From contig CM059432.1 of assembly GCA_030390025.1 (NCBI GenBank), positions 67,086,001 to 67,150,000 of the forward strand: 64,000 nucleotides of DNA, written 5' to 3'. Below the pieces are notes generated by a model. The model saw only the letters and a list, made by a program, of their open reading frames with translations. It was not told where the DNA came from and ran no database searches. A program made the translations under genes and the position numbers. The DNA is from Squalus acanthias. Taxonomy: Eukaryota. Of the stretch, positions 1-64,000 are shown piece after piece. Position 1 is the first letter of the stretch. Each line of letters begins with the position of its first letter.

Positions 1-841
1 TTCAAGTGACAGACGGTGCTGGAACTCAAATCCCTTAACCATCTAGTTGGGAGGCAGCCATTCCATTCTCTGTGGTTTTGCAGAGGGTGTTTACTGTTTT
101 TAGTGGCACACAAAAGTATCACAATGTCAAATAAATTACACAGGTAATAAAAAATAAAATTTCCATAGCTATTTTAATGATTATTTGTAATTTGTAAAAT
201 TCTAGCCCGGGGGAAGGGGTTGGAGATGGGTGGGGAGAATTTCTTAACGTAATTCTCGCAACAGCAGTACCTTTTGTAACATTATCATGGCAGCAACATG
301 CAGAGGGCTGTGCTGATGAGCTGGATCAAGATCTAGCACAAGAGACAAGTCCGGGAGGTGAATATTTGATTTTTTTTTTGCAATACCTGTCACACCATAT
401 ATGCTTGTATTGCTTCACATCAAAATCATGCATACTTAATGTTTTAGTAGAAAAGTAAAAAGGTCTCCATTTAGGTGCGGGGAGGGGGGCGGGGTGGGGG
501 TGGGGGTGGGGAGGAAAGAAACACAGCATGCGGTAGGGGCTCAATAATCAGTGTGTCCAAATTAGGAAGGGAAGAAAATTCAATTGTCCAAAGTTCCTGC
601 TACAGGTTGTTATCCCCTACCAAGGAGTCAATGGCCCGGATTTTGCGGTACAAATAACGGTGAGGCTATCAGCGCTCATCGTTAAGGGGTAAATCGGACC
701 GCACATGCGCAGTTAAATGCAGAAATCAAGTTGCTATCCAAGTTGCCCTGCACCTCCAGGAGCTGCGCTATACCAGTATCTCGCCCAGAGACTCACCACT
801 GAAACATATGGAACGGGATGAAGTTGGGGTACTTACATGAT

Positions 842-1416
842 TCTATGGAGAGGTACTACCAACGCTGCCTCTGCAAGATCCTGCAAATCCATTGGCAGGA
901 TAGGCGCACCAACGTCAGTGTTCTCGCTCAGGCCAACATCCCCTGCATCAAAGCTTTGACCACGTTCGATCAGCTCCGATGGACAGGTCACATTGTCCGC
1001 ATGCCCGATACGAGACTCCCAAAACAAGCGCTCTACTTGGAGCTCTGGCACGGCAAGAGAGCCCCAGGTGGGCAGAGGAAACGCTTCAAGGACACCCTCA
1101 AAGCCTCCTTGAAAAAGTGCAACATCCCCACCGACACCTGGGAATCTCTGGCACAAGACCGCACAAAGTGGAGGAGAAGCATCCAGGAAGGCGCCGAACA
1201 CCTTGAGTCTCTTCGCCGGGAGCAAGTGGAAGCCAAGCGCAGGCAGCACAAGGAACGCACGTCAACCCAAGCACCCCACCCACCCGCCCCTTCAACCACC
1301 GTCTGCCCCACCTGTGAAAGAGACTGTAGGTCCCGCATTGGACTCATCAGTCACCTGCGAACTCATTTTTAATGTGGAAGCAAGTCATCCTTGGTTCAGA
1401 GGGACTGCCTAAGAAG
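842..1416 (+). mobile_element. RTE-clade LINE, 5'-truncated 3' fragment
   Basis: ORF with QLRWTGHIVRMPDTRLPKQ and a C-terminal CPTCERDCRSRIGLISHLRTH zinc-finger-like motif; AAGAAG tail; perfect 11-bp TSD ACTTACATGAT at 831-841 and 1417-1427. Confidence 0.9.
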
Positions 1417-1754
1417 ACTTACATGATAGATACCCACAACACCATAGAAAAGGTTATGGCTTGTTCATTCAAGTGTAAGTGAATTTCAAATGGCGTGATA
1501 AGTCTTAATTACTGCCAAACAACCGCTCTGGCACTGAAAATTAACTTTTACAAATGTGGAGTCTCATTCCTTCAGATTTTAACTATTGATGGAGATTTAA
1601 AAAAATTAAAAAATGAAGTGTTTTTTTACTTTTTCTTTCTGTTTCTTTTACACTCTCTCTTAATCCCATCTGTCTTTAGCTCACTTTATTTTGCTTCTGT
1701 ACATGATTTGACATTGAACTATTCTAACTTATATTCCTGGCACAGACTCTGCGT

Positions 1755-2450
1755 GTCATAGAATCATAGATACTTACAGCACAGAAGGAGGCCATTCAGC
1801 CTGTCGTGCCTGTGCTGGCTCTTTGAAAGAGCAATCTTGCTTAGTCCGATATCCCTGCTTTTTGTCCATAACCTCATGTCCTGTCCAACTCCCTTTTAAA
1901 ATTATTTATGGAACCAGCTTCCATCACCTTTTCAGGTAGAGCGTTTCAGATCCTAACAACTCAGTGAAAATGTTTCTCCTCATCTCCCTTCCAGATCTTT
2001 TCCAATGATTTTGAATCTATGACCTCCAGTTACTGACCCACTCACCAGAGGGAATATGTTTTCCCTATTTATTCTATCAAAACCTCTCATCATCTTGAAA
2101 ACCTCTTACAGGAAACTCTTTATTAACCGGCACCCAAATATCCGGAAATCTCTCTTAAAGAGTTTCCTGTATTAGGTCACCTCTTAACCTTCTCTGTTCC
2201 CAGGGGAACAGTCCTAACTTTTCCAATCTCTCGTCATAACTGAAGTCCCTCATCCCTGGTTAACATGCTGGTAAACCTACTCTGTACCCTTTCTAAGGCC
2301 TTTACATCTTTCCTGAAGTGCGGTGCCCAAAATTGTCCACAATACTCCAGCTGAGGCCTAACCAGTGATTTATAAAGTTCTGGCATGATCTCTTGCTTTT
2401 ATATTCTATTCCTCGATTTATAAACCCAAGTAAACCATATGCTATTTTAA
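1755..2450 (-). mobile_element. CR1/HER1-type LINE 3' fragment
   Basis: tcatagaatcataga tail followed by cacagaaggaggccattcagcc, then degenerate RT C-terminal sequence (caatactccagctgaggcctaacc) shared with the other CR1 copies. Confidence 0.8.
2109..2169. mobile_element. 61-bp Tc1/mariner (Tigger/pogo-like) mini-MITE inside the CR1 fragment
   Basis: TA|CAGGAAACTCTTTA ... TAAAGAGTTTCCTG|TA: perfect 14-bp TIR with TA flanks; related to 10001-10250. Confidence 0.8.
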
Positions 2451-2885
2451 CCTCAGTAAGGATTCTTCAATCGGATTGGTTAAGGAGCTTGCTCTGTTCA
2501 CATAGGTCCCAGATGCCCTGTGTGGGCGCCGCGCTGTTTTAGATTTCTAATAACCGCAAGTTACAGTGCAAAAGCCCATAGAAAGTCTGGCAAGTGTAAT
2601 GAATGGCTAGCTTTGCTTGTTCGTCGCTGACCCCAAATTCCTGGCCAATATTTTCAGGGATGTGGGGCGGTGGGGAAGGGGAACTGAATTTTTTTTGTTC
2701 AAAATCCAGCACCTACACAATCCAATCTTCGAAGTATCCTGTGGTATTCCAGCATCAGTTGTGCAAATCAGTTTCTCCTTAAGTAGTCAGATCCACACAA
2801 TGTAAAGAAATGTACATATACAAACACAAAACATACCAATGAATATCTGAGTAATAGTACACTTTAACGAAAGGAAAATACTTAC

Positions 2886-2944
2886 TCTCGAATAGCTATT
2901 TTGTCAGAATGTCTGGAAGATACAGAGGACATGCTCTGAGACAT
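2886..2944 (-). CDS. RB1CC1: RB1CC1 coding exon (59 nt) leading into the Claw domain; the gene continues left of the window
   Basis: catttttcag|ATG TCT CAG AGC ATG TCC TCT GTA TCT TCC AGA CAT TCT GAC AAA ATA GCT ATT CGA GA|gtaagt = MSQSMSSVSSRHSDKIAIR(D), versus human MSQSMSSVSSRHSEKIAIRD. Confidence 0.96.
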
Positions 2945-3404
2945 CTGAAAAATGAAAAGGTCGAACATTTACCCCATGAAAATTTCAAAATATTTAGAAA
3001 AGTATATTGTAGCCAAAACACAGTAATTGTACATAAGCTTTGTTAACATGACAAAGCACAAATCGAGTAGATGCTTCTCTTGCTTTAAAATTAATGCTAT
3101 GAGATCAGATCATGGCTGGTAGCTGAAAGAAGTCAGTAAATATGCAGTTTATAAAAAAATCAGGTAGAAAAATTAAACTATAATTGAGTTGACTACATTC
3201 TAAAAATGGTTTGTAGAAATCTTGAAGAAACTCCCTGCATGAACTGAGTTTCAAGAGCACATTGAAATGTTCACTGGAACAAACAACTGGTAAAAATACT
3301 GTTTGGTGTCTAATAAAACAATGTTCATTTTTAATTAACTACCTATTAACCACAGGGATGTGTCAATGCTTTGACCACCTTTCATATCCTCAGGATATCT
3401 CTAA

Positions 3405-3765
3405 ATGCTCACAGCCAATGTATTATTTTGAAAGCAAACCTGGCAGCCAATTTGCACATAGCAAGGTCCCACAAAAACAATGAAATAATTGACCAGTTAA
3501 TCTGCTTTTAGTAGTATTTGTGAGGGATAAATATTGGTCAGGACACCAGAATTCTTCTTCAAATAGTATTTTTATGTCCACCTGAAATAGCAAATGGCAC
3601 CGTGGGTTAACAGCGCATCCAAAAGACAGCATCGCTGACAATGCAGTACTCCCTCAGTATTGCAATGAAGTATCAGCCTAGATTTTGTGTTCATGCCCCA
3701 GAGTGGGGCTTGAACTCTCAACCTCCTTACTCAGAAGCAAGAGTGCTACTGCTGAGTCAAGCTGA
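3405..3765 (-). mobile_element. DeuSINE/SacSINE1-like tRNA-derived SINE
   Basis: Motifs gcagccaatttgcacatagcaaggtcccac, gagggataaatattggtcaggacacc and gcagtactccctcagtattgca, ending in ggggcttgaac...gagtgcta (reverse tRNA head). The same motifs recur at about 8130-8350, 12560-12690, 15270-15590, 27890-28120, 38555-38785(+), 45115-45345(+) and 63680-63990. Confidence 0.75.
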
Positions 3766-6700
3766 TAGTAAAATAATAAATTCAAAGATCAATTAGTTTT
3801 CTAGAAAGTATAACCAGCTTCATTACATGTTGCAATGTGCATTTTTCAAAAAATACTTGGCCAAATCTAAAATTCCCCACATTAAAACATCTGTTTCACA
3901 TGCTGAATTTTAAGCTCAAATTCCTTTGTCCCTTTCTTTCACTACTATTGTGATGTAGCTCAGATTTCTTATCTCTGCAGTTATCTTTCACCAGATTTTT
4001 TTATGGGGTCTTTCACTCATTGGAGTTGCTGGCATGTTAGCGAGATAGGATGAGGAAATCTGATGGAAAACAGTGGAGCAACTGGAAACAAAAGAAAAAC
4101 AAAAGTGGGGAAAAAGAAAATGGATCTTCTAGAATTTTGCTCTCCAAGTCTCAGGAGGGGAGGGTGTCACTCTCTTTCACAGGGTTCCTCTCAACATCTA
4201 TCTCTCAAGGTCTCTTATCAAGGATAAACTGTTTGTGTTTAATGTTGCAATTTTACAGTAATTTTTTTTATATTGGCTAGAAACAGTCCACAGATATGTA
4301 TTACATACTTGCTGCACTATTAGACAAATGCTACCAACTGGAAACAGGCAGCCTCAGAACCAGTAGTTTCAAAGTACAAAACATGGAAATAAAGTATGAC
4401 AGAGATAAATCTATACATGTTCTTTCATAAAAAGGAAGTGCAATATTTGGTGTTCTGATGTATTTTGACAGCAAACTATCAGGGAAGGCATCTGAGTGCA
4501 GCCCAGGCCCAAGGAAGGTAAATAAACCTTAAAACATGAATTCTCCCAGAGATTGCTTATTGAGCTGACCAACAGGAAGTGCACACAAGAGCATTGGCAG
4601 ATTTCTTATTCTGCCTCATGGTTATCAAACAGTAGGCAGCAAAAGGAGACATTAAATTGAAGTGGGAGGTTTAAGTATTCCTTTAGAATTAAAAATTGAA
4701 CAATTGCACATAGCAATCAATTTTAGATTGTTGTGTTCAATTCCAGATATCATTTTCTTTGTTCACTATGGTTTTGCATTCTGTAGTACAGAAGCCTGAA
4801 ATGTGTACATTACTCTCAACACTACCAATGAAAACGGTTTATAAAAATCATTCATCAAAAATCAACTATGAAGTACAAAAATCCAGTACTGCTTTTGTGG
4901 TACAAACTATTGGATTTATTTTGCATGACAATTAACATGATTATTAATTATGGACCTTAGGACAGTGCTGGGGACTGTCAAGAGTTCAAAATGTATCCAC
5001 AACTTTTTGCCATCTTCATTTGTAGGAGAAAATGACAAAATTCAAATCAGGATGCAGAAAACTAGAGTTCACATGTATAAACATTCTGCTGACTACCCAT
5101 ACTGGTAAACAAAATACAACTCTTGGAAAAATGCTTGAAGAATCTTGTCCATAAACCAATTTCAAATCTGATATACAAGTGACATGCTAACCTAAAGCTG
5201 ATTTACAATCAATCTTTGCCACCACTCACTACAAGAGTTACACGTGTGGCTTTCACATCAGTGTAACAAATACTCCAATATGTAAGGATTATAATTTAAA
5301 CCAAAATCCATCTAAAAAAATAACCAGAAAATACTAATTCTGCCAGTCACAGACAAGAGTCTTTTCAAATAATATTACATGCTCCTTTCAGGTATTTTCA
5401 GTTTTCTCAATGTTTGAACATTTTCATCAGTGAATTAAGAGACATAATTTGTAAAATGGTTCAATAAAACAGGGTTTTTGGTTACAAAACAAGAGTTAAT
5501 CAGCATTATAACACTTTGGACAAAACAGTCACAAAGACTCAACTCCATGCATTTTTGAACCATATTGTTCGTAATGATTTTTGGTTCAGGGATAGAGCAA
5601 CAATTTTTCTTTTAAAAAAATGGAAAGGTTCACATTTGGTCAAAAATCAACTACTGATATAGAAAATAAGAAAACTGGAAATCCTAAATACATATAATAA
5701 AAAATTCAGAACAAACCATACAAGGGAGATATAAACATTACGTAGTAAAACATGCCAGACACTACAAACATGCAGCACTCTTTGAAGTCAATGTCAAAAA
5801 AGAACCATTTGGAACATCAAATGTGAATTTTTCAGAAAATTCTTTAAAGCTCTTTGTTGAAAAGTTGTTCCCTCATTCAGTAATCAAGGGTGCTCATCAA
5901 AAATATGAAAAGCACAAAGAAAACAAGTTGTTGCACAAGTAAAATAGCTCCTGAAGATTACGGTGCCTGCCATGCTTCTATTTTGACACCAGCCCCTTAT
6001 GAAGAGTGTTCTTAATGAGAAATATAGACCTCTTGTTATTGTAAAAAAAATTCAAATCAACTATTTCCAATTATTTTCATAGTAACATTCCTCGCATAGA
6101 CTGTTAAAAACAGTTCTAAGGGTTAGGAGTTTTTCCAGTCATGGGCTAGCTACAGTTAACCAGTAATCACAACTATGTTTTTAGTTTAGACAAAGTAAGC
6201 ACAGAATGGTTAGCAGAATTAAATATGCTGCACTGAAGTTTAGAACGTTATGGCCTTTGAGTTACTTAGTAGCACTCATTTCCTTTGGGCGTTAAAATTA
6301 CAGTATGCAAAAACAAGTCATTCATAATTGCTGCACAATAACAACTTGTGATTTGGCATTAAAAGAATTGCTTCAATGGCCTGAGATACTTTGAGAAACC
6401 TGTTTCAATATTAGTACTCCAAACGTAATATCACGATTATTAATTTTAATGTACAATGAATATACTGCTCCAGTATTATTCTACTTTCATTGTATAAATG
6501 TGCACTAGCTTCATATGGACTGCATTAATTTATTTCATTAAATAGTGCACCTATCTTCCAAGCTGGAAGTTCCTCAGTTATTTGCCAGCTTACGTACTCC
6601 CTTTCTGGACATTTTCGAAGAGACCAAAACAACTTGAGTAATTACATGCCTGTGGTTTGGAGCAAAAAGATTCTGAAAAAAGGGGACAAAATGACAGAAT

Positions 6701-7179
6701 CATCCCCCCAAAAAGTTTAAAAATGCAAACTCCCCTCTCAAAACTAAAATCAGGCACTTGCATAAAAAAATACCAATTTAAAACACTCAGGATAAAAATT
6801 CTCTGCAAGAAACATTTGTTGAATCGTGCGGCACTTGTTTACAAACTAAAACCTAGTGTTTAAGACAACACAGGTGAATATCATTACAAACAGAAAATAA
6901 TTTGAATTTTTCTATTTTAGAATTGCTATAGCGGAATTTTCAACAGAACCTAACATTTTAGGAGAAAGAAACAATTTAAAAGTTGGGAAGCACTTGCAAA
7001 TTGGCAGGTAACGACATTACTTTTCTCACCACTTCCTCCACCCCTTTCCAGTTTGCTAGTAGAGCAGTAGAATTAAAATAGCGCATTGTAGCGTTTATTC
7101 TGAAACTATTGTTCTGACAGTAATGAGTTGGACCAAATAAAAATGTTTATTTGCTTTGTGGCCCAAACAGAATACATAC

Positions 7180-7227
7180 CAATCTTTGATTTAAACGTTT
7201 ATTCTCCTCTTCTTTCATTTGTAATGT
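7180..7227 (-). CDS. RB1CC1: RB1CC1 small coding exon (48 nt)
   Basis: ttgcttgtag|ACA TTA CAA ATG AAA GAA GAG GAG AAT AAA CGT TTA AAT CAA AGA TTG|gtatgt = TLQMKEEENKRLNQRL, versus human TLQLKEEENKRLNQRL. Confidence 0.95.
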
Positions 7228-8750
7228 CTACAAGCAAGCAAAATAAATTCAATTTTTAAACTGGTAGCACATTTAACATAAAACTTAGAATTGTTATTTA
7301 ATTGATTGTCAAGATAAAAGTACTTGAGTGAAAAGGTAAAATGCCACCATCAGGTACCAGCAAAAGGGTTAAAGAAGATGTATTCATCAAATTACATTTG
7401 GTATCAACATTTTTTTTCAATTCCTTCCCCTCATATGTGCACAAAGCAGCAGCATCTGTTAAAACATCATGAAACTCATGACTTTCTTTTTTACACAATG
7501 TTGAGTCACTCGTATTGGAATGTGCCTTAAACCAGAGATCATATTATTTACAAATAGATCAAATATTAGAACCTTGAGATGTGTTTCCATACTTAATCCA
7601 ATTGCATAGTGGGAACTTTTCTTTATTTCAAAAGGAAGATGCCAGCTCAACGTTGGTCAGTTGGAGGTTGTGAAAAATGGGATGCAACCTCAAGAGGTTG
7701 TTGAGAAAGAAAATGGTCAAAGAGAATTTTGTTTAAAAAAAGGAAAATAAAATACATTTAAAGAATGATTAATTTGTAAATATGATAAAAATAGATGTGT
7801 GGAAAAAATGAAAAACAGTAACCACACAAAAAAGGCATGAATAAAGGAACATGCCCAACATTCAGAAAGTTCTGACGTGCAAAAGCAATATAAACATGAT
7901 TACTGCTGATGGGAGAAATCAAATGAAAGATTGCCCTATTAGAACAGTTTATGTAAAGCAAAAGAAGGCAATGACACATTCTTCCAGCTAAAAGAGCTTA
8001 AGTTAAGTGCATCAACATTTTTACCACTGAATTGCTCATATCTAATGCAGGTGGAGGGTAACAATGAATTAAATATGAAACAAAGAAAAAAATAAAACAC
8101 GTATGTAAGAAAGAAGAGCTTGCTTTTATATATGGCCTTTCGTGCCTTGGGAACATCCCAAAACACTTTATAGCCAACAAATTATTTTGAAGTGTAGTCC
8201 CTGTTACATAGGAAAACATAGCAGAAAATTTATGTACAAGGTTCCACAGACAGCAATAAGATGAATGACCACTAAATCTATTTTTTGTTGGGTGTTGATT
8301 GAGGGATAAATGTTGGCCAGAAGAACTCTCCCAACATACGAGGAACAACTGCTCATTTTCAACAACACCTACAATTCGCACCTACAATTTCCATGGGATG
8401 CATTCCTCAAATGAGCCATACTATTATGTGGAGCAGACAAATGAAGGTCAGGTGCTTTCTCATAGACAAAGAATCTTGTGGGCCATACCTCCTTGTGGTC
8501 AGTTATATTTGCACTCCACTACTGTGCAGCTTGCCCATTATCTACAAGGATTTCAATCATGGTAAAATGATGTCTTCATAGGTTAGAGAATGGCAAACAT
8601 TGGTAAACCTGCCCACATTTAAAACAGCCATAAGAACGTCAATTTCCAAAATGGGCAACAATCCCATAGAAACATTTGCAACCTTCATTTCTAAATTTCT
8701 TGCGGAACCTTTGGAAATTTTATTTGCTTTTATCCATTCAATAAGACAAT

Positions 8751-9502
8751 GGCCCAGATTTTGCGGTGGGCATGACTGAGTACTCTCAGACTACACCATT
8801 ATACCGCCTTTGAAATCCACCGCAAGTTCAAGATTTCCGCATGAGCTTGCGCTAAAGCCCGATTTTGCGGTCTGTCAACGTACGCATTGACAGGCCATCT
8901 GCTACGCCATCGAAAACTTAATTGCTGGCGCAGAGTTGGGCTATTTGCCCACCGACTGCCCAGCAATTATGTATGGAAATTTTACGGCTGGTGGAAACAG
9001 GTGCAGGGCCTGTTTCCACAGCCTAAGGGGATACCCGAAATGAAAAAAATGCTTTTTTGTTAATTAAATGACATTCAGGAACATTAAAAGCTTTAATGAG
9101 AAGCAATCCAAGTGTATGTTAAAGCTGCAGGTTTTTGTTAAAATAACGTTTACATTTCATGACTTTCGGCACAGTGCACAGTATTTGTTTAGAAGTGGGA
9201 ATCATGAGTAATGAACTGGAATCCCACAATAAAAGCTAAATCTGTATGTATTTTAAAGGCTGTAGTAATTTAAATGAATAAAAGACATTCGGTTTTCGGA
9301 TTGGAGGACCAGGCCCACGTGATCCCAGGTACGCTTTCGCACAGGCTGCATCCCTGAGATCAGTGGGCCATTGTGCTGCCCTCCAGCACGCAGCATCAGA
9401 GAGCAAGTTTACAAAGGAGGGTCGTCATTAGGTAGGAGCGTATTCTTTTCGCAGGTCGGCGGCGTACTCCGGAGGTACGTCGCCAACCGCAATTTTTGGC
9501 CC
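8751..9502. mobile_element. Non-autonomous TIR element (Harbinger/PHIS-like), family B
   Basis: AAT|GGCCCAGATTTTGCGGTGGGC ... GCCAACCGCAATTTTTGGCCC|AAT. Internal ggaggaccaggcccacgtgatcccagg and gcgtactccggaggtacg recur at about 63205-63400. Confidence 0.75.
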
Positions 9503-10000
9503 AATGCAGCAAACAAAGCAGGGTGGTATTGATAGCCTCCCAAAACTGCACTCTTAAGAAAATATTTTATAGGATCCCAACAATAAAGATAACACACAAG
9601 GACAGTATGACCCAGTATTCATTAATCCTCAAAAAATGTGCTCATCATAGGCAAACCGTCTAGAAGAGCTTCACCACAGAGAATAGGAGGGTAAAAAGTC
9701 AACCTGCCTCATGGATGCATTTATAAAGATTGTTGAGCAGCAGCATTGGAAAAGACCAGAGGATAATCCTCAATTAGAGCAAGGCTTGCAGCTCTTCAGC
9801 TGGAGAAGCAGTGAAATAAGAAACTAGCAGTGGAACATTACATTGAAACAGAACTGGCACAGAAGATTCTTCACATTAAAGCATGGCAATAAGCCATGCC
9901 AGGTCAGAAAGAAAATGAGGAGCAGCATGGGAGTGAGCTTTGTACAGAGATATTAAAATTTCAAAGAATGGGGTAACCTACATGTACACTAAACAATATA

Positions 10001-10250
10001 CAGTAAACTCTTTCGTATCCGGCACCGACGGGACCGGGATGGTGCCGGTTGATTAAAAATTCCGGATAACAGAGAGTTAGGCAATTTTTAACACAAAAAA
10101 AATAAAAAAAGTGACTAACTCGGCCACCGCGGGAAACTTGGACTCGGAAAAACGAAAAATGGATGGATTCGGCAAGATTACCGGCCATCTATTTTGACGG
10201 TTATTAAAGAATTCCGGTTGATTAGGTGCCGTTTAAACGAGAGTTTACTG
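10001..10250. mobile_element. Tigger/pogo-like MITE (250 bp)
   Basis: TA|CAGTAAACTCT ... AGAGTTTACTG|TA; the TIR extends imperfectly to about 26 bp (through cggcacc); CpG-rich interior. Confidence 0.85.
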
Positions 10251-10620
10251 TACCATTATTCCTCACGTGTTCAACCTACATCCTTAAACTTGTTTTGAGC
10301 ACAGCAAAACTGAAGCTCAACCTAAACTGAAAGTCAATGCTCAGTGATCAGAGTAGCTGCTTTGTAGTGGACTTAAGTACCCCCTGCATCTTGGCCAGAT
10401 GTAACCACTTCGTGAATTGAGTGAGCTTGGTTTCCTGGTGTGCTGAGACCTAATGGGCAGCATCACAAGGAGACCCATTTTGCTAACCACTGCTTTGTAA
10501 GAAGTTCCACTCAACTTTTATTTCTAAAGAAAACCTCAAACCATTAAGGGGGGTGGGGGGCAGGGTGAAGCTCCTTTATCCTACCTACAGAAGATATTTT
10601 ACTGCACACATCAACTATGT

Positions 10621-10797
10621 CAGCGTTTCCCAACCTGTGGTCCGCGAGGGTACTGCAGGTGGTCCGTGAAAAAAAAATATATAAGTTTGACTCCCGTCAG
10701 CCATAGGCTGTTAAAAAATTTTAAACGGCTGGATGTCCGCAGAAGCTTTTGATGACGATGTAGTGGTCCGCGTGAAGGAAAAGGTTGGGAACCGCTG
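10621..10797. mobile_element. hAT (Charlie-like) MITE (177 bp)
   Basis: TIR CAGCGTTTCCCAACCT / AGGTTGGGAACCGCTG (15/16 match) and perfect 8-bp TSD AACTATGT at 10613-10620 and 10798-10805. Confidence 0.92.
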
Positions 10798-11339
10798 AAC
10801 TATGTGATACTTTTCTTTCAATGGAAAAGACAGGAGGTGCTTGATAAAACTTTAGCACAACGCTTTCCTAAGACAGGTGAAAAACTTTAAGCAAAAGAGG
10901 GGACTGGGTCGTGAACTTTCCCATCCATGTATGAAAAAAGGCAAAGTGATGTACCACTAAAGTCTGCAGCTCACTAATTTTTAACACAGACAAGAGCTAA
11001 TTAAATAATAGCCATGAGAAATTTAGGATTGCAGGAAACCACGAGTTTAAGAGGTTCTGAAATGAGTTTGTACAAATTCAAAGAATAACAAAAAGGGCTG
11101 AACTTCCAGGTACTCTTCATAAACCAGAACACAAGAAGCTTCTTTACCATCACTCCCACTACAGGCATGGTTATAGGAAGAAACAACAGCATTTGGGTCA
11201 GAGGTTCGAATCAGCTCCTCATTCAACATTTGCAAGTACAAAAAACCATTGGTACATATCAACCCAATGGCTTGAACGTTGGCCAAAACGCGAGGGAAAT
11301 TGGACAATATAAGCCTTCAGAGTAGAGCTTTCCTACTCG

Positions 11340-11745
11340 AAGATCATCCTGGAAGGCAACAATAACACGAGGCTCCTTTTCTCTACTATCAACTGCCTCT
11401 TTAAACACTTCTCCCCACCCCTCCACCCTCGCCTCTAACAAGTGCGAGGAGTTTGCGGATTTTGTGGTCTCTAAGATAGACACCAACTATTCAGCTGCCT
11501 CTGCTGCTTTACCCCACCAACCCCCTCCACGAAGTGTAACCTTCCCCCAGGCTCCCCCTGCCATTGCCCTAAATTCACATCTTTCTCTATCCTCTTGTGC
11601 CCGCTCCAAGGTCATCTCATCTACGAGACTCCCCTTCTATTCCCGCTAAATTTCTGATAACTCAACTGGCCCCCATTTAAGTGGATACTGTAGATTGTTT
11701 CCACTCTTCGGGCAGTACCCTATACCTTTCAAAACTGCCATCTCA
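11340..11745 (+). mobile_element. Degenerate L2 LINE internal fragment
   Basis: gatcatcctggaaggcaac...cttttctctactatcaac...acaagtgcgaggagt is the reverse complement of the L2 segment at about 54150-54600. Confidence 0.65.
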
Positions 11746-13944
11746 ACCCTCATAAAATCCATTCCACTTTGACCTGAGTCATGGCAAATCTGACTGGTGG
11801 TAGACAGACTAAAATTGCTTATGTCTGGAACTGTGCCCCTCTGAAGGACAGATACAGTTTTGGTCACAACTGAGATTTCTCTTTATTGAACATGAATTTC
11901 AGGCAGTTCAGCAACATAAAACTCTTCCTTCAAGGTCTCTACTTATCATCTTCACGAGCTGGTCATCCAGATATGGGTAAATGCAGAGACCCGTTTGCCA
12001 CAATTAAAGTCAGAACATTAAGGTATTTAATAAAGACTCGAGGAGCCAAGGTCAGGTTGAACTGCAGTGCATTGTACCAGTAGATTGCCTCACTGTTACG
12101 TCTCCAGAGAGCTTTTCTGATTCGGAAATGAAAGCATCTTTCAGGTTAGCAGCAACTAGTCAATCTCCTGACTAGACCTTTCCTAAAGCGATAATAGTAG
12201 GAACTAGTTGCTTAGGGTACTTGCCTGCACATCCTTGGACTGTCCCCCAAAGAGTCATTCCACAGAATTCTAAAGGAAAGCTCACAGCTTTACTTCATGG
12301 TCTGCCCCACATATGTATTTAATTATTTCTGGTTTCACTCACAATCAGTTATAACCTCCGGCTTCCCCCACACCCCCACAGGAGTTTCCTGCAGTAATTG
12401 GGGAAAGAACCTTTGTAAACAGAGCCAACAATGGAGAATTGCCCAGAAGTGACATTTATGATCACAAAGAGTGAGAAAGATCACATATCTAAATAATACA
12501 CGATGCTGCGTTTGGTTCCTTTTTAGAACAAATGATCCAAAGAACAAACTTTCATTTATACAGCACATTTCACTTTCTCAGGATTTCCCAAAGCTCTTCA
12601 CAGCCAATTAATTACATTTGATGTGTAGTCACTGTTTTGTAGGCAAACATGGCAGCCAATTATGTACAGCAAGGTCCCACTTTGCAGGTACGACCAATGG
12701 AAGTAAAGTGCTGCAAGAGAGGCTTGTGGTGAGTAAATGTTAGAGGCGAAGTACTCAAAACTCAAAGCAGCAATCATTATATGTATTGTATTTTTTTTTA
12801 AAGTAACCCAGAACATAAGCTTTGTAGCATAAATATATACAGATGGACTATTCCTTTTTTCAAAAGGTAGTCCAGGATTAGTGAGAGAAACCTACTTAAA
12901 AAATGGTTAAAAAAAACCCAAAAGTGTTAGGGTTCTCAAAGTTACTGAGCTGTTAAAATAGCATTTAATGACAAAAGTATATATATGTACATGCATAATA
13001 TGCATATATGGTGGTATCCATGATGACACCCAGTATATGGTGCAGAGTAAAGCCCCCCAACTTTAGAAATGCACCATCTCCTAGATCAGTGCACACTTAT
13101 ATATACCAAGCACTTCAATTGTTTCCCTGAGCGAGACGGAGAACAAAAATTGTGCTAAGTATGGGAAAGTTTTTTCTGCAGTTTGGAAATCAGGAAGTGG
13201 GTTGACACTATTCAAGTTGTTTTACTAAGACACTTACAACAACAACTTGCATTTATATAGTGCCTTTAACATAGAAAAACAACCCAAGGTGCTTACAGCC
13301 AGATTAAGAGACCTTCGTCCTACGCCTGGGCTAGATTTAAACACAGGTGCCAACGCAGATCCCAGAGGTGAAAGGACAAACATTTAAATGAATAGTTGCC
13401 AGTTCCTCCATTTTGATGGGAGAATGTTATTTCTGAATGGTAAAATATGATGAACAGTCTAAGTTATTGAGTGATGGGTGGAAGAGTGTCATAAATTTTC
13501 CTTCTCCTTCAGCTCCAAGTTCTTCCATCTGTTTGGGAGGGGGAGGAGTATTATAAACTTGGGAATAAACAATCAAGGAAAAGTTATTTTGCATGAAGTG
13601 GACACAAACAGAGGTATACATTATTCATATATATTTTTTTAAGAACAGATTGCATTATTTTTTAGTTTAGTGCTTCCCAAGAGACTAAACTTTACTACAT
13701 GAATATTATGGCATACACGCCATAGGAATTCACTTACATCTCCAATTTCTGGTATTAATACTCATTTTAAGACTACTGTAACCAAAATAGTAATGCACTG
13801 CCACACTAGAAAATAATTAAGCATAATGCTGAGAGAAATCTTTGAGAGTATTCTTCAACACACCATTCAATAAACAACCATTAATTAATTATAAAAAAAA
13901 AATCTCACTCGTACAAAATACTTTCTTTAAAAAAGTGCATTCTA

Positions 13945-14560
13945 AAATCATAGAAATTTACGGCAAAGGAGGCCGCCATTCGGCCCATTATGTTGGTGGC
14001 GGCCGAAAAAGAGCTATCCAGCCTAATCCCACTTTCCAGCTCTTGGTCCATAGCCTTGTAGGTTACAGCACTTCAAGTGCATATCCAAGTACTTTTTAAA
14101 TGTGAGGAGGGTTTCTGCTTTTAGCACCCTTTCAGGCAGTGCGTTCCAGACCCCCACCACCCTCTGGGTGAAAAAAGGTCTCCCCAACTTCCCTCTAATC
14201 CTTCTACCAATTACTTTAAATCTATGCCCCCTGGTTATTGACCTCTCTGCTAGGGGAAATAGGTCCTTCCTATCCACTCTATCTAGGCCCCTTACAATTT
14301 TATACACCTCAATTAAGACTCCCCTTAGCCTCCTTTGTTCCAAAGAAAACAACCCCAGCCTATCCAATCTTTCCCATAGCTAAAATTCTCCAGTCCTGGC
14401 AACACTCTCTTAAATCTCCTCTGTACCCTCTAGTGTAATCACATCTTTCCTGTAATGTGATGACCAGAACTGTACGCAGCTAATAAAGGAAAGTATCCCA
14501 TATGCCTTCTTAACCACCTTATCTACCTGTCCTGCTACCTTCAGGGATCTGTGGACATGC
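13945..14560 (-). mobile_element. CR1/HER1-type LINE 3' fragment
   Basis: ORF 14023-14367 RLGLFSLEQRRLRGVLIEVYKI...FFTQRVVGVWNALP (CR1 ORF2 C-terminus) plus atcatagaaat tail. Confidence 0.9.
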
Positions 14561-14758
14561 ATAAGTACATGCAGATAATAAATGATAATTATTACAATTC
14601 AGAGAATTCATAGATGTCATAAAATTCCAAGAGCAAAGTGATGATGTATGCATTATATCAATCTTTCAATTACTGCCGTTGAAACCAAATGCATACAGAA
14701 CAATTAAGTGACAAGTGTTACATTCTTTGCAGTGAAATACTATTGCCATGCGCAAGTA

Positions 14759-15743
14759 CAGTGAAACCTCTATTACCCACACTCAATTCTAATTCAGAAT
14801 TATATTGGAATGCAGCCTATTGCAAAATGCTACCTCATTGCACATTACTCTAATATCAATCTGATATTGTCAGATATCCAAAACAAATTAACTCATATTT
14901 ATATAGTACATTATCATGTTCTTAGGACACTACAAAGCTCTTCATATCCAATTAATTATTTATAAAATACTATAACTAGGCAAGCCCAAAATGTGCAATC
15001 TGTGTGCGTGCCACAGCAATCCAATCCTTCAAGCCTAGTCAACTCAGTCCTATGTGCGATTATATCTCTTATTTGCTGGTTTGTCCAGTTTAATTTTGAG
15101 TCTCAAGTTTGGAAAGGGCTAGTTTTAACACTGTTGCCTCATAGGTGAATACATTCTAATCAGCACACCAAGATCGGTTAGCATCAGTAACTTGAGAGCT
15201 ATGCAAATTAATGGGAACATGAATTTAAACTTGTGGCACCCAAGGCCTCGTGGTATACATGGACAATATATTGGACACCTCAAATGTAGGCAAATCTGCT
15301 CACAGAAATGCCCCACAAACAGCATGAGATGACTGCCCAGTTAATCTTTTTTTGAAGTTTTTGATTGAGGAAGAATTGTTGACTAGGACACAGGGAGAAC
15401 GCCCTGCTCTTGTTTGAATAGTGGAGAGGGTCTTTTACACCCACCTGAACAGGCATAGTTTAGTCAGAAAGGTGGCACCTTCTAGCATTCCCTCAGTACT
15501 GCATTGGAGCGTCAGCACAGATTATGTACTCAAGTCCTGGAGCAAGATTTAAAACCACAACCTGCGGACTCAGGAGAGCATGCTAAATTGACAAACAAAT
15601 CAACCAGACACCACAAGAAAGAACTAATTCAAATTTATGTTATTTGAATTATACTTATCTTCATTCTGTGCCTAGACTATTGCTGTGCCATACGTGCAAG
15701 ACCAAAATTTTGAGGTGTCAGTTCCATTATGGAGGTTTCACTG
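14759..15743. mobile_element. Tigger-like non-autonomous element (985 bp) containing a SINE fragment
   Basis: TA|CAGTGAAACCTC ... GAGGTTTCACTG|TA: perfect 12-bp TIR with TA flanks. Confidence 0.7.
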
Positions 15744-15805
15744 TATATCAAAGTATCTCCTACATGATTTTAGCCATACTTTACTAAACACGAACATCTA
15801 CTTAC

Positions 15806-15857
15806 TCTTTCTAAAATCATAATCCTATGTTTTTCCTCAGACATATGGATGGTTTCA
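15806..15857 (-). CDS. RB1CC1: RB1CC1 small coding exon (52 nt)
   Basis: tttattacag|T GAA ACC ATC CAT ATG TCT GAG GAA AAA CAT AGG ATT ATG ATT TTA GAA AGA|gtaagt = (R)ETIHMSEEKHRIMILER, versus human ENIHMLSEEKQRIMLLER. Phases fit both neighbours. Confidence 0.93.
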
Positions 15858-16729
15858 CTGTAATAAAGTAAACAGAGCTTTGATTAATGCATTGAAAAAA
15901 GGACATTCAAGTATAAATATTTCAATGCTTTCTCTAGCTAACAAATTTCAAAGAGCTCCAGATAAACAATCAGCAACAAATTTTGCACTGTAGTAGGTAC
16001 ACTCATTGAGGCAGTGTTGAAGTCTTCTCTACACCATCCCCCCACCACTCCCAAATGTACAATTCCTCAAGAAGGCAGATGGGCCTGAGCCATCGGGCTT
16101 CTTAAATTCAGGATAAGTGGGGACAGGGGGGGCGGGGGGGGAGAGGAGAAAGAAAGGGATAAAGAGATGGTCTTGGTCTGAAAAAAAGTCTAAGCAACCT
16201 TGTTTTTTTTTTAAATCAAGCTATTTGGATTGCAAAGGCTATCTAATGGATGTTTATGCTTAGCTCAAGATGTTACAGTGGGTCAAGTAGAATGGTCCAT
16301 TATCTTACCTACATGTTCCTAAAAGGTGGAAAAAGTACATTGTACACTCAAAAATCCACTTTGATAATCTTTGGAAATAATAGATGCAAGATTATGCGAC
16401 TAAAAAGACAGAAAAAGTTGGCTACTCTTACAAATAGGCTTAATTTTGAACACAAAAATACAGCATTCATACAACGGAATCAATGAGAGTTCCAAAGTGA
16501 GACACGAGAAATGGAAATTTCCAATTATAAATGAAATTGTGACCAATTTTGGAATGCATTTAGAATGAGGTTGAGGAACCAACTACCCATCGTGTCATAT
16601 TTAATACAGTGGGGCATCAAGAGGTGTTTTTGTCCTTTTTTGGAATTAGTGACTATCCCTTTACATGACGAGTCACAGTGCAGTTTTGTCCATTAGAGGC
16701 AAATGGGAAATAATTAAAATTGAAACAAC

Positions 16730-17321
16730 GGCCCAAAAATTGCTGCGCCAGGCCAACGCCCAGTACCCGCTGTTAGTTAGACTTACCCGTACCTGTTTAA
16801 TGTCGACGCTATTTTGCCCTGCAAGCTGCTGGAAGTGTGAGATGGAAAGGGCATAGCGCCCTCTACAAGGCATCTGGGATCGGAGTGAACAGGGCAAGTA
16901 ACTGTACCTCCTTAACCAAATCAGATTGAAGGATTGTGAAAGGAACAGCGCAAGGTCTAAACAAGGAAGTGCAAGTTAGAATGGTGAATTAAATGTCAAA
17001 TCAGGTACAGAAAAAGAAAGATGGAAAGAAAGACTGAATTAAGAGAGAGAGAAAAAAGACAAAGATTTTTTTTTTTTAAATTGCCAACAATTAAAACCTG
17101 AAGGAATGATATTCCACACTTGTAATAGTTAAGTTTCAGTGCCAGAAAGGGTGACGAAAGATCACAAAGCTAATGACGGAGCAGTGCCTCTCGGACAGCA
17201 ACTTTTGGATTTCCGCGTTTCACGGAGCATCTGCCCTCGCCTGAAGTTGCTGTGGCATTTGCACATAAATAACTTTGAGTACTATTAGCCTCGCCGTTAT
17301 TTTGACAGCAATTTTTGGGCC
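16730..17321. mobile_element. Non-autonomous TIR element (Harbinger/PHIS-like), related to copy A, inverted
   Basis: Perfect 16-bp TIR GGCCCAAAAATTGCTG / CAGCAATTTTTGGGCC; flanks AAC / AAT. Confidence 0.8.
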
Positions 17322-17765
17322 AATATTGTTCCTCTATTATTTTTGAAGACTGGGATGAGATCTAAAAACGACAAAAAATAAGTCTAGCAGCTAAAAGCAA
17401 TTACCAGACGTTGTTTGCGGTTTATTTGCCTGGGCATATTACCAAAATGCAAGTATAGACCGGCACCAAGATAAGGGCAATAGGATATACTTTATATTAG
17501 TAGTTTCTTCCCTGCATGCGGAATTGCAGGATTTTCTTGATTTATTGTTGGATTGTCACACAGATAAACACCCAGTCACAGCCAGGTAATTTCTTCTGCA
17601 AAATGACAATATTTTGAGCTATTTTGAACTTAAAAAGTCTTTTTAGTAGCAGTAGGTATTAGTATAAAGAAAACCAGTGAGGTTTTGGGGACTAATTTGC
17701 TTACGTGACTGAATAAAGCTTGCTCTGTGGCATCCAAATTAAATTAACTACTGCAGGTTTATCAA

Positions 17766-20700
17766 GACACTGTAGCGTAGTGGTAATGTCACTGGGCTAG
17801 TAATCCAGAGGCCTGGACTAATGATCCAGAGATGAGTTCAAATCTCACCACGGCAGCTGGGGAATTTAAATTCAGTTAATTAAATAAATCTGGAATAAAA
17901 AGCTAGTATCAGTAATCGGATTGTTGTAAAAACCCCATCTGGTTCACTAATGTCCTTAAGGGAAGGAAATCTGCCGTCCTTACCTGGTCTGGCCTATATG
18001 TGACTCCAGACCCACAGCAATGTGGTGGACTCTTAAGTGCCCTCTGAAATGGCCTAGCAAGCCGCTAGTAACAAACCGCTACAAAACACAATAAGAAGAA
18101 TGAAACCGGATGGACCACTCGGCACCGGCTATGGACACGGCAATGGCACACCCAGCCCAGCAAAGTCCTCCTCACCATCACCTGGGGACTTGTGCCAAAA
18201 TTGGGGGAGCTGTCCCACAGACCAGTCAAGACAGTCATACTCACAGAATCATACCTTTCAGCCAATGTCCTCCATCACCATGGGTGGCAGCACAGTGGTA
18301 TACAGTTGGGAAGGAGGCCATTGATTCCAGACCCCATGAAGTCTCATGGCTTCAGGTCAAGCATGGGCAAGGAAACCTCCTGCTGATTACTACCTACCGC
18401 CCTCCCTCAGCTGATGAATCAGTACTCCTCCATGGTGAACACCACTTGGAAGAAGCACTGAGAGTAGCAAGGGCGGGGGACTTCAGTGTCCATCACCAAG
18501 AGTGGCTCGGTAGCACCACTACTGACTGAGCTGGCAGAGTCCTGAAGGACATAACTGCCATTCTGGGCCTGCTACAGGTGGTGAGAACACCAACTCGAGG
18601 GGGAAAAACCTACTTGACCTCGTCCTTACCAATCTACCTGTTGCAGATGCATCTGTCCATGACAGTATTGGTAGCAGTGATTGCGGAGACGAAGTCGTGT
18701 CTTCACACTGAGGACACCCTCCATCGTGTTGTGTGGCACTACGACCGTGCTAAATGGAATAGATTCAGAACAGATCTAGCAGCTCAAAACTGGGTATCCA
18801 TGAGGCGCTGTGGGCCATCAGCAGCAGCAAAATTGTATTCCACCACAATCTGTAACCTCATGGCCTGGCATATCCCTCACTCTACCATTACCACCAACCC
18901 TGGTCCAATAAGGAGTGTAGAAGAGCATGCCAGGAGCAGCACCAGGCGTACCTAAAAATGAGGTGCCAACCTGGGGTAGCTGCATGCTATAGACAGGGAT
19001 AAGCGATCCCACAATCAACGGATCAGATCAAAGCTCTGCAGTCCTGGCACATCCTGTGGTGAATGGTGGTGGAGGAGGAGGCTCCATGAATATCCCCATC
19101 CTCAATGATGGTGGATCCCAGCACTTAATGCAAAAGACAAGGCTGAAGCGTTTGCAATCATCTTCAGCCAGAAGTGCCGAGTGGATGATCCTTGTCGACC
19201 TACTCCTGAGGTCCCCACCATCACAGAAGCCAGTCTTCAGCCAATTCAATTCACGTGATATCAAGAAACGGCTGAGTGCACTGGATACAGCAAAGGCTAT
19301 GGGCCCTGACACCATCCCGGCTATCGTGCTGAAGACTTGCGCTCCAGAACTAGACGCGTCTCTAGCCAAGCTGTTCCAGTACAGCTACAACACTGGCATC
19401 TATCCGACAATGTAGAAAATTGCCCAGGTATGTCTTGTCCACAAAAAGCAGGACAAATCCAACTCGGCCAATTGCCGCCCCATCAGTCTACTCTCAATCA
19501 TCAGCAAAGTGATGGAAGGTGTCATTGACAGTGCTATCAAGCGGCACTTACTCACCAATAACCTGCTCACTGATGCCCAGTTTGGGTTCTGCAAAGACCA
19601 CTCAGCTCCCGACTTCATTACTGCCTTGGTTCAAACATGGACAAAGGAGCTGAATTCCAGAGGTGAGGAGAGAGCCATCAAGGCAGCATTTGACCGAGTG
19701 TGGCATCAAAGAGCCCTAGTAAAACTGAAGTCAATGGGAATCGGGTGGGGGGTGGGGGGAAACGCTCCACTTGCTGGAGTCATACCTAGCACAAAAGAAG
19801 ATGGTTCTGGTGGTTGAAGGTCAATCATCACAGCCCCAGGACATCGCTGCAGGAGTTCCTCAGGGCAGTGTCCGAGGCCCAACCATCTTCAGTTGCTTCA
19901 TCAATGACCTTCCCTCCAACATAAGGCCAGAAATGGGGATGTTTGCTGATGACTGCACACTGTTCAACGCCATTCACAACTCCTCAGATAATGAAGCAAT
20001 ACATGCCTACATGCAACAAGACCTGGACGACGTTCAGGCTTGGGCTGATAAGTGGCAGGTAACATTCACGCCACAGAAGTGCCAGGCAATGACTATCTCG
20101 AACAAGCGAGAGTCTCACCACCTCCCCTTGACATTCAACGGCATTACCATTGCAAATCTCCCACCATCAACATCCTGGGGGGGGCGGGGGGTCACCATTG
20201 ACCAGAGACTTAACTGGACCAGCCACACAAATACTGTGGCAACAAGAGCCAGTCAGAAGCTAGGTATTCTGCGGCGAGTGTCTCACCTCCTGACTCCCCA
20301 AAGCCTTTCCACCATCTACAAGGCACAAGTAAGGAGTGTGATGGAATACTCTCCACTTGCCTGGATGAGTGCAGCTCCAACAACACTCAAGAAGCTCGAC
20401 ACCATCCAGGACAAAGCAGCCCGCTTGATTGGCACCCCATCCACCACCTTAAACATTCACTCCCTCCACCACCGGCGTACCGTAGTTGCAGTGTGTACCA
20501 TCTACAAGATGCACTGCAGCAACTCGCCAAGGCTTCTTCGGCAGCACCTCCCAAACCTGCAACTTCTTCCACCTAGGTCAAGGGCAGCAGGCGCATGGAA
20601 ACACCACCACCTCCAAGTTCTCCTCCAAGTCACACACCATCCTGACTTAGAAGTAGATTGCTGATCTTTCATCGTCGCTGGGTCAAAATCCTGGAACTCC

Positions 20701-20852
20701 GTACCTAACAGCACTGTGGGAGTACCTTCACCACACGGACTGCAGCGGTTCAAGATGGCGGCTCACCACCACCTTCTCAAGGGCAATTAGGGATGGGCAA
20801 TAAATGCTGGTCTTGCCAGCAACGCCCACATCCCATAAACGAATAAAAAAAA
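17766..20852 (+). mobile_element. Near full-length CR1/L2-group LINE (APE + RT, frameshifted) with a tRNA-like 5' head
   Basis: A box 17773-17783, B box about 17835-17845; APE motifs (KLGELSHR..VILTESYL, TTYRPPS, GDFSVHH); RT motifs (KAMGPDTIP, QFGF, AFDRVWH, GVPQGSV, MFADD); 3' tail gggcaattagggatgggcaataaatgctgg...cacatcccataaacgaataaaaaaaa. Confidence 0.88.
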
Positions 20853-22068
20853 GACTATTCCAGTAAATCCCAATTTGTTGCAGCAAAAGTAGTCTGCATG
20901 TAGTTCTCTTCCAATGGTAAAGATGATTTTTCTGACAATTGCTTGGGCAATCTTGACTGTAAACCACCAGGCAGGAAATAGAACTTTCTCTCAGACTCCT
21001 TAACTGAGAAACTGTCTTATGAGTCTAAAGTAATCTAGAAGTAGAGAGTTTGTATACTGGAGAGCTATTCTGCCATATTTTCCACCACTTGAAAGGCAAC
21101 ACTGTTGTCAGCTACTGGCAGAATGTAAAGCTCTCCAAGGTGATTGTGTCGATCCTGTAATGTCAGTTCACAACTGTGGAACAAAAATAGGCCAGGTTTG
21201 CCACTTTCCAGGACGAAAATAAAGCAAATTCTGGAAAGTCAGTGGGAGTTAGAGTTAGGAAAAAAATAACTGCATGCCTGAGACAGGACCGAAAAGAGTG
21301 AGATACCCAGAGTGGACTTGGTCATGGGCAACCTCCTCCTTCCCTGGCATTTAGTACCGAAAATCCAATTTCCTCTGAGAAACTGCGGGATCAGGTTCAT
21401 CTCTTGAACATTCAAAAGGGTTTTGGGGTCATTGGTGACAACAGGGATCGACAAAGATATGCTCCCTAACTCTTGAATGATATAATCCACTAAAGCAAAT
21501 GTTTGGTACTCCTGAATGGTATTAACCAAAGAAAGTAGGTGGTAGCACAGCATAGGGTAAACATGTCTATAAGCATACAAGAATGAGTTAAATTCCATAC
21601 CGAAGGAAAAAAGCAAGTAAGAAAAGAACCTATCTAGAGCTGGTTTCATTTCCTCAGGTGATGTCATCGTCCAGAAATAGGGAAAATTAAGGAATGAGCC
21701 ACAATTAAGTCTTCAAATGCCAAATATCATTTTCTGGACAAAAGGGCAAGCAGATTACTTGCTCCTAGGCTTCTGCTTACAGTGCCTCTAAACTGTCATT
21801 AAAATATCTCTGAAGTGAGTCCAGGTTGAGTTGATGACCACATTTCTTCCATTGCTATGGAGAAGGGACTCTTCTGCTTGGTTCATCTCCCAGGAGCACA
21901 TCTAAAATAGATAACTCATCACTTTGGGAAATGTGCATTGGTATAATCATACAATTATTGGTTTCATGCAACTGCAAAGCATCATTTCTCTTAAACCAAA
22001 ATAACTGAAATGAAGTGCTTTTTAACCACCTTAACTGTAAAAAAAATACAGTTAAGGTGGCTACTTAC

Positions 22069-22324
22069 CGTACAGTCGTGGTGCTTGCCTCCATTGCGGA
22101 GTCTATTCTTCCATCCTCCATTACTGCAGTAACAGATACAAGTCTTTCCGAGTCAAATGGAATGTCAGGCCCAGAAGCAGCAGAAGCCTCAGCTCCAGAA
22201 GGTCCAGGTGATGAAAAGGCAGAACAAACCAGTAGATTACTTTGTAACCTGTTGAGTTCCTCATCAAGCTTTTTCTTTTCTTGTAGCAAAGTAGCTCTGT
22301 CTGCAGAGAGGGTTTCTATCAAAA
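22069..22324 (-). CDS. RB1CC1: RB1CC1 coding exon (256 nt)
   Basis: tgtgtgttcag|TT TTG ATA GAA ... ACT GTA CG|gtaagt. LIETLSADRATLLQEKKKLDEELNRL...DGRIDSAMEAS matches human LIESLSEDRARLLEEKKKLEEEV...EGRVDSAMETS. Phase 1 in, phase 2 out. Confidence 0.95.
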
Positions 22325-22496
22325 CTGAACACACAATAAATGCACTTAGAATTACGCACGTTAACACAAGATTCCATCTATCCAAAGCAACAAATATTAG
22401 TACTACATTGTTCATCATAACATGTAATGATGAGAGTTTGACAGCAGCTAACTACTTAGCTTCACAGAGACTGACTTCAACTAAGTAAGAATTAAT

Positions 22497-23160
22497 GGGG
22501 GAAAAATTTGGTTATTTTGCACCTCCCGATAGCACCCTAAAGGGCGTTAACGGGGCACAAAGCAACTAGCACCCGGGCACGGTGCCGCAAACGCTTCCCG
22601 CGGGAGGATAGCGGCGACGGTAACCGTTAGCTCCCTACGGTGCTGGCGATGAAGTCATCGCCGTGTGCAGCGCCCCGGCCACGATCTTCGGTAGCAACCC
22701 CTGACTTACCGCCGGACGCTATGTCCGACAGGGTCGGGGGGGGGGGGCCTACCTGCGGCCGGGGCAGCTCTAATTAAAAGCAAGGTGCCGGGCGGCCATT
22801 GTTGTTGCTGGCCACCTGCCAGCACCCGCCCCGGCCTCCTGACCAGTCCCCCCGCCCCGCGGAGTGCCGGCTGCTCTCCATGAGCCGGGCACTTGAGTGC
22901 CGGGCTCCTTTGCCGGCACTCCGATCCCGGGTGGCCCAGCTGGGCACCGGGTCACGCTGCACAATGCTCCTTCCCTTTAAGAAGGGGAGGAAGGCCTGCA
23001 GTACCGCGGCGCGACGTGCCGCGATATTCCCTCGCAGCGCCCCAAGAGGGAGGCCCTCTTGGGGCGCTATCGATGAATTTCGGCCGCGGGGGCGTTAATT
23101 TTTTCGGGGTGCTACGGCCAAGTTAGCACCCCAAAGGGGGCGCGACTCTATTTCCCCCCC
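22497..23160. mobile_element. GC/CpG-rich TIR element (Harbinger/PHIS-like MITE)
   Basis: AAT|GGGGGAAAAAT ... ATTTCCCCCCC|AAT, with a sharp GC/CpG step relative to AT-rich flanks and internal gggcgttaa/tagcaccc repeats near both ends. Confidence 0.7.
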
Positions 23161-23330
23161 AATCTCTTTAAATTAGTAATGCAACACATAATTGGGTATC
23201 AGATAAACATATCTGATGTCACCATGTGTGAACATAGATGTGCACGAGAATACAGTACTAAAAAAATTCCTCCACTATTTTAGTACTGTACTGTGTACAG
23301 TGTCATCATATATACATAGATCAATGAATA

Positions 23331-25158
23331 AAGGAAAATCCCAAGGTGTTTTATAAGTATATTAAGGGCAAGAGGATAACCAGGGAAAGAGTAGGGCCCA
23401 TTAGGGACCAAAGTGGCAATCTGTGTGTAGAGCCGGAAGATGTAGGTGAGGTTTTAAATGAATATTTTGCACCTGTGTTCACTATGGAGAAGGACGATGT
23501 AGGCATAGAAATCAGGCAGGGGGCTTGTGATATACTTGAACAAATTAGTATTGAGAGGGAGGAGGTACTAGCGGTTTTAGTGAGCTTAAAAGTGGATAAA
23601 TCCCCAGGCCCAGACGAGATGTATCCCAGGCTGCTGTGTGAGGCAAGGGAGGAGATTGCAGGGGCTCTGACACAAATTTTCAGAACCTCTGGCCACAAGG
23701 GAGGTGCCAGAGGACTGGAGGACAGCTAACATAATACCATTATTCAAGAAGGGTAGTAGGGATAAACCAGGGAATTACAGGCCAGTGAGCCTAACATCAG
23801 TGGTAGGGAAATTATTGGAAAAAATTCTGAGGGACAGAATTAGTCTCCACTTGGAGAGGCAAGGATTAATCAAGGATAGTCAGCATGGCTGTGTCAGGGG
23901 GAGATCATGTCTAACCAATTTGATTGAATTTTGAGAGGGGGTGACTAGGTGTGTGGATGAGGGTAGTGCAGTTGATGTAGTCTACATGGACTTCAGTAAG
24001 GCTTTTGACAAAGTCCCACATGGGAGACTGGTCAAGGTGGTAAGAGCCCATGGGATCCAGGGCAATTTGGCACATTGGATCCAAAATTGGCTTAGTGGCA
24101 GGAGGCAGAGGGTGATGGTCGAAGGTTGTTTTTGTGACTAGAAGCCTGTGTCCAGTGGTGTACCGCAGGGATCGGTGCTGGGTCCTTTGCTGTTTGTAGT
24201 GTACATTAATGATTTAGATATGAATGTAGGAGGTATGATCAGTAAGTTCGCAGATGACACGAAAATTGGAGGAGTGGTAAATAGCGAGGAGGGAAGCCTC
24301 AGGCTACAGGACGATATAGACGGGTTGGTCAGATGGGCAGAACAGTGGCAAATGGAATTTAACCCTGAAAAGTGTGAGGTGATGCATTTTGGGAGGACCA
24401 ACAAGGCAAGGGAATACACAATGAATGGTAGGATCCTAGGAAGGACAGAGGATCAGAGGACCCTGGTGTGCATATACATAGACCCCTGAAGACAGCAGGA
24501 CAGGTAGATAAGGTGGTTAAAAAGGCATATGGGATACTTATATTCTATGCCTCGGCTAATGAAGGCAAGAGCAGGGAGGTTATGATGGAGCTGTACAAAA
24601 CGCTAGTTAGGCCACAGCTGGAATACTGTGTGCAGTTCTGGTCACCACACTATAGGAAGGATGTGATTGCATTGGAGAGGGTGCAGAGGAGATTCACCAG
24701 GATGTTACCTGGGCTGCAGCGCTTCAGCTATGAAGAGAGACTGGACAGGCTGGGGTTGTTTTCCTTAAAGCAAAGAGGGCTGAGGGGGGACCTGATTGAG
24801 GTGTACAAAATTATGAGGGGCATAGATAGGGTAGATAGAAAGGAACTTTTCCCTTTAGTAGAGGGATCAATAACCAGGAGGCATAGTTTCAAGGTAAGGG
24901 GCAGGAGGTTTAGAGGGGATTTGAGGAAAACTTTTCCACCCAGAGGGTGGTTGGAATCTGGAACTCACTGCCTGAAAGGGTGGTAGAGGCAGGAACCCTC
25001 AACATTCAAGAAGCATTTAGATGAGCACTTGAAACGCCATAGCATACAAGGCTACGGACCAAGTGCTGGAAAATGGGATTAGAATAGATAGGGCTTGATG
25101 GCCGGCGCGGACACAATGGGCCGAAGGGCCTCTTTCTGTGCTGTATAAATCTATGACT
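23331..25158 (+). mobile_element. CR1/HER1-type LINE, 5'-truncated, RT broken by frameshifts and stops
   Basis: ORF pieces KSPGPDEMYPR, NYRPVSLTSVVGK, DFSKAFDKVPH, GVPQGSVLGP, KFADDTK, RPQLEYCVQFW; ctatgactat tail; possible TSD ATGAATA (23324-23330 / 25159-25165). Confidence 0.93.
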
Positions 25159-25859
25159 ATGAATACATTTAAACCAATTTTACAAGCCAATATTTGAAAC
25201 CCATTAAGATCATTCAGGACAAGACTACTTTTAATGACAAAAAGTATTCAAATATCGAACACTAGTGTGTCATTAGTTGGCAATTAATGTAATCCAATAC
25301 TTTAGCATGCATGTTACCTAATATTTACAACAGTACTCCCAGCCATGATTCAGTTTAGTGAAAATCTAATAAAATGCTATGCAGACAACAGCTTAGGATA
25401 TGGTCTGATGAAGCATAAGGAAAATCAAGTAGTTACAAATTTCATACATTTACTGAAAGCAAAATCATCCAAGTTATAACATTCTGCTTACAGTTACCCT
25501 TTTAAGAGTGCTCGAAGGTCTGATGTAACAGAATGCAGGTTCTACTCATTCCAACACTATAGATACCATGGGCATATTTTTCTCTCTGCACCTGTGAGCA
25601 ATGAATAGAGGAAAGTTGGACAGGCTTTCCTCGCATGATTTTCTTCTATGCCCTTTGCCCCGGTAATCCTTAATGCCAGAGTTTAGGAAAGGAAAACATG
25701 CCCCACTGAATGTTGATTGGTAACCAAGGCGGAGAGGAGCAAGTCATTTATCAATTTTGATTACTGGTGATAAAAATCTTTTGTGCTACTACTAATGGAT
25801 CTCTTATGGCATTGGTTGCTGTAATCGGGTGATATGATAGCAAAGTAAAGTTGTGTGTT

Positions 25860-26101
25860 TTTGTTATGTTGGTTGAGGGATAAATATTGGGCCAGGACAC
25901 CGGGGAGAACTCCCCTGCTCTTCTTCCAATAGTGCTGTGGGATCTTTTACGTCCACCTGAGCGCGCAGACGGGACCTCGGTTTAATGTCTCATCTGAAAG
26001 ACGGCACCTCCGACAGTGCAGCACTCTCTCAGCACTGCCCCTCCTACAGTGCAGCGCTCCCTCAGTACTGCCCCTCCGACAGTATGGCACTCCCTCAGTA
26101 C
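25860..26101 (-). mobile_element. DeuSINE-like fragment with an internal 33-bp tandem repeat (about 3 copies)
   Basis: gttgagggataaatattgggccaggacaccggggagaactcccctgctcttc followed by cctccgacagtgcagcactctctcagcactgcc-type units at 26007, 26040 and 26073. Confidence 0.85.
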
Positions 26102-26419
26102 GGAGGCCCAAAAAATTAATTGCTGTAAGTAAATAGTGCCCAAGGTCAGAGTTTAATTGCTGTTTGATAATAGAAGTATGCAGATTCAAAGGTGGTTGTA
26201 AATTTCTGGCTCTATGTCAGATAAAAACAGCGCAAATGGCTACCTATCTTTTTCTTTCTTTAAAATAATTTCAACACTCTTTAATATGACAGATACAAAA
26301 GTTTTTGGACAGATGGAGAGACAGACCAAGATTTCTTTAATCCAAACTTCAAATATTTAGAGAGACATTAAAACAACAAAGCCTTCAAATTAGTTTCTGG
26401 TTAATGTGGCCCAGCTCAC

Positions 26420-26529
26420 CTCTGTCCTTTTCTTGTTGCTGGGTAAGCTTTTTTCAGTTTATCATTCAGCTCATTTATAATTTGTTCTTTCTTCATTTTT
26501 TCCCTAGTTAGAACCGTGTTGAAGTTAGT
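26420..26529 (-). CDS. RB1CC1: RB1CC1 coding exon (110 nt as written; apparent 1-nt insertion in an A6 run)
   Basis: tgtttttcag|ACT AAC TTC AAC ACG GTT CTA ACT AGG GAA AAA ATG = TNFNTVLTREKMKKEQIINELNDKLK, matching human TNFNTVLTREKMRKENIINDLSDKLK. Donor GACAGAG|gtgagc. The distal part (KLTQQQEKDR) is in a different frame; see findings. Confidence 0.93.
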
Positions 26530-26759
26530 CTGAAAAACAAATCATTTGAGAATGTAATCCAAGATTGATAAAAATCAGCACACTGGAAATAATGTTCCCT
26601 GCACACTGCACTATGTTCTGTGCAGCCTGTTTCTTTCAATTTAAAATTTCTTTAAATTTCTGCGCATATGCAGTATTTCCAATGTAAAAGCTTGTGAGCA
26701 GCCTGGGTGGGAACTTGCAATTACTGCAAGGGTAGGCACTTGTGTGTTTTAGCCAATGT

Positions 26760-27746
26760 TTGTGAAGTTTCTGTTAATGTGCTGTCAAACATTGAAATCT
26801 TTATTTTCAACACTTTGCCTTCTTGGACAGATTTGCGTGCACCTTTGGAAGTGGCTTAGTGAGTTGCAGTGAATGGTGAGACAGAACGCTACCCTCCGCA
26901 ATGCTGACGAGTGTGAAACGAATGGCTTGGGCATTGTAGGGGTGCTTTCTGGTGTTGGCGTGGGGTGGTGCCAACCTGGCGCATCATGCGGCAGCCAGGG
27001 TGTACAGCGTCAAGTGAAGTAAATGTGCCCATGGTGAGGCCATCCCTGGCGTCCCGGGCAGCAATGTGGTTGGGTGCTGATGCCCTGTGTAGCATCAGTT
27101 TATTGCGGAGAAGGTTGGGGTTATTGTTGGTGCTGCTGGTATGCCTGATGCTGCTGGTGTTGGGGCATATCGTGGTGGGATTCTGAGGACCAAGGTGAGA
27201 GAGTATAAACTGCACCGATGCTGATGGAATAGATGGCAAGTGAACTTGAGATGACAGAAGCAACCGGTCAATGGTAAGAGAGGTTGTTCCAATGAGGTGA
27301 CATTGGATAGAGAGTTTGCTCCAAACACTTGCAACCTGCATAAAGCTCAATCTGTCTTCCAAATGCAGTAAGCAATAGCTTCTGAGCTTGGAAAGTAAAC
27401 AGCTGAGAGATGGGAGCTTTTATAGCACATTTGCAGCTGTCATGTAATGAGATGATTCCATGACCATTCAACTCCCACCTTGCTTACCTGACATGATCCC
27501 AGAGCAGCATAGACCCCGTGGGCGACCTGGTAAACTCTGAAAGTGAGCTGAAAATAGTTCTTAACAAGGTCAGAATGACCTGAATTGCCTCCCCCGCCGC
27601 TGCATGTCAGGTCTGCTCAGCGATGAAAGACCAGACATTTTGGAAAGGCACGTGGCGGCAGGTTCCCAACCCGCTGTCAAAAAAAATCATTTTCCCACCC
27701 AACCCACCACCGATCGCGCGTGGTGACCCCCCACAAAATTCCCCCC
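26760..27746 (-). mobile_element. Probable Harbinger-type transposon deletion derivative
   Basis: Ends in AAAATTCCCCCC|AGT like the other TIR copies; GC-richer interior; minus-strand remnant ..HIAARDARDGLTMGTF.. resembles a Harbinger transposase C-terminus. Left boundary uncertain. Confidence 0.45.
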
Positions 27747-28120
27747 AGTGAATCTCTCATCTTCATTACCTAACCACAAAGCTTGGTATAAAAAATTACC
27801 AGAATGCTTTCCCTTCATAATATTTGCATTTATAAATTGCTTTGTCACGCTCGCGTCTCACAATCTTTGATACAATTAATTATGTTTGATGTATAGTAAC
27901 TGTTGATATGTACACAAACGTGGCAGCAACGTCTCATGAAGAGTCATGAAATGAATGATCAATTAGTTGAGGGAAAAAAGTTGACTGGGAGAACCTCTTA
28001 AATTGTGCCATTTTCCTGCTCTTTGAACTGTGGCAGGAGATCACCAATATGTATCTGAACAAGCAACCTTGGTTTAATGTCTCATCTGAAGGATGGCATC
28101 TTTGACAATGCAGCACTTCC

Positions 28121-30258
28121 CACTGAGGACACCCTCCATCGTGTTGTGTGGCACTACCACCGTGCTAAATGGGATAGATTCAGAACAGATCTAGCAGCTC
28201 ATAACTGGGTATCCATGAGGCGCTGTGGGTCATCAGCAGCAGCAGAATTGTATTCCACCACAATCTGTAACCTCATGGCCCGGCATATCCCTCACTCTAC
28301 CATTACCATCAAGCCAGGGGACCAACCCTGGTTCAATAAGGAGTGAAGAGCAGCATGCCAGGAGCAGCACCAGACATACCTAAAAATGAGGTGCCAACCT
28401 GGGGAAGCTGCAACACAGGACTACATGCATGCTAAAAAGCAGAAGCAGCATGCTATAGACAGGGCTAAGCGATCCGACAATCAATGGATCAGATCAAAAC
28501 TCTGCAGTCCTGCCATATCCAGTCGTGAATGGTGGTGGACCATTAAACTAACGGGAGGAGGAGGCTCCATGAATATCCCCATCCTCAATGATGGTGGAGC
28601 CCAGCATTTAAGTGCAAAAGACAAGGCTGAAGCGTTTGCAACCATCTTCAGCCAGAAGTGCCAAGTGGATGATCCATATCGGCCTCCTCCGGAGGTCCCC
28701 ACCATCACAGAAGCCAGCCTTCAGCCAATTCAATTCACTCCACGTGATATCAAGAAACGGCTGAGCGCACTGGATACAGCAAAGGCTATGGGCCCTGACA
28801 CCATCCCAGCTATCGTGCTGAAGACTTGTGCTCCAGAACTAGCCGCACCTCTAGCCAAGCTGCTCCAGTACAGCTACAACACTGGCATCTATCCGACAAT
28901 GTGGAAAACTGCCCAGGTACATCCTGTCCACAAAAAGCAGGACAAATCCAATCTGGCCAATTACCACCCCATCAGTCTACTCGCAATCATCAGCAAAGTG
29001 ATGGAAGGTGTTATCAACAGTGCTATCAGCGGCACTTACTCACCAATAACCTGCTCACTGATGCCCAGTTTGGGTTCCGCCAAGACCACTCGGCTCCCGA
29101 CCTCATTACAGCCTTGGTCCAAACATGGACAAAGGAGCTGAATTCCAGAGGAGAAGTGAGTGTGACTGCCCTTGACATCAAGGCAGCATTTGACCGAGTG
29201 TGGCATCAAGGAGCCCTAGTAAAACTGAAGTCAATGGGAATCGGGGAAAACTCTCCACTGGCTGGAGTCATACCTAGCACAAAGGAAGACGGTTGTGGTG
29301 ATTGAAGGTCAATCATCACAGCCCCAGGGCATCGCTGCAGTGGTTCCTCAGGGCAGTGTTCTAGGCCCAACCATCTTCAGCTGCTTCATCAATGACCTTC
29401 CCTACAACATAACGTCAAAAATGGGGATGTTCGCTGACGACTGCAGTGTTCAGTGCAATTCACAACTCCTCAGATAATGAAGCAGTACATGCCCGCATAC
29501 AACAAGACCTGGACGACGTTCAGGCTTGGGCTGATAAGTGGCAGGTAACATTCACGCCACAGAAGTGCCAGGCAATGACTATCTCGAACAAGCAAGAGTC
29601 TAACCACTGCCCCTTGACATTCAATGGCATTACCATCTCCGAATCCCCCACCATCAACATCCTGGGGGGGTGTCACCATTGACCAGAAACTTAACTGGAC
29701 CAGCCACATAAATACTGTGGCAACAAGAGCAGGTCAGAGGCACAAGTAAGGAGTGTAATGGAATACTCTCCACTTGCCTGGATGAGTGCAGCTCCAACAA
29801 CACTCAAGAAGCTCGACACCATCCAGGACAAAGCAGCCCGCTTGATTGGCACCACATCTACCACCTTACACATTCACTCCCTCCACCAACGGCGTGCCGT
29901 GGCTGCAGTGTGTACCATCTACAAGATGTACTGCAGCAACTCGCCAAGGCTTCTATGGCAGCACCTCCCAAACCCACCTAGAAGGTCAAGGGCAGCAGGC
30001 GCATGGGAACACCACCACCTCCAAGTTCCCCTCCAAGTCACACACCATCCTGACTTAGAAGTATATCGCTGATCCTTCATCGTTGCTGGGTCAAAATCCT
30101 GGAACTCCCTACCTAACAGCAGAGAAAGTACCTTCACCACACTGATTGCAGCAGTTCAAGGCGGCGGCTCACCTCCACCTTCGAGGGCAATTAGGGATGG
30201 GCAATAAAGGCTGGCCTTGCCAGCGACACCCACATCCCATAAAAACAAATTAAAAAAA
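28121..30258 (+). mobile_element. Second, 5'-truncated copy of the 17.8-20.9 kb LINE family, inserted in a DeuSINE-like element
   Basis: Near-identical to 18706-20850 (cactgaggacaccctccatcgtgttgtgtggcactac ... same 3' tail). SINE sequence gcagcacttcc precedes it and cttcactactgtattgg resumes after it. Confidence 0.92.
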
Positions 30259-30714
30259 CTTCACTACTGTATTGGGTGCAAGAATTTTAAGCTCAAATCC
30301 TGACATGGTGAGAACAACTATGTGCCCCAGATGAGTGCGTGTCAACAAGGGAGCCAAGCTGAAACACATTTTACAGTGTGAACCAAGAATAGCGCAAACA
30401 GGGGATCCAAAACACACACAAGTTGGAAAGTCTACGGGAAGTACTTTTTGTTCCAAGTTTTCTTTTTATTGAGATTCCCCCATTTTACAATTTTAATATA
30501 TATATTTATTTTTAATCATCAATTTTATCACTGCCATAGAGACTGCCCATTAGGACTTTCTCCCTGCTAGGCTGCTATGGCGATTCCAATTAGAGGCAGT
30601 GTCACATAGCTGCTCAAACCAGCCTGTGAAACTTCCTTTGCTATTCAATTAGATTATGTGCACCGTAACTCCATTTACCCACCTCTGATCAATAGCCCTT
30701 CTGGTGAATCTGAC

Positions 30715-30950
30715 AATAAAATTTGACACAAAGCCTCATAAGGAGATATTAGAACAGGAGGTAGGTTTTAAGGAGCAACTAAAAGGAGGCGAGAGAGGTA
30801 GAGAGTTGGAGAGGTTTAGAGAAGGAATTCCAGAGCGTAGGGCCTAGGCAGCTGAAGGCATGGCCATCCAATAGTGGAGCAAAGGAAATCGGGGATGCGC
30901 AAGAGGCCAGAATTGGAGGAATGCAGAGATCGGAGGGTTGCAGAAGCTAT
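30715..30950 (-). mobile_element. L2 LINE 3' fragment
   Basis: gtaggttttaaggag...ggaattccagagcgtagggcctaggcagctgaaggc, shared with 52620-52870. Confidence 0.8.
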
Positions 30951-30999
30951 TGACAATGATCCATGTATCTGATCATAAGACTTGGGCAATGTTAACTCT

Positions 31000-33215
31000 G
31001 TCAACCTTGCAAAGTCCTCTTCATTGTCATTTGGGGACTAGTGCCCAATCTGGAGACACATCAAGTAACAGCATAACAGAGTATGATCTTTCAACTAACA
31101 TCCAAGCCGCATTCATCACCATCGTTTGGTGCATCCTATCCCACCGGCAGGACAGACCCACCGGAGGTAGAGGCATAGTTGTATCGTCAGGTGGGAGCCG
31201 CCCTGGGAGTGCTCAACATTGACTCTGGACCCCATGGTTAACAAGGCCGAGGAAACCTATAGCTGATTATTACTCAAGATAAAAAATCACTGGATTGGGG
31301 GTAATATTCTGGCATGGGTGGAGGATTGGTTATCTAACAGGAAGCAGAGAGTTGGGATAAATGGTTCATTCTCAGACTGGCAACCAGTAGCCAGTGGTGT
31401 TCCGCAGGGGTCGGTGCTGGGTCCCCAACTCTTTACAATCTATATTAACGATTTGGAGGAGGGGACCGAGTGTAACATATCAAAGTTTGCAGATGATACA
31501 AAGATGGGAGGGAAAGTAGAGAGTGAGGAGGACATAAAAAACCTACAAGGGGATATAGACAGGCTGAGTGAGTGGGCAGAGATTTGGCAGATGCAATACA
31601 ATATTGGAAAATGTGAGGTTATGCACTTTGGCAGGAAAAATCAGAGAGCAAGTTATTATCTTAATGGCGAGAAACTGGAAAGTACTGCAGTACAAAGGGA
31701 TCTGGGGATCTTGGTGCAAGAAAATCAAAAAGTTAGTATGCAGGTGCAGCAGGTGATCAAGAAAGCCAATGGAATGTTGGCTTTTATTGCTAGGGGGATA
31801 GAATATAAAAACAGGGAGGTATTGCTGCAGTTGTATAGGGTATTGGTGAGACCGCACCTGGAGTACTGCATACAGTTTTGGTGTCCATACTTAAGAAAAG
31901 ACATACTTGCTCTCGAGGCAGTACAAAGAAGGTTCACTCGGTTAATTCCGGGGATGAGGGGGTGGACATACGAGGAGAGGTTGAGTAGATTGGGACTCTA
32001 CTCATTGGAGTTCAGAAGAATGAGAGGCGATCTTATTGAAACATATAAGATTGTGAAGGGGCTTGATCGGGTGGACGCGGTGAGGATGTTCCCAATGATG
32101 GGTGAAACTAGAACTAGGGGACATAATCTTAGAATAAGGGGCTGCTCTTTCAAAACTGAGATGAGGAGAAACTTTTTCACTCAGAGGGTAGTGGGTCTGT
32201 GGAATTTGCTACCCCAGGAAGCTGTGGAAGCGAATTCATTAAATAAATTTAAAACAGAAATAGACCGTTTCCTAGAAGTAAAGGGAATCCGGGGTTACGG
32301 GGAGCGGGCTGGAAATTGGACATGAGTTTGAGTTCGGATCGGTCAAGGCCCTGTGGGTGGCGGAGCGGGCCCAGGGGCCGAGTGGCCTGGTCCTGCTCCT
32401 ATTTCTTATGTTCTTATCTACAATCCTCCTCCCCTCACCCCCTCAACACTCAACTAATGAATCAGTACTTAATGATGTTGACCACCACTTAGAGAAAGCA
32501 AAAGGTATAGAATGTACTCTGAGTGCAGGGTGGCAATTCCAGCACCAAGAATGATTCAGTACTAAAAACACTGACTAAGCTGCTGAGTCCTGAAAGATAC
32601 AGCTGTTAGACTGAGCCTGCACCAGCTGGCGAGAGAGCCAACAAAAGGGACTAGTCTGCTTGCTCTTGTCACCAACCTACCAGCCACATCTATCAGCTTC
32701 ACGATAAGGACTTTCCCATTGTGTCATGTGGCACAACTGCCATGCTAACTGCGACAGACTAAGGAAAGTAATCCAAAATTGGTCATTCATGAGACACTAT
32801 AGGCCATCAGCAGCAGGATGTATTCTATCACTTCATGCTCAGCACACCACTCACTCATCTCCATCAAGCCAGAAAATCAATCCATTGGAGAATAGCCTTA
32901 CCACACCCACTCGAGTGGTGGCATACAATCTGACAATTAATATGAGAAGATTCCATGAACATCCCCATCATCAATTATGGTGGAGCCCAGTGAATGAGTG
33001 CAAGAGACATGTTTGAAGTGTTTATAAGCATCTTCATCAAAAAAATGCCAAGTGGGCCAATTACTCAGCCTCCTTCCAAGGTCTCTGGTGGTATAGATGC
33101 CAACACTTAGCCAATCGGGATCACTCCATCTGACATTAAAAAGCAGGTAAGTACACTTGATACAACAACGGCTATGGGCCCTGACAAAATCTCAGTTGTG
33201 ACAGTGCAAGACCGT
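31000..33215 (+). mobile_element. Old degenerate copy of the same LINE family (APE/tether region), interrupted by a young CR1
   Basis: aaagtcctct..ttggggactagtgccc, ggaaacctatagctgattattac, atgaatcagtact and gctatgggccctgaca align with 18160-19310. Confidence 0.7.
31275..32417 (+). mobile_element. Young CR1 LINE 3' fragment with an uninterrupted 335-aa RT C-terminal frame
   Basis: ORF 31318-32325: GVPQGSVLGP, KFADDTK, RPHLEYCIQFW, FFTQRVVGLWN; 3' UTR ending tcttatgttcttat. Confidence 0.95.
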
Positions 33216-34687
33216 TGATCCAAAATAGGGCAGAAACCTTCCAATCTCGAAGAAAGTAGAGCAACTTTCTCTGGCTTAAGGGAATCTGTTCTATGGTTTG
33301 GGCAAGAAAAAAGCTTCCACATCTCAAAACAAAAACCCCTTGTATTTGCTGTTTCTTGGGTATCACATACCTCTTCTGGATAAATATAATTTTATATTGC
33401 TGAGTAAGGGAAGATCACCTGACCAAAGTTTTATTTTTTTCCAAAGCTATTATAATTTCCTCCCCTAAGGAAGAACTTGCCTACAGTAGGTAATCTGAGA
33501 TCACTTACTGGAAGTATGGTCTTCATTTTTCCTTGAAAGTCATCACACCTTCACATGTAAAGCTCACTTTCAACTGAGCCCACTTTTTTGACATTTTCAT
33601 GGCTCAACATTGCACAGCTGGCCCTTGTTCTTCTATAGTGCTATTTTGGATACAAAGCCATTTTTGTTTGGTTCCCAAAATTACTGAGATTTTTCCTTTC
33701 AGCTTTGAACTGCAAATGTTCATGCAGCTGAGCAGTTAATGATAAATAAAGCATTTTTGTTCTTTGTTAGGCATTCGTTATAATTGATTTATCACAGCAC
33801 TGAATAACTGACCCTCAATTTGAAATTCAGCATCCTTGCCATTTGACTACAAAATTTATTGAATTCAAAATTTATTGAATTCATAAAATGTTCTTAATCG
33901 AACTCTCAGCACACCTGCTCCAATCCTGATCTTGCTGTTTAAACTCAATTAAAAATTAATAGTGGGAGTCAAAAGCAGATCACTGAAATTTCATGTTTTC
34001 TTTCTTCCATGGTCAACACTGGAGGTTTACTGCAAACAATTTCTGCTGCAGTCCCAGTCTCGAAAACAGAATGTAAAAAAATCCCGATATTCAACTAGGA
34101 TCATAGAAACTTACAGCACAGTCTGCCCGTTGTGCCCGTGCTGTCTCTTTCAACAAGCAGTCGTGCTTAGTCCCACATTCCTGCTTTTTGCCTGTAGAGT
34201 GTAAACATTTCTCATCTCCTCTCTAGATCTTGCTACAAATGGTTCCCAATACCAGGTTTTGCCTTATTCTGATTCACTGATTTCCACTATTCTCCTCACA
34301 AGCCTTCATATTTCTAAGGCTCAAAGCACAAGTACTCTGGAGAAGACTCACTCTCATGCCCCAATGTTGCTACTTGGCGTAAACCTTAATATCTACGTTG
34401 TTTGAACTGTCCAAGATGTAATTTGAAGCAGGCATAGTTTTAATGGTATAGCCTATACAAAGACAGAACAACTTTGTTGTCTTATTTTTTCACTGGTTTG
34501 ATTGAATTGAGTCACCTCGCTGCTGTAGGATTATTCCATTAAATCAGGTTTGAATCCACTACAGCATAATGTAGATAAAGAAGTGTCCAAGTTAAAATGC
34601 AAGCGTCTGTATGGGCAGTTAACAGTAATGTAACACTTTTTACAGACAAAGCACAGAAACAGCAGCAAAGCAGAAAATAGAACAGAG

Positions 34688-34871
34688 AACTGCGGATGCT
34701 CAGTCGTGGAGTATATTCAAGACAGAAATTGATAGATTTTTTGGATATTAAGGGAATCAAGAGATATGGGGATAGTGTGGGAAGGTGGAGTTGAGGTAGA
34801 AGATCAGCCATGATCTTATTGAATGGTGGAGCAGGCTCGAAAGGCCGAATGACCTGCTCCTATTTCTTATG
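34688..34871 (+). mobile_element. CR1 3' tail fragment
   Basis: attcaagacagaaattgatagatttttgg...gatcagccatgatcttattgaatggtggagcaggctcga...cctatttcttatg. Confidence 0.85.
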
Positions 34872-35311
34872 AAAAGAGAAAAACAAAAATTGCCAACAGA
34901 AATCTGAAAATATATTCTAGAGATGGATTGAGTTCAAGGACAAAATGTAGGTGCCACATCAATTGGAAGAGTAAGTGCAATATTGAGGTATTTATTGCTT
35001 CCGATTAAATACTGCGTACGATGCTTCACTTAATATATTTTTATTTGGCTTCTGAGAATATTGAAGGACAGCTCTAATAAGTTTCATTGCTCTTGCTATT
35101 ATTTGGGGTCTCCAAGCCAGGAGGGTGCAGTGCTAACTCAAACCTTGTATACATCAGGGTGCGGGGTCATGCATAAAGTGAAAGGTAGTGTTTGCAGATT
35201 GTCGTAAAAACAAAATGGTTTTACGAAACAGCTGGAAACGAAGGGCACAATTGCTGTAAACAGTCAATCAGCCATAGGGACGACAAACCGTGAAACACAT
35301 TTTTTTCTATA

Positions 35312-36502
35312 TCTTCTTAGGAACCGAGGATGACTTGCTTCCACACTAAAAATGAGTTCTCAGGTGACTGATGAGTCCAATGCGGGACCTACAGTGTCTG
35401 TCACAGGTGGGGCAGACGGTGGTTGAAGGGGCGGATGGGTGGGGTGCTTGGGTTGACGTGCGCTCCTTGCGCTTGCTCCCGGTGAAGAGACTCGAGGTGT
35501 GCGGCGCCTTCCCGGATGCTTCTCCTCCACTTTGTGCGGTCTTGGGCCAGGGATTCCCAGGTGTCGGTGGGGATGTTGTACTTTTTCAAGGAGGCTTTGA
35601 GGGTGTCCTTGAAGCGTTTCCTCTGCCCACCTGGGGCTCTCTTGCCGTGTCGGAGCTCCGAGTAGAGCTTGTTTTGGGAGTCTCGTATCAGGCATGCGGA
35701 CGATGTGGCCCATCCAACAGAACTGATCGAGCATGGTCAAAGCTTTGATGCTGGGGATATTGGCCTGAGCGAAACACGGACGTTGGTGCGCCTATCCTGC
35801 CGATGGATTTGCAGGATCTTGCGGAGGCAGCGTTAGTGGTACCTCTCCAGTGCTTTGAGGTGCCTGTTGTACATGGCCCATGGCTCTGAAGCATACAGGA
35901 GGGCGGGTATCACTACTGCTCTGTAGACCATGAGCTTGGTGCTGGGTTTGAGTTCCTGGTCTTCAAACACACTCTTCCTCAGGCGACCGAAGGCTGCACT
36001 GGCACACTGAAGGCGGTGTTGGACTTCGTCATCGACGTCTGCCCTTGTTGACAGTAGGCTTCCGAGATATGGAAAGTGATCCATGTTGTCCAAGGCCTCG
36101 TCATGGATTTTGATAACCGGGGAGCAGTACGGTGTGGCGGGGGCAGGTTGGTAGAGGACCTTTGTCTTACGGATGTTTAGTGTAAGGCCTATGCTCTCGT
36201 ACGCGTCGGTGAAGGTGTTGACGATGGTTTGGAGTTCGGCCTCAGAGTGTGCGCAGACGCAAGCGTCGTCTGCATACTGTAATTCGATGACAGAGGATGG
36301 GACGACCTTGGATCTGGACTGGAGGCGACGGAGGTTGAACAGTTTCCCCGTTTGTTCTGTAGATTAGCTCCACTCCACCGGGGAGCTTAGAGGGCGAGAC
36401 GGAGCATTGCAGCCAGGAAGATCGAGACGAGCGTTGGTGCGATGACACAGCCTTGCTTGACCCTGGTCCGTACGTTAATTGGGTCTGTGGTGGATCCGTT
36501 GG
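35312..36502 (-). mobile_element. RTE-clade LINE 3' part (RT C-terminus), same family as 842-1416
   Basis: ORF pieces HFPYLGSLLS, SAAFGRLRKSVF, VYRAVVIPALLYASE and WMGHIVRMPDTRLPKQ; plus-strand cttgcttgacccc-like segment corresponds to the RTE GVKQG region. Confidence 0.9.
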
Positions 36503-36639
36503 AATCCTAGGTTTCGTAGGTTGCAGTTTGGTCCGCCCGACCCTGCTGCTAGTCCACGCTGCGCCACTCCTGGGCCTCGACCTCGCCCCTGGGCCCCGAC
36601 CTACATATAGTGTGTCTCCTTCTAGTGAGGGAGCATTTA

Positions 36640-36985
36640 TATAGCGTAGTCACTGTTGTAATGTAGGAAAGGCGGAGCCAATTTGTGCACAGCAAGGTCC
36701 TACAAACAGTAATGTTATAATGTCCAAATAATCTGTTCCAAGATGTTATTGAGAGATAAATATTGGCCAGAACACCAGGGATAACTCCACTGCTCTTTTC
36801 AAAATAGTGGCATGGGATCTTTTACATCCACCTGAGGGCAGATGGGGCCTCGGTTTAATGTCTCATCCGAAAGACGGCAGGTCTGACAGTGCAGCACTCC
36901 TTCAGTACTGCATTGGAGCGCACTCCTTCAGTACTGCATTGTAACTCAGAGGTGAGAGTGTTACCAACTGAGCCATGGCCGACAC
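36640..36985 (-). mobile_element. DeuSINE/SacSINE1-like SINE with a short internal duplication
   Basis: gtagtcactgttgtaatgtaggaaa...gataaatattggccag...ggtttaatgtctcatccgaaagacggca; gcactccttcagtactgcattg occurs twice; reverse tRNA head ccaactgagcca. Confidence 0.85.
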
Positions 36986-37074
36986 CTTATGAACTTAGAA
37001 CTATAACATTTAAAATCAAAACAGTTTTAAATGTCAAAAATACAGAGTTATAAAATAGACATTAGGAAATCTAC

Positions 37075-37240
37075 CTGCTGTTCAGCTATCAGTGATGTTT
37101 TAAGGCTTTGAAGTTCTTCGTTCCTTTTTTCTAGTTGATCTATTAAATTGGCCTTCTCTTCTTGAAACTTCCCTGTAAGGTCAGCAATAGCACTTGGTGG
37201 AGGACTCCAAATCACTGGTGCAGATGAAAGTGGAACTTCC
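37075..37240 (-). CDS. RB1CC1: RB1CC1 coding exon (166 nt)
   Basis: ttttaacacag|G GAA GTT ... GAA CAG CAG|gtagat. Translates (R)EVPLSSAPVIWSPPPSAIADLTGKFQEEKANLIDQLEKRNEELQSLKTSLIAEQQ, matching human ...QEEKAKFLEQLE...NEEMQNVRTSLIAEQQ. Phase 2 in, phase 0 out. Confidence 0.95.
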
Positions 37241-38796
37241 CTGTGTTAAAAGATTTTTAAAAAATGAAGCAGCAACTGTGGGGGCAGGAAGATAAAATTC
37301 ACAAAGTCTGTTTGGAGTCTCATTATTGTACTTCTCACATCTGCATTTCAGTTACCCAAAATTTAATTTATTCTTGTTAACTATACAGCTCAACTTTGGA
37401 TATGATGCTCTTCATTCTACAAGAAACACTGTTCCTTTAAGAAATTTGCATCATATACACATCAGCTGATATAACATACAGCAGGTTGGGGAAAGCGTGT
37501 TTTTAGTTCTTTGACTGGAGGAGAAAACACAAGACCCTAAGAAACAGCAAGAGTACATAAACATCCACAAGTCACATCAGGTCAAAAGAATTGAAGAGTA
37601 TACCAGAGGGAAGCTTTGTGTGTGGTGGTTCAGTTTCAAATAATAGGTAGGATTATATACACAAGGTAAGCATCTAATATTTTTCCTATACATTCAACTT
37701 CCACAGACTTTAATAACAGGGGTATACCAAAGAAGTGCAAAAACTGGAATTCTGAGGACCTACATATTCAAACAGTTTGGACCATAGCCGTGCCAAAGCT
37801 CCATCATCTTGAGCTGTCCGGTCAATGTGCCCAGCTGTTTGGAATCCTCCTCCTCTGGAGGACTGAGTGTTACCCTGCATGGGAGACTATCTGCACTTTG
37901 TCTGCATTTGAAACTTAACAGATAAATCAGGAGTTTATTAAGCACATTCATGTAATGTGCTCAAAGGAGATGGGGACTAACACAGGAAGCATGAACTAGA
38001 AAAGGTCATTCAGCTTACCAAGCCCACTCGTTCAACATACTATGTACAGTCACAGCCTTTTCATGGGTTCTGTCACATTAAATTACTCAGTTCTACAAAA
38101 GTTCCCACTCCCAAAAATTTAAGCTCTATAATATCTACACAAACTTTCCATCAAGTTTGAACATCAATGAAATTAGCACATCCATGGACCATTTGATTAT
38201 CTTGCTGAATATTCAACCCTATTCTTAACCAGATATCTGTGCAGCATTTAGTTTGCATTGTGTGGCACCTTTTTGCGTCTTCGAGATGTCTCAGAGCGCT
38301 TCACACTCAATGAGTTACTTTTCTGAAGTGTAGTCACTGTTGTAATATAAGGAAAATGCATTTATACACCTAATTCTCCAACTGCAAATGCATTTAAACT
38401 TGACACTGAACTCGCAGGCTTAGTGTCATCTGTAAATTGTATAACGTGGAGTCGGGTATTTCTTGCAATCTCATTTATGAATAATATGAACAGCAGGAGA
38501 CTCAGAACACACACTCTTTGAAACTCCACGAGTCTACATAAAAGTTACAATGGCACAAGAACAGCAGGGAAATTCTCCTGGCATCCTGGCCAACATTTAT
38601 TCCTCAATCCACACCACCAAACAGATTATCTGGTCCTTTATCTCATTACAGCTTGTGAAACCTTGCTGTATGCAAATTAGCTGCCGTGTTTATTTACAAA
38701 ACAAGTGGCTACATTTCAAAAACAATTCACTGACTGGAGTGCTTTGGGACACCCTAAGGATGTGACAAGTACTATATAAATCCAAGCTATTTTCTT

Positions 38797-38930
38797 TTAC
38801 AAAAACAAAATACTGCAGATGCTGGAAATCTGAAATAAAAACAGAAAATACTGGAAACACTCAGCAGGTCTGGCAGCATCTGTGGAGAGAGAAACAGCGT
38901 TAACATTTCAGGTCGATGACCCTTCGTCAG
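38797..38930 (-). mobile_element. Penelope-like pseudo-LTR fragment with a hammerhead-type core
   Basis: aaaatactgcagatgctggaaatctgaaataaaaacagaaaatactggaaacactcagcaggtctggcagcatctgtggagagagaaacag...tttcaggtcgatgacccttcgtcag. Related pieces at about 41090-41240 and 63401-63458. Confidence 0.6.
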
Positions 38931-41647
38931 CAACCAATTGGTCCTGGATGGGTAAGTTAACCTGGAAGTTGGACAGACCTGGAACTGACAGAAGTTTGTG
39001 CAGGCTCTGGGGCACCAGCATCCTCCCACTCACATGCAGGAACTAATGTGTAACATGACTTAACAAGTGAAGGCTTTTTGAATGTTCCCAGGAACATTCA
39101 TTGTGCAGTTTTTAATCTGACTTGAGAATGGAGGGGTTTCTGTGCTACCTGGAATCCAAAGTCTCTGCCCAAGAAGAATCCAGCTTTGACGTCCTTGGAG
39201 CCAGTTATCCCATCTGCATCCAAGTAGTGACATTGAGTTGTTCTACTGAGTTTCAAGCAGGATCAAAACTTATGCAATTATGTAGGGCATCAGACAGGTG
39301 TGCAAATCAGTCATTGGGAAGAATGCATGATTATTATACAGGGAATTGGCATTGAATAGAAGCTGAATTGAAGACAGCCTGAACCGAACTGACATCAGTT
39401 TGCCAGTAATGCTCAACGTACAGGAGAAGAACACTTCAAAACTATCAAAAAGAATAAAACTGGAAATATTTAAAGATAGACTGTAGAAAAGATTGTAAAA
39501 CAGAACTGAAGAGATTTGATAAGTTATAATTAGAACTTTGATGAGAGATGGGCAGCAAATCTCTTATGACTGGAGAGAAAGAGGGGGCAGCTCAGATGAG
39601 GTCCGATGTACATTAAATAGGGGAAGGTCAGCACCCCAGTTTAGCTTGGCAGGTTGTTAAAAGCCTAGTGGCCAGAGATTATTGCATTTCCTGTTTTTGC
39701 AAAAAGAGAGAGAATAGTAATTTTTTTGAACTAATGTCAGTGACTACCAATACCATGGAATTTGTAAAAATACAATTGTTAGTGGCAATGAAAATGCAGC
39801 AGCCAATCACTAAACAGCCTCAATAATGACCGTCATGCTTCTCAAACACTAAGTAACCATGTAACCAAGATAAATATAAAACGTTTGGCAATCCAGCAGC
39901 AGAGTGTGCAATCACACTAAAACCTGAAATTATGAGTTATGTTGAAACATCTCAAAGCGCTTCACATGATTTATTTTTGGCATGCAGTGACTGACAGGTA
40001 GGTAAACTGCAGTGAAAAATATCAGATCAGTGGAGAAAAGGGTAATTAACTAATGAGGTCTTGCAAATCTTGCTAAGCACAATAATGCGCATACATTTTT
40101 GGTAGATACAGTTCCCTAGCATGCAACGAAAGTGCAAAGCAAGACAGATAGCTATCTCTGCAATCCCGGAGAAGGCGCATGACGAACACAAAAGTAAAAC
40201 TTCAATAGGACTATAAAGATGCAGCACATGACAAATACACAAAAGAAAGTAGTTGTGAATGATACAAGCAAAAAACAGGTTGCTGGCAAATAAAATCAAG
40301 TGAAAATAACATGATTGTTATTATATGCCATAATGGAGAGAAATATTGCAAGAGGAAATTTTCCTGAGCTGAACAAACATGGTTCTACTTCTAACCCCAT
40401 TGTTTTTCTTGTTTAAAAAAAAACTGGCACTCAGGAGGATATAATGTCCAACAGGTGATGGACCCAGATCTTAGGAACTCACTTTATAAAAGGAAGCATT
40501 GCCGAGTTTCTTCAAGAGGTAAAAGTTTAGACAGCAATGAGATTGGAGGAGAGGACAGCAACAGCTGTACGTACCATATTAATCACGTTGGGGCACACTA
40601 AGTTATATCAGCGTCTCTACAATTGCTTGTTAGGGCATACAATGACAATATGGCACCAAAAGGATTATTCAACGTACCATCTGCTGTCTTTACAGAGCAA
40701 AAAGTACCCATTGGATGGACCAAAGAGCACCACAAAACTGAGCATTAACAATTAGGAACCCCTTTGAAAGTGATAAGAGCACAGGGTGAGGCAGCAAGCA
40801 CAGGTGAGGAAGAAAAATGAATGGTGGTACTTGATGAGGAGCCAGCCAGTAGAAAAGTGGTCAGCAAGCTGACTGCTAGTTGTATGGGTATACAAATCTT
40901 AGTGACCTACTTTCAAATGAATTTCACAATATCATGAGACACAAGTTTGAGCCATTTTCCATGCGATGAGTAAAACTAACTTGCACCAAAATAAATATAT
41001 GTAATTAAAAATGTCTAAGCATAGTGCCAGATATGTTGGCCTGTCTCTGAAATCTTCCACTGTCAAAAGCCTCAGAAAATATATAAAAATAACAAAATGC
41101 TGTAAATCTGGAATAAAATCATAAAATACTGAAAAAAAATCAGTCACCATCTGTAAAACAAAGACAAGCTATGTCATTCCAGGTATACACCCTTCATAAC
41201 AGAAAACATAAGGTAAAGCAAACTACTGTGGATGCTGCTAATCAGAAATAAAATCATCCTTAATATCAAAAGTTTTGAGTTGAGGAGAAACTTGGGCTTT
41301 TTAATTTGAAAAGGAGGCATCTGAAGCAACCTTATAAGTATACAAGTTAGTTAAGGGTATGGACAAGGTAAATCTGGAATATTACTTTACAAACTGAATT
41401 GCAATGTAGGACAAGAGCACACAAGGTGCTAACTGGTAAAAGATAAATCTAACACTGATATCAAGAAGTTCTTAATCACAGAGAGTGATCAACGCATGGA
41501 ATTAACATCCAGATACAGTAGTGAGACAAAAACTGGTTACTGCTTATTGGTTATCTGCTAAACTGGTGTGCAACACAGGTGAAAATGCCAGACTTCAGCA
41601 TCATGGAAGCACCAGCAACGTTGTATGGAATGGGGAGCTGTTAGCAT

Positions 41648-41713
41648 GGTCAGCTCGACCAATCAGAATAACTGCTTCAGGGTCAGCTCGACCAATCAGA
41701 GTAACTGCTTCAG
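41648..41713 (+). repeat. 33-bp tandem duplication, each unit containing a CCAAT box
   Basis: ggtcagctcgaccaatcagaataactgcttcag / ggtcagctcgaccaatcagagtaactgcttcag (1 mismatch). Confidence 0.9.
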
Positions 41714-42134
41714 GCCAGAAGAAAGCCAGCCCAACCAATAACGAGCAGCTCCAACAGGGCTCGTCATGGCAAAGGGCAAGCAGCATCTAACCGCGTTCTA
41801 GATGGACAGCAGGGGTGGGTCTGGCACGTCTCGTCGTGAGTGTCAATATTCTCAGCAATCACTCTAATGAAGTTAAAGTACCACTTGCAACTGCTGGACA
41901 AAAACCTAGAAGCTACTAAGGTGTGCTGTGTTTGATAAATTCATCCAGAATTCCAAACTTTGGTGAAAGAGAAAGATTACAAAGTTTCACACTGAATAGT
42001 GGTAGATATTTGTTTACTAAATATACACGTGCAATATATTCACTTGTATTGTGTGCAAGGCGTTTTCTACTAAAATTAGTGCATGTGGTTAAAATGGTAC
42101 TGCCTGTGGCTAGACAGCGATTTCTACTGATGGG

Positions 42135-42590
42135 CAGATTCACCAGAATGATACCGGGGCTAAAAGGGTTAAATTATGAGGACAGGTTGCATAGAGTAGG
42201 CTTGTATTCCCTTGAGTATAGCAGATTAAGGGGTGATCTAATTGAGGTATTTGAGATGAACAAAAGGATTTGATAGGGTAGATAGAGAGAAACTAGTTTC
42301 CCTGGTGGGGGAGTCCAGAACAAAGACACATAACCTTAATATTAGAGCTAACCTTAATATTAGAGCTAGGCCATTCAGGAGTGATAGCAGGAAGCATTTA
42401 TTGATACAAGTGGTAATGGAAATCTGTAACTCTTCCCTCAAAAAGCTGTTGAGGCTAGGTCAAGTAAAAAATTCAAAAGATAGATTTTTGTTATACATGG
42501 AGACAAGGTAGATAAGTGGAGTTGGGGTACAGATCAGCCATGCTAATTGAATGGCAAAACAGGCTCAAGGGGCTGAATGTCCCTATGTTC
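42135..42590 (+). mobile_element. CR1 LINE 3' fragment with an 18-bp internal tandem duplication
   Basis: RFTRMIPGLKGLNYEDRLHRVGLYSLE..LRGDLIEVF; taaccttaatattagagc occurs twice at about 42331-42366. Confidence 0.88.
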
Positions 42591-44011
42591 CACTGATTTA
42601 CAGTGATTGAATAAAATTTCCAGTTTTATAAAATTATGGTTTGGATTGAATTCCACGACTCTTGCCTTTATTCTATAAAAACTGTAAATGAGTGGCCTTT
42701 CCATCTAGTCTATATATGAATACAAGAATCTTGGATCCACAGGCACTTACTGCCACATTAATAATGGAATATGAATATAATGGCAGAATGTGCGACTTAA
42801 AAATGGAGACTGAATGTCTTGGTCCAATCACCTCATCTTGCTTGACCTGAAGACTACACTTAGTCTTGATGCCCCCGTGTGTTATATCACGGGAAATTAA
42901 GTCTTGTTTTGTCTCGGGTGTAATTAAATGTTTACATTTTTTAACACAACAAAATACACGATAATCAAGTGAGAATTAAATGTTGTTTGCTTTCTAAATT
43001 CAACTTTAAAAAAAAACTTCATTTAAGATGAGGCAAGACTATCTCAGCTTAATATATTTTCTGAAGTTTAGAGTAAATGTTAAACATGAAATAAAGCTAC
43101 AACAGGTTAGTAATGAGCAGTGCTTTATTTTTTTTGTACAAACACTTATTAACTAAATAAAGCTTTTGAAATACAACTAGATTGTTAGAATGCTTCTCAT
43201 TCAGTCCCCATCGTGTGGCCAGCTTAAATGTTATTGATGCATCTAGGGAAACTGTGCAAGCTTCATGTGCTCAGACTGAAAACTTCCTTCAGCTAACAGC
43301 TATTGTTCTGGACAAAAATATTAAGTCCAGACCAAGCCCATTGGGACAGGCTGAAGCATTCGAGCAAAAACTTTAATGAAGAAAAAGATGCAAGGGAAAC
43401 AATTTAGTGGATACATTTAATAGTTATTGGAATAACACTTTTTTTTTGATTGATTTTTTTTTTCTCTTTAAAACCTTATTTTGGACATTCAAAATTTATT
43501 CTACCACAGAACAAATTGGCAATTTTTTTCAGTAAGCATTTGAGTGATTTATGGGTCAAAGAGTGCTAAGTGGTGATGTGACAAGGAGCCCTGATAGGTC
43601 ACTGCAGATTAACACTGGAAATCCTATTAAGATGCCACCCACTGGCATTGCATAGAAACTTGATAGCAACTGTGGATACTTTTACATTGGAATGCCCATG
43701 GGAAATGTTTGCATGTTCCATTGAAAACTGCTATGTAATCAATGTGAACATTTTATTTTATCAATATTAAAAATCTTGCATCTGCATGAACTTCCTGCTC
43801 AATTTTGCCATTATGATTTCCCATGTCTACATTTATCATGGGAACTCCAGTTGTGAACGCTCCTACCAGTAATGGAGCTGTAGCATTTAAACTTTGTGTC
43901 TCCCACCTCCTATGCTCCAACTAACTCTACTTCTCAGCTTCACAAATTGCTGCCAGATTTACTATTTAGCTACAAATATAAAATCAAAGTATTATTTAAA
44001 AATGACTGAAA

Positions 44012-44800
44012 AACAACAACTTGCATTCATATAGCACCTTTAACGTAGTAAAATAATTTCAATATGCTTCACATGAGCATAATCAGACAAGAATTGAGAC
44101 AAGCCAAAGAAGGAGATATTACGATAGGTGACTAAAAGCTTGGTCAAAGAGGTAAGTTTTATGGAGCATCTTAAAAGGAGAAGAGAGGTGGAAAGGCAGA
44201 GAGGTTTAGGGAGGGAATTCCAGAGCTTAGGGCCTAGACGGCTGAAGGCACGTCTGGTGGGGTGAAGGAAGTGGGGGGGGGGGGGATGCACAAAAGTCCA
44301 GAGATGAGGGTACGCAGAGTTCTCGGAAGGTTGTAGGAGGTTACAGAAATAGGGAGGGGCGAGGCCATGGAGGGATTTGAACACAAGGATGAGAATTTTA
44401 AAACTGAGGCATTGGTGGACTAGGAGCTAATGTAGGTCAGTGAGCACAGAGGTGATGGGTGAATGGGATTTGATGCGAGTTAGGATATGAGCAACAGAGT
44501 TTTGGATGATCTCAACTTTATGGAGGGTGGAAGACGGGAGGCCGGCCAGGAGACCATTCAAATAGTCAAGTCTGGAGTTAACAAAAGCATATATGAAAGT
44601 ATCAGCAGTAGATAGGCTGAAGCAGGGCAGCGGCAGGCAATGTTACAGAGGTGGAAGTGGGCAGACTTTGTGATGGAAAATATGGGAAGCTTTGCTCAGG
44701 GTCAAATAGGACACCGAGGTTGTGAACAGTCTGGTTCAGCCTGAGGCAGTGGCCAGGGAGGGAAAGGTTATCAGTGACTAGGGAACAGTGTGTGTGGCAG
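44012..44800 (-). mobile_element. L2 LINE 3' fragment
   Basis: acaacaacttgcattcatatagcacctttaacgtag tail; ORF FKSLHGLAPPYFCNLLQP..RAFSRLGPKLWNSLP (L2 ORF2 end). A shorter copy lies at about 45367-45710. Confidence 0.88.
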
Positions 44801-46339
44801 TGGCCGAAGTCAGTAAGACTAAATTACACCTGCGCACCTCAGCCTAATTATCTGCTGCCTTCTCATTCTACGTGTGACCTTTATTACCAGTCGGTCATCA
44901 AGAGTGCATTGTTCCACATCTGGAATATTGTCTGTTTGCACCCCTTCATCTCTCTACCCCTTGAACCTGCATGTTAAACACGAAGACCAACAGGTTATTG
45001 ACAGAACTGAGCAGTCCAACAACCAACGTATGCCTAATTCTTCACCATTTTTTACAGGTAGCCATGAGTAGTTACTACAAAATGTTTGTATTTGATTCTA
45101 AGGATAAGCCTTGGTTCATTGGTAGCACTCTTGTCTGAGTCAAAGTTGAAAGTTCAAGCCCCACTCAAGACACGAGCACATAATCTAGGTGGCACTTCAG
45201 ATGCCGTTTTTTGGATGAGATGTTAAACCGAGGCCCTGTCTACCCCTCAGGCAGAAGTAAAAGATCCCACAGCACTATTCGAAGAAAAGCAGGGGATGTG
45301 TTTGTCCTGGCCAACATTTATCCCTTAACTAACATCTAAAAACAGATTATCCTAGCATTTACTTCAACAACAACTTGTATTTATATAGTGCCTTCAACGT
45401 AGTAAAACGTCCCAAGGCACTTCACAGGAGCATCATCAACCAAAGTCTGACATCGAGCCACACAAGACGACATTAGGGCAGAAGAGGTAGGCTTTAAGGA
45501 GCATCATAAAGGAGCAGAGAGAGGCGGAGAGGTTTGGGGAGGGAATTCCAGAGCTTAGGGCCTTGGCATCAAAAGCACGGCCACCAATGGTGGAGCAATT
45601 AAAATCAGGGATGCTCAAGAGGCCAGAATTGGAGAAGCGCAGCTATCTGAGAGTTGTAGGGCTGGAGGAGGTTACAAAGATAGGGAGGGGTGAGGTCATG
45701 GATGGATTTGTTGGACCATGCTTTGTGCAAATTGGCTGTCATGGTATCCTTATATTACAACAGTGAATACACTTCAAAAATGTACTTCATTGGCTGTAAA
45801 GTGCTTTGGGATGCCCTGAGATCATGGGCACTATATAAATGCAATTCTTTCTTTAAGGAAAAAAAAAGCAGAAAGCAATATAACAAGGCAAGATTCCCAG
45901 TAGGCCATCAGCTAGCTAATAAAAAGATGCACCAAGATCAAGGTTTGTACAGAGTTATTTATATGGTTGATGTGAGAATCATTACAAAAGGCTAACTATA
46001 CTTAAGGAGCTGGAAAGTATCTGTACTCATACACATGGTGCCTGCAGGTCACTGAGAAATAAAAGATCAAAGGGTTCCAAGATAGAACTTTCAAGTTCAC
46101 ATGCCTTGGATATAAAAAGTCAAGCAAATAATAAAATGAAAAGAAGTCAGTATCTGAGAGAAGAGCATTAATAATTGGAGAGAAAATAATTTGAAAGAAA
46201 CTAGTTTGTGCTTTTCCCATCGAGTCTGTGGTATGTAAAGAATGAGAAAAAACAAAATGAGAAAATAAATCTTAGGATGTCTCAAGACTTATCACTTCTA
46301 CTTAATTGAAGACTTATAAAGACATAGTACTTCACATAC

Positions 46340-48249
46340 CTCTCTGCTCTACTTTGCTCTTTAAGTTGACTTTCAAGTTGTTGATTTTTTATTTGCAATT
46401 CTTGCTCGAGTGCTCGTCTTTTTCGTTCACAATCCTCATGCATTTTATTTCTAACAGACTCCTCTCCTTCCTGGCTTAATGTGTTGAGTAGTTGTTCCTT
46501 CTCCTCCTGAAGACCACGAATAGTAGCTTTATATTTTGTTTCTATTTCTAAGACAATTCTTTCTTTTTCAGAATCCATTTCGTCCTTTTGTATTTCTATG
46601 GTTTTCAAATATTCTTCCAACTTAGTACTGAGCTCTTCAACTCGTCCCTTTAATGTTATTTCAACATCAAGTGCTTGCTGCCTCATTGTGTCCAATTTAC
46701 TTAGCTCTGCTCGAAGGAGGGTCATCTCCTCTTCGTGCCTGTCCACCAACTCAGAAATGCACTGTTTTTTTTCCATGGTCATTAATTCCCTTTCTTCTGC
46801 AAGTCCTACCTCATAGTCCTCATTTTTTAGCTGAAGCTGGTGTTTCAAGTCAGTTATCTCTTCGCTGTATTTCTCCTTTTCTTTCATGACCTGACATTTT
46901 GTAATCTCTTGTTGGACTTGGTTCTCTTTTAAAAGCTGCTTTATTTCCTCAGTTTCGGCTTCCTTCAAAGCCAATTCAACTTCCAGCTTGCACCTAAAGT
47001 CAGAAAGCTCAGATACTTTAAATTTAAGTTCATTCAGTTCTTGTTCTTGCTCCTGGAGTTTAAGTGTAAGGGACTGTTGCACATGTTCTAACCTTGCTTC
47101 ATTTTCCCTCAAGATTTTTTCTTGCTGACCATCGTGATCAGTCATCAGCCTCTCCATTTCCTGCTGATGCCTGGCTTGCAGGTTATCTTCAAGATCCTTC
47201 AGATGACTTTGTTCAAGATTCTGAAGCTCTTCCCTTAAGCACCCCATCTTTTGATCAGCTTGTACATTAAGTCTGTTTAATTCTTCCAATAAACTCTCTT
47301 TGGATTGTCTGAGTTCTTGGATTTGTGTCTCCTGTTTTTTTCTCTCTTCCACCAAGTCATGTATTTCTTTATCTTTACTCATTTGTAAACACAAGAGGGT
47401 TTCATTTTTAGTCCTAGTCACAGCAATCTCATGATCTTTCTGTTTTATACTATCTTCAAGCTCCAACAAATCCCTTTTCAGCTTTTCTACATTTTTCTGA
47501 GTAGCCTTCGCCTCAACATCCCATTTGTCCATTCGGTCTTCATAATCCTTGCTTAAAATTTCTAATTTTTGTTGATAATTTTCCTTTGCTCCTGCTTCAA
47601 CTCTACATTTTACTGTTTCAATTATGCTTCTTAATTCTTCACTTACATTTCTCATGGAACTATTAAAATCACATTGCTCTTTCTGGACAAGTGCTCTGAA
47701 ATGGTTAAGGTCTTTCTTAATGTTTATAAAATGTGACTGAGACATTTCAGTGATAAACCTATATTTTTCAATATGCATCTTTAGAGTTGTAACTTCTTTA
47801 GAATCCACCTTTTCACCACAAGTTGTATCCTGCATACGTCTATTATCGATAGCATTAATAACTGAAGAATATAGTGATTCAAGCATCATTTCAGGACTTT
47901 GTGGATCACTGATTAAGTTGGGTGAGGTTAAGTTCTCCTCAATCACAAATTCATTTACTGCTGACACAAAATCAGACTCTGGACTCTCTGCTAATGAGTC
48001 CATATCTATAGATCCTTGTTTGAGAACTTGTTCTAAATTTGGATGAGGAATAGTCTCAAAATCGAATGTATGGGCATCAATACTATCAGGAGACAGCTCT
48101 TCTAATGAGGCAGGAACGTTAGCAGGTGGACAGATTGGTCCCTGAAGGCTAAGAGTGGACGTGGCTCTAGAAGAGGTAGTTTTAGTTCCGGTTGTGCTTT
48201 CCAGCCTGTGTGGTGTTGGCGTCGTTAATGTAGGTTGATCAAGAGACAC
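46340..48249 (-). CDS. RB1CC1: RB1CC1/FIP200 giant internal coding exon (1910 nt): LIR region plus most of the coiled coil
   Basis: ORF 46282-48255 contains LEELSPDSIDAHTFDFETIPHPN, DSLAESPESDFVSAVNEFVIEENL, ESLYSSVINAID and RCKLEVELALKEAETEEIK, near-identical to vertebrate FIP200. Acceptor ttgcag|GTG (phase 0); donor GAG AG|gtatgt (phase 2). LIR core FDFETI at 48066-48049. Confidence 0.97.
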
Positions 48250-50459
48250 CTGCAAGCATAAGCAGCACTGATGTTAAAACACAATTAAAAAAAAGTCAGT
48301 GAAAAAAAACTGTAAAAATACATTAGAAGTTTAACACCAACTGTTTGTAAAATAGCTTCAATTTTATATTTTGGGAAAATCTAGATATATGTTCAGTACT
48401 GTACTATAGCTATCCAATTACACAAATCTTCCCAACTGGTGGGATGACCAAATAACCTTGTGAAAATTCAACCACCAAAACACTAACCTTTCAGTTCAAA
48501 CCAATTCTATGTTGAAACAGACTAAATCCATGATTAATAAAATGTATATAATGTAGCTTGAGAGAAGTATCAACATCCTTATTTTTAATTGAAACATACT
48601 GTAATTCAAAGCGCAACTCTAAAACTAACCATTTTTAAACTTACAAAAACATCTGAAGACTATATACTCTATGATTGCAATTTTTGTTAATTTTAGTTAA
48701 AATTTCTTGCAGTATGGGATTCCAGTATTTTGAAATAAAATAAGTCTCTGGTATAATTTAACATTTGTTTCCTAGTGTAATGCATTCACAACATTTTATT
48801 AAAATAAGTTACCTTTACGGAAATTGTTCAGCACTTTTTCTGGCTTAGGAGGGACAAAAGTCAGGCATACATTTTCATTTATCAAGTGATCTGGTGAGAT
48901 GCTCTGACACAATTTATGAGCAAACCCCTATCTCACCACCCTGAACAAGTTTTCGCCCCTCCTCCTCAGGAAAGATTTCCCCGTCACATGAAATGAGGAA
49001 AAAGTGCCATCAAAAATACGTGCTAGATGATGGTTGGAAGATAGCAAGTCCAAGTAGGCAGCAATTACATTCGGTACTGAAACCCTCAAGAAGCAGTAGA
49101 TTTGGCAGCATTTGATTGAAATGAACAAAGAGCGAGCTCCACACAATACCCGCACTGCTCGGACATGAACCTTGTGCAAGTTTACATGCACCCAACCCCC
49201 AGTGCTGTCGTTGTTTTCAGCTTCCTCACCCCCGTCGAGCAACAACCCCTCCCACAGCCATGACCCTCCCTGGGCGAGCAGGAATCATGAACCTCCAATT
49301 CTTATGTGGCGTAAGCTGTGGATTGCATTCAACCTCCCACCCCTACTGAAATTCCTACACATTACCGCTAGCTGTACTATCCTCCCACTAACTCCCCGCC
49401 CCACCTCCTTTAGAGAGGAGTACTTCAATCATTCAAGTAGCTATGGATTATGTTTGCATAGATATGCATGTATCAATTGTGCTGGTCACTTGATGGTTAA
49501 TTAGAATGTTTGTTCTTTGTCTTCTTTAAAATACTACTGCTCTCAGTCGACGACGCCAAGTCCACTGCTCTGGTATAGGATCATATGAATATGATTGATG
49601 CATTCTACAGGTACTACAAAGTTTTAATAAGGGACTTCCTGCTCCATGGTACCAAGGAGTTCAAATGATCAGAGGTAGGATAGAAACAGATATTTTGTGT
49701 AGAAGCTCCACCATGAAACCATGAATGGGGATACTGGGCTACTGGACCGCACTCTCAAGTTGAAAATATTCACTCAAAGTTTCACAAGTAGCAGACTATA
49801 TTGAGAATTTTGTTCCAGACCTGAGAACTAGAGATTCCAGACAGCAGGGCCATTAGTAAATAGGAAAATGAAAAGTCAACAGTTCATAAGGGTACAAAAG
49901 TCAAGACTAAAAGCACACCAGTATGCCAATGTTATTTAAAAAAAATGTATATTGAAAAAAAAAGGTTATTGTTGAGGCAGTTTATAAAGTCTGGGGGAAA
50001 AAAGCTTCCTTTATATGAGAATACAATATGACTAACATTGCAATGAATTAAGTAGTCTCAAGCGAGGCACAAAAACAGAGTGGCGAGATTAGGTCCTGGG
50101 GTAAGGGGCAGAGCGTAGAGACGGGCAGAATTCAATGAGCGGGACAGGGTGGGGTCCAGAGCACATGGAGCAGGACAGGGAGGGGGCGGGGAGAGGAGAG
50201 CAGGATGGGGCGGGGCACAGAGCGCGGGGTGCCGGCCCGGGTGAGGACAGAGTGGAGAATGTCATCGTGAAATATCATTTTCCAGACTTCAGGAATAGTC
50301 TGGAAACTGACTGGCTCAGTGGGGAGGTAGTGGCAGTCAATAAAATAATCGATACATTCAGAAACCAAACAGAAGTGCAGGTGTGAGGAACATACCCCAA
50401 ATTTGAGGAATGGGAATGTAATGGTGCAAGTATACTTGGGAACAAAGGGTTAACTGCAT

Positions 50460-51900
50460 ACTAAGGAAAGCAAAGTGGAAGCATGAGGGGAAAAAAAATC
50501 AAAAAACAGCAAAAGTATTTCACAAGTTAATCAGTAAAAAGAGAAAGTGATGTAGGATCCCTGAGAGGAGAGTACTGTGAATTTGTAGAATATGATCAAA
50601 ACATGGCAGAGGTATTTAATAAGTATTCACATTGGTCTTTACTACAGTGAAGGATATCGGAGAGAAGCTGAATCCTGAAGAGGTTGAGCGCAAGATGAGC
50701 GATATTATGATGGCTAAAAGGAAAATTTTAGATAAGTTAGTTAGGCTAAAGGAAGACACGCCCCAGGGCCGAATAGTTGGGTGTGGTTGTGTGCCAGAGG
50801 ACTGGAGAATGGCAAAAATTTTTTAAAAGGAAATCAGAGCTAATCTGGTTAATTACAGACTAGTTAGCTTAATGACCTGTGGTAGGGATTTCTTTTTATA
50901 TATAGAGACTTTAATGATGAAATTACATGCATCTAGATAAAGAGCAAAGTGTTAGAAATAGCACACATGTAAAAAAATGATCAGGCTTGACAAACCTCAG
51001 AATTCTTTGAGGACGTAACAGACATGGTAGATGGGGAAAATACAGTGGATATAGTGTAAATGGACTTTAGGAAAGCCTTTGTTTGACAAGGTACACACAG
51101 GGGTTTATTGAGTAAGATCAAGGAGTATGGAATTAGGGGAAGGATAGCAAACTAGATGTGGTTAGAAAGGAGTAAACAGACAGGAGTGAAAGACTGTTCT
51201 TCCAGAGTGGTTGGAAGTAGGTGGTGGTGTCCCACAGGATTCCATTCTGAGGCCAGTTCTTTACACTGTGTACATCAATGATTCAGATATGGGTCTAGAA
51301 GTGGTGCTATAAATTGTAGATTACACCAAAATAGGAGGTATAGTTTATTATTTGAAAGACCAAAGGAAGTTGCAAAGGGATATTGATAAAATGGGGGAAA
51401 TGGACTAAAAAGTGGCAGATAGAATGCAATGGCAGTGAGGTGATAGATTTTTGTAAAAAATAATAGCAATTATACTCAATGAAAGTAGGCTTGAGGAAGA
51501 GCAGAGGGATTGGGGGGGGGTTACAGGTTCACAGGACATTAAAGGCAACACCTCTGTTTGATAAGGCCATCAAAAAAAACTACTGGAATTCTAGGTTTTA
51601 TCATAAAGGGTATTGAATATAAATGGTAAGAGGTAATGATGAGCCTATATAAAGCGCAAGACCTCAGTTACAGTGCTGTGCAGTATTGGGTTTCACATTA
51701 TAGGAAGCATATTGAAGCGTTAGATAAGGTACAACGCAGATTCACAAGGATGTTGCCAACCTGAAAAAATGGGGCTTTATTTCATTAGAACTACCCAGAT
51801 TACAGGGTGATATGATGAAAGTGTTTAAAATGATGAAAGGATGGAACGGGATAGATAGCAGAATTTTTCCAGTAGGAGAGGGGTCGAGAAAAAGGGGCCA
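50460..51900 (+). mobile_element. Old, degenerate CR1 LINE (RT region)
   Basis: gtgccagaggactggaga (VPEDWR), ggactttaggaaagccttt, ggtgtcccacagg and agattcacaaggatgttgcc remnants with many stops. Confidence 0.8.
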
Positions 51901-51911
51901 TACCTCCTCCT

Positions 51912-52548
51912 CACATAGGAACAGGAGTAGGCCATTCAGCCCCTCGAGCCTATTCCGCAATTCAATAAGATCATGGCTGAGCTGTGCTCTAACCCCATAT
52001 ACCCGCCTTTGGCGCATATCCCTTAATACCTCTGGTTAACAAAAATCTATCAATCTCCGATTTAAAATGAACAATTGATCTAGCATCAATTGCCGTGTGC
52101 GCGTGTAGAAGTATTTCCTAATTTCACTCCTGTAAGGTCTGGCTCTAATTTTTAGACTATGCTCCCTAGTCCTAGAATTCCCCAACCAGTAGAAATAGTT
52201 TCGCTCTACCTTATCTGTTCGCATAATATCTTGAAAACTTCGATCAGATCACCCCTTAACCTTCTAAATTCTAGGGAGTACAACCCCAATTTGTGTAATC
52301 TCTCCTCAAACTTAACCCGTGAAGTCCGGGTATGATTCTGGTAAATCTACGCTGCACTCCCTCCAAGGCCAATATATCCTTCCTAAGGTGTGGTGTCCAG
52401 AACTGCGCTCAGTACTCCAGGTGTGGTCTAACCAGGGTTTTGTATAGCTGCAGCATAACTTCTACCCCCTTGTATTCTAGTCCTCTAGATATAAAAGCCA
52501 GCAGTCCATTAGCCTTTTTGATTATTTTCTGTACCTGTTCATGACATT
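51912..52548 (-). mobile_element. CR1 LINE 3' fragment
   Basis: cataggaacaggagtaggccattcagcccctcgagcct tail; cagtactccaggtgtggtctaacc (reverse RPHLEYC). Confidence 0.88.
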
Positions 52549-52569
52549 ATCATCCTCCTCCTCCACATC

Positions 52570-54870
52570 AATAACATGTATTTATGTAGCGTCTGTAACG
52601 TAGTAAAACGTCTCAAGGCGCTTCACAGGAGCGTTATAAAACAAAATTTGACATCGAGCCACCTAAGGAGATGTTAGGGCAGATGAAGAGGTAGGTTTTA
52701 AGGAGTGTCTTAAAGGAGGAAAGAGAGGCGGAGAGGTTTAGGGAGGGAATTCCAGAGCTTACGGCCTTGGCAGCTGAAGGCACGGCCACCAACAATTGAG
52801 CAATTAAAATTGGGGATGCTGAAGAGGCCAGAATTAGAGGAGCGCAGATATCTTGGAGGATTGTGGGGCTGGAGGAGATTGCAGAGATAGGGACGGGCAA
52901 GGACATGGAGGGATTTCAAAACAAGGATGAGAATTTTAAAATCAAGGCATTACTTAACCGGGAGCCAATGGAGGTCAGCGAGCACAGGGGTGATGGGGTG
53001 AACGGGACTTGGTGCGAGTTGGGACACGGGCAGCAGAGTTTTGGATCCCTCAAGTTTACGGAGGGTAGAATGTGGGAGGTCGGCCAGGAGTGCGTTGGAA
53101 TAGTCAAGTCTAGAGATAACAAAGGCATGGATGAGGGTTTCAGCAGCAGATGAGGGGAATCGGGGCGGGGCCGGAGTCGGGCGATGTTACGGAGGTGGTC
53201 TTAATGATGGCGCTGATGTAGTCAGAAGCTCTTTTCAGGGTTAAATATGACACCAAGGTTGCGAACAGTCTGGTTCAGCCTCGGACAGTTGCCAGGGAGA
53301 GGGATGGAGTCGGTTGCTAGGGAACAGAGTTTGTGGCGGGGGACTGAAGACAATGGCTTCAGTCTTCCCAATATCTAATTGGAGGAAATTTCTGCTCACG
53401 CAGTACTGGATGTCGGACAAGCAGTCTGACAATTTGGAGACAGTGGAGGGGTCGCGAGAGGTGGTGGTGAGGCAGAGCTGGGTGTCGTCAGCGTATATGT
53501 GGAAACTGATGCTGTGTTTTCGGATGATGTCACCAAAGGGCAGCATGTAGATGAGAAATAGGAGGGGGCCAAGGATAGATCCTTGGGGGACACCAGAGGG
53601 AACGGTGCGGGAGCGGGACGAGAAGCCATTGCAGTTGATTCTCTGGCTACGATTAGATAGACAAGAATGGAACCAGGCGAGTGCAGTCCCACCCAGCTGG
53701 ACAATGGTGGAGAGGCGTTCGAGGAGGATAGTATGGTCAACCATGTCAAAGGCTGCAGGCAGGTTGAGAAGGACGAGGAGGGATAGTTTACCTTTGTTAC
53801 AGTCACATAGGATGTCAGTTGTGACTTTGATAAGAGCCGTTTCGGTACTGTGGCAAGGGCAGAACCCAGATTGGAGAGATTCAAACATGGAGTTCTGGGA
53901 AAGATGGGCACGGATTTGGGAGGCGACAACACGTTCAAGGACTTGAGAGGAAAGGGAGGTTGGAGATGGGGCGGTAGTTTGCAAGGACGGAGGGGACAAG
54001 GGCGACATTCACATTAATTTTTTTGCGTGTGCGGCCCCTTTAAGGTTTTTCACATTGAAAAGCTGGTAAGCCGGCTGCACTGGAGGTCCAGAGAGTTGCG
54101 TGGCCACACAGCTTAAAGGGAACATTGTTCAAGGGTTGGTTTTTTGAGGAGTGGATGATGACGGTAGATTTGAAGGAGAGGAGGACAGTACCGGAGGAGA
54201 GAGTGCCATTAATATCAGTTAACATGGGAGCCAGAAAAGGAAGTTGGGTGGTCAGCAGTTTAGTGGGAATAGGGTCAAGGGAGCAGGAGGTGGGTCTCAC
54301 ACAAGATGAGCTCAGAGAGGGCATGAGAGGAGATTGGAGAGAAATTGGAGAAAGATGTGAGTTCATGGCTAGGGCAGAGGGGAACCTTGGAGGAAGTTTG
54401 GCCTGATGGGCTAGGGGAAGGATGGAAAGTGGCAGAGGCAGTTGATTGGATGGTCTCAGTCTTGGAGACAAGTCGTCCATGAGCTCCTCACACTTCTTGT
54501 TGGAGGGGAGGGTGGAGGGACGGAGGAAAGAGGGGTTCAAGATGACGATTTGCAGTAGAGAAAAGAAGCTGGGGGTTATCTTTGCATTCCAGAAGGATCC
54601 TGGAATAGGGAGCAGTTTTGGCAGACAAGAGCAGGACCTGACAGTGTTTTATGTGGTCCAGCCAGATCTGGCGGTGAATGACTAAACCAGTTGTTCACCA
54701 TATCCATTCAAGTCTGCGTCCTTTGGACTTAAGAGAGTGGAGATGAGAGCTGTACTGGGGGAACGGCCAGGGTAAAACGTTTTTAATGGAGACTAGGGTG
54801 TCAAAGGTGGGGGTGAGGGTGTGGTTGAGCAGATCGATAGCTGCAGAAATGTCGTGGAGTGGATAGGTGG
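52570..54870 (-). mobile_element. L2 LINE, 5'-truncated, RT region largely readable
   Basis: ORF 53241-54008: QSGFCPCHSTETALIKV, LLNLPAAFDMVDH, GVPQGSILGPLLF, YADDTQL; L2 tail at about 52570. Interrupted by a degenerate hAT-like MITE at about 54003-54127 (flanks gacaaggg / ttcaaggg). Confidence 0.92.
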
Positions 54871-55721
54871 ATGGAAGTAAAGGGGATAAAGGGATATGGG
54901 AACAGAGTGGGTAAATGTGATTACCCGCCATGCGAGCAAATAGCCCCAAACAACAACATGGATTGGTTGGGCTGAAAGGGCTGTTTCCATCTTGTATCTA
55001 TGTATTTCAATGTTTGCCCACACACACTCCTCTATTTCTAAAGCTACAGAACATGCAAACTTGCTGTTTCCTCCCCTTACCTGCTATATTCTTTAAAACA
55101 TTTGATCAATATTCTATCGTACACTTTTACAAGTAAATGTATAAATGATCCTGACAAACACTGTAAAAAAAAAAAGTAGTTCTCACTTTCTTAGGTAGTC
55201 TGCAGTCATGCTGATATAACAATAGTGATTACACTTCAAAAGTAGTTCATTGGTTGTAATGTAGTGAAGAGATGACAAGATGCCATATAAATGCAAGCTA
55301 GTTCTTCTTTAGTGATTGGCACAATACTCAGTGGCACGGATTTTGCAGTAGGAATAACAGTGAGGGTATCAGCGCTCACCATTATTAAGGAGTAAATCGG
55401 ACAGCAACTCCCAAAGTCTGCACATGCACAGATAAATGTGGAAATCAGGAAGTTGCTGTCCGATTTGTCCTGCTCCTCCACCAGCTTTGAGCCTCAGCAT
55501 TGAAACACATGAAGGGCGTGAAGTTACGATCCTTACCCACTAAACATGCCAGAAAAGGTTAGGGCTTGTCCATTCAAATGTAAGTGAATTTTTAATGGCG
55601 TGATAAAGTTTTAATTGCTGCCAAACAACCTCTTTGGCACTGAAAATTAATTTTACAAGAGTGGAGTCGCATTCCTTCAGATTTCAATTATTGCTGGAGA
55701 TTATTCATCTCTCTCTATCTC

Positions 55722-58700
55722 AGTCATAACGGCACAGAAGGAGGCCATTCGGCCCATTGATTCCATGCCAGCTCTCTGTCGAGCAATCCAGTCAGTCCCA
55801 TTCCCGCGCTCTATCCCCGTAGCCCTGCAAGTTGATTTCCCTCAAGTGCCTATCCAGTCTCCACTTGAAAACATTGAGTGTCTCCGTTTCCACCACTTCC
55901 GTCGGCAGCGAGTTCCAGGTCCTCACCACTCGCTGCGTAAATTTTTTTTCCCCTCACATCCCCCCTGTATCTCTTGCCCAAAACCTTAAATCTGTGTCTC
56001 CTTGTCCTTGTACCATCAGCTAGTGGGAACAGCCTATCCCCGTCTAGCCTATCCAAACCAGTCATAATCTTGTACACCTCGATCAAATCACCCCTCAACC
56101 TCCTTTGCTCTAATGAAAACAAATCCAGCTTCTCCAACCTGTTCTTGTAGCCAAGATCCCCCATCCTCGGAACCATTCTGGTAAATCTCCTCTGCACCCT
56201 CTCAAGGGCCTTCACATCCTTCCTAAAGTATGGTGACCAGAACTGGACGCAATACTCCAGTTGTGGCCTAACCAGTGCTTATAAAGGTTCAGCATAACTT
56301 CTCTACTTTTGTACTCAATACCTCTATTTATGAAGCCCAAGATCCCATATGCTTTGCTAACCACGCTCAATATGTCCTGCCACCTTCAGGGACCTATGCA
56401 CATTAACTCCCACGTCCCTCTGTCCCTGCACACTCTTTAAAACTGTGCCATTAAGTGTATATTGCCTCTCCCTGTTCCTTCTGCCAAAATGCATCACCTC
56501 ATACTTCTCTGTATTAAATGCCATCTGCCACTTGTCTGCCGATTCTGCTAGCCTTTCTATGTCCTGTTGCAGTTGATTGGTATCAGCACTGTTTGCCACA
56601 CCCCCAAGTTTGGTGTCATCGGCAAATTTCGAAATTCTACTCTGTATTCCAATATCCAGGTCATTTATATATATCAAAAAAAGCAGTGGCCCCAGCACTG
56701 ACCCTTGGGGAACACCACTGTCTACCATCCTCAGTCTGAAAAACAGCCATTTACCACAACTCGCTGTTTTCTGTCCTTAAGCCAATTCCTTATCCAAGCT
56801 GTCACTGACCCACCTATTCCATGAGCTTCAATTTTGTTAACCAGCCTTCTATGTGGTACTTTGTCAAACGCCTTCCAAAAATCCACGTAGACAACATCCA
56901 TTGCATTCCCTTCATCAATCCTCTCGGTTACTTTCTCAAAAAATTCAATTAGGTTAGTCAAACACGATCTGCCTTTTACAAATCCGTGCTGGCTCTCCTT
57001 AATTAGCTTAAACCTCTCCAAATGCCCGTTAATTTTTTCCTTGCTTATTGTTTCTAAAACTTTACCCACCACTGATGTTAAACTGATCGGCCTGTAGTTA
57101 CTAGGATTGTCCTTACACCCTTTCTTGAACAATGGTGTCACATTTGCCACTTTCCAATCCTCAGGCACCTCCCCCGCATCTAGGGAAGATTGGAAAATTC
57201 TGGCAAGCCCTTCCGCTATCTCCTCCCCCAATTCCCTTAGCAACCTGGGATGCAAGCCATCTGGACCAGGCGACTTATCCACTCGAAGCATACCCAGCCT
57301 TTCTAGTACATCCTGTCTATCAATTTTCACCCCTTCCATTGCTTACATAGAAACATAGAAACATAGAAACTAGGAGCAGGAGTAGGCCATTCGGCCCGTC
57401 AAGCCTGCTCCACCATTCAATACGATCATGGCTGATCATCCAAATCCAGTACCCTGTCCCTGCTTTCCTCACACAGAATCCCCACAGTACAGATAGAGGC
57501 CATCTCGGCCCATCGAGCCTGCACCGACACATATCCCACCCTATCCCCGTAACCCCACGTATTTAATTCCCCCTAACATATCCCATCCTATCCCTGTAAC
57601 CTCACATATTTAATCCCCCCCTAACACTAAGGGTCAATTTATCATAGCCAAATCAACCTAACCCGCACATTTTTGGACTGTGGGAGGAAACCGGAGCACC
57701 CGGAGGAAACCCACGCAGACACGGGGAGAATGTGCAAACTCCACACAGACAGTCGCCCGAGGCCAGATTCGAACCCGGGTCCCTGGCGCTGTGAGGCACC
57801 AGTGCTAACCACTATGCCACCGTGTTGCCCACTACCTTTTCTACTTCTACTGATATTTTGTCAGCATCCACCTCCTTAGTACACACAGATACAAAGTACT
57901 CATTGAGTATTCTAACCTTGCCCTGCGCCTCTAAGCATATATCACCTTCTTTGTCCCTAATAGGCCCCTCCCCGCCTCTTACTACCCACTTACTGTTTAC
58001 ATGCCAGTAGTAGATTTTTGGGTTCCCTTTTATTTTAACCGCCATTCTACTCTCATATTCTCTCTTTGCCAATCTTATTTTCATCTTCACTTCCCCTCTC
58101 AACTGATTGTATTTGGTCTGGTTCTCCCTTGAAGAATTTACCTGACATTCATCATACACCCTCTTTTTTTTGTTTCATCATCTTCTCTATCTCCATCATC
58201 CAAGGAGCCCTTGCTTTGGTTCCTTTACCCTTCCCTCTTGTTGGAATGTACCTAGTCTGTTTAGAAGTTCCACTCTAGATTGTTCCTTGCTCCTCTCCAT
58301 TACTAATCTAAATCTTCTGATACGATGATCATTCGTACCCAAGTGTTCTCCCACAGACACTTGGTCGACTTGGCCCACCTGATTTCCCAGCACCAGATCC
58401 AGCAATGCCTCCTTCCTATTTGGGCTGAGAACATACTGGTCAAGGAAATTCTCCTGAACACATTTCAGAAATTCCTCCCCCTCCTTTCCCTTTACCCTAG
58501 CATTATCCCATCGATATTTGGGTAATTAAAGTCCCCCAATATCACCACTCTATAGCTCTTGCATATCTCTGCGATTTCCCTGCAGTTTTGCTCCTCTACC
58601 TACCTCTCACTATTTGGAGGCCTATAGAATACCCCAATAGCGTGATCATACCCTTTTTGATCTTCTACTCTAGCCAAATGGATTCTGTCCTTGTCCCCTC

Positions 58701-59450
58701 AAGAACATCCTCCCTTTCCAACACTACAATGTCTTCCTTAATCAGCACTGCCACCCCACCTCCCTTTTTTCCTTCCCTATCTTTTCTGAACACCTTGTAC
58801 CCTTGATTATTAATTGCCCAGTCCTCACTGTTTTTAAGCCACATTTCCGTTATTGCCACACGGCCAATTGTGCTTGTAGCTCACCAACCTTATTCACCAC
58901 ACTTTGTGCATTTACGTACATGCATTCTAAACCCATTTTTGAATTTTTCGTAGTCTTTCTTAGTCTGCTCCTATCTAATATGGTACTACTTCCGCCTCTA
59001 GTACTAGTTTCTTCTCTAGTACTATCCAACACACTCAATCTTTTATGCACCTTATTCCTCTTTTCTACTCCTATATGCTGGTGCCCATTCCCCTGCCAAG
59101 CTAGTTTAAACCCTCCCAAACAGCACTAGCAAACCTCCCCGCGAGAATATTGGTTCCGGCTTTGTCGAGTTGTAACCCGTCCAGCTTGTACAGGTTCCAC
59201 CTTACCCAGAAATGATCCCAATGCCTCAGGAATCTAAAGCCCTCCCTCCTGCACCATCTCTCCAGCCACACATTCATCTGTTCTATCCTCCTATTCCTGT
59301 ACTCACTAGCACGTGGCACTAGGAGTAATCCAGAGATTACTACCTTTGAGGTCCTGCTTTTTAATCTCTTTCCTGCCTGCAGGACCTCATCCCTCTTTCT
59401 GCCTATGTTTTTGGTACCGATATGGACAACGACCTCTGGCTGTTCACCCT
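55722..59450 (-). mobile_element. CR1/HER1-type LINE retaining the ORF1 esterase end, APE and RT (disrupted)
   Basis: ORF1 SGNH-esterase-like PEVVVHIGT..VVISGLL..WCRREGFRFL (59101-59484); APE CMYVNAQSVVNK, AITEMWL, LDLVLGN; RT KSPGPDGLHPR, KAFDKVPH, GVPQGSVLGP, KFADDTK. Confidence 0.93.
57345..57830 (-). mobile_element. Composite insertion in the CR1: CR1 3' tail (57345-57468) plus HE1/V-SINE-type tRNA SINE (about 57472-57830)
   Basis: (acatagaa)x3 tail; ggactgtgggaggaaaccggagcacccggaggaaacccacgcagacacggggagaatgtgcaaactccacacagac (V-SINE core); reverse tRNA head gattcgaacccggg...gctaaccactatgccacc. Confidence 0.9.
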
Positions 59451-60258
59451 CTTTCTTTCCCTCTCTATTTTGCTTTCTGTACATGATCTTACATTAAATT
59501 AAATATTCCAACTTACTCTGCGTGCCTCAGTAAGCATTCTTCAATCTGATTGGTTGAAGAGACACACTGTTGCTTGCCCTTTTCACACAGGTCCCAGATC
59601 CCCTGTAGAAGACGGCATGCTGTTTCAGACTCCCGATGACCATAAATTGCCATGCAAAAGCCCACGAAAAGTCTGTGGGCAGCTGTAAGCATAATGAACT
59701 TCAAGTGCCGTTCGTTCGCCGCTGACCGTAAAATCCGTCCAATACTTTATCTATTCTGCTTGGGTACACTGACAATATCTTGTAAAACAGATAGGAGGTT
59801 TGTCAATCCACTTCATTATTTTTGTGAAGAGAGAGTAAATTAATGATGTTCAAATGTAATTTAAGATCAACTTTTCCTCTGGAAATTAACTCAGTGCCCC
59901 ATAATTCAGAAAATCTATTTTCATCTCTACTAAAACAAACAAGCACTACGATCCATCAGCATAGTCTGCTAAAGGAGCAAGACACTCACTGATATAAATG
60001 AAATTTTCAAATTGGTGGTGGTTTTAAAACCCATCCTTGGAAACCTCAAAATGTCGAGTAAGACAGCACCTCTATAAACTGCAAGTATAAAGTTTGTCAT
60101 GTTCATTAGGTCATGGAGTGGAGAGGGAAAATGGCAAAGGAATTCCACATCAGCTCAGTACAACGCATCTCTGTTTCTGAGCTTTGGAATGCAAAACAAA
60201 AATTGCGAAGCAGTTTTCATTACAAAAACCTTCTACAGCAATACACAAAATGTGTTGG

Positions 60259-62775
60259 CATAGAAGGATTACATAGGATATACGGCACCCAACCAGTCCA
60301 TGCCGGCATTTATGCTCCACTCGAGCCTCCTCCAGTCGTTCCTCATCTAACTATCAGCATAACCCTCTATTCCCTGCTCCCTCATATGCTTATGTAGCCT
60401 CCCCTTAAATGCATCTGTGCTATTTGCCTCAACTACTCCCTGTGGTAGCGAGTGCCACGTTCTCACCACTCTCTGGGTAAAGAAGTTCCTTCTGAATTCG
60501 ATTTGATTTGATATCTTATATTGATGGCCACCAGTTATGCTCTTCCCCACAAGTGGAAACTCTCTCTCTGTATCTACTTTATAAAAACCTTTCATAATTT
60601 TAAAGGCCTCAATTAGACCATCCCTCAGCCTTCTTTTTTCAAACAAAAAAAGAGACCTAGTCTGTTCATCCTTTCCCGATAGGGAATCATTTCTGGCATC
60701 ATCCTTGCAAATCTTCTCTGCACCCTCTCTAGTGCCTCTATATCCTTTTTATAATATGGCGACCAGAATTGTACGCAGTACTCCAAGTGTGGTCTAACCA
60801 AGGTTCGATACAAGTTTAGCATAACTTCTCTACTTTTCAATTCTATCAATAGAAATAAAACCTAGTGCCTGGTTTGCTTTTTTTATGGCCCTGTTGACCT
60901 ATGTCGCTACTTTTAGTGATTTGTGTATTTGTACTCCGAGCTTCCTTTGCTTCTCTACCCCACCCAGACTCGCACCCTCCAAGTAATAAGTGAACTTCCT
61001 ATTCTTGCTACCAAAATGTAATACCTCACATTTATCTGTGTTGAATTTCATTTGCCAATTATATGCCCATTCTGCAAGTTTATTAATGTCTTTCTGTAAT
61101 TTGATGCAATCCTCCTCAGTATTAACTATCCCCTCAATTTGATGTAATTCGCAAATTTAGAAATTGTGTTTTTAATTCCAAAGTCTAAATCGTTAAAATA
61201 AATTGTGAACAGTGGCCCCAGCACTGATCCTTGTGGACCACCACTACCCACCTTCTGCCACTGTGAATAGCTACCCTTCACACCTACTCTCTGCTTTCTG
61301 TCTTGAAGCCAGCTAGTTATCCATTCTACTACTTGTCCCCTGACTCCACATTCTCTGACCTTATTCATTAGTCTATTATCGAAGACCTTTTGAAAATCTA
61401 GATGAATTACATCTACTACATTACCCTTGTCTATTTGCTCTGTTACTTCTTCAAAAAATTCAATGAGGTTGGTCAAACAAGACTTTCCCTTTTGAAATCC
61501 ATGCTGACTGTTCATTATTATATTTTTGGCTTCTAGATGTTCTTCTATTTTTGCCTTCAGTAGGGATTCCATTATTTTTCCTACCACCGATGTTAAGCTA
61601 ACTGGTCTATAGTTCCCTGGACATGTTCTATCTCCCTTCTTAAATAAAGGTAGTATGTTAGCTATCTGCCAGTCCTCTGGCACGACACCTTTTTCTAATG
61701 AATTATTAAATATGTGTAGTAATGCCTCTGCTATCTCTTCCCTAGATTCTTTTCAAATGCATGGCTGTATCCATCCAGATCAGGGATTTTTTCCTCTGAG
61801 TTTGATTAGTTTACTTAATATATCTCCTCTTTTTATTTTAAATGCAGTTATTTCATTACTAAGCTCAAGATCCAAAGTCATGTCCCGCTATTCTATCTCC
61901 CTGGTAAATACTGAGGCAAAGTAATTATTTAATATTTCTGCCTGAGGTATTATTATCCTGGCCATCCATTAGTGGCCCTATTCCCATCCAGACCTTCCTT
62001 TTTAATTGATGTGCCTGTCAAATATTTTACTATTTTGTTTTATGTTCCTTGATAATTTAATTTCATAGTTCCTCTTTGCCTTCCTAACTGTTTTGTTGAC
62101 TTCTTTCCTAATCTCTTCCTATTTTCCCCTCATCATGCTCTCCCCTGATGTCCATGTACTTAGTGTATGTCTCTTTCCTAACCATCAATTTTTCCCTTAT
62201 GGCTTTATTCATCCATGGTGTCTCATGAGTGTTTGGCTTGTTCTTTTTTTAAGCAGAATATATTTTTCCTGGACTCTGTTTTAAATGTTTCCCATTGCTG
62301 TTCTACGTCATTGTTTGCCAATATTGTTGTCCATTTTATTTTCCCAAGTTCTGTTCTCAGCCCCTCAAAATCAGCTTTTCTCCAATCTATTACCCTGGTC
62401 TTCGTCATACTTCTGCCCTTCTCAATTATTATTTTAAAGCATATATTATGGTCACTATTGCCTAGATGATCCCCTACTTTTACTTCTCTTATCTGCTCTG
62501 GTTCATTCCCCATTACTAGATCCAATAGCAAATCCTCCCTTGTTGGGCTTTTTACATATTGATTAGAATGGAGTCCTATACACATTGTAGGAACTCATTC
62601 CCTTATCCGCCCTATCTACTTCTCCGGTCCAATTAATATCAGGGTAGTTGAAATCCCCCATGATTATTATTTTATGTTTTTTACTCATTTCCTAATTTGA
62701 TTGCATATTTCTTCCTCTACCTCCCTTCCACTATTAGGTGGCCTGTAGACTACCCTATTAGTGTGATTGATCCTT
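60259..62775 (-). mobile_element. CR1 LINE, 5'-truncated (part of APE through RT and tail), disrupted
   Basis: ORF pieces LLDLVMGNEPE, PEDWQIANILPLFKKG, NYRPVSLTSVVGK, PQGSVLGP, RPHLEYCVQFWSP and FFTQRVV. Confidence 0.92.
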
Positions 62776-62869
62776 TATTATCTTTCGATGAAGGACACCA
62801 TCGAAGCACAGTCACACAAAGCTTTTCCTCACAAACACATATTCCAAGTTATGAGAATTACTTTTCAAA

Positions 62870-63400
62870 GTTCAGGCTGCCCAACTGCTGCCCACGAAAC
62901 TCTTACGCCTGGTAGGGCCTGCTTTCACCAGCGCAAGGGTCAATATAAAGCTAAAATTAAAAATAAAAAATGCACAAACACTTAAAATTCAATTATGCAA
63001 ATTTTGGCCCCAATTAAAATGTTTAAAATTATTTTTCAAAACATTACATTTTTATTGTATTTGATGTATTGAAAGGGACTTTCAATTAAAGTTGAAAATG
63101 AGAACATTTCGTTTTATTGCAGTTATCTGAATTGTTTAATTATTTCGGGATTCCATTTGGGTTTATGGAGATTCAGTTCGTAAATGGAATCCTCCTTTCT
63201 CATTGGAGGACCTGGCCCACGTAATCCCAGGGATGCTTCCGAACTGCCTGCGTTCCTGGGATCCATGGGCCTTTACACAGGCATACGCCTGGAGGCCCAG
63301 GACCTGAACTCTTCGTAGCTTTGGAGCCAGTAAGTTGGTAGATGTTTTGCGGGTTGGAGGCGTACTCCGGAGGTACGCCTCCGACCGCAAATTCAGGGCC
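62870..63400. mobile_element. Family-B TIR element, right part
   Basis: Matches 8940-9502 (ggaggacctggcccacgtaatcccagg; gcgtactccggaggtacg) and ends CCGACCGCAAATTCAGGGCC. The left TIR is not recognisable. Confidence 0.65.
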
Positions 63401-64000
63401 GTTTATTCGGTTTCTCTCTCTACAGATGCTGCCCGACCTGCTGAGTATTTCCAGCATTGGATTGATGTTAATTGGGTCAAGTTATTTGCCTCATCTCCCT
63501 GATGCTTCTTTCAGTTCGTTAGAACAGTAGAAGACGTTATTCTTCGAGCCACTTCTGTGGTTCATTTCATCGGTACTGATATCAACTATCCTGACTAATA
63601 ATCCATTTCAGCAGTAAGAACTTCTGCGATCTTCCCTGGGCATGTCAATAAAGCATGCAGTTGTTTGAGATGGGAAAAAGAACTTGCATTTATGTAGCAC
63701 GTTATCATGTCTTCACAGCCAAAGAAGTGCTTTTGAAGTGTAGTCACTTATGTAGGTAAATGCAGCATCCCATTTGTACATAAAAAGTCAGACAGCAAAT
63801 AAGACAAATGATTAGCTTCGGTTTATGATGGTATTAGTTGAGGAAGAAATGTTGGCCAGGACACTGGAAGAAAATAGTGCTATAAGATCTTCTATGTCCA
63901 CTCAAACAGACAAGTGAGGCCTTGGTTTAACATCTTAGCTTAAAGATGGTTTCTCCAACAATGCATCATTCCTTCAGTACTAAATTACGTCTTTGGAGTG

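What the first reader, a model, noticed from the sequence alone, without database searches (positions are those of the whole stretch)
26420..26529. Apparent +1 frameshift in an RB1CC1/FIP200 coding exon (A6 homopolymer at 26449-26454)
Seen: the minus strand reads AAA CTG AAA AAA GCT TAC CCA GCA ACA AGA AAA GGA CAG AG|gt, 110 nt in total, ending in phase 2. The next exon (22324) needs phase 1. Removing one A gives CTG AAA AAG CTT ACC CAG CAA CAA GAA AAG GAC AGA G| = LKKLTQQQEKDR, matching human LKSTMQQQERDK and restoring phase. As written, translation stops at TGA 22266-22264 and loses the C-terminal Claw domain. Known: FIP200 is essential for autophagy and the Claw binds cargo receptors. The downstream exons are intact and conserved. 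The nearest alternative AGs (26 nt into this exon, 9 nt into the next) do not rescue the frame. Inference: most likely a homopolymer assembly error; otherwise a loss-of-function allele or, least likely, polymerase/ribosome slippage on the A run.
Basis: partly seen in the sequence, partly recalled or inferred. Interest (0 to 1): 0.75.

Follow-up and report, generated by a model that had tools for sequence, protein, structure and literature searches.

The report
Spurious extra A in shark FIP200
The assembled genome of this shark has one extra A that breaks its only copy of the essential autophagy gene RB1CC1/FIP200, but DNA from two other samples and a spliced RNA assembly lack that base, so it is likely an assembly error and the gene is ordinary.

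Summary
The extra A is in the assembly as described. Exon 26529-26420 is 110 nt, the frame shifts inside the A6 run at 26449-26454, and translation stops at TGA 22266-22264 after residue 1388.

It is not a trait of the species. All 4 of 4 runs laid across the site (two DNA samples and one probable RNA sample, three studies) have five bases. The RNA contig has a 109-nt exon spliced to 22324. With five bases the 22 exons give 1598 residues, 95.2% identical to sawshark RB1CC1, with no other lesion. Recoding is therefore unnecessary.

The laid contigs differ from the assembled haplotype elsewhere, so they do not test the assembled animal. A private heterozygous loss-of-function allele stays possible (about 9%); mouse heterozygotes are normal. 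One other one-base frameshift turned up in 85 kb of large cadherin exons, a background at which an error in a gene this size is unremarkable.

Verdict: likely a homopolymer consensus error (about 90%), low interest.

The parts
26449..26454 (-). A6 run in the assembly; five bases in all four runs laid across it. The surplus base causes the frameshift.
   Evidence: (table 4: 1 letter left out at 26449, depth_with equal to depth in X1, X3, X5, X6)
26420..26529 (-). RB1CC1 coding exon 15 of 22 in my model: 110 nt as assembled, 109 nt in the RNA contig; single copy in the genome
22069..22324 (-). Next coding exon (256 nt, phase-1 entry); the RNA contig runs straight from 26420 into its first base
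   Evidence: (loose end of X6 at 26420)
22264..22266 (-). TGA reached in the shifted frame, after residue 1388; six exon junctions lie downstream
37075..37240 (-). Preceding coding exon (166 nt, ends in phase 0), intact
   Evidence: spliced to the large exon in X6 and X15
46340..48249 (-). Large coiled-coil exon (1910 nt), intact, 91% identical to sawshark RB1CC1
15806..15857 (-). Downstream coding exon (52 nt), intact
7180..7227 (-). Downstream coding exon (48 nt), intact
2886..2944 (-). Downstream coding exon (59 nt), intact; three more exons carrying most of the ATG11/Claw domain lie beyond the window start

Best explanation
The sixth A is likely a base-calling or consensus error of the assembly in a short homopolymer, and the species' RB1CC1 exon has five A and encodes ordinary full-length FIP200. 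Shown: five bases in three samples, canonical splicing of a 109-nt exon, a 1598-residue open frame with five bases, no other lesion in 22 exons, and one gene copy. Inferred: that the assembled animal itself also has five bases, and that the error arose from homopolymer miscounting.
For: (1) All 4 of 4 runs laid across the site show one base fewer at 26449, with no other difference along 405-base DNA contigs that include both flanking introns (X1, X3 of sample S1; X5 of S2) and in a 4963-nt spliced contig (X6, S3). (2) Contig coordinates give the exon 109 nt, and its loose end is the start of the exon at 22324. (3) With five bases the CDS is 4797 nt and 1598 aa, 95.2% identical to P0006, 93.7% to P0007 and 65.8% to a primate record. 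(4) 18 of 18 cartilaginous-fish records read KLT(Q/E)QQEKDRVLIE. 115 of 120 orthologue records align without a gap across the site; of the 5 others, 4 are short records with only weak matches there and 1 has a two-residue gap. (5) The exon is single copy, and homozygous loss is embryonic lethal in mouse (PMC2064504, passages). (6) Background: 1 of 27 large non-clustered cadherin exons (84,938 nt) also carries a one-base frameshift. That is about 0.06 such lesions per CDS of this size (95% range 0.001-0.31). (7) No served run holds the window's full word set; the best share is 0.82. (8) Homopolymers are a known weak point of long reads (PMC12212083, passages).
Against: The laid contigs do not represent the assembled haplotype. 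Over about 6 kb at 45860-51900 both DNA samples differ from the window at 11 listed substitutions, 2 one-base indels and a 40-nt stretch, and three substitutions are shared by all four runs. The two one-base indels are not in long runs. Of 46 runs of five or more bases inside X3 contigs, only this one is listed with a length difference; the substitution pair at 50818/50824 can also be read as two run-length changes. So the assembly shows no general excess of homopolymer errors here. Contigs drop minor alleles and cannot show absence of T6. The cadherin frameshift used for calibration was not checked against reads. In polished human assemblies about 78% of frameshifted genes were supported as real variants (PMC12212083, passage), although that figure covers all genes, dispensable ones included. 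The sequencing technology of this assembly is unknown to me.
Confidence: 0.9

Rival explanations
1. The sixth A is a real, private, heterozygous loss-of-function allele on the haplotype that was assembled. Replication slippage lengthened A5 to A6. The mRNA would likely be removed by nonsense-mediated decay, and the other allele would supply FIP200.
For: The assembled haplotype carries other private differences from all laid samples. Heterozygous FIP200-null mice are normal and fertile (PMC2064504, passage), so such an allele can be carried. The stop lies 553 nt before the last junction. A/T runs are slippage-prone (established knowledge). The neighbouring 6 kb show no excess of run-length errors.
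Against: Absent from three other samples. By my rough mutation-selection estimate (inference, not a tool result) a recessive-lethal null should sit on about 1 in 1000 haplotypes or fewer. The background lesion rate is about 0.06 per gene of this size, with a wide range.
Confidence: 0.09
2. The gene is fixed as A6 in this species and full-length FIP200 is made by transcriptional slippage or ribosomal frameshifting.
For: Only the assembled letters and the intact downstream exons.
Against: Genomic DNA of two samples has T5 and spliced RNA has A5, so no recoding is needed. The required shift is +1, and the zero-frame codons CTG AAA AAA GCT do not form an X XXY YYZ heptamer (read from the sequence). 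No orthologue carries the shifted peptide.
Confidence: 0.005
3. The A6 copy is a decaying duplicate or is rescued by an alternative splice site, and the T5 contigs come from another copy.
For: Some distant AG or GT sites would restore the frame arithmetically. A short extra contig of about 40 bases raises depth at about 26475-26515 in the DNA runs (table 2).
Against: One match only for the exon in the genome. The T5 contigs carry this locus's own introns without a mismatch, and the RNA contig uses the canonical donor and acceptor. All other 21 exons are intact.
Confidence: 0.005

Closest known systems
RB1CC1/FIP200 of Pristiophorus japonicus (P0006, isoform X1) and Heptranchias perlo (P0007)
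   Same: 95.2% and 93.7% identity over the whole protein when the run has five bases. The 37 residues across the site are identical to P0006. ATG17-like and ATG11 Pfam domains were found in both orthologues.
   Different: Only the assembled sixth A, which no orthologue and no laid run shows.
False frameshifts from homopolymer errors in long-read assemblies (PMC12212083; passages read)
   Same: One-base indel in a short homopolymer inside an otherwise intact conserved gene, absent from short-read contigs.
   Different: Not proven for this animal, because its own reads were not available. That paper also finds most frameshifts in polished human assemblies to be real.
C-terminally truncated FIP200 (delta 1369-1594) in mouse fibroblasts (PMC8257712; passages read)
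   Same: The as-assembled product would end native sequence near orthologue residue 1354 and lose the receptor-binding segment (1352-1441) and the Claw (1494-1594).
   Different: That was an engineered cDNA. A genomic allele here would likely be degraded by nonsense-mediated decay (inferred).

Membership tests
RB1CC1/FIP200 (ATG11 family) | Full-length orthology to annotated RB1CC1 proteins | tested here: met
   All 22 exons map in order; 95.2% identity to P0006
RB1CC1/FIP200 (ATG11 family) | C-terminal ATG11/Claw domain encoded | tested here: met
   PF10377 at P0006 1479-1587. The matching exons align at 92-100% and 17 of 18 residues. Pfam was run on the orthologues, not on the window's joined protein. 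A genome search with PF10377 found nothing, as did its controls.
RB1CC1/FIP200 (ATG11 family) | N-terminal ATG17-like scaffold region encoded | tested here: met
   PF04108 at P0006 122-539; the matching exons are present upstream of the window
Assembly homopolymer error | One-base indel inside a homopolymer | tested here: met
Assembly homopolymer error | Absent from independent DNA and RNA of the species | tested here: met
   4 of 4 runs, three samples, three studies; contigs only
Assembly homopolymer error | Absent from raw reads of the assembled individual | not testable with these tools
   All 24 listed runs are contigs; the laid ones differ from the assembled haplotype
Programmed recoding (ribosomal frameshift or transcriptional slippage) | Frame break fixed in genomic DNA and conserved in relatives | tested here: not met
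   T5 in DNA of two samples; 18 of 18 cartilaginous-fish protein records continuous
Programmed recoding (ribosomal frameshift or transcriptional slippage) | Shift-prone signal matching the needed direction | tested here: not met
   The needed shift is +1 and there is no X XXY YYZ heptamer in the zero frame (sequence). Downstream RNA structure was not tested.
Processed or duplicated pseudogene | A second intact copy elsewhere, or accumulated lesions | tested here: not met
   Single copy; one lesion in 22 exons

The most novel reading that the evidence does not exclude
The animal that was sequenced is a natural heterozygous carrier of a FIP200 null allele (A5 to A6 slippage in a coding exon), the first such allele noted in a shark. 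It would show that one copy suffices in a wild cartilaginous fish, as it does in mouse.
Probability: 0.09. Interest if true: 0.2.

Novelty: not a real feature. Interest (0 to 1): 0.05.

Why it matters
Biologically it matters little: this shark makes ordinary FIP200. Practically, the reference breaks an essential single-copy autophagy gene, so automatic annotation would call it truncated or a pseudogene, and gene-loss surveys could be misled. A second one-base frameshift in a CELSR-type exon suggests that single-base lesions in this assembly should be checked against reads before they are interpreted.

Tried and rejected
- Recoding: rejected, because DNA and RNA both have five bases.
- Splice rescue: other AG and GT sites were enumerated, but the RNA contig uses the canonical ones.
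- Second gene copy: none found (only 40 of 260 candidates were scored, 1 of 1).
- Pfam: a scan of the two short exon peptides gave nothing useful. A genome search with PF10377 found nothing and its controls were also blank, so it says nothing.
- Error profile: I expected the second read lay to show an excess of homopolymer differences. It did not; the differences look like ordinary haplotype divergence.
- Depth: the site's contig has lower depth (10.4 in X3) than contigs of the large exon (about 18). I do not read this as heterozygosity, since a one-base bubble would not halve a 556-base contig and X5 is low there too (11.1 against 13-18).
- RNA status: no run is on record as RNA. X6 and X15 are taken as RNA because their contigs are spliced.
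- Orthologue count: a first motif-based count matched only 68 of 120 records because the pattern was too strict; it was replaced by alignment.
- Clustered protocadherin exons were left out of the error-rate estimate because they may be true pseudogenes.
- Literature: a search for RB1CC1, frameshift, slippage and shark (12 of 45 listed, listing only) showed no paper on recoding of this gene. A search on human constraint (listing only) gave nothing that I used.

Full report
Observation. The minus strand at 26529-26420 is a 110-nt exon between AG and GT, with six A at 26454-26449. Read from its phase-0 start it gives TNFNTVLTREKMKKEQIINELNDKLKKAYPATRKGQ. The next exon starts at 22324 and is open in the frame that needs a phase-1 entry. 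tblastn with two shark RB1CC1 proteins splits this exon into two frames at 26449/26453; both halves are 100% identical to P0006.

Gene and genome. The window lies at G000:C8:67086001-67150000 of a 3.7-Gb genome. A search with the large exon returned 651 proteins, of which 120 were listed, nearly all named RB1CC1. The best are from Pristiophorus japonicus (91%) and Heptranchias perlo (89%), so the organism is likely a shark near these (inference). Using 100 kb of flank on each side I mapped 22 coding exons from window coordinate 143055 to -38583, every intron GT-AG. As assembled the CDS is 4798 nt and stops at TGA 22266-22264 after residue 1388, 553 nt and six junctions before the end of the message. 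With one base of the run left out it is 4797 nt, has a single terminal stop, and gives 1598 residues. Identity is 95.2% to P0006, 93.7% to P0007, 80.1% to Callorhinchus and 65.8% to a primate record. The run is the only lesion. The exon matches one place in the genome. The lost part holds the ATG11/Claw domain (PF10377 at 1479-1587 of P0006). It also holds the receptor-binding segment 1352-1441 named in PMC8257712 (passages read).

Orthologues. 18 of 18 cartilaginous-fish records read KLT(Q/E)QQEKDRVLIE across the site. 115 of 120 listed records align there without a gap; four of the five exceptions are short records with only weak local matches and one has a two-residue gap. No orthologue has the shifted peptide.

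Reads at the site. Twenty-four public runs hold the stretch or part of it, all kept as contigs; the best share of words is 0.82. I laid 4 of the 24 on 26230-26780: X1 and X3 (sample S1), X5 (S2) and X6 (S3, RNA by guess). All four show one letter left out at 26449, with the whole depth at that place, and no other letter differences are listed. The three DNA contigs cover 26230-26635 with no mismatch, both introns included. The X6 contig is 4963 nt and covers only 26420-26532. Its loose end equals the first 30 bases of the exon at 22324, and its coordinates give this exon 109 nt, not 110. X6 and X15 also join the large exon to both neighbours. So the species has A5 in DNA and in spliced RNA, and no recoding or splice rescue is needed.

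What the reads do not show. I laid X3, X5, X6 and X15 on 45860-51900 to see the error profile. Both DNA samples differ from the window at 11 listed substitutions, two one-base indels (49802, 50878) and a 40-nt stretch at 50069. A third one-base insertion, listed at 50625 in a high-depth repeat, was not counted. Three substitutions (47132, 47133, 48229) are shared by all four runs. At 47132-47133 the window has Asp where the runs have Cys, as do 7 of 13 orthologues checked, the five closest included. The two counted indels are not in long runs. Of 46 runs of five or more bases inside X3 contigs only the one at 26449 is listed with a length change; the pair 50818/50824 may hide two more. This counts against a sloppy assembly and shows that the laid contigs are not the assembled haplotype. 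Contigs also drop minor alleles. The assembled animal's own genotype is therefore untested.

Calibration. To weigh error against private allele I searched the genome for cadherin repeats (150 of 1061 candidates scored) and fetched 27 large exons of non-clustered genes, 84,938 nt. One of the 27, a CELSR-type exon (L027), has a one-base deletion near 4034-4038 with 75-78% identity to a paralogue on both sides. That gives 1.2e-5 per base, or 0.056 per 4.8-kb CDS (95% range 0.0014-0.31). The RB1CC1 lesion itself was not counted. The L027 lesion was not checked with reads, and breaks near exon ends could be missed. Against this, homozygous FIP200 loss kills mouse embryos while heterozygotes are normal and fertile (PMC2064504, passages). 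By a rough mutation-selection argument (my inference) a null should sit on about 1 in 1000 haplotypes or fewer. The odds favour error by roughly ten to fifty to one. PMC12212083 (passages) names homopolymers as a weak point of long reads, but also reports that about 78% of frameshifted genes in human assemblies were supported as true variants. I keep 9% for a real allele. Clustered protocadherin exons (14 of 62 with short open frames, counted by hand) were left out because they may be pseudogenes.

How it most likely works. Shown: A5 in the species, canonical splicing, full-length frame, one copy. Inferred: the consensus overcounted a five-base run by one. If the allele were real instead, the stop position predicts nonsense-mediated decay and a silent carrier state.

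Known and novel. The gene is a plain RB1CC1 orthologue, and the frameshift fails the tests for programmed recoding and for a pseudogene. A paper search for RB1CC1 with frameshift, slippage and shark (12 of 45 listed, listing only) showed no report of recoding in this gene. Searches were seen as listings apart from the three papers cited; no supplements were read. Earlier notes of this scan hold nothing near this place or on this gene, and those listed did not change my reading.

Verdict. Observation confirmed. Likely assembly error 0.90, private heterozygous null 0.09, other 0.01. Interest 0.05.

Noticed in passing
L027, 4034-4038 of the minus strand (G000:C10:99288500-99296500): A CELSR-type cadherin exon has a one-base deletion; both halves are 75-78% identical to the paralogue in L031 and have no stops. 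It also starts at a clean acceptor in the middle of the first cadherin repeat, where the paralogues in L031 and L037 run on without an intron. Not checked with reads.
   Followed up: partly
G000:C3:196.6-198.7 Mb (L054-L066): 14 of 62 distinct clustered protocadherin exons listed have open frames under 780 aa. Several carry single one-base indels (L055, L056, L059, L060 in a T8 run, L061, L062, L064), one a 29-nt deletion (L065), two an in-frame stop (L054, L058). Pseudogenes or assembly errors; not resolved.
   Followed up: partly
window 47132-47133: Two adjacent bases differ from all four laid runs, giving Asp in the window where the runs and the five closest orthologues have Cys. Private allele or error.
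   Followed up: partly
window 50069/50070: Both DNA samples carry a 40-nt purine-rich stretch here that the window lacks.
   Followed up: no
window about 26475-26515: Depth in the three DNA runs, but not the RNA run, rises over about 40 bases inside the exon. This implies a short look-alike elsewhere in the genome; the genome search with the exon did not find it.
   Followed up: partly
L028 about 4305 to L029 about 144 (G000:C2:179.46-179.47 Mb): A FAT4-type first coding region is in two exons (748- and 999-residue open frames) separated by a GT-AG intron of about 5.8 kb. I recall this as one exon in human; not checked.
   Followed up: no
window 26007-26101, 41648-41714, 57529-57626: Short tandem repeats with 33-, 33- and 47-base units in introns; the introns are otherwise rich in decayed LINE fragments.
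   Followed up: no
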